Position numbers and translations under genes: made by a program
Assembly (NCBI GenBank): GCA_049974095.1
Contig: JBMFJD010000004.1
Location: 1-32,000 of the forward strand
Direction of reading: 5' to 3'
DNA length: 32,000 nucleotides
From: Nanopusillaceae archaeon
Lineage (GTDB): Archaea; Nanobdellota; Nanobdellia; Nanobdellales; Nanobdellaceae
Notes under the pieces: model-generated
What the model was told of the DNA's origin: nothing
The model's input: only the letters and a program-made list of their open reading frames with translations
Database searches by the model: none
In this document: in pieces, positions 1 to 32,000 of the stretch
Layout: every line of letters starts with the position of its first letter
Position numbering within the stretch: position 1 is the stretch's first letter

Positions 1-93
1 CCATTCGTTTAACAAAAGAAGCAAAATTCCTACTCCAAAAGATAAAATGCCTAATAATAAGATCTCTTTATCTGAAAATTTCTTATTACTCAT
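1..93 (-). CDS. hypothetical membrane protein, N-terminal fragment (continues beyond the window start)
   Basis: The reverse complement of 1-93 starts with ATG (cat at 91-93). It reads MSNKKFSDKEILLLGILSFGVGILLLLLNEW with no stop before the window edge and contains a hydrophobic helix. I recognise no homology. Confidence 0.3.
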   Translation of the reverse strand, partial: MSNKKFSDKEILLLGILSFGVGILLLLLNEW

Positions 94-276
94 ATAATAT
101 ATTATATTAGATAATACTTTTCATAAAGATTTAGTTTTATTTGTTATAAACACATACTAGATTTAATTTTTTTTAATAAATAATCACACTAAGTTTGAAC
201 TAAAGCAGCAGGTTGAATCCTCTTACTGAGATAAAATCCTAATATTAAGTTAATATTAATTATCTGCGTAAATGCC

Positions 277-322
277 TTTTTGATTGATGTCGGATAATGT
301 TAGTTATACGACAAATATATAA
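277..322. repeat. hairpin-containing ~46-nt repeat, copy 1 (stem tgtcg-g-ataa / ttat-a-cgaca, loop tgttag, hairpin at 288-313)
   Basis: Bases 278-313 match the reverse complement of 7928-7963 at about 31 of 36 positions by manual alignment. Exact 11-mers tgtcggataat and gttatacgaca are shared. The element lies in a 344-bp non-coding gap upstream of the ORF at 438. Confidence 0.6.
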
Positions 323-437
323 CACAACTTATTAATACATCATAAATTTTTAGTCATATTTTTACTAAAAATATAATAGTTTAATCTAGATTAAATATTT
401 TGAAATATTCTATTCTAATTTGTAAAGAATTGTCATT

Positions 438-1589
438 ATGATATTGCAAATATCATTTAGTGGTTACGAGTATGAAAATATTTATAAAATGTTTATTGTA
501 TATAGATATATGAATACCAGATCAACAGATTTGGAAAAAATCCTAAACTCATATAAAGGATTATTCAAAAAAGTAACTAAATTGTATAATATGATAGAAA
601 AATTACAAATTTTATATGAAATATATGAAACTAAATTATTCAAAACTAATATTTCTCAAGAAAGAAAAATGCTAACTAACTTAACTTCTAAAATAATGAA
701 TGAAGATGATACAGAAGTACTTGGAACTATAATGGGATATCTATTATTTATTGAAAATACAGATAAAAATGAAAGAATAAAATATTATGAAATTGCAGAA
801 AAAACAAAAAGATATTTTCAAGAAATTATTTCAAAAGCAGGGTTATATAATATAATAAAAGATATTGATACAGATCCTACACCAATATATATTTCAGATC
901 TTTCAAAAATAAATAACAAGTTTGGAGGATTACACAAAGAAAACTTAATATTTATTAATAAAAATATCCTAGATAATTTAATTGAAGATTTGGATATATT
1001 AGAAAAGGCAAATTACGAAATTGAATTTGATAAAAAAATAGCTGATAAAATAGTATATAAGCTATACTCTATCCATGTTATTTTTCATGAACTAATTCAT
1101 CATTATAGATATAAGATGATCTCAGATGACAAAGAATATTACCAATTATATAATTCATATAGACTCTTCCTTAAAGAAAATGAAATTATAGATCCTGAAG
1201 AATTTGCTACTGAAGCACTTTCTCTTGTTTTATTATATGAAAGATTTAATGATATATTCAATAAAATAGTAAATATTGACAATACAAAAAAAGTGGGGAT
1301 GATAGAGTATTATACATTATTATTATTATCTACAAATCGTGGGGATCCATATAAATATGGCGATATTTTTGGTTACTTTTTAACATTATTAAAAAGAGAG
1401 TATAGAAAAGCATATCTTAAAAAATTACTGACAACCTATGAGTTAGATAGACTATATAATTTAGCTCAAAAACCCCTTGACAAATTTAATGGTAAATTTA
1501 GAGAAACATATGAAATCTTTTTAAAGGAATTTAAAGAAAAAGCTGGATATAATATTGGTGATATCTTAAAAATTAAATATAATCAATAA
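438..1589 (+). CDS. hypothetical protein with HExxH zinc-metallopeptidase-like motif
   Basis: This is a 383-aa ORF. It contains the motif IHVIFHELIHHY followed 33 residues later by PEEFATEAL (E-x-F-x-T-E), which could supply a third gluzincin-type ligand. I recognise no family. Alternative starts exist at Met18 and Met25. Confidence 0.5.
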   Translation: MILQISFSGYEYENIYKMFIVYRYMNTRSTDLEKILNSYKGLFKKVTKLYNMIEKLQILYEIYETKLFKTNISQERKMLTNLTSKIMNEDDTEVLGTIMGYLLFIENTDKNERIKYYEIAEKTKRYFQEIISKAGLYNIIKDIDTDPTPIYISDLSKINNKFGGLHKENLIFINKNILDNLIEDLDILEKANYEIEFDKKIADKIVYKLYSIHVIFHELIHHYRYKMISDDKEYYQLYNSYRLFLKENEIIDPEEFATEALSLVLLYERFNDIFNKIVNIDNTKKVGMIEYYTLLLLSTNRGDPYKYGDIFGYFLTLLKREYRKAYLKKLLTTYELDRLYNLAQKPLDKFNGKFRETYEIFLKEFKEKAGYNIGDILKIKYNQ

Positions 1590-1896
1590 AGAAATATAAA
1601 ATATTTAGAACATATGATAATTCATTATTAAATAACTAACAATCGCATTAAATAAATAAAATTATAAAAAATATTTAAAAAATCCGTTACTTAAATACAT
1701 ACTCTATTTCTAAAATTTCTTTATAGCCTTAAAAAATGTATAGAAAAGATATCTAGAAAAATAAATACACAGTAAATTATATGATATTAAATACCTAAGA
1801 AAAAATTTTATAATAAAGATAGGTCTTAAATAATATTCAGTTATTACATAAAAATGAATAATAAAAGGTTTAAATGATAAGGATGTCTTATCCTTT

Positions 1897-3537
1897 ATGG
1901 TTGATATTAATATTCTAATTGGTGGACAGGCTGGACAAGGAATTGATTTTGCTGCAGATATAATATCTAGAGTTTTTATTAGATTAGGATACAATGTATT
2001 TAGCTATAGATGGTACATGAGTTTAATTAGAGGTGGACATAATTATAATATTGTAACAGTATCGAAAGAAAAAATTTATTCATATTATGATAAAGATGTT
2101 GATTATATAATTGCATTCGATCAAAATACTGTAAATTTACATAAAAATAAATTAAAGGAAGACGGTATTATTTTTGGAGCAAAAAATATAATTTCTAATA
2201 GAAAAGTTGATGTAGATGTTCAATATTTTGAAAAGAAGTATAATATAAGTAAAAAATATGAAAATACAATTGTTTTAGTAGCATTTTTTAAATATTTAGG
2301 AATAGAAAAAGATATAGTAAAAGAAATATATGAAAAAAGAATAAAGGATCCTGAAGAATTAAAGATAATAGATTATGTTTATCAAGAATTCAATATAAAA
2401 GGTAAAGAAATTAAAAAGGAAGAATATAAGAAGCAATTTTATTTATCTGGATCTGAAGGAATTGCATTAGGAGCAATTGCAGCAGGATTAAATATTTATA
2501 TTGCATATCCAATGACTCCAGCTTCTCCAGTTTTACATATTCTAGCATCTTTAAGAGATAAATATGATATAATTACATATCAGCCAGATAATGAAATTGG
2601 AGCAATAAATATTGCTTTGGGAGCATCTTATGCTGGAGCAAAAGTAATGGTTGGATCTTCAGGAGGAGGTATTGATTTAATGGCAGAGGCAATTAGCTTA
2701 TCCGGTATGTCAGAGATCCCAATTGTAATTTATTGGGCACAAAGGTATGGACCTTCAACTGGTATGGCAACACATACGGACCAATCAGATTTATTAGAAT
2801 CATTATATATAGGACATGGTGAATTTCCAAAAATTGTTGTTGCACCTGGAGATCCTGCAGAAGCATTTGAAAGAACAATTGAAGCATTCCATTTTGCATA
2901 TAAATATAATACTCCTGCAATAATATTATCTGATCTATTTTTAGGAGAATCAAAAATAAACTTTGATAAAATATATGTCCCAAATATTGAAATATCAAGA
3001 TATATTGATTTAGATCCTCCTTTAGATTATAAAAATTATAAAATAAATGAAAAAGGATATCAATTAAGGGCAATACCTGGATTTAATGCAATTGTAAAAG
3101 CATGTTCATATGAGCATGATGAATATGGAATTGAAACAGAGGATCCTGTTATAGGAGAAAAAATGAGTAGGAAAAGATTAAAGAAAATGGAAGAAATTGA
3201 AAAAGAAGTAAAAGAATTTGATCCTTATAGAATATATGGAGACGGAAATAAATTAATAATATCTTGGGGATCAAATAAAATGCCAATATTAGAAGCATTA
3301 AAATATCTAAAAGGTTGGAAGTTCTTACAGATTTCCTATTTATCTCCATTTCCAAAAGAAATAAAATATTTAATTGAAGAAGCAAAAGAGACAGTAATAA
3401 TTGAACATAATTTAACAAGTCAATTAGGAAAATTAATTAGAGAAGAATTAGGAATTGAAATTGAAAATAAAATATTAAAGCATACTGGAGAACCATTTAT
3501 TCCTTTAGAAATTGTAGAAAAAATAAAAGAATTATAA
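1897..3537 (+). CDS. 2-oxoacid:ferredoxin oxidoreductase, fused gamma-alpha subunit (two-subunit OFOR/KorA-like type)
   Basis: The N-terminal ~180 aa (INILIGGQAGQGIDFAADIIS...LIRGGHNYNIV) look like the gamma domain. The remainder (YLSGSEGIALGAIAAGLNIYIAYPMTPASP...GSSGGGIDLMAEAISLSGMSEIPIV...YGPSTGMATHTDQSDL) looks like alpha domains I and II. Confidence 0.85.
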   Translation: MVDINILIGGQAGQGIDFAADIISRVFIRLGYNVFSYRWYMSLIRGGHNYNIVTVSKEKIYSYYDKDVDYIIAFDQNTVNLHKNKLKEDGIIFGAKNIISNRKVDVDVQYFEKKYNISKKYENTIVLVAFFKYLGIEKDIVKEIYEKRIKDPEELKIIDYVYQEFNIKGKEIKKEEYKKQFYLSGSEGIALGAIAAGLNIYIAYPMTPASPVLHILASLRDKYDIITYQPDNEIGAINIALGASYAGAKVMVGSSGGGIDLMAEAISLSGMSEIPIVIYWAQRYGPSTGMATHTDQSDLLESLYIGHGEFPKIVVAPGDPAEAFERTIEAFHFAYKYNTPAIILSDLFLGESKINFDKIYVPNIEISRYIDLDPPLDYKNYKINEKGYQLRAIPGFNAIVKACSYEHDEYGIETEDPVIGEKMSRKRLKKMEEIEKEVKEFDPYRIYGDGNKLIISWGSNKMPILEALKYLKGWKFLQISYLSPFPKEIKYLIEEAKETVIIEHNLTSQLGKLIREELGIEIENKILKHTGEPFIPLEIVEKIKEL

Positions 3538-3945
3538 TATTTTCTTTATTTTTTCATACATTTTTAATGAAAAATAATAAAATAATAATTTATAAGAATA
3601 TAAATCTGCTTTAATTTCTGTTAAAAATGATTCATTATCTTCTCCTTTATAATACTCAATAGCATGATAAAATTCATGAAATAAGACAGATAACTTTGAT
3701 AATTTACTCTTATTACAATCTCCTATTTTTATTATTACTCCAATAATTTTTTCTCTATCATATTCCTTAATTACAGTTCTATTTTCATATATAGGAATTG
3801 TTTTTCCCACAATAAATGATTTACAATAATTTTCATGTATTCCTAAAATAAATCCCGGTGGTATATTATGCTTTTTAAGCTCTTCTATAATTACTTTTTC
3901 AACATATTCATCTTTAACTATGTTATCTAAACTTGGTAGTAACAT
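3532..3945 (-). CDS. small putative metallopeptidase (HExxH), minimal gluzincin-like
   Basis: This is a 137-aa ORF with the motif VLFHEFYHAIEY followed by NESFLTEIKAD. That is the same HExxH plus E-x-F-x-T-E signature seen in the ORF at 438-1589. Its 3' end overlaps the OFOR gene convergently by 6 nt. Confidence 0.5.
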   Translation of the reverse strand: MLLPSLDNIVKDEYVEKVIIEELKKHNIPPGFILGIHENYCKSFIVGKTIPIYENRTVIKEYDREKIIGVIIKIGDCNKSKLSKLSVLFHEFYHAIEYYKGEDNESFLTEIKADLYSYKLLFYYFSLKMYEKIKKIL

Positions 3946-3976
3946 AAAATAAATTATTATTTTAACTTTATAAATT

Positions 3977-5272
3977 TTAATATAAAGTCTTTTCTATTAG
4001 ATTTTCCTCTTTTATACTTAATATTTTTGCCCTTAAATCAATTGGAGTAACATTTTCAACTTTTACTTTTATTGTTTTTCCCAAAATATTTTTATCTGAT
4101 TTTACAATTATTTGTTTATATGCATAATTCCTTGCAATCCATGTATTTTCATATTTTCCTTTTGATTCTACAATTGCGTATCCTTCCCATCCTAACCATA
4201 TTTTATTTCTTTCATATACATTTTTATTAAATACTTCTTTTAGTTTTCTTGATCTTTCTTTTATAATCTTTCCAGATAATGTTTTATATAATTTTACTGC
4301 TAATGTCTTCGGTCTTGGCCAATATTTTGACATATTTATTACATCAAATTTTACATTTTCTACCAATTCCAATGTTTTCTTAAAATCTTCTTCAGTTTCT
4401 GTTGGATATCCTACTATAATATCTGTTGCAATTGATGCTTCATAGAATTTTTTCCTTATTTTTTCAATTAATTCATAAAATTGTTCAATTGTATATCCTC
4501 TTCCCATTGTTTTTAATACATTATTTGAACCTGATTGAACAGGTAAATGGAAAAATTTAAATATATGTTCATTTTCATATCCTTTTAATAATTTATCAAA
4601 GAATTTATTCAAAATTCCCAGATTCGCCATTCCTATTCTAATATAATATTCTCCTTCAATATCTAATCCTAACAATAAATCTGCTAAATCCATATTTAGA
4701 TCATAACCATATGTTGCAAGATCTGTTCCTGTAAAATAAATTATTTTTAATCCTTTTTCTTTTGCATTTCTTACTTCTCTATAAATATATTCTGGAGGAT
4801 ATGATCTTGCATTTCCCCTTGCCAATTTTGTTGCACAATATAAGCAATTCCATAAACATCCTTCTTGTAAAATTATTATTTTTATTGGATATTGATCTAC
4901 AGATGGCAATAATAATTTATTTATATTTTTTCTATCTAACAGTTTATCAATTTTTCCATTTAATAAATCTTCTACAACTTTATCTACTTCATCTATATGA
5001 TCTAAACCAATTAAGGAATAATTTTCAAATAATTCTGGTTGATGTTGAACTAAACATCCTGCTAAAATTAATTTTTTATCTTTATATTTATTAACTAATC
5101 TTAAAGCATGATTTTCTGTTGGTCCTTTAACAGTACATGTATTAATAATTAATATTTCTGAATCATCAGGATTTTCTACAAATTCATATCCTTTATTTAT
5201 TAATATATTTTTCATTATTTCCCCTTCTGCTCTATTTAATGTACATCCTAATGTAATTATACTAAATTTCAT
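3977..5272 (-). CDS. radical-SAM methylthiotransferase, archaeal MiaB/MtaB (CDKAL1-like) family
   Basis: The N-terminal UPF0004-type domain reads MKFSIITLGCTLNRAEGEIM...LIINTCTVKGPTE. The radical-SAM cluster motif is GCLWNCLYC (CxxxCxxC). The C-terminal end is TRAM-like, and the 431-aa length is typical for the family. Confidence 0.85.
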   Translation of the reverse strand: MKFSIITLGCTLNRAEGEIMKNILINKGYEFVENPDDSEILIINTCTVKGPTENHALRLVNKYKDKKLILAGCLVQHQPELFENYSLIGLDHIDEVDKVVEDLLNGKIDKLLDRKNINKLLLPSVDQYPIKIIILQEGCLWNCLYCATKLARGNARSYPPEYIYREVRNAKEKGLKIIYFTGTDLATYGYDLNMDLADLLLGLDIEGEYYIRIGMANLGILNKFFDKLLKGYENEHIFKFFHLPVQSGSNNVLKTMGRGYTIEQFYELIEKIRKKFYEASIATDIIVGYPTETEEDFKKTLELVENVKFDVINMSKYWPRPKTLAVKLYKTLSGKIIKERSRKLKEVFNKNVYERNKIWLGWEGYAIVESKGKYENTWIARNYAYKQIIVKSDKNILGKTIKVKVENVTPIDLRAKILSIKEENLIEKTLY

Positions 5273-5277
5273 TAAAA

Positions 5278-5901
5278 TTAAAGATAATCAGATAATTTTT
5301 TATTTTTATATATTTCTAAATATTCTTTATATCTTTTCATTTCCTCTTCATTTAGTTCAATTTTAATTTCATCAATTCTTTTTACAGGTTTTAATTCATT
5401 ATAATAATTTATAACAATGTAATAAAATATATATTTTGATGCTACATTAAGGAAATGAGGAATTACTAAATATAAACCATCATCTGGTATATTATTATTT
5501 TTTACTCCATCCCAGAACATTATTTCTAATACCCTAATATTTATTCTTAAATTATTTAATTCTTTTACTTCTTTATTTTCTATTGATGAAAAATCTATAA
5601 AATAATTCATTTTTTTCATCCCTTCTTTTTCTAATTCTTCCGCTTTATTTTCCAACTTTATTATATATTTGAAATATTTTTCTATTTCTTCAGGTTTTGC
5701 TATTAATAAATATATATTTTGTAAAATAATCTTTATTATTTCTAAATATTCATCATTTATTTTTGGAAACTCATTTAATGTTTTTTCAATATATTCATAA
5801 AATAAAAATAAAGATATTGCCTTTGATTTTTTTATATAATCCTTTTCATTAATGCAATATGTATAAAAATGTCTTTTATCCAATTCATTTTTAGGATTCA
5901 T
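5278..5901 (-). CDS. hypothetical protein (all-helical, no recognisable family)
   Basis: The track ORF extends to 5961. I prefer the Met21 start (cat at 5899-5901, MNPKNELDK...) because the longer form would overlap the divergent gene that starts at 5937. Confidence 0.45.
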   Translation of the reverse strand: MNPKNELDKRHFYTYCINEKDYIKKSKAISLFLFYEYIEKTLNEFPKINDEYLEIIKIILQNIYLLIAKPEEIEKYFKYIIKLENKAEELEKEGMKKMNYFIDFSSIENKEVKELNNLRINIRVLEIMFWDGVKNNNIPDDGLYLVIPHFLNVASKYIFYYIVINYYNELKPVKRIDEIKIELNEEEMKRYKEYLEIYKNKKLSDYL

Positions 5902-5936
5902 AATATATTTTATTTTTTCTATCCTATAAATTAGAA

Positions 5937-6263
5937 ATGGATGATGAATATATAAAAACAATAGAAAAAATAATTGAAAATGATGAAGATTATATTAAAG
6001 TTATTAAGCATTTAAAGATTGCAAATGTAAATTATGCAAAAAATATATCAAAATATACAGGAATAGATATTAAAAAGGTTAGAAAGATATTAGAAGAGTT
6101 AAAAGAATTAAATATTGTTGAAGAATTACATAGTAAAACAGTTAAGAGAACTGTTGCAAAATTAAAAAAACAATTTCAAGTTAGAATGCATCATACTTAT
6201 TATAGATTAACTGATATAGGAAAACAAATATATAAAATATTGAGAGATAATGATAAAATCTAA
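5937..6263 (+). CDS. winged-helix DNA-binding protein (PadR/MarR-like)
   Basis: This 108-aa protein has an HTH-like segment NYAKNISKYTGIDIKKVRKILEELKELNIVEE. The wing-like HHTYYRLTDIGKQIYKIL resembles the xYYxLTxxG pattern of small archaeal wHTH regulators. Confidence 0.55.
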   Translation: MDDEYIKTIEKIIENDEDYIKVIKHLKIANVNYAKNISKYTGIDIKKVRKILEELKELNIVEELHSKTVKRTVAKLKKQFQVRMHHTYYRLTDIGKQIYKILRDNDKI

Positions 6264-6353
6264 TAATTTCTCTCATTTTTTAGTTGTTAAATTTTCTCAT
6301 TAAGCATTAAAACTTATAAAAATTTATAAAAATCTATAAATAAAATTTATATT

Positions 6354-7847
6354 ATGAAATCTATTTCTCCAATTATTTCTTCTATTTTAATTATAGTTAT
6401 TACTGTTGCAATTGCTGGATTATTTTATGCATGGACTACAGGTATGTTTAATTCATTAACTTCTTCTTCATCTTCTTATGTTCAAAGACAAGCAACATAT
6501 GTTTCATTTACTATTCCAAATATATATTGTTCTAATGGATTTCTATATTTTACTATTTATAATAATGGAAATATTCCTATTGTTCCAAGTAATATTATAC
6601 TAACTATTACTGAGAATTATAATACATATTTTATTAATGGATCTAATATTATTTGTAATAATAACATTATATCTTCAAATAGTCAAAATACTTGTTATGT
6701 AAATAATTCTTTATGTATTTATAATACTAATTTTGATATAAATCCATCTATTAGTATAACATATAACGGAGTAAATCAGAATCAGAATTTAGGATTAGGA
6801 TATATTATTATCCAATTTTCTTCTACTGTTCCTATAATTATAAATAATACTCAGAATATTTCTACTCCTGTACCTTTTCAACAAGATATTGCAATATGTA
6901 ATGGAAGTATAAGTTTTGGAAATAATTTTGCATATATAAATGATTCTACTTTATTTAATCAAATAAATCCAAATGGACAGAATGTATTGTTCTATAATAA
7001 TAATGGATTATTATATTCATGGTATGAAGGGCAAGATAATATTAATGGAACATTATGTGATGTATGGTGGATAAAATTACCTAATGGTATTTCTAATAAT
7101 ACAAATATAACAATTTATATGGGGATAGGAAATAATACAAATTATTATCAATTATTATATCCCTATGTAGGTATAAGTGCATATTGGTATTGTTATGAAG
7201 AAGGATATACTAATATGCCACAATGTCTAAACTATGGAGTATATGATAATGGACAGGATGTATTTAATTATTATTGGAATTTTGCAGGAACAAGTTTACC
7301 AAGTAGTCTATCTACTCTATTGAATGGAGGTACGGTTACAGTAAATAATGGAGTAACGCTTTCACCGGGAAATGCGGAAACAGATGTTTATTCTAATGTA
7401 GCTATTATAACCCCCACTGTAGTTGAAGCATATGTTGGATCAGTTTATAATTCGGATGCTGCTGTTTTCTTTTCAAAAAACGATATCAATTCTACACCAT
7501 CTTCTGGAGCAAATATATACAATGGATACATTGGAGGATATGCAGCAGGTCCCAAAACCGCTCAACTATGGAAAGATGTAAATGGAATATATTATCCTTT
7601 AGTTACAGGCTCAGGTTTTTCATCCCCCCAAATTATTAGTTTATATTGGGGAGGAAATGGAAATGAATATGTGACTTTCAATTATATTAACAACCTAAGT
7701 AGCACGGATAATACATTCTCAGTTGGTTCTTATTTAGTAGGTTTAACTACATATAACCACGGAACTTCTCCATACGCTACTTTTTATTGGCTTAGAACAT
7801 GTATGTACTCACCAAATGGAGTTATGCCTTCAATATATATAGGGTAA
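6354..7847 (+). CDS. type IV pilin-like (class III signal peptide) protein fused to a DUF2341-like and LamG/concanavalin-like C-terminal region; Asn-rich with many N-x-S/T sequons
   Basis: The N-terminus MKSISPIISSILIIVITVAIAGLFYAW matches the archaeal pilin/flagellin-N-terminal-like pattern (K-[GS]-ISP followed by a hydrophobic helix). CDVWWIKLPNGISNNTNITIYMGIGN resembles the DUF2341 core. The C-terminal FYWLRTCMYSPNGVMPSIYIG resembles the usual end of the associated LamG-like domain. The first ~90 aa are paralogous to the ORFs at 8238-8738 and 8796-9329. Confidence 0.7.
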   Translation: MKSISPIISSILIIVITVAIAGLFYAWTTGMFNSLTSSSSSYVQRQATYVSFTIPNIYCSNGFLYFTIYNNGNIPIVPSNIILTITENYNTYFINGSNIICNNNIISSNSQNTCYVNNSLCIYNTNFDINPSISITYNGVNQNQNLGLGYIIIQFSSTVPIIINNTQNISTPVPFQQDIAICNGSISFGNNFAYINDSTLFNQINPNGQNVLFYNNNGLLYSWYEGQDNINGTLCDVWWIKLPNGISNNTNITIYMGIGNNTNYYQLLYPYVGISAYWYCYEEGYTNMPQCLNYGVYDNGQDVFNYYWNFAGTSLPSSLSTLLNGGTVTVNNGVTLSPGNAETDVYSNVAIITPTVVEAYVGSVYNSDAAVFFSKNDINSTPSSGANIYNGYIGGYAAGPKTAQLWKDVNGIYYPLVTGSGFSSPQIISLYWGGNGNEYVTFNYINNLSSTDNTFSVGSYLVGLTTYNHGTSPYATFYWLRTCMYSPNGVMPSIYIG

Positions 7848-7918
7848 TATTCTCTAACGTTTGTTACCTAAAAGATATAAGGATAATATAATTTAGCATC
7901 TCTCTACTTTTCTATATT

Positions 7919-7964
7919 ATTATATTATGTCGTATAACCAAGATTATCCGACACAAACCAAAAT
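7919..7964. repeat. hairpin-containing ~46-nt repeat, copy 2 (inverted relative to copy 1; hairpin at 7928-7953)
   Basis: The sequence tgtcgtataaccaagattatccgaca has the reverse complement tgtcggataatcttggttatacgaca. Its stem is identical to copy 1 and its loop differs. It lies in the 390-bp gap between the convergent pilin-like genes. Confidence 0.6.
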
Positions 7965-8237
7965 ATTATATTACTTTTGTAATTATTCAAAATTTTTATT
8001 ATAATATACTCCAGATTAAGCCTTTCATTTTTTTATAAAAATTTTTACCACTATTAGATTATAAATCTTATAAATATCTAGAAAAATACAATGCTGTTAA
8101 GTTATAAAACAAATCCTTATTATCCATGAAATTAAATATATTAAACATGAATTAAAAAACTAAATCTAGGAATAAAAAACAGTAGAATATATAAAAAAGT
8201 ATTATAAAAAGAAGAATTATTAAAATTATATAAGAGA

Positions 8238-8738
8238 TTACGTTAAAGTTGCTTGGACAGATACCCCTCGATATGTAAATGTAAAGACATAATACGCTGT
8301 TCCTTCATTTAATTCTGTAATATTTATATTAGTACAGTTAAGTACCCATTGAGCTTGTGATCCATAAGTTATAGGATTTGTATTATAGGAAGTAACATTA
8401 CAGAACACAGTAGTTCCATCAAAAGTTTGATTTGCAGTATAATATTCCATACCTACTACAGACATTAAAGAAGGTACTATTGGAACATTTCCATTATTGT
8501 ATATAATTGCTGTTATATTACAACTAGTACTACTACTACAAGCACTGCTAGAACTATTAGTTGGATATACTTGTGGAACAGTAAATGAAACTATTTGGGT
8601 AGCTTGAGATGCTTGATTTGAACTAGCAGTTGTTAAAGAACTGAATAAACCCATTAACCATGCATACATTAATCCTGCAATTGCTACTGTCATTACTATC
8701 AATAATATTGTTGCAATAATAGGAGATATCCCTTTCAT
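8238..8738 (-). CDS. type IV pilin-like protein, tandem paralog A
   Basis: This 166-aa protein starts with MKGISPIIATILLIVMTVAIAGLMYAW, a class III signal-type N-terminus. It also carries YNNGNVPIV and the shared C-terminus YYVFTFTYRGVSVQATLT. Confidence 0.75.
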   Translation of the reverse strand: MKGISPIIATILLIVMTVAIAGLMYAWLMGLFSSLTTASSNQASQATQIVSFTVPQVYPTNSSSSACSSSTSCNITAIIYNNGNVPIVPSLMSVVGMEYYTANQTFDGTTVFCNVTSYNTNPITYGSQAQWVLNCTNINITELNEGTAYYVFTFTYRGVSVQATLT

Positions 8739-8778
8739 ACTTTATAGTATAGATTTATGTAATTTATAAGTTTTTATA
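8556..8778 (-). repeat. 223-nt near-identical duplicated block, copy A (codons 1-61 plus 40 nt upstream of paralog A)
   Basis: Manual alignment of 8556-8778 against 9147-9369 (constant offset 591) shows 2 mismatches, at 8564/9155 and 8642/9233. Confidence 0.85.
8762..8769 (-). promoter_or_regulatory. putative TATA box (TTATAAAT on the minus strand) of pilin paralog A
   Basis: The box is centred about 27 nt upstream of the ATG at 8738, which fits a leaderless or short-leader archaeal transcript. It lies within the duplicated block. No experimental support is available. Confidence 0.4.
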
Positions 8779-8795
8779 AAAATTATTTTTAAAAA

Positions 8796-9329
8796 TTATG
8801 TTAGAGTCGCTTGGACAGATACCCCATGATATGTAAATGTAAAGACATAATAATTATTTTTTGAAATAACAGAATTATAATATATGCTACTATCATTATA
8901 ATTATTAGTTGAAGAAGTACAATCTAATACCCAAGTTCCTTGTGAGCCCGAAAGTATTGTATATGTCGATGAAATCGGTATATTTAAACTAGATGTATTA
9001 GCTACGACACAATTATATGTTACTCCATCAAAAGTTTGATTTGCAGTATAATATTCCTGTGCTATTATTGTTAAAGAAGAAGAATTTACTATTGGAACAT
9101 TTCCATTGTTATAAACTGTAGCAACTATATAAGGAGTGCCACTTACATTAGTTGAATATACTTGTGGAACAGTAAATGAAACTATTTGGGTAGCTTGAGA
9201 TGCTTGATTTGAACTAGCAGTTGTTAAAGAACCGAATAAACCCATTAACCATGCATACATTAATCCTGCAATTGCTACTGTCATTACTATCAATAATATT
9301 GTTGCAATAATAGGAGATATCCCTTTCAT
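8796..9329 (-). CDS. type IV pilin-like protein, tandem paralog B
   Basis: This 177-aa protein matches paralog A over its first 61 aa except at 2 positions (S33G, P59S). It shares the C-terminus YYVFTFTYHGVSVQATLT. The central ~80 aa are divergent and include an 11-aa length difference. Confidence 0.75.
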   Translation of the reverse strand: MKGISPIIATILLIVMTVAIAGLMYAWLMGLFGSLTTASSNQASQATQIVSFTVPQVYSTNVSGTPYIVATVYNNGNVPIVNSSSLTIIAQEYYTANQTFDGVTYNCVVANTSSLNIPISSTYTILSGSQGTWVLDCTSSTNNYNDSSIYYNSVISKNNYYVFTFTYHGVSVQATLT

Positions 9330-9369
9330 ACTTTATAGTATAGATTTATGTAATTTATAAGTTTTTATA
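9147..9369 (-). repeat. 223-nt near-identical duplicated block, copy B (codons 1-61 plus 40 nt upstream of paralog B)
   Basis: This is the partner of 8556-8778. Identity stops abruptly at 8779/9370 (aaaatt versus tagatt). Confidence 0.85.
9353..9360 (-). promoter_or_regulatory. putative TATA box (TTATAAAT on the minus strand) of pilin paralog B
   Basis: The sequence and its spacing to the ATG at 9329 are identical to those of paralog A. Confidence 0.4.
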
Positions 9370-9464
9370 TAGATTAATCCATATTATTTTATAATTTTAG
9401 AACCATTGAAAATACTTTCAAAAACTGTATAATATTTTTATTCTCTTAATTAAACTTAGTATAA

Positions 9465-9539
9465 GGACCCGTAGCTCAGCATGGATAGAGCGGTGGCCTC
9501 CTAAGCCACAGGTCGGGGGTTCGAATCCCCCTGGGTCCG
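9465..9539 (+). tRNA. tRNA-Arg (anticodon CCU)
   Basis: A manual cloverleaf fold gives acceptor GGACCCG/UGGGUCC and D arm GCUC-AGCAUGGAU-AGAGC. The anticodon arm is GUGGC-CUCCUAA-GCCAC and the T arm is GGGGG-UUCGAAU-CCCCC. The discriminator is G and no CCA is encoded. The gene is much more GC-rich than its surroundings. Confidence 0.9.
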
Positions 9540-9844
9540 CTTAAAAAACAGAAAACAAATAAATTACAGATATTACAAATATCATTAGCGATAGAATTAT
9601 CTTATACAAAATATTATAATTTTTTATTTCAAATAACAAAATTATTAAAAATATTACTGTAAAAATATTAAGTTATCCTTTACTATTTTCTATATATGAA
9701 AATACTAAATTATATTTTTTAATAGTTTCTAAAGGTTCTTCGTATATAAAATCCTTTTCCTTTTCATATAGTATTTAAAAGATTAGAACTATAAATAAAA
9801 AGATAAAAGATATTATAACTTTGAAATTTCATTTAAATAATATC

Positions 9845-9991
9845 CTAAGAATATGCCAAAAATAGATATAAAGCCAATAATATTCCAAGATTTATATTGA
9901 GATAATTATTTATGTATTTTCTAATATTATTTAAAGCCACAGATTCAATTATATTAAATAAGAAATCTATTAAAAATAATATTAAATCCAT
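9845..9991 (-). CDS. possible small membrane protein (48 aa)
   Basis: This ORF is absent from the track. It reads MDLILFLIDFLFNIIESVALNNIRKYINNYLNINLGILLALYLFLAYS. Its ATG (9989-9991) overlaps the last codons of the upstream gene (ATGGATTTAA). Support comes only from ORF length in a stop-rich AT genome and from the coupled start; I see no homology. Confidence 0.2.
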   Translation of the reverse strand: MDLILFLIDFLFNIIESVALNNIRKYINNYLNINLGILLALYLFLAYS

Positions 9992-10446
9992 CTATTCTTT
10001 TTCAATTCTAACAAAAATTTTAATGATTTAACAGCATCTTCTGGAGAATCAAAAACAGGTGCGTAATTTTCTAAAGAAATTTTTATTTGCTCTGTAAATC
10101 CTCCACCATATATTACAAAAACAATTGGTATTTTTTTATTTATTACCTTACTTACTTTTTCTGGAAATTTTTCTGTAAAAAATGCTAATTGAGGTAGAAC
10201 TATTGAAATTATTCCTTCAGTCCTGTTATCATTAATTAATATTTTTAATCCCTCAATATATTGATCTTCACTTGCTTGAGCAGTAGTATCTATTGGATTA
10301 TGAAATGAAGAAAAAGATGGTAAAATTTGTTTTAATTTTTCCTTAATATCTTCAGGAGTTTCCTCTAGAATAATATTATTTATTTCTAAAGCATCTGTAG
10401 CCAAAACACCCTCTCCACCACCATTAGTATAAATATATACTACCAT
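9982..10446 (-). CDS. acetyl-CoA synthetase (ADP-forming) alpha subunit, C-terminal segment
   Basis: MVVYIYTNGGGEGVLATDALE... corresponds to the xVAIITNAGGPGVLAAD region and the C-terminal flavodoxin-like subdomain of ACD alpha. It is in the same reading frame as 10477-11352, separated by one TAA and 10 sense codons. Confidence 0.75.
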   Translation of the reverse strand: MVVYIYTNGGGEGVLATDALEINNIILEETPEDIKEKLKQILPSFSSFHNPIDTTAQASEDQYIEGLKILINDNRTEGIISIVLPQLAFFTEKFPEKVSKVINKKIPIVFVIYGGGFTEQIKISLENYAPVFDSPEDAVKSLKFLLELKKNRWI

Positions 10447-10476
10447 ATTTTCTTTATATTCAATAGGATTTAAAAA

Positions 10477-11352
10477 TTACAAATAATAAGATATTGTTTT
10501 GAGATATATCATAAAATCATTCATATTTTTTGCTTCTATTATTCCATATTGTTTAAATAAATTTCTATATACTTCATAATCTCCAGCTAATGATGCTGTA
10601 TGAGAAGAAACTGCAATAGATCCTCTTTTTGTTTTTCCAGATTTTAATACAATAACTGGCCTATTTAGTTCTTTTACTATTTCTAAAAACTCCTTTCCTC
10701 TCCCTTCTTTCAATCCTTCCATATATATAAATATTGCCTTCGTATTTTCATCATTTTTTAACTCTTTTAATATGTCTATTTCATCTAAATCTATTTTATT
10801 ACCATATGAGATTATCTTTGAAACACCTATATATTTACTTGATAACCATTCCATTACTGCTAATGATATTGCTCCAGATTGCGATAATATAGCAATTTTT
10901 CCTTTTTTTGGTCTTTTAATCCTTCTTTCATCAACAAAAAATGTATCTATACCTGTATATGGATCGTATAATCCCATTCCATTTGGTCCTAAAATTCTTA
11001 TTCCATATTTTTTAGAATATTCTAATATTTTCTCTTCTAAATCTTTTCTTCCAACTTCAGAAAATCCAGCAGATATTACTATTGCCAACTTTATTCCTTT
11101 TTTCCCTGATTGCTCTATAACTTCAGGAACTTTCTCTGCAGGAATTGCTACTATAACACAATCTATATCTTCTTGTATATCTAAAATTGATTTATAGCAT
11201 TTTAATCCATATAAATTATCATAATTTGGATTAATAGGAAATACCTTTCCTTTAAATCTTTTCATTATATTTTTTAATATTATATTTCCTGCTTTTCCTT
11301 CTTTATTACTTGCTCCAACAATTGCAACAGATTTTATATCAAATAGGCTCAT
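10477..11352 (-). CDS. acetyl-CoA synthetase (ADP-forming) alpha subunit, N-terminal segment (CoA-binding and ligase-CoA domains)
   Basis: Diagnostic segments are IKSVAIVGASNKEGKAGNIILKNI (CoA-binding Rossmann), RILGPNGMG, ILSQSGA, and the phosphohistidine loop SSHTASLAG. The ORF ends at a TAA at 10477-10479. Confidence 0.8.
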   Translation of the reverse strand: MSLFDIKSVAIVGASNKEGKAGNIILKNIMKRFKGKVFPINPNYDNLYGLKCYKSILDIQEDIDCVIVAIPAEKVPEVIEQSGKKGIKLAIVISAGFSEVGRKDLEEKILEYSKKYGIRILGPNGMGLYDPYTGIDTFFVDERRIKRPKKGKIAILSQSGAISLAVMEWLSSKYIGVSKIISYGNKIDLDEIDILKELKNDENTKAIFIYMEGLKEGRGKEFLEIVKELNRPVIVLKSGKTKRGSIAVSSHTASLAGDYEVYRNLFKQYGIIEAKNMNDFMIYLKTISYYL

Positions 11353-11678
11353 AATGCTTTAATATAACAGGGAATTCCTTTATATCTTCTTTCACATATT
11401 TCACATAATTCCTTTTGTAATTTATCTATTTTTATATTCTTCTCTTTATATAATTTTTCAGCAATCTTGTTTATTATATTTAATTCTTCTTCATCAAATT
11501 CAGGACTACTTTTTCCTCTTATCCCATTCAAATATTGAGAAACAGCAGCTTGTGTAATTAATAATTTTTCTGCAATATCTTGCTGAGATAACTTATATTT
11601 TTCATACAATATCATAGACAATTCTTTTCTTAAAGTAGGAAGAATATTTTTTACAAATTCTTCACATCTTATACCCAT
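11349..11678 (-). CDS. HTH (XRE-like) transcriptional regulator with C-terminal Cys motif
   Basis: The HTH segment is LSQQDIAEKLLITQAAVSQYLNG. The C-terminus carries CEICERRYKGIPC. The stop overlaps the ACD alpha start by 4 nt. Confidence 0.6.
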   Translation of the reverse strand: MGIRCEEFVKNILPTLRKELSMILYEKYKLSQQDIAEKLLITQAAVSQYLNGIRGKSSPEFDEEELNIINKIAEKLYKEKNIKIDKLQKELCEICERRYKGIPCYIKAL

Positions 11679-11708
11679 TATAACATAATTATATTCAAAC
11701 TTTAAAAA

Positions 11709-11780
11709 TGGGCCCGGGGGGACTCGAACCCCCGACCTCCGGATAGTGGGTCCGGCATCATACCACTAGACTACGGGCCC
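11709..11780 (-). tRNA. tRNA, canonical numbering gives anticodon CAC (Val) but with an atypical anticodon loop CCCACUA
   Basis: The reverse complement is GGGCCCGUAGUCUAGUGGUAUGAUGCCGGACCCACUAUCCGGAGGUCGGGGGUUCGAGUCCCCCCGGGCCCA. It folds with acceptor GGGCCCG/CGGGCCC, a D arm containing A14, G18, G19 and A21, and anticodon stem CCGGA/UCCGG. The T arm is GGGGG-UUCGAGU-CCCCC and the discriminator is A. The body resembles archaeal tRNA-Val. Positions 33 and 37 would be C and U. Confidence 0.7.
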
Positions 11781-11807
11781 TTAAATATTTATTCAAAATT
11801 AATATTT

Positions 11808-12560
11808 ATGATATTAGAAAAAATAGCTTCAAATTATGTAAAATACGTGACAGTAAAAAATTATGATAAAAATGCAAAATATATTGGACAAGATATTCTG
11901 GTTAAATATTTACTAAATAAGAAAAAAATATATTCTGATGAGGGAGAGATTATATATAAGGATTTTATTGAAGTAAAATATAATAAAGATGCAAAGGAAG
12001 AATTAGAAATTGATAGAGATAAAATATTGGATAATTTAGAAAATGAGAAAAAATTTTTGATAGATAATTCATTATTTAATGCTTTATCTAATAAGGGAAA
12101 ACAAAGTTTAAAAACACAGATATCTCAATCATTAAAATTTATTAGAGAATATCTATTTGATACAAATTTAATATTGATTAGGGACATCGATTATTCTTTT
12201 TTAGGTAAAAATCTCGTAAAGATATTTAAAAAACAAGAAGACTTTGATTTTTATAAATATAGAGCAGTAATTTTAGATCCTTATGGAGATGAAATATTAG
12301 AAGATAAAGATTTAGAAGAATATGATTTATTTATTTTTGGAGGAATTGTTGATATTGATGTAAAATGGTATTATGCAACACAATATTTATTTAGAAATAT
12401 AAATTTACCACATAAGAGAATTGAATATAAAGGAAGTATAAAAAATGTTCCAGATAGAATAAATATAATAATAAAAATTTTATTGGATTCTGTATATCTT
12501 AACATTCCTATAGAAAGATCTATAGAAATAAATTCTCCAAAAAAATTTAGACTAATTTAA
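11808..12560 (+). CDS. probable Trm10-like SPOUT tRNA (m1G9/m1A9) methyltransferase
   Basis: The C-terminal half AVILDPYGDEILEDKDLEEYDLFIFGGIVDIDVKWYY...NLPHKRIEYKGSIKNVPDRINIIIKILLD parallels the Trm10 pattern (xxYLTADSxxxL...YIVGGIVD...IPxxRLPI...VLTxxHVVxIL). This is a remembered-pattern match, not an alignment. Confidence 0.5.
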   Translation: MILEKIASNYVKYVTVKNYDKNAKYIGQDILVKYLLNKKKIYSDEGEIIYKDFIEVKYNKDAKEELEIDRDKILDNLENEKKFLIDNSLFNALSNKGKQSLKTQISQSLKFIREYLFDTNLILIRDIDYSFLGKNLVKIFKKQEDFDFYKYRAVILDPYGDEILEDKDLEEYDLFIFGGIVDIDVKWYYATQYLFRNINLPHKRIEYKGSIKNVPDRINIIIKILLDSVYLNIPIERSIEINSPKKFRLI

Positions 12561-13376
12561 TATTCTTTCTATATCCAATTCCTTATATATAGTATCTGGA
12601 TAATTTTCCATAAAGGATCGATAATTTTCTAATATTTTTTTAATTCCTCTTTCTCCAAATATTTTTAATATTTTTTCTTTGTCTTCTTTATCAAATTCTT
12701 TAGGTATTTTTTCCCATTTTTTTCTATCTACATAATTATTTAAGGAAATTAGATCATATATATCTTTTGGTTTAAATCTAAAGAATTTATATAATATTGT
12801 AAATAAAATAACATTATTTATATAATAAGTTTCGTCGAATCCAGATAATTTTAAATTTATACTTCCTTCTATAGATATAAACACATATACATTATCTTTC
12901 TTTAAATATGCATAATATCCAATTTGATTTGGAAAACATATTTTTTTATTATTTTTACTAAAGCATACTTTAAATATATCTTCTCTTAACTCAGAAAATC
13001 CTCTTTCTTTTGATTTTTTCTTTATTTCATCTACACAATATTTTTCTTTACATACTATATCTATGACATTACTTGTAATAGCTTTTTGTTTGTTTTCTTC
13101 ATTATATAAAGATATTAAAGCTAAACTCCCAACTATCTCAAATCCTATATTATCTTTCTTTTCTTCTATTTCATTTATATATTCTTCTAATGTTAAATAT
13201 GGTACCCTTTCTTTATTTATAGAAGATTCAAATTCCCCTTTCAATTTATGTGACCTTATTTCTTTATTTATTATATTATAACATCGTAATAGTTCTCCTT
13301 TCATATCTGGAGTTATAGAGAAATTTGAAAATGACTCTATTCCAGATAATAAATCTTCTAAACATTTTATAGACAT
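12552..13376 (-). CDS. hypothetical protein
   Basis: This is a 274-aa ORF. The segment IVGSLALISLYNEENKQKAITSNVIDIV faintly resembles the G-[GS]-x-A-L...S-x-D-x-D strand of nucleotidyltransferase-fold proteins, but only one Asp is present. Function is unassigned. Confidence 0.45.
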   Translation of the reverse strand: MSIKCLEDLLSGIESFSNFSITPDMKGELLRCYNIINKEIRSHKLKGEFESSINKERVPYLTLEEYINEIEEKKDNIGFEIVGSLALISLYNEENKQKAITSNVIDIVCKEKYCVDEIKKKSKERGFSELREDIFKVCFSKNNKKICFPNQIGYYAYLKKDNVYVFISIEGSINLKLSGFDETYYINNVILFTILYKFFRFKPKDIYDLISLNNYVDRKKWEKIPKEFDKEDKEKILKIFGERGIKKILENYRSFMENYPDTIYKELDIERILN

Positions 13377-13408
13377 TATTTTTCTTTTTTTATAAAAAAA
13401 TATAAAAC

Positions 13409-13481
13409 TAGCCCCGCGGGGATTCGAACCCCGGTCACGGGGACCAGAGCCCCGTATCCTAGACCACTAGACGACGGGGCT
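13409..13481 (-). tRNA. tRNA-Gln (anticodon CUG)
   Basis: The reverse complement is AGCCCCGUCGUCUAGUGGUCUAGGAUACGGGGCUCUGGUCCCCGUGACCGGGGUUCGAAUCCCCGCGGGGCUA. The anticodon arm is CGGGG-CUCUGGU-CCCCG and the T arm is CGGGG-UUCGAAU-CCCCG. The A1-U72 acceptor pair is typical of archaeal tRNA-Gln. Confidence 0.9.
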
Positions 13482-13550
13482 TTGATTTTTTAATGTATTT
13501 TCAATTTATGAAATTTTTTAAATATATAAAAATATATTCATCTTTAGAAG

Positions 13551-13961
13551 ATGAGTGAAGAGTATAAGAAGATTTCAATAAGGGATGTGAAGAGATTGCT
13601 TATGGTTATAAAATTTGATAAAGATCATAGTATAGTAGATTTAATTGATGAATTTGCTAAGGATATAGCTGAAATATTAAATAGTAAAATTTTATATAAA
13701 AAAATTTATTTTTTCCCAGGAGATTTTGAAGGAAATAAGGATATAACACTTGCTGGTATATTATCAACATCCCATATAATTATTAGTAGCTATACTGAAG
13801 AAGATGGGATTTATTTAGATATAGATGTTGCTTGGTGTAGTGGAAAGAATATAGGTAAAGAAGAAATAAAAAATCTTTTAGATAAATATTTAAAAAATTA
13901 TGAAATAAAATCTATAAGACTATTAAATTATTTAGGAAATGAAGAAAGCCTTCTCAGCTGA
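13551..13961 (+). CDS. S-adenosylmethionine decarboxylase-like (SpeH family, pyruvoyl-type) protein
   Basis: The 136-aa length fits the family. GILSTSHIIISSYTEEDGIYLDIDVAWCSG parallels the SpeH core vvisESHltIHTWPEygyaaiDlFTCG, with Ser, His and Cys conserved. The residue before the processing Ser is Thr rather than Glu. Confidence 0.45.
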   Translation: MSEEYKKISIRDVKRLLMVIKFDKDHSIVDLIDEFAKDIAEILNSKILYKKIYFFPGDFEGNKDITLAGILSTSHIIISSYTEEDGIYLDIDVAWCSGKNIGKEEIKNLLDKYLKNYEIKSIRLLNYLGNEESLLS

Positions 13962-14026
13962 TTAGTGAAGAAAGCTGAGTTCGCAGATAAATATACTTAT
14001 AAGCATGTTATAATATTATATTTTTA

Positions 14027-15067
14027 ATGAGCAACGAAATTATTATTGAAAAAGAAAATTGGGTAATTCATGATGAAAAGACAAAAGAACAGTTAGAAAA
14101 AGCTGGATATGGAATATATAATCATTCTGCTGTTGAGATATGCCACTGGACAAAAGAATCAATTATAAATGGAAGAACATGTTATAAAAATAAATTTTAT
14201 GGAATTGATACTGCTGGATGTATGGAAATGACTCAATCTGTAGTATGGTGTACTAATAGATGCATATTTTGTTGGAGACCAAATACAAAATTTGAACCAT
14301 ATCATAATATTTTACCAGAAAATAAAGTAGATCCTCCTGAAGAGACTATGGAAAAATTAAGAGAATTAAGAAAGAAATTATTAATCGGATATTATGGAAA
14401 TCCAAAGGCAAATAAAGAATTATTAAATAAATTCATTGATAAACCAACCCATGTTACATTTTCTTTATCTGGAGAACCATTATTATATCCATATGTTGCA
14501 GAAAGTATATTATACATTAAGAAAAATTGGCCTTGGCTAAGATCTATATTTATAGTAACATCTGGACAGGTTCCTGAAGCATTAGAAAGATTAATAGAAA
14601 AAAATGCTTTACCTACACAACTATATATATCATTTACAGCTCCAAATAAAGAATTATATAAAAAAATATCTGCACCAATATATAAAGATTATTGGGAAAA
14701 ATTCTTAAGATCATTAGAAATTGCATCAAAGATGAAAACAAGAAGAGTTGCAAGAATAACATTAATTAAAGGAATAAATGATGATCCAAGATACTTTGAT
14801 GAATGGGCAAAATTAATAGAAATATATAATCCACATTTTGTTGAAGTAAAATCATATTCTTATCTAGGATACTCTAGATTAAGATTAAAATATGAAAATG
14901 TACCAAGTATGGAAGATATAAGGAATTTCGCTAAAGGATTAGTTCAAAAATTACCTGGATATGAAATATTTAATGAAGATATTGATTCAAGAATAGTATT
15001 AATTAAAAATAGAAGACCAGGAATGGATATTGATCCTATAATTAAAAATGTAGAACCAAATGTTTAG
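14027..15067 (+). CDS. taw1: tRNA 4-demethylwyosine synthase (Taw1/TYW1, radical SAM)
   Basis: CYKNKFYGIDTAGCMEMTQSVVWCTNRCIFCWRP matches the TYW1 signature, which comprises an auxiliary cluster Cys plus CxxxCxxC. The 346-aa length is typical of archaeal Taw1. Confidence 0.85.
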   Translation: MSNEIIIEKENWVIHDEKTKEQLEKAGYGIYNHSAVEICHWTKESIINGRTCYKNKFYGIDTAGCMEMTQSVVWCTNRCIFCWRPNTKFEPYHNILPENKVDPPEETMEKLRELRKKLLIGYYGNPKANKELLNKFIDKPTHVTFSLSGEPLLYPYVAESILYIKKNWPWLRSIFIVTSGQVPEALERLIEKNALPTQLYISFTAPNKELYKKISAPIYKDYWEKFLRSLEIASKMKTRRVARITLIKGINDDPRYFDEWAKLIEIYNPHFVEVKSYSYLGYSRLRLKYENVPSMEDIRNFAKGLVQKLPGYEIFNEDIDSRIVLIKNRRPGMDIDPIIKNVEPNV

Positions 15068-15192
15068 ATTTTTAACCTTAATGGATAAACTATTCTTCCA
15101 AATTTTCTCATAGCTGCCCAAAAAGGTGGTATTCTTCTTTTTCTACTTTCAACAATTTTCCTTATCTTATAATTATAATTTTTGAAGACCAT
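15064..15192 (-). CDS. rpl39e: probable ribosomal protein L39e (short form, 42 aa)
   Basis: This ORF is absent from the track. It reads MVFKNYNYKIRKIVESRKRRIPPFWAAMRKFGRIVYPLRLKI. The core KIRK...RKRRIPPFW..MRKFGRIVY parallels L39e (KxRLAKxxKQNRRVPxWVxxKTxxRVxxxP). Its C-terminus is shorter than typical L39e. It overlaps the taw1 stop by 4 nt convergently. Confidence 0.45.
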   Translation of the reverse strand: MVFKNYNYKIRKIVESRKRRIPPFWAAMRKFGRIVYPLRLKI

Positions 15193-15222
15193 TGTTATAA
15201 ATTTTGTAGAAAAACTTTAAAA

Positions 15223-16011
15223 TTATAATAAGAAAAAGAAGCCTATTGATATCACAGTTAAAATTATACTATGAATTATTCCAGATTTTATTGCTCCTTT
15301 TGACAATTTTCCAATGACCAAACCTGTGAATAGAGCATTTATTAATAATAAAATAAATGATAACCATTTATATAAACTAATTACTGAATAATAAAACTCC
15401 TCGTTTCCAATAAAGTTTATTCCTTTTATATTTAAAACCAAGAAATATATTGCAACAATTGATAATAATATTCCAAAATATAATCCGTAATATGTATATG
15501 TAACAACCTTTAGCTGAGATAATCTATCCTTTTTAATATTATTTAAATTTTGTATACTCTCAGATAATGTATCTAGTAGATTACTTAAATCTCCCCCATT
15601 TCTTAAAACATTCTCTATATTTAATAATACTTCTGATATTTCTCTATTTTTTATTCTTTCTGAACTATTCTCCAATACTTCATGAAATGTTCTTCCATAT
15701 TTCATTTGAGAAATCATATATCTTACTTCTTTATCCAACTTTTTTCCATAATTATTATTTAACAAATTTTGCAAAGCAATTGGTAATGGCTGTCCAATTT
15801 TTAGATAATGAGAAAGATCTCTTAAAAATAATGGAAAATTATTTATCATCTCTTCTTCTTCCAAATATTCTTTCAAATATTTTATTGAGTAAATTAAAAA
15901 TAATAATACAATAATACCAATTTTTACAAACATATTTAATTTAATTGGCAAAATTAAAAATAATAAGGAAAAAATAGAAATTAATAAAATATAAATTATA
16001 TCTTTATTCAT
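15223..16011 (-). CDS. type IV pilus/archaellum assembly platform protein, single T2SSF domain (FlaJ/TadC-like)
   Basis: An N-terminal TM helix is followed by a cytoplasmic T2SSF-like domain (FPLFLRDLSHYLKIGQPLPIALQNLL...GRTFHEVLENSS...VLRNGGDLSNLLDTLSESI) and then three TM helices. The start overlaps the ppsA stop by 8 nt. Confidence 0.6.
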   Translation of the reverse strand: MNKDIIYILLISIFSLLFLILPIKLNMFVKIGIIVLLFLIYSIKYLKEYLEEEEMINNFPLFLRDLSHYLKIGQPLPIALQNLLNNNYGKKLDKEVRYMISQMKYGRTFHEVLENSSERIKNREISEVLLNIENVLRNGGDLSNLLDTLSESIQNLNNIKKDRLSQLKVVTYTYYGLYFGILLSIVAIYFLVLNIKGINFIGNEEFYYSVISLYKWLSFILLLINALFTGLVIGKLSKGAIKSGIIHSIILTVISIGFFFLL

Positions 16012-18292
16012 CTAATCTTCTTAATTTATCTAAAATTATCTTCTTTTCAGTTCTCAATACTGTTTCTCTTACTAATTCTATTGCATCTACATTTACTGCA
16101 ATGGAATCAATTCCTAATTTTACTAATAATTCTACATAATCTGGCCTAGATCCTGCCTGACCACATAAGGATGTATATACATTATGTTTCTTACATATTT
16201 TAATTACTCTAGATATTAATTTTACAACTGCTGGATGTGACTCATCCATCAATTTTTGTACTAATTCATTATTTCTATCTACTCCTACTGTTAATTGAGT
16301 TAAATCATTTGTTCCAAATGATATAAAATCTATTCCTGCTCTTTTTATTATTTCTTCAATTGTTAATGCAGCTGCAGGAGTTTCTACCATTATTCCTACT
16401 TTTACATCTTTATGTGGTATTAATCCTTCTTCCTCCATTATCTTCTTTGCTTTATATACTTCTTCCCATGAAATCACAAATGGAAACATTATCCAAAGAT
16501 TATTTAATCCTCTTTCTTTTACTAGTATCTTAAATGCTCTAATTTGTGCTCTAAATAATTGCTCCTGATCTAAATCTCTTCTTATTCCATGCCATCCCAT
16601 CATTGGATTTGCTTCAACAGGTTCTTTTTCTCCTCCTTCTAAATTTCTATATTCATCTGTCCTCATATCTAATGTTCTAACAACTACTGGTTTTGGATAC
16701 ATTATCCTCAAAATTTCTTCTAATCTTTCTACTAATATATTTGTAAATTCATCTAATTTATTATTTTCCAAATACCATCTTGGATGCTTTCTATTTCTCA
16801 ATACTAAAAATTCTAACCTTAACAATCCAATTCCATCTATTAAATCTTTTACCTTACTTACAGTTTCTGGATAATCTGCAATTGCCATTACCTTTGTAGC
16901 AGATATTTCTACTGGAGTTGATTTGATAACTCTTTTAGCAATTTCTTTTTTAGTTAATTCTTCTAATTTTACTTCTCCTTCATATACAATACCATGAGTT
17001 CCATCTACAGTTATAATCATTCCATCCTTCAATATTTTAGTAGCTTCTCCAGTTCCAACAACTGCAGGTTTTCCTAATTCTCTAGAAACTATTGCTGCAT
17101 GAGATAAATGTCCACCTTCATCTGTTACAATTGCAGAAGCTTTCGCCATTAATGGTTCATAATCTGGATTTGTCATCTTAGTTACTAATATATCTCCTTC
17201 TTCAAATTTATCAAATTCTTCCGGAGATAATATTATTTTTATCTTTCCAACTCCAATACCTGGAGATGCTGCAATACCTTTTAACAATATTTTTGCTTCA
17301 AATGGTAATTTCGCTTCTTTTACTTTTCCTTTTATTGTTGTTATTGCTCTTGTTTGTACAATATATATACCAGTATCATCAATTGCAAATTCTATATCTT
17401 GTGGTTTTCCATAATGTTGTTCTAATTTTTTTCCATGTTCTGCTAATACTTTAATTTCATTATCATTTAAAACTCTTGCATTCTTTAATTCGTTTGATAC
17501 TTCTACTTCTTTTGTATAAGAATCTGGATCGTATACACTCATTACTTTTTTCTCATTTATTTTTACATTTACAATATTTAAAGTATTTTTATCTACAATA
17601 TATTCATCTGGAATTACCATTCCAGATACTATTGCTTCTCCTAATCCCCAAGATGATTCTATTACAATTTTTGAACAATCATTTTTAACAGGTTCACATG
17701 TAAACATTACCCCAGATTTTTTTGAAAATATTTGTCTTTGAATTACAACTGCCAATGCAACTTTATTATGATCAAATCCCATCATTGTTCTATAATTTAT
17801 TGACCTTGCTGTCCATAAAGATGCCCAGCATTTTTTAACTGCATCTAATAATTTATCTTCCCCTTTTACATTTAAATATGTAGCTTGCTCTCCAGCAAAT
17901 GATGCATTTGGCAAATCTTCTGCGGTTGCTGAAGATCTTACAGCTACAAATATTGGCTCATTTCCAAACATTTGAGATAATCCTCTATAATTTTCTAATA
18001 TTTCATTTTTTAAATCATCTGGTATTTGCCCTTTTATAAATAATTCTTGTATTTGATTCGAAGCTTTCCTTAATTGAGAAGGGTTATTTATATCTATAGA
18101 AGATAATATTTCTTTTATCTTATCTCCTATATTATTGTAATCTAAAAACTTCCAATATGCTTCTGCAGTCAATACAAATCCTGGAGGGACAGGAATACCA
18201 ATTTTTGTCATTTCTCCTAGATTTGCACCCTTTCCTCCTGCAATATTTACATCATCTTTTGATAATTCATTAAACCACTTTACATATACCAT
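16004..18292 (-). CDS. ppsA: phosphoenolpyruvate synthase (pyruvate, water dikinase)
   Basis: The N-terminus is VKWFNELSKDDVNIAGGKGANLGEMTKIGIPVPPGFV. The phosphohistidine swivel motif is TDEGGHLSHAAIVSRELGKPAVVG and the C-terminal PEP-utilizing domain contains ISFGTNDLTQLT. The ORF is 762 aa. Confidence 0.95.
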   Translation of the reverse strand: MVYVKWFNELSKDDVNIAGGKGANLGEMTKIGIPVPPGFVLTAEAYWKFLDYNNIGDKIKEILSSIDINNPSQLRKASNQIQELFIKGQIPDDLKNEILENYRGLSQMFGNEPIFVAVRSSATAEDLPNASFAGEQATYLNVKGEDKLLDAVKKCWASLWTARSINYRTMMGFDHNKVALAVVIQRQIFSKKSGVMFTCEPVKNDCSKIVIESSWGLGEAIVSGMVIPDEYIVDKNTLNIVNVKINEKKVMSVYDPDSYTKEVEVSNELKNARVLNDNEIKVLAEHGKKLEQHYGKPQDIEFAIDDTGIYIVQTRAITTIKGKVKEAKLPFEAKILLKGIAASPGIGVGKIKIILSPEEFDKFEEGDILVTKMTNPDYEPLMAKASAIVTDEGGHLSHAAIVSRELGKPAVVGTGEATKILKDGMIITVDGTHGIVYEGEVKLEELTKKEIAKRVIKSTPVEISATKVMAIADYPETVSKVKDLIDGIGLLRLEFLVLRNRKHPRWYLENNKLDEFTNILVERLEEILRIMYPKPVVVRTLDMRTDEYRNLEGGEKEPVEANPMMGWHGIRRDLDQEQLFRAQIRAFKILVKERGLNNLWIMFPFVISWEEVYKAKKIMEEEGLIPHKDVKVGIMVETPAAALTIEEIIKRAGIDFISFGTNDLTQLTVGVDRNNELVQKLMDESHPAVVKLISRVIKICKKHNVYTSLCGQAGSRPDYVELLVKLGIDSIAVNVDAIELVRETVLRTEKKIILDKLRRLDE

Positions 18293-18381
18293 AAAAGATA
18301 TGAAAATTTTGATATTTATAAGGATAAAAACTTTTAAGAATCACCAAATAATTGTAACAAATTAATTATTATTTATTTCTT

Positions 18382-19917
18382 TTAATTTTCTTGTTTTTCT
18401 TCATATATAATATCTTCTATTATATCTTGGTATTTCTCCGAAACTTCTTCTGGATCTGTTTCTTCTCTTAATTTCTTAATAATTCTTTTATTTATATATT
18501 TATCATATTTTCCTTCCTTTATTCCTTTTATTATTTCTTTTGCTATCTCATATAATTCTTGATCACTTATTCCACCCAATTCATATTTTAAATATCCAAT
18601 TTCCTTTAAACTAGATATTCCATCTACATCTCTATATACTACTGGTATTTCTCCTAATATTAAAGCTTCTAACATAGCTAATCCATATGATTCCCTATAT
18701 GCAGGATTAATATAAACCGAAGATTTTAATTCTCCTAATACTCTCAAAAGAGATATATAATAAATAGGATTTTTATGCAAGGAATTTAGTAATGAATCCC
18801 CATATAGATGAATTACAGATCTCTTCTTATATTTTTCTACTATATTTTTTAATTTATTAAATTCCTCACTACCTTCCTGTAAATTTGAAGATATTATAAT
18901 TAATCCAACATTTTCTCCACTTTCTAATAACTTTTCATAAATATATAAAATACTCTTAAATCCTCTTTCTTCACTTGTTCTACCATTATATACTAACCAA
19001 TATTTTATTTTACCATTTAAATTGTATTCATTATTATTTCCATAGAGATCCTTATAAAATTCTTTTACTTTATTTATTTCATTTTTATATATTTTATCAA
19101 TAGAAACCATAATAATTGGCTCTCCAAAATCTGCATAAAATCTCCTTAATGTTTTTCCATTATTTAATATCCTATTTAAGGAATCTATATCTTTATATAA
19201 TGCATATGTTGGAAAAATAGAGATTGCATCTTTCTTTCCAATTGTTTCTAATAAGTTTTTATATTGAGCTATTTCTATATCTCTGATCCATCCAAAATTA
19301 TTTTTAAAATCTTCATTATTTCTATATAAATATTCTATGAAATCTAAAGATTCTTTTACTAATCCCTCATCTACAATAGAAGATCTTAATATTTTATAAT
19401 GTAAATAATTTAATTTTTCATTTTCTTTTTCATTTAATTTTATTTTTCCCTCATTTCTTAATTTAACTAGTTCTAATATTATAGGACCTATGATATCTCC
19501 ATGAAAATGTCCAACAGTATATTTATCAATTATATCTTCTAGTTTATTATTTATAGTATTATTAAAAGCTAATAATCCAAAATTGCTAAATATTTTTGGT
19601 TTACCTTTTGTTTCCTTAATTATCTCATCTATATCAACTTCTTTAGAATCTTCTTTATATCTTCTAGATTTCAAATAATCATGAAAACCTAATATATTCC
19701 TTCTATTTATAAAGTCTAACAATTTTTTTATATCTGCTTTATAATATTTTACACTGTTATTATCAAATGTTGCAAAATATACATTTATATTTATATTTTC
19801 CCCAAATTTTTTTTCTAATTTGTCTTTAGAAAATAAAACTGATTCTAAAAAGCTTTCACTAAAAACATAAACCCCAGTTCCTTCCCATCTAACATCTACA
19901 AATACATTAACATTCAT
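18382..19917 (-). CDS. GT-B glycosyltransferase, glycogen-synthase-like
   Basis: The C-terminal motif YINPAYRESYGLAMLEALILGEIPVV resembles PSYFEPFGLVALEAMCLGAIP of archaeal glycogen synthases and the E-x7-E region of GT4/GT5 enzymes. The N-domain segment VGHFHGDIIGPII resembles HFHDW. The substrate is not established. Confidence 0.55.
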   Translation of the reverse strand: MNVNVFVDVRWEGTGVYVFSESFLESVLFSKDKLEKKFGENININVYFATFDNNSVKYYKADIKKLLDFINRRNILGFHDYLKSRRYKEDSKEVDIDEIIKETKGKPKIFSNFGLLAFNNTINNKLEDIIDKYTVGHFHGDIIGPIILELVKLRNEGKIKLNEKENEKLNYLHYKILRSSIVDEGLVKESLDFIEYLYRNNEDFKNNFGWIRDIEIAQYKNLLETIGKKDAISIFPTYALYKDIDSLNRILNNGKTLRRFYADFGEPIIMVSIDKIYKNEINKVKEFYKDLYGNNNEYNLNGKIKYWLVYNGRTSEERGFKSILYIYEKLLESGENVGLIIISSNLQEGSEEFNKLKNIVEKYKKRSVIHLYGDSLLNSLHKNPIYYISLLRVLGELKSSVYINPAYRESYGLAMLEALILGEIPVVYRDVDGISSLKEIGYLKYELGGISDQELYEIAKEIIKGIKEGKYDKYINKRIIKKLREETDPEEVSEKYQDIIEDIIYEEKQEN

Positions 19918-19922
19918 CTAAT

Positions 19923-20807
19923 TTATGGACTTCCTATAACTATTGGTTTTGGAGGTTGAACCTGAGTTTCTGAAGTTTGAGTTTGTTGTTGAGTTTGTTG
20001 GGTTTGAGATTGTTTTTGCTGCTGAATCTGTCGAGATATATTTACATATTTATTGAATAATTTTTCAATTCCTTGATAAGCTTGCTTATATAATAAATCT
20101 GCGTATTCAAATATTGATCCTGCTATTACTTCAGATATTGTCTTTGGTCCTAAACTTCCTTCTGTTATAAGTCCTCTGTATAATTCTGTTATCCAGTATT
20201 TCATTGCTGATGAATATAGGTTCATTAATTCCTCTGCAAGTTTGTTTAGATCTTGCATATAAGTATTTATATAATTAGATCCTTTACTTTTAACATCATT
20301 TATTATTTTATCTTGTAACTGAGATATGAATCCTCTATACATACCAAAAAGTGTATTCATTTCTTGTTGTACTATAGAATCATCCAAATCTTCTACTTTT
20401 ATGCCAAGATATTCTGCTACCATAGACTTAAATACACTTGTTAATATAGATAATTCTTCATTTAAATATCTTCTAGTATTAACATCCAATCCTCCTTGCT
20501 TTAGTTGACTGTTTATTTGCACAATTTCGGATGCTAAAGCACCCAAATATATTTTTTTATAATCGTTTCCTGCAAGTTCTTTTATATCTATACTATCTAA
20601 GTTATATCCTGTTTTTCCTATTAGTCTTCTTATATACTTTGCACTATCGATATATTTATTTTCAGTAGATAATTTATCTACATAATTTTTTATATGATTA
20701 TTAAATATTTCATCTCTAGGACTTTGCTTTTCTTCAGATTCTTGTGATTTAAATAATTTTCCAAGTATTATTTGATCCAAACTATAGTAGGTTGTTGTCT
20801 CAGACAT
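19923..20807 (-). CDS. hypothetical helical protein with a Gln/Thr-rich C-terminal tail
   Basis: This is a 294-aa ORF 5 nt upstream of the glycosyltransferase gene. The tail reads QIQQQKQSQTQQTQQQTQTSETQVQPPKPIVIGSP. A TTTATAAATTTT element sits about 20-30 nt upstream of the ATG. I recognise no family. Confidence 0.5.
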   Translation of the reverse strand: MSETTTYYSLDQIILGKLFKSQESEEKQSPRDEIFNNHIKNYVDKLSTENKYIDSAKYIRRLIGKTGYNLDSIDIKELAGNDYKKIYLGALASEIVQINSQLKQGGLDVNTRRYLNEELSILTSVFKSMVAEYLGIKVEDLDDSIVQQEMNTLFGMYRGFISQLQDKIINDVKSKGSNYINTYMQDLNKLAEELMNLYSSAMKYWITELYRGLITEGSLGPKTISEVIAGSIFEYADLLYKQAYQGIEKLFNKYVNISRQIQQQKQSQTQQTQQQTQTSETQVQPPKPIVIGSP

Positions 20808-20899
20808 GTAGTAATATATTTATGTTAAAATTTATAAACCTTTCGTATATCGTAATCCCTTATAGATAAACAATAATAAAAAATTATATCAGAAAAACC

Positions 20900-21292
20900 T
20901 TATTTCTTTAATAACTCATCTAATGCCTTTAGCATTTCATCCATTATATTTTTTCCTTCTCCAGGTTCTATTATTGCTGCAGCAGCTGCTTGTGTATTTA
21001 TTCCACATGATTGTCCTAATTTTTGTTTTGATGATACATAAACATATTTTACTCCTTTTTCTTCACATAATTCTGGTAAATGCATTACAATCTCTGGTGG
21101 ATCTACATCTAAAGCTATTGCTACTAATTTTGCTTGTCCTCTATCTACAGCTTTTGTAGTTTCATTTATTCCTTTTCTTACTTTTCCAGACTGCCTTGCC
21201 TTTTCAAATAGTTCATATACTTTTGCTTCGTAATTTTGTATAAATGTATTTAATACATTCTCAGGCCATTTTACATATGGTGGAGTCATCAT
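20900..21292 (-). CDS. rpl7ae: ribosomal protein L7Ae (eL8; kink-turn binding)
   Basis: [56 protein letters not shown] is the canonical L7Ae core. Confidence 0.95.
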
Positions 21293-21337
21293 GAGTCATC
21301 ATTGTATAAAGAAAGAATGAAAAAAATATTTAAAAAT

Positions 21338-21541
21338 CTAAGATTCTACTCCAACAGGTTCAGCAACTACATAACTAGCTCCTACTTTAACAACCTTAAC
21401 ATTACCTTTCCAACCAGGTGTCACATTCTTAACAAATGTAGCAATTCCCTTTATTCTAGTAAACCCATCTCCTCTTTGCGTCAAACTCTTTATCTCTACT
21501 TCATATACATCTCCAACTTTTATTCCCCTAATTGCCATCAA
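21338..21541 (-). CDS. small TRAM-domain protein
   Basis: This 67-aa protein reads GDVYEVEIKSLTQRGDGFTRIKGIATFVKNVTPGWKGNVKVVKV, which fits stand-alone archaeal TRAM domains. The overlapping + strand ORF at 21302-21556 is low-complexity and is rejected. Confidence 0.8.
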   Translation of the reverse strand: MMAIRGIKVGDVYEVEIKSLTQRGDGFTRIKGIATFVKNVTPGWKGNVKVVKVGASYVVAEPVGVES

Positions 21542-21569
21542 ATTATATTTAATTAACTTATATATAAAT

Positions 21570-23474
21570 TTAACTATTGTTTATATTTTTTCCTTTTTCA
21601 ATTATTTGATTTGTCTCTTCATAAAGATTTTCCAATATTTTGATATAATCTTCTTCACCTTCAGCTATTTTATCCATAACATCCTCTAAATCTCTTGTTC
21701 TTTTTTCAGATACAAAATCTTCAAAATTTTTTTCTAGAAAATTATAAACACTAATTCCCAATTTTGTTGGAATTAAATTATTGCTTTTATCTATTACATA
21801 TCCTCTCTCCATTATCTTTTTTACTATTATTGCATATGTTGATGGCCTTCCAATATCTCTTTCCTTCATTAAATTAATAATATCAGCTTGAGAATATAAT
21901 CTAACCTTTGGTATTTTCTTTCCAGCTACTTCCTTTATCTTAGTATTATTAGCTATAGGACTTATTTTCATTATATTTATTCTATATGGATAAATTAAAT
22001 CCCATCCATGTTCTTTTATTTCTCTAATTCCTTCAATTTGAACTTCTTTCTCAATAAATGGAATCCTTATTTTTTGTATAAATTTATTTATTAAAACATA
22101 TTTCATTTGCGATTGTATAAATCTTCTAAATATTATATCATAAATTATATAATGATATTTTGTCATATTAATAAATATCTCTATTTCTCCAGTTTCTATT
22201 GCTTCTCTCAATTGTTCTACATCCAATGGTCTTGTTGGTCTAATTGCTTCATGTGCACCACCTTCCCCCCAACTTCTCCCAACAAAATATTCTTCTCCAA
22301 ATTTTTCTGAAATATAATCTTTTGCTATTGAAATTCCCAACGGAGATATTCTTGTAGAATCAGTTCTATGATATGTAATTAATGCAGATTCAAACAATTC
22401 TTGAAGTATTTGCATAATTCTATCAACTCCAATTTTTAATATTGTATTTGCATCTTGTAATATTGTACTAGTTATATAAGGTGGCAAAGGATCTATTTTA
22501 TCTTCATTTTCTCTATATTCTAATATTTCTATTTCTTTATCTTTTAAATTTTTTATAACTTTATTTATATTTCTTCTATTTTTTATATCTGTATCAATAA
22601 ACATTTTTCTTCCATCTTCTAATGTTATTTCTAAAATATAAGATTTTGATTTATTTCTTTCTATAAACCTATTAATTACCCAACCCAAAACTGGTGTTTG
22701 AACTCTTCCTGCTGATAACCAATTTTTATTAAAATATTTTTGAACAATTTGAGATAAACTAAATCCTAACCATCTATCTTCAACTCTTCTAACAACCTGA
22801 GACTTAACTAAATTTAAACCTATATCTCTTAAATTTTGTAAAGCATTTAATATTGCTGTTTTTGTAACTTCATGAAATTCTGCTCTTTTTATATTTCTAT
22901 TAAATGGATATAAAACTAAATATAAAGAATAAGCAATCATCTCTCCTTCTGTATCAGGATCTGTTCCAATTACAATTAAATCAACTTCTTGCGCTAATTC
23001 TTGTAATACTTTTATCCTATTTATAGAATCATCTATATTTGTAGATCCACAATATGGACATTTTCCATCTTTATATTCTGTGAATTGAGCCCCACAATTT
23101 AAACATTTTTTTATCGTATTATAGTATGGATAAAATTTTCCATCTTTATATTCTACACCAAACAAACCAATAGGATCTGTAGTTAATTCTAAAATATGGC
23201 CTTTTGATGCTGTAATTATTAAATGAGCATCACCTAAAGAAACTTCATATACTTTTATTCCACCAAAATTTCTTATAGATGGCCTTCCAAAAAATGAAGA
23301 AATTGTTCTTGCTTTATTCGGAGATTCAACAATAAATAAAATTGTCTTCATTAGTTCTTCTTTTTTCTTTTCAATTTTTCCAGATTTTATATTTTTTACA
23401 AGTTCCCTTTCATCTTCAATTTCTTTTTTTAATTGCTCTATATTTAATTCAAAAAAATCCTTTAAAATATACAT
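21570..23474 (-). CDS. rgy: reverse gyrase, stand-alone C-terminal topoisomerase IA subunit (split gene)
   Basis: ILFIVESPNKARTISSFFGRPS...ITASKGHILEL, the zinc ribbon CLNCGAQF...CPYCGS, and Toprim GTDPDTEGEMIAY are all present. So are RAEFHEVTKTAI, VRRVEDRWLGFSLS and the active-site ITYHRTDSTRIS. No helicase domain is encoded upstream, because the preceding gene is aEF-1beta. Confidence 0.9.
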   Translation of the reverse strand: MYILKDFFELNIEQLKKEIEDERELVKNIKSGKIEKKKEELMKTILFIVESPNKARTISSFFGRPSIRNFGGIKVYEVSLGDAHLIITASKGHILELTTDPIGLFGVEYKDGKFYPYYNTIKKCLNCGAQFTEYKDGKCPYCGSTNIDDSINRIKVLQELAQEVDLIVIGTDPDTEGEMIAYSLYLVLYPFNRNIKRAEFHEVTKTAILNALQNLRDIGLNLVKSQVVRRVEDRWLGFSLSQIVQKYFNKNWLSAGRVQTPVLGWVINRFIERNKSKSYILEITLEDGRKMFIDTDIKNRRNINKVIKNLKDKEIEILEYRENEDKIDPLPPYITSTILQDANTILKIGVDRIMQILQELFESALITYHRTDSTRISPLGISIAKDYISEKFGEEYFVGRSWGEGGAHEAIRPTRPLDVEQLREAIETGEIEIFINMTKYHYIIYDIIFRRFIQSQMKYVLINKFIQKIRIPFIEKEVQIEGIREIKEHGWDLIYPYRINIMKISPIANNTKIKEVAGKKIPKVRLYSQADIINLMKERDIGRPSTYAIIVKKIMERGYVIDKSNNLIPTKLGISVYNFLEKNFEDFVSEKRTRDLEDVMDKIAEGEEDYIKILENLYEETNQIIEKGKNINNS

Positions 23475-23749
23475 TATAATTGGGCCAAAGAAACAGATAT
23501 TACTTCTGAATTGTTTACTCCCTCTATATTATTTATTTTTTCTATCAATTCTTCTTCATTAAATTCTTTATCTGGATATAAAAATTTAACTATCAATGCG
23601 TTTAATCCGAATGCTATTGGTTGTATTTCATGAGAAACATATTGCCCACCAAATTCCTTTATTTTTTCCTTTACTTCTTCATTTATTTTTTCTAAATTAA
23701 CATCAATATCTGTTGGAGATATTTTTAAAGTAATAACTACATATACCAT
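23474..23749 (-). CDS. ef1b: translation elongation factor aEF-1 beta
   Basis: MVYVVITLKISPTDIDVNLEKINEEVKEKI...IQPIAFGLNALIVKF matches aEF-1beta (about 90 aa). I use the Met8 start (cat at 23747-23749), which abuts the Zn-ribbon stop. The stop TAA overlaps the ATG of the reverse gyrase gene (TAATG). Confidence 0.85.
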   Translation of the reverse strand: MVYVVITLKISPTDIDVNLEKINEEVKEKIKEFGGQYVSHEIQPIAFGLNALIVKFLYPDKEFNEEELIEKINNIEGVNNSEVISVSLAQL

Positions 23750-23750
23750 T

Positions 23751-23924
23751 TTATGGTCCTGTAAATCCACAAACTGGGCATTTCCATTCTAAACCTAAAG
23801 ATTTTTCCTTATTACTTCTTATAATTACTCCTTGACCACAATTTGGACATACAAACTTTACTATTGTATCACTTACTATTAAATTCCTTAAAACATTTGT
23901 TTTTTCTATTTCTGTTATATCCAT
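23751..23924 (-). CDS. Zn-ribbon protein (COG2888-type, usually linked to aEF-1beta)
   Basis: This ORF is absent from the track. It reads MDITEIEKTNVLRNLIVSDTIVKFVCPNCGQGVIIRSNKEKSLGLEWKCPVCGFTGP. It has two CPxCG knuckles and the characteristic C-terminal CGFxGP, and it lies immediately upstream of aEF-1beta. Confidence 0.7.
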   Translation of the reverse strand: MDITEIEKTNVLRNLIVSDTIVKFVCPNCGQGVIIRSNKEKSLGLEWKCPVCGFTGP

Positions 23925-23949
23925 TAAAATATCATAAATAATTCTTCTT

Positions 23950-24837
23950 TTAAACCTTTTGTATAACTACCAATAATAATTTTTTATTCCCATGATATAA
24001 TATAATGTTTTCAATAATTCTAAGATTATATTTTTTAATATAAGATTCTATATCTAAAAGAATTTTTTCATAATTTTCTTTTTTATTATATAATAACAGA
24101 AATAATTTTCCATTCTTTTTTAACAATTTATTAGAATGAAAAAATATATATTTATCCTTTTTATTTAACTCTTCATCTTTTTTTATCCTAAAAGTAAATA
24201 TTTTATCTATAAATTCTTCTTTAAACTTTAAATCTATCCATTCTATATTTATACCTCTAAAATAAATAATATTACTAACTAAAGCTTTCTCTGCATTTTT
24301 TTCTATACTATATAATAGATCTTTATCTTGATTCACACAATATATTTTTCCTTTTATCTTATCTTTTATATTTTCAAACTTTTCTAATAAACTTGAATAT
24401 TCTAATATTTCTCTTTTTCTAAAAAACATTGGAGGTATATTTTTTAATAATAATCCTTCTTCTATAGAAAAAGATCCATCATCCTGAAGATTTAAAATAT
24501 TCTCATCTTCTTTTATATTAGAAAATATTAAAATCTTTAATACAAAAGTACTTTTTAACTTTTTTATCTTTTTAATTTCATATTTTCTATCATAAAGATT
24601 TTTTAATAAAAAAATTTCTTTATTACCTTCAATTTTATATATTTTATCTATTGTTCTAGATAGATATAATAATTTTAATCTTTCTTCAAAATCTAAATTT
24701 AGAAATATATATACTTTATTATTTTTTTCTAATTTTTTATATTCAACATCCTTATTTAAAATATTTTTTATTTCATCAATTGTTATATTTTCTAATCCTT
24801 TATCAGTTACACATATGGTATTATAAAATTTTTCCAT
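23950..24837 (-). CDS. hypothetical protein, THUMP/methyltransferase-like but degenerate
   Basis: The N-terminus FYNTICVTDKGLENITIDEIKNIL resembles the start of THUMP-domain RNA methyltransferases (f.atc.kGlE..l..El). KIYCVNQDKDLLYSIEKNAEKALVSNIIYFRG resembles the post-motif-I region. I could not find a GxGxG/DPxxGSG SAM motif. Confidence 0.35.
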   Translation of the reverse strand: MEKFYNTICVTDKGLENITIDEIKNILNKDVEYKKLEKNNKVYIFLNLDFEERLKLLYLSRTIDKIYKIEGNKEIFLLKNLYDRKYEIKKIKKLKSTFVLKILIFSNIKEDENILNLQDDGSFSIEEGLLLKNIPPMFFRKREILEYSSLLEKFENIKDKIKGKIYCVNQDKDLLYSIEKNAEKALVSNIIYFRGINIEWIDLKFKEEFIDKIFTFRIKKDEELNKKDKYIFFHSNKLLKKNGKLFLLLYNKKENYEKILLDIESYIKKYNLRIIENIILYHGNKKLLLVVIQKV

Positions 24838-24848
24838 TATACTAATTT

Positions 24849-25235
24849 ATGAAAATAATTTTATTTTTAATTTCTATTTTTGCATTAATAATTTCTACTT
24901 ATACAAGGAGATATATAAAAGAAGAAATAGAAAAATACAATAAAATATTTAAAATATTGTCATCGATATTTTTAATTTCTTTATTATATTATAATTTTCT
25001 TTTAATAATCTTTATAATTTTGTATATTATAATTTTATTTAAAAAAGAAATATATATAATAGCTCTACAAATTGCAATATTATCTTATTTATCCTTTATA
25101 AATAATTTTTCAAATTATGTTTTATTTTCTTTAGTCCTTTTATTTATTATTTTTTCTTCTTTCTCTTATACAAATTCTATATATATTAAAAAGATTATTT
25201 ATATTTATGGATATAAAAGAAGTAATAAAGAATAG
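24849..25235 (+). CDS. hypothetical integral membrane protein
   Basis: This 128-aa ORF has about four hydrophobic segments. An ORF this long is unlikely by chance in a stop-rich AT genome. It overlaps the next gene by 29 nt and shows no homology. Confidence 0.45.
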   Translation: MKIILFLISIFALIISTYTRRYIKEEIEKYNKIFKILSSIFLISLLYYNFLLIIFIILYIIILFKKEIYIIALQIAILSYLSFINNFSNYVLFSLVLLFIIFSSFSYTNSIYIKKIIYIYGYKRSNKE

Positions 25236-25812
25236 AAGAAGTATAAGAAAATATTTAAAGGAAGATATACCATATGAGGATATAATTGAGATAATAAGTT
25301 ATGGTATTTTAGCTCCAAATGCTGGAAATATTCCTCATTATTATTTTATTATAATAAAAGATCCTGAAAAAATAGAAAAGATTTCTAATTTATCTAATCA
25401 AGAATTTATAAAAGATGCAAATACATTAGTAGTAATTGTTTCTGATGATAAAAAATTGGAAGCATTATATGGAAAAAAAGGAAAATTCTATGCAATACAA
25501 GATATTGCAGCAATAGTAGAAAATATATTATTAGCTGCTACAGATAAAAATATCGGAACATGTTGGATCGGAAGTTTTGATGAAGAAAAATTAAAGGAGC
25601 TATTAGGAATACCAAAAGATAGAAGTATTCATGTATTAATAACAATGGGATATCCTGATGAAAAACCAAATCAACCAATTAAACCAAATTTAAATGATAT
25701 AATTTTCTTTGAAAAATGGGGAAATAAATTATATAAACCTCAATTTTATCCATTAATGCAAAATATAAGAAATATAATCAATTATTTAAGAAAAAGCTTT
25801 GAAAAATTATAA
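25207..25812 (+). CDS. nitroreductase-family flavoprotein
   Basis: VIKNRRSIRKYLKEDIPYEDIIEIISYGILAPNAGNIPHYYFIII is present, followed later by GTCWIG. These are typical nitroreductase-fold signatures. Confidence 0.85.
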   Translation: MDIKEVIKNRRSIRKYLKEDIPYEDIIEIISYGILAPNAGNIPHYYFIIIKDPEKIEKISNLSNQEFIKDANTLVVIVSDDKKLEALYGKKGKFYAIQDIAAIVENILLAATDKNIGTCWIGSFDEEKLKELLGIPKDRSIHVLITMGYPDEKPNQPIKPNLNDIIFFEKWGNKLYKPQFYPLMQNIRNIINYLRKSFEKL

Positions 25813-26640
25813 TAATTTCTTTTCAGCTAATGATTCTTGGGCAGGCTTTAGTTTTGGTAATATATTATCAATTAATTGATCTATAAATCTTGCTAATGCA
25901 GGAGCATATAACCAAACTGCAACATCCATTGATGACATTATCTCTCTTTCATCAAATAGCATCATTAATAACTCTTCAGAATCTACTGTTACAACTCTTC
26001 CTCTAAAGTTCTCAGCATCATATATTTCTACAACATTCATCAACTCTTGTACATATTTTGCATTTTCTTCATTTATTGGTGTAATAATTCTTACAGGTAT
26101 CTGTCTTTCCTTTAATTCAAAGAATACAGGTTTTAATACAATAGCATTTCTGACAAATGTCAATTCTGTTGTAGCAATATTTACTTGTTTTTCAGCTTCC
26201 TTTAGCATTGATTCTAAATGGCTTATAATATTTTGTTGTCCCCTTAATGCTCCAGATTTTTCAGAAATATCAATTGCTGATGATCCTGACTTATGTAAAG
26301 CTTCTAATTCTTGAATTAATTCGGAACTTTTAACTTTTTCTAACTCATTAATTTTTCTTTGAATATTTTCTTCATATCTCTTTTTAACTCTTTCTACTAC
26401 TTCATTTGGGGGAATAGCAATATATTTTATTGGTTTTCCTAATTTCATGATTACAAATCCTTTCTTTTCCAAAGATTCTAAAACATCATATGTTCTAGAT
26501 CTTGGAATATCAGCAATATCTGCTAATTCTCCAGCAGTTGCTATACCTTTTGACAGTAGAGCTAACCAAACTCTTGCTTCATAAGTATTTAAATTAAAAG
26601 CTGATTTTATTGCATTAACTAATTCTTCGCTTACAACCAT
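25807..26640 (-). CDS. TrmB-family transcriptional regulator
   Basis: The N-terminal wHTH reads LNTYEARVWLALLSKGIATAGELADIADIPRSRTYDVLESLEKKGFV. It is followed by a coiled coil and a C-terminal effector-like domain. The protein is 277 aa. Confidence 0.85.
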   Translation of the reverse strand: MVVSEELVNAIKSAFNLNTYEARVWLALLSKGIATAGELADIADIPRSRTYDVLESLEKKGFVIMKLGKPIKYIAIPPNEVVERVKKRYEENIQRKINELEKVKSSELIQELEALHKSGSSAIDISEKSGALRGQQNIISHLESMLKEAEKQVNIATTELTFVRNAIVLKPVFFELKERQIPVRIITPINEENAKYVQELMNVVEIYDAENFRGRVVTVDSEELLMMLFDEREIMSSMDVAVWLYAPALARFIDQLIDNILPKLKPAQESLAEKKLL

Positions 26641-26673
26641 ATAATAATTATAAAAACAAAAATTTAAAAAAAG

Positions 26674-28368
26674 CTAGCCTCTTTGGTTCTCATATAGGTT
26701 CTCCAATCTTGTTAATGTATCTGCTTCTTCAGGAGATTTATCAGGTCTTAACCTAACAAATCTTGGAAATCTTAAAGCATAACCAGATGAATATTTGGGA
26801 CTTTTCTGTATTTCATCATATAATACTTCTATCACAATTTTTGGTTTTATTTTAACAAATTTTCCCTCTTGACTTTCAATTAATGGTTTCAGCATTTCTG
26901 TCATATCTTCAAATGTTACATCATCTGGAGTCTCTTTTTTCTCTTTAAATCCACTTCCTACTTCACCTACTTCTAAAAATCTTCCTGTTTCTTCATCTCT
27001 AATAGCAATAACAAATGATGTTAACCATCCACTTCTTTTACCTTCACCCCATTCAGCACCAACAATTACAACATCTAGAGATTCCTTTACAGGTTTTAAT
27101 TTAACCATATATCCAACTCTCCTTCCTGGATGATATGGAGCATCTATTTTTTTAAACATAACACCTTCTAATCCATTTTTTATTGCTTCTTCAAAAAATT
27201 TCTGTGCCTCTTCATCAGAAGATGTAACTATATTTTCTGCTAAAGAGATTTTTCCTAGTGCCTGCTTTACAATGGATTCTAATATTTTTCTTCTTTCTTT
27301 AAATGGAGAATTTAATAACGATTTCCCATCATAATATATTATATCAAATAATCTTACTTCTACAGGTATTTCTTCTACCATTTTTTCAATATCATATTTC
27401 CTCTTTATTCTTTGAGAAATTCTTTGAAATGGTAAATATTTTTTATTTTCTTTATCATATCCGACAATTTCTCCTTCAACTAAAAAATCTTTATCCATTG
27501 GTAAACATTCTTTTACATATTTTATTACATCTGGAAATTGTTTTGTAACATTTTCTAATCTTCTAGTCCATAACATTATTTCATCTCCTTTCTTATGTAT
27601 TTGTACCCTAAATCCATCATATTTATATTCTACTTCTGCTGGCCTTCCAACAACATCTAATGCTTCTTTTGCACTTTCTGCTTTTATTGCTAACATTACT
27701 CTAATTGGATTTCCCAAAATTGGTTCTAATTTAAATATAATATCCTTTCCTTTTTCTAATATTTGTTTTACTAATTCTCCAAAATCATTTAATAATGAAT
27801 ATGCCATTTCCACATTTTCCGCAGGTAATCCAAATGCTGTTGCAATTGCTTCAATAATTATTCCTTCTCCTACTCCAATCTTTAAATCTTCTAATGCCAA
27901 TCTAGCAATATATCTTGCTTCGACTGAAGAAGATGATACAAACAAATTTGCTAAATATTTTATTTTCTTATCTTGAGCACCTTCTCCTTCTAATTCTCCA
28001 ATTAACCTAAAAGTATTATATACATCCTTTATTGTTAATTTTTTTACAAATATTGTCTTTTGTTTTCTTTCACTTACTAATTTTTCTGCAATAATCCCCA
28101 AATCTCCGGTTTTTACAAACAGATTTTCTATATAATTTTTATCATAACCTGTTGCAATTGCTAAAGCTCTTATTGTTAACTTTTCTCCTATTCCTAATTC
28201 CTTATCTTCCCATGGATAAAATATCATTCCTTGAATTAACATAAATGTTTCTTTCAAAGATTCTTTATCTATTTCTTTAATAAATCTTGCAAGAATATCT
28301 GTTTTAGTAGTTTTTTCAGATACAGATTCCAATCTTTTAAATGTCTGAGCTAATTTCTCAAATTCCAT
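26674..28368 (-). CDS. lig: ATP-dependent DNA ligase
   Basis: The adenylation motif I is EYKYDGFRVQIHK. Motifs LVEGEIV, EGVMFK and VKLK are also present, as is the C-terminal OB domain. The 564-aa length is typical of archaeal Lig. Confidence 0.95.
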   Translation of the reverse strand: MEFEKLAQTFKRLESVSEKTTKTDILARFIKEIDKESLKETFMLIQGMIFYPWEDKELGIGEKLTIRALAIATGYDKNYIENLFVKTGDLGIIAEKLVSERKQKTIFVKKLTIKDVYNTFRLIGELEGEGAQDKKIKYLANLFVSSSSVEARYIARLALEDLKIGVGEGIIIEAIATAFGLPAENVEMAYSLLNDFGELVKQILEKGKDIIFKLEPILGNPIRVMLAIKAESAKEALDVVGRPAEVEYKYDGFRVQIHKKGDEIMLWTRRLENVTKQFPDVIKYVKECLPMDKDFLVEGEIVGYDKENKKYLPFQRISQRIKRKYDIEKMVEEIPVEVRLFDIIYYDGKSLLNSPFKERRKILESIVKQALGKISLAENIVTSSDEEAQKFFEEAIKNGLEGVMFKKIDAPYHPGRRVGYMVKLKPVKESLDVVIVGAEWGEGKRSGWLTSFVIAIRDEETGRFLEVGEVGSGFKEKKETPDDVTFEDMTEMLKPLIESQEGKFVKIKPKIVIEVLYDEIQKSPKYSSGYALRFPRFVRLRPDKSPEEADTLTRLENLYENQRG

Positions 28369-28399
28369 AAAAAATAATTTATAGAAAAGAAATAAAAAA

Positions 28400-29488
28400 C
28401 TATATTAATAAAGTTTCTATTCCTAAGTTTGTATCCTTTACAAATTTACCAGTTTCCCATTCTTCTTTCCATTTAGATAATACATATGGACTCTTTACAC
28501 CAGAAATTATGACTGTAGCTTTTATTCTTCCTTTCATTGATTCGTCAATTCTTGCACCTAATATTGTTAATGAATCTTCTCCTAAGTATTTCCTTACATA
28601 TTCTGCTACTTCATTTACTTCTTGTAAACTCATATCTGGACCTCCAGTTACATGTATTAATGCTCCTGTTGCTCCTTCATAATTAACATCTAGTAATGGT
28701 AATTCCATTGCTCTTTTTGCTGCCATTTTTGCTCTTTCTTCTCCATCAGCAACACCAATACCAACTATAGATGCCCCTCCACCAACACTTAATACTGTTT
28801 TTACATCTGCGAAATCTAAATTAATATATGAAGGTGTTGCAATTGTTTCAACTAATCCCTTTATCATTTGACCTATAATGTTATTTGCATATCCAAATGC
28901 TTGTGTAACTGGTAAATTACCTGCATATTGTAATATTTTGTTATTATCGATTAATATAACATTATCAGCATATTTTCTTAATTGTACTAATCCTTCTTCT
29001 GCTTTTTCTCTTCTTACAATTCCTTCAGATGCAAATGGTAATGTTGCAACTGCAACAACTAATGGTACCCCTGCTTCTTTTGCTATTTGAGCTACAATTG
29101 GAGCTCCTCCAGTACCAGTTCCACCTCCTAATCCTAGCATTATCCAAACCATATCTGCACCTTCTAATAACTTCTTCAAATCGCTTTGGGATGCTCTTGC
29201 AGCTTCTGCTCCTTTAGATGGTAATCCTCCAGCACCTAATCCTTTTGTTACATCTTTTCCTAATAAAATCTTTCTATGAGCTTTAACAGTTTTTAGATGA
29301 GCATAATCTGTATTTGCAGCAATAACTTCTGCTCCTTTAATATCCATTTTATATAACCAGTCTGCCATATTAGAACCTGCTCCTCCAGCTCCGATTATTT
29401 TTATTGTTGGTACCAATTTAAACTCCTCTCCTGGCTGCACTCCTATTATTTCTTCTCCCGTATCTTTATTATAAATTGTTTCTTCCAT
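28400..29488 (-). CDS. ftsZ: cell division GTPase FtsZ
   Basis: The motifs IGAGGAGSN, the tubulin signature GLGGGTGTGGAPIVAQIAKE, and NTDYAHL are all present. Confidence 0.95.
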   Translation of the reverse strand: MEETIYNKDTGEEIIGVQPGEEFKLVPTIKIIGAGGAGSNMADWLYKMDIKGAEVIAANTDYAHLKTVKAHRKILLGKDVTKGLGAGGLPSKGAEAARASQSDLKKLLEGADMVWIMLGLGGGTGTGGAPIVAQIAKEAGVPLVVAVATLPFASEGIVRREKAEEGLVQLRKYADNVILIDNNKILQYAGNLPVTQAFGYANNIIGQMIKGLVETIATPSYINLDFADVKTVLSVGGGASIVGIGVADGEERAKMAAKRAMELPLLDVNYEGATGALIHVTGGPDMSLQEVNEVAEYVRKYLGEDSLTILGARIDESMKGRIKATVIISGVKSPYVLSKWKEEWETGKFVKDTNLGIETLLI

Positions 29489-29774
29489 AGTATACTATAA
29501 ACTTTACTAAATTAAAAATATTTTTCTATTATATTAATATTAATTTAATTATTTTATTAAATTTTCAAAATTTTAATATTGGTTTTAACGCAAAAATAGG
29601 TCATTACATTTTTATTTATTAATAAACAAAATTCTTGCAAAAGATAAAAAATTGAGTTAAGATAAACATTAATGAAAATATTTATAAACATATATATTAT
29701 CTACTTTACTGTAAATATTAATATGATAATCATAGAGAGATATATTTATAAAAGTTTCTTTTAAATTTACTATT

Positions 29775-30071
29775 ATGAAGTCAGAATCCGCTGCTGGAAT
29801 TGGACTTTTATTTCCGGCTTTACTATTATTTGCAACAATAGCTACTACTGCAAACTATTTAGTAAAAGATATTCAACATATGAATAGTGGATTGATAGCA
29901 TATGCAAATTGTGCTCAAAATATGATGAACTATGCTTTTTTGGGGCAAGTATATAATTTCACACAATGTTATTTAGAACAGATAAATCAAACAAATCTAA
30001 ATTGTTATTACAATAGTACAAATATTATTTGCAATTTGGATGAATCAGAATATATTTACCCATTAAGTTAA
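29775..30071 (+). CDS. small Cys-rich secreted or membrane-anchored protein
   Basis: This is a 98-aa ORF. The N-terminus MKSESAAGIGLLFPALLLFATIA loosely resembles an archaellin/pilin class III signal (A-x-G-I-G-x-L). It has 5 Cys residues and the sequons NFT, NQT and NST. I recognise no family. Confidence 0.4.
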   Translation: MKSESAAGIGLLFPALLLFATIATTANYLVKDIQHMNSGLIAYANCAQNMMNYAFLGQVYNFTQCYLEQINQTNLNCYYNSTNIICNLDESEYIYPLS

Positions 30072-30095
30072 AAATTTTTTTATTAAAAATTTTTT

Positions 30096-31367
30096 ATGAA
30101 ATATGTAAAAGTTAAAACAAAAGATAACAAAATATTTGAAGGAATTTTAGTTAACGAAACACAAGAATTTATTATAATAAAATTAAAGAATGGATATAAT
30201 ATTGGTATAAAAAATGAAGATATTGAAAATATTGAAAGAAAAGAAATTGAAGAAGAGAAAAAACAAAGGGATATAAACGTACCTAAAAGGGAAAATAAAA
30301 TATCTGTAATAGCCACTGGAGGAACAATTTTATCTAGAATTGATTATAGAACTGGAGGAGTACATATGCTAACAAAACCTGAAGAATTGATAGATCTCGT
30401 ACCAGATTTGTTGGATTATGTTGAAATAAAAAAATTAGAAAGACCATTTTCAATTGCTTCAGAAGATATGATACCTGATAATTGGATAGAAATTGGAAAA
30501 ATTGCTATAAATTTATTAAAAGATGATATTAAAGGAATTACAATATTACATGGAACAGATACTATGCATTATACATCTGCAGCTTTATCATTTATTATAA
30601 GAAATCTAAATAAACCAATAAGTTTAACTGGATCTCAAAGATCTTCAGATAGACCATCTTCAGATGCTTTTTTAAATTTATTATCTTCAGCAATTTATGA
30701 TAATTCAGATATTGCTGAAGTAGCAATTGTAATGCATGAATCTCCTTCAGATAATTTTTCTTATGCACATAGAGGAACAAAAGTTAGAAAAATGCATACT
30801 GAAAGAAGAGATGCTTTTCAATCAATAAATGATTTACCTTTAGCAAAAATATATCCATTAGAAAGAAAAATAGAAATAATGAATAAAAATTATAGAAAAA
30901 GAAATAATGAAGAACCATATCTTGACTATAAATTAAATAAAAAAGTTGCTTTAGTAAAAGCATATCCAGGTTCTGATCCAGATATTTTAAAATATTATAT
31001 AGATAAAGGATATAAAGGAATTATAATTGAAGGGACTGGATTTGGACATGTTCCAACAACACCTGCAGATATTAAATATTCTTGGATTGAAAATATAAAA
31101 TATGGAAGAGAAAAAGATGTTATATTTGTTATGACACCTCAAACAATATTTGGAAGAGTAAATCCTTTTGTATATAGCAATGCAAGATTATTATATAATT
31201 TAGGAGTAATATATGCAGAAGATATGACTCCAGAAACAGCATATGTAAAGTTAATGTATGTTCTAGGACATACAGAAAATTATGAAGAAGTTAGAAAAAT
31301 GTTTTTAACAAATATTGCTGGAGAAATAAATAGAAAAAGCTTATATGAATTTTTTAATGAACAATAG
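30096..31367 (+). CDS. gatD: Glu-tRNA(Gln) amidotransferase subunit D
   Basis: The N-terminal GatD domain contains IIKLKNGYNIGI. The asparaginase-like core contains ISVIATGGTILSRIDYRTGGV and HGTDTMHYTSAALSF. Confidence 0.9.
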   Translation: MKYVKVKTKDNKIFEGILVNETQEFIIIKLKNGYNIGIKNEDIENIERKEIEEEKKQRDINVPKRENKISVIATGGTILSRIDYRTGGVHMLTKPEELIDLVPDLLDYVEIKKLERPFSIASEDMIPDNWIEIGKIAINLLKDDIKGITILHGTDTMHYTSAALSFIIRNLNKPISLTGSQRSSDRPSSDAFLNLLSSAIYDNSDIAEVAIVMHESPSDNFSYAHRGTKVRKMHTERRDAFQSINDLPLAKIYPLERKIEIMNKNYRKRNNEEPYLDYKLNKKVALVKAYPGSDPDILKYYIDKGYKGIIIEGTGFGHVPTTPADIKYSWIENIKYGREKDVIFVMTPQTIFGRVNPFVYSNARLLYNLGVIYAEDMTPETAYVKLMYVLGHTENYEEVRKMFLTNIAGEINRKSLYEFFNEQ

Positions 31368-31683
31368 ATCCTTCTTTTATATCTTTATCTACAGTTATTA
31401 ATGATAAATTTCCATTTCCATCTTCTGCAGCTAAAAGCATTCCCTGAGATTCTATTTCTCTAAATATTTTTGGTTGTAAATTATATACAATAACTATTTT
31501 TTTATTCAATAAATCTTCCTTTTTATACCATTGTTTTATTCCAGATACAATTTGTCTTATTTCTCCTCCAACATCTACTTTCAAAATATATAATTTATCA
31601 GCATTCGGATGATCTTGTACATCTATTACTTTTCCTATCTTTAATTCTATTCTTTTAAATTCATCAATTGTTACATATTCCAT
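31354..31683 (-). CDS. stand-alone tRNA-binding domain protein (Trbp111/CsaA/MetRS C-terminal-like OB fold)
   Basis: FKRIELKIGKVIDVQDHPNADKLYILKVDVGGEIRQIVSGI...QGMLLAAED is the canonical tRNA_bind domain. It overlaps the gatD 3' end convergently by 14 nt. Confidence 0.85.
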   Translation of the reverse strand: MEYVTIDEFKRIELKIGKVIDVQDHPNADKLYILKVDVGGEIRQIVSGIKQWYKKEDLLNKKIVIVYNLQPKIFREIESQGMLLAAEDGNGNLSLITVDKDIKEGSIVH

Positions 31684-31712
31684 TTAAAATTATTTCTAGA
31701 AATTATTTATAA

Positions 31713-32000
31713 ATGGATAAAGTCAAAGATATTAAAGTAAATAAGGAAACAAAATTGAAAGATTTAATAGAAGAATTTAAATATACGGGAGGATTTCAAG
31801 CACAGGAGTTATATAGAGCATATGAAATATTGAAAGAAATGCTAAACGATAATAATACAATAAAAGTATTAAGTTTTCCTGCAGATATAATTGCTACAGG
31901 AATTAGAGGATTAATAAAGGATATAATAAAAAATAAATTGTTTGATATAATTATTACAACAACAGGTACATTAGATCATGACATTGCAAAACTAGTAAAA
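31713..32000 (+). CDS. dys: deoxyhypusine synthase, N-terminal fragment (runs off the window end)
   Basis: The ORF starts at the ATG at 31713. It reads MDKVKDIKVNKETKLKDLIEEFKYTGGFQAQELYRAYEILKEM...LSFPADIIATGIRGLIKDIIKNKLFDIIITTTGTLDHDI. This matches the DHS pattern (GGFqA...l.f.sn.issGlR...Dv.vTTaG..eeDi). Confidence 0.8.
   Translation, partial: MDKVKDIKVNKETKLKDLIEEFKYTGGFQAQELYRAYEILKEMLNDNNTIKVLSFPADIIATGIRGLIKDIIKNKLFDIIITTTGTLDHDIAKLVK

Follow-up and report, generated by a model that had tools for sequence, protein, structure and literature searches.

Two adjacent pilin-like genes in a deposited Nanopusillaceae MAG are nearly identical over their core promoter and first 61 codons and strongly diverged beyond this point. 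Recombination explains the identity of the shared block, most probably as gene conversion between the two copies. We consider it probable that a lineage-specific tandem duplication was followed by divergence and by a later conversion of the 5' end, leaving two functional major pilin paralogues. The source is a genome-reduced nanoarchaeon of 25% GC, and the window analyzed here is a stretch of 32,000 nt.

The two ORFs, here called A (8238..8738, minus strand, 166 aa; NCBI MGC9133081) and B (8796..9329, minus strand, 177 aa; MGC9133082), form with gene C (6354..7847, plus strand, 497 aa; MGC9133080) a series of consecutive annotated proteins, MGC9133080-82, on a 67-kb contig. Gene C is convergent with gene A. 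The other neighbours are acyl-CoA ligase subunits, a DUF2250 regulator and a tRNA-Arg(CCT) (9465..9540, plus strand), which lies directly upstream of B and serves as a syntenic landmark. Integration at this tRNA was considered and rejected, since a tRNA is also found upstream of the single-copy pilin in a Nanopusillus locus (L008); Rfam finds three tRNAs only. Reading the sequence upstream of A shows a TATA-like box, TTATAAAT, at -31 to -24 relative to the ATG (8762..8769, minus strand), with a BRE-like, A-rich stretch before it, and an identical box precedes B (9353..9360, minus strand). In each of the nine orthologous loci that were correctly extracted, a TTTATAAATA element precedes the pilin gene by an equal distance. 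Given the position of the TATA-like box, the mRNA of gene A would be leaderless or near-leaderless. Between the stop codon of B and the repeat copy belonging to A lies a junction of 17 nt (8779..8795, minus strand), a unique sequence that links the 3' end of B with the second promoter copy; judging from its sequence, the T5 run that opens it is likely an archaeal terminator.

By their profile matches and predicted fold, A and B are archaeal type IV pilins. They were initially described as pilin-like with a class III signal, and both score well above the cutoff of 20 bits for TIGR02537 (36.3 bits for A and 36.1 for B). Gene A starts as a prepilin, MKG/ISPIIATILL..., where the slash marks the cleavage site; the class III signal, MKG followed by ISPIIATILLIVMTVAIAGL, has a short charged leader, a residue of the G/A/S class at -1, and cleavage before the H-domain. 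In a profile search the mature N-terminus of the solved Iho670 structures (5kyh, 3j1r) aligns at I4, and the PDB profile matches include the pilus subunit 8fk7 (E = 1e-8, positions 2-120) as well as 5kyh. The AF2 model of B (pLDDT 79.5) consists of a helix at 6-46 followed by a seven-strand beta-sandwich, for which the best Foldseek PDB matches are the soluble domains of FlaG and FlaF (E = 2e-4 to 9e-4). Foldseek matches to Kir/KirBac potassium channels (11-15% identity) were discarded as a generic likeness of transmembrane helix and Ig-like beta-sandwich. The two proteins fall short of the gathering score of Pfam PF07790 Pilin_N (18.8 and 21.0 bits, cutoff 25.2); since several orthologues have a precomputed PF07790 match, this miss reflects model sensitivity and is no evidence against homology. 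No gene for an assembly ATPase or peptidase was found within the 32-kb window. A T2SSF/FlaJ/TadC-like platform protein of 262 aa (15223..16011, minus strand; PF00482, E = 1.9e-13), encoded 6 kb from A and B, is by its domain match a possible assembly partner.

The block common to A and B comprises the 40 nt 5' of each ATG and codons 1-61 (183 nt), which encode the signal peptide, the alpha-1 helix and the first beta-strand. Its copies (8556..8778 in A and 9147..9369 in B, both minus strand, at a register of 591) differ at exactly 2 of 223 nt, and BLASTN gives 99.1% identity, a value that De Bruijn bubble-popping could slightly inflate. Extent and mismatch count agree with the manual alignment of the first-pass annotation, as does the perfect match of the non-coding upstream sequence (40/40). 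Both mismatches are non-synonymous (S33 in A and G33 in B; P59 in A and S59 in B), again as first described, although with n = 2 this is not significant (estimated P about 0.4). The block ends abruptly, with identity dropping from 0.97-1.0 to 0.33 within about 30 nt. What follows had been called a strongly diverged central third: the divergence is strong indeed (93 mismatches in 240 alignable nt, plus indels), but it covers approximately codons 62-148, about half of the gene. The lengths of 166 and 177 aa correspond to the reported difference of 33 nt, and beyond residue 61 gene A has an additional Ser/Cys-rich loop (SSSSACSSSTSC). The EYYTANQTFDG island (8415..8447, minus strand, in A; 9024-9056 in B), with about 33 identical nt, was correctly noted but is not the only one, as a second island of about 21 nt encodes NGNVPI and carries 2 synonymous differences between A and B. 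The EYYTANQTFDG island may be either a second short conversion tract or the outcome of constraint and codon bias. The 3' block (YYVFTFTYxGVSVQATLT plus stop; 8238..8294, minus strand, in A; 8796-8852 in B) is, as stated earlier, less similar than the 5' block, with 5 mismatches in the last 54 aligned nt.

The contrast between the segments is highly significant, for mismatch density in the 5' block and the centre (Fisher P = 1.4e-24) and also for synonymous sites alone, where 0/43 changes in the block compare with 28/55 in the centre (P = 1.7e-9). The longest identical run, 136 nt, was matched in none of 100,000 permutations. Between A and B the NG86 estimate of dS is 0 for codons 1-61 (0/43.3 sites); it rises to 0.86 for the centre and is 0.31 for the final 18 codons. 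Where A and B have the same degenerate residue, they use the same codon at 54/54 positions in the block and at 44/54 beyond it; the corresponding figure against gene C, a paralogue in the same genome, is 21/33 (64%).

Comparison with relatives indicates how much of this identity could be due to constraint. Each of 10 related genomes has a single pilin at the syntenic site, after the CoA-ligase genes; none of the 10 carries a second copy, and of the 11 genomes this MAG alone has the tandem. Throughout the family, residues 1-28 are almost invariant while residues 29-61 vary; A and B, however, are 94% identical in residues 29-61 and 55% identical beyond. In codons 1-28, orthologues with the same residues are 86-92% identical to A in nucleotides and 61-79% at third positions, whereas B is 100% identical. 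The upstream 40 nt of the orthologues are 42-62% identical and conserve only the TATA element. With such divergence, at third positions and upstream, in orthologues that have the same residues, neither selection nor codon bias can explain the identity of A and B. The orthologues are 55-82% identical to A in the EYYTANQTFDG island, and conservation of the C-terminal YYVFTFTYxGVSVQATLT motif is family-wide. In the tree of the region after codon 61, A and B appear as weak sisters (58% bootstrap), and their distance (0.67) equals that from A to Nanobdella (0.68). None of the sampled lineages is nearer than about 55% to the centre of either gene, and a second homologue search with A yielded no closer relatives. 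Some pilin alleles in metagenomes appear to be module-shuffled.

The initial proposal that the 5' identity reflects recombination or recent shared ancestry, not purifying selection, is thus upheld by a dS of 0 against 0.86 in the centre and by the 40 identical non-coding nt, where orthologues reach 42-62% and gene C, over promoter and 5' coding sequence, 74.6%; a recent duplication of the whole gene was set aside, with synonymous sites in the centre nearly saturated. In the history that we favour, a promoter, its gene and a short spacer, together about 590 nt, would have been duplicated in tandem, an event that is lineage-specific since the 10 related genomes carry one pilin at the syntenic site. 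The copies would then have diverged until their exposed beta-sandwich domains were as unlike as between genera. A more recent gene conversion would have overwritten the core promoter and first 61 codons of one copy with those of the other, which would reset the 5' segment to near identity. Some features expected of a conversion tract are seen in the block: dS inside it is far below that outside, its borders are sharp and it reaches into non-conserved non-coding DNA.

The strongest competing explanation, which we judge quite unlikely, is allelic import. Here the centre and 3' end of one copy would have been replaced by DNA of a divergent Nanopusillaceae strain, or would have arrived when the tandem formed, so that the 5' block was never overwritten and the conserved 5' block and 3' motif acted as crossover sites. 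The pattern itself does not separate replacement of one copy's centre by foreign DNA from intragenomic conversion of the 5' end. Such exchanges would have parallels: the metagenomic pilin P0020 combines the N-part of P0010 (79/79) with the C-part of P0016 (80/81), P0040 has the N-part of P0011 (81/81) but a different C-part, and the neighbouring gene C exhibits strain-level cassette replacement with sharp borders. The metagenomic mosaics could, however, be assembly chimeras. The bootstrap of 58% for A and B as sisters, and a distance between them no smaller than that from A to Nanobdella, also fit import; yet the tree of centre and 3' end still groups A with B, the two have lineage-specific residues in common as well as the 33 identical nt at EYYTANQTFDG, and no sampled lineage exceeds about 55% to either centre.

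An assembly artefact is very improbable. A and B would in that case be alleles of two co-occurring strains stitched in series, or the block would be the product of consensus collapse. The occurrence of the tandem in one MAG among 11 genomes is compatible with this, and so is an independent contig of JGI sample 3300041912 (L016), which was reached through a 75-aa fragment cluster, is 99.8% identical to the 3' two-thirds of gene A and begins within gene A, 43 nt from the repeat, indicating that in another sample the graph broke at this point. Looking up contigs by the exact proteins A and B gave no matches. When metagenome contigs were scanned for exact matches to 30 lineage-specific nt of the 5' block and to the 3' end of B, neither turned up a second time, and no independent contig with the junction was found. 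On the other hand, the 17 nt after the stop codon of B are unlike the 3' flank of A and lead into a full second promoter, k-mers that an assembler cannot invent; a promoter copy in this place implies a second gene downstream of B. The two mismatches preserved inside the block show that its copies were resolved and not collapsed, and collapse is unable to turn sequence of ~60% identity into sequence of 99% identity. Furthermore, samples agree at 99.8-100% in the intergenic DNA past A, whereas the flank of B differs from it.

Scarcely credible is an origin without recombination, through purifying selection and extreme AT codon bias or through a very recent duplication with positive selection or hypermutation of the centre: near-invariant residues 1-28 and the few synonymous choices of a 25% GC genome would favour it, but it is already contradicted by the synonymous-site and non-coding comparisons, in that orthologues with identical residues differ at 21-39% of third positions, paralogue C matches at 64% of codons, the 40 non-coding nt are identical where orthologues keep the TATA element alone, selection on protein cannot yield the dS of the centre, the selection-conserved NGNVPI island does bear synonymous differences, and the window contains no reverse transcriptase or diversity-generating element.

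Under gene conversion between the tandem copies, both genes would be transcribed from identical BRE/TATA promoters into leaderless, separately terminated mRNAs. Class III signal peptidase would cut both prepilins after Gly3 (MKG/ISP...), and a single assembly machine and filament core would receive the same hydrophobic alpha-1 helix from both. The outer domains of A and B differ at ~45% of alignable positions and also in loop length, in the positions of N-glycosylation sequons and in an extra Cys pair present in A. With a shared helix and differing outer domains, the cell may be able to build adhesive filaments with two surfaces, mixed or separate.

The first-pass annotation had gone further, in suggesting that the exposed part is being diversified. 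This was not borne out: dN/dS in the centre is 0.55 (<1) and dS is near saturation, and the conserved ends and variable middle taken as its sign are seen family-wide in single-copy orthologues. Nor is cassette swapping between A and B shown: each gene is complete and has its own promoter, identical in the two, and silent cassettes are absent. A silent cassette system of the pilE/pilS type was rejected on the same grounds, since both copies have a start, a stop and the promoter. BLASTN found no other copy of the 223-nt block in the 32-kb window besides a 74.6% match to the promoter and 5' end of gene C. A diversity-generating retroelement or hypermutation device was likewise discarded; the window has no reverse transcriptase, and what distinguishes the two centres is indels together with synonymous change at saturation.

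Gene C encodes a pilin-like N-terminus (UpsA-like, with a TIGR02537 match), a beta-sandwich, a DUF2341-like region and a variable C-terminal region. One homologue, P0084, scores above the DUF2341 cutoff in the aligned part, and the model matches concanavalin-like lectin and GH16 folds; gene C is a candidate minor pilin or tip adhesin. Its C-terminal region is swapped between near-identical strains, with sharp borders. It is possible, although we lean against it, that the Nanopusillaceae pilin locus is a site of recombination-driven diversification of host-contact structures, at which exposed cassettes are exchanged between paralogues and strains. In the major pilin the promoter with the alpha-1 helix, the EYY island and the C-terminal strand would act as crossover anchors; in the DUF2341 protein this part would fall to the conserved N-terminal region to YPYVG and the C-terminal PNGVMPSI motif. 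Both the A/B tandem and the C-terminal replacement in gene C would be intermediates captured in this process. If true, such a site would let obligate ectosymbionts alter their host specificity or evade host or viral recognition.

Two T4P systems and an archaellum have been reported for Nanoarchaeota, and population work found type IV pilus components to be unusually variable in nanoarchaea (PMC6142677); on this literature a host-contact role for A and B is plausible. The locus provides concrete candidates for how nanoarchaeal ectosymbionts recognise and hold their hosts. The major pilin is conserved and syntenic family-wide, and one lineage has doubled it with an identical assembly module and a different exposed domain, beside a lectin-like, pilin-anchored gene whose C-terminal region changes between near-identical strains. 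The defined variable and constant segments should be useful for strain typing, antibodies, cryo-EM and host-range tests in Nanobdella and Nanopusillus, the relatives that are in cultivation. For evolutionary genetics this is a partial conversion tract of textbook quality in a very small archaeal genome, involving no new principle: a clean but ordinary example of surface-filament gene evolution.

Major pilins duplicated in tandem and alike at the N-terminus have been seen before, and the tendency of archaeal major pilins towards tandem duplication has been described (Makarova, Koonin & Albers 2016, PMC4858521). The same work suggested that DUF2341 proteins bearing class III signals are tip adhesins, a proposal that fits gene C beside A and B; that study identified no cognate pilins for some nanoarchaeal systems and includes no conversion tract analysis, whereas A and B are a specific nanoarchaeal case with a measured mosaic. 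In Haloferax volcanii, PilA1-PilA6 have an almost fully conserved H-domain and each can be the major pilin (PMC4371748); their different exposed domains use the same machinery with different adhesion behaviour (Esquivel et al. 2013; PMC4371748). The likeness lies in several major-pilin paralogues per genome with a common N-terminus and unlike exposed domains. For the H. volcanii genes, however, no tandem pair that shares its promoter sequence and lacks synonymous divergence is described, and here there are two copies only, with identity over 61 codons and the promoter. To our knowledge, no gene-conversion signature has been reported for haloarchaeal PilA genes.

The lpl genes of Staphylococcus aureus are tandem surface-protein paralogues whose conserved segments are recombination sites (Tsuru & Kobayashi 2008, PMC2568036). 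There the recombination site is central and the ends vary, while in A and B the ends are conserved and the centre varies; the lpl pattern derives from >10 genomes (PMC2568036) and that of A and B from one. UpsA/UpsB of Sulfolobales are also two adjacent pilin genes, NF046073 UpsA is the best-scoring named model (E = 5e-22), and a Nanobsidianus orthologue is labelled 'UpsA' by NCBI. Identity with UpsA was nevertheless rejected, as scores of 78.4 (A) and 72.3 bits (B) lie below the equivalog cutoff of 130, and no ups operon context (upsX, upsE ATPase, upsF platform, upsB) is adjacent to the two genes. They are homologous, not equivalent, to UpsA; moreover UpsA/UpsB are old, distinct paralogues, whereas A and B are a partly homogenised pair. 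Neisseria pilE/pilS offers a further parallel: there too the N-terminal part of a type IV pilin is constant, the exposed part varies and copies recombine non-reciprocally. The Neisseria donors, however, are partial cassettes, silent and without promoters, and it is the variable part that they convert, while A and B are complete and promoter-bearing, and it is the constant module that would have been converted.

Genes A (8238-8738, 166 aa) and B (8796-9329, 177 aa) are complete ORFs lying head-to-tail on the minus strand of the window, which has a GC content of 24.9%. Both encode pilin-like proteins and they share a minus-strand block of 223 nt (8556-8778 in A and 9147-9369 in B, register 591), made up of 40 nt of upstream DNA followed by codons 1-61. 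The two copies are 99.1% identical by BLASTN; there are 2 mismatches, both of which alter the protein (S33G and P59S), and the 40 upstream nucleotides are identical, as the first-pass annotation had described. Past codon 61, identity in a 30-nt sliding window falls from 0.97-1.0 to 0.33 in two 15-nt steps. Over the 240 alignable nt of the gene centre there are 93 mismatches, in addition to several indels (net 33 nt), and the 3' terminal 54 nt contain 5 mismatches. The first-pass annotation had assigned the divergence to the central third, with one conserved island; its layout is accurate overall and the divergence is real, but the divergent part is about half of the gene and there are two islands, EYYTANQTFDG (~33 nt, identical in A and B) and NGNVPI (~21 nt).

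Both proteins exceed the threshold of TIGR02537 (N-terminal domain of archaellins and type IV pilins) and narrowly miss the Pfam Pilin_N cutoff; their scores with the UpsA model (78 bits for A, 72 bits for B) are well under the equivalog cutoff of 130. Among solved structures, the family profile matches the pilus subunits 8fk7 (E = 1e-8) and 8rey as well as 5kyh, the adhesion filament Iho670 of Ignicoccus. Residue I4 lines up with the start of mature Iho670, which implies a peptidase cut between MKG and ISP. For B, AF2 predicts a helix spanning residues 6-46 and then seven strands (pLDDT 79.5), and the low-confidence residues of this model (111-120 and 142-146) are the sites of A/B indels; its Foldseek matches include FlaG and FlaF beta-sandwich domains. 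Thus, from the models and profile alignments, the block codes for the signal peptide, the helix that forms the filament core and the first strand, and it is the exposed globular domain that diverges. This domain carries 6 N-glycosylation sequons in A and 5 in B, two of them at corresponding positions. The two cysteines conserved in the family are retained in both proteins, and an extra Cys pair is found only in A, within a Ser-rich inserted loop. This A-specific Ser/Cys-rich low-complexity insertion, SSSSACSSSTSC (window 8513-8555, residues 62-75), is encoded by AGT/AGC-rich DNA and is possibly an O-/N-glycosylated, disulfide-closed surface loop. A contig from a near-identical strain, L016, ends precisely at the edge of the insertion, which is possibly also a hotspot for assembly breaks.

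The B protein is 100% identical to a 'Nanopusillaceae archaeon' MAG protein; the accessions of the neighbouring pilin-like gene C, A and B run consecutively (MGC9133080-82), on one contig of 67 kb. About 75 homologues, with 43-58% identity, occur in Nanobdella, Nanopusillus, Nanobsidianus, strain YN1 and hot-spring metagenomes. The locus is syntenic: an acyl-CoA ligase subunit gene pair precedes the pilin in Nanobdella and YN1, and the same genes flank A/B (9982-11352, minus strand). The pilin follows the ligase genes directly in YN1, a TauE-family gene missing from the window intervenes in Nanobdella, and the ligase small-subunit gene lies ~5.7 kb upstream of the pilin in Nanobsidianus. Within 9982-11352 the acyl-CoA synthetase (ADP-forming) alpha-type subunit is split into ORFs of 291 and 154 aa, which have an opposite-strand gene between them in Nanobdella and YN1 (L001, L002). 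Small rearrangements have occurred around a conserved pilin site. A genome-collection scan and an ORF scan found exactly one small pilin at the syntenic site in 10 of 10 related genomes, and the A/B duplication is therefore specific to the source lineage.

The TATA-like box of A and B, TTATAAAT, is located at -31 to -24 from the ATG, and in the orthologous loci extracted for comparison the TTTATAAATA element is at the same distance; from the position of the box we infer leaderless mRNAs for the pilin genes. With identical core promoters, one for each copy, and a T5 run immediately after the B stop codon, A and B each look like an independent transcription unit. The window also encodes a short T2SSF/FlaJ/TadC-like platform protein (15223-16011, minus strand, 262 aa) immediately next to PEP synthase; no secretion ATPase is encoded alongside it within the window. 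A high density of non-synonymous SNPs has been reported for one nanoarchaeal FlaJ/TadC homologue (Jarett et al., PMC6142677).

Divergence between A and B was assessed per segment by Nei-Gojobori estimates. In codons 1-61, dS is 0 (0/43.3 synonymous sites) and dN is 0.014, leaving dN/dS undefined; the centre has a dS of 0.86 and dN/dS of 0.55, and the last 18 codons have values of 0.31 and 0.12, respectively. Block and centre differ in mismatch density, both over all sites (Fisher P = 1.4e-24) and over synonymous sites alone (P = 1.7e-9), and the 136-nt perfect A/B run was matched in 0 of 100,000 permutations. Orthologues, upstream DNA and the third paralogue, gene C, served as controls against AT-rich codon bias and very strong N-terminal protein conservation. 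In eight other genomes the first 28 residues are 93-100% identical in amino acids; over these codons the orthologues share 86-92% of nucleotides and 61-79% of third positions with A, whereas A and B are 100% identical. The 40 upstream nt match at 40/40 positions between A and B and at 42-62% with the orthologues, the TATA element alone being in common. At identical degenerate residues A and B use the same codon in 54/54 cases in the block and 44/54 beyond it, as against only 21/33 for gene C of the same genome. The NGNVPI island, conserved family-wide yet with two synonymous A/B differences, gives the picture of selection alone at this locus. From these patterns, the 5' block has a common ancestor much younger than that of the rest of A/B, which requires recombination; the recombination reading of the near-identical 5' end is supported by the dS values and by the codon and upstream controls.

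The further proposal that the exposed part is under diversification finds no such support, as the centre, with dS near saturation, gives no sign of positive selection. Single-copy orthologues likewise have conserved ends and a variable middle, so that this layout reflects pilin architecture and is not special to the A/B pair. No hypermutation machinery was found in the window and no silent cassettes were found; the only further match to the 223-nt block detected by BLASTN in the window was the 5' end of gene C.

The simplest history would be an old lineage-specific tandem duplication and long divergence of A and B, followed by a recent conversion tract that begins where homology between the duplicated units does, at their upstream edge, and ends near codon 61. 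The similarity of the last 18 codons may go back to an older tract or just to strong constraint, and chance or a micro-tract may lie behind the perfect EYY island. Residues 29-61, which are variable across the family, are 94% identical between A and B, and the next best match is 64%. Past codon 61 A and B are mutual nearest relatives, barely (55% identity, NJ bootstrap 58%), and their Kimura distance (0.67) equals that of A to Nanobdella (0.68). The main alternative, that the centre of one copy was imported from another strain via the conserved ends, seems unlikely. Two exact-pattern scans found no second instance of the tandem in metagenome contigs, and the independent contig L016 (JGI sample 3300041912; 99.8% identical to window 8513-7927) starts within gene A, without the junction. 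That the tandem is an assembly artefact is nevertheless highly improbable: the B stop codon is followed by 17 nt unlike the 3' flank of A and then a full second promoter copy, k-mers that must be present in the reads; a second gene is to be expected behind this promoter; the block copies keep their two mismatches; and the flank of A is 99.8-100% conserved across samples and that of B is different.

Gene C (6354-7847, plus strand, 497 aa), convergent with A, has a class III signal and pilin N-terminus and a region homologous to DUF2341. Its promoter and first ~27 codons share 74.6% identity with the A/B counterparts (window 6315-6434 versus 8658-8778, opposite strand), including a similarly placed TATA-like element; this promoter likeness suggests co-regulation of the three genes. 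The gene C family is large (358 matches, several paralogues per nanoarchaeal genome), and some members exceed the DUF2341 cutoff; many matches are limited to 55-68% of the query, in keeping with variability of the rest. One Nanobdella homologue is labelled 'RNA-binding protein' by NCBI, which looks like a misannotation. For gene C, the predicted structure matches folds of concanavalin-like lectins and GH16, with low confidence in its C-terminal half. Class III-signal DUF2341 proteins have been proposed as tip adhesins (Makarova et al., PMC4858521), and by analogy gene C is a candidate pilus-tip adhesin. L016 is 99.8-100% identical to the window over 7927-8513 and 96% over 7064-7168; window 7169-7926, the 3' 40% of gene C plus 79 nt downstream, is replaced (L016 588-1375) by unrelated sequence of similar length (~40% nt identity). 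The replacement covers the last ~225 residues and keeps the C-terminal PNGVMPSI motif, and resembles a swap of domain cassettes between strains in a putative adhesin.

Several metagenomic alleles of the A/B orthologues (P0010, P0016, P0020, P0011, P0040, P0037) are exact chimeras with a breakpoint near the conserved EYYxxNxTYDG. P0020 combines the N-part of P0010 (79/79) with the C-part of P0016 (80/81), and P0040 has the N-part of P0011 (81/81) and a different C-part; both break near the EYY island. Trees of the N-parts and C-parts of the orthologues disagree widely. These alleles may be real inter-strain recombinants or assembly chimeras. Together with the gene C replacement, they leave room for a wider interpretation in which the locus is a hotspot where surface structures are diversified; we hold this to be possible, if rather doubtful. 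For A/B, diversification and host contact are plausible but unproven.

Nanoarchaeota have two T4P systems and an archaellum, and their T4P components have elevated non-synonymous variation (Jarett et al., PMC6142677). In archaea, the genes for major pilins tend to duplicate in tandem (Makarova et al., PMC4858521); in H. volcanii any one of PilA1-PilA6 can serve as major pilin, and their adhesion properties differ (PMC4371748). The S. aureus lpl genes are tandem surface-protein paralogues whose variable segments are shuffled by recombination at conserved ones (PMC2568036). In a limited literature search, no nanoarchaeal pilin turned up for which a conversion tract had been measured. The A/B pair is a well-resolved new example inside this known class of duplicated and recombining surface-protein genes.
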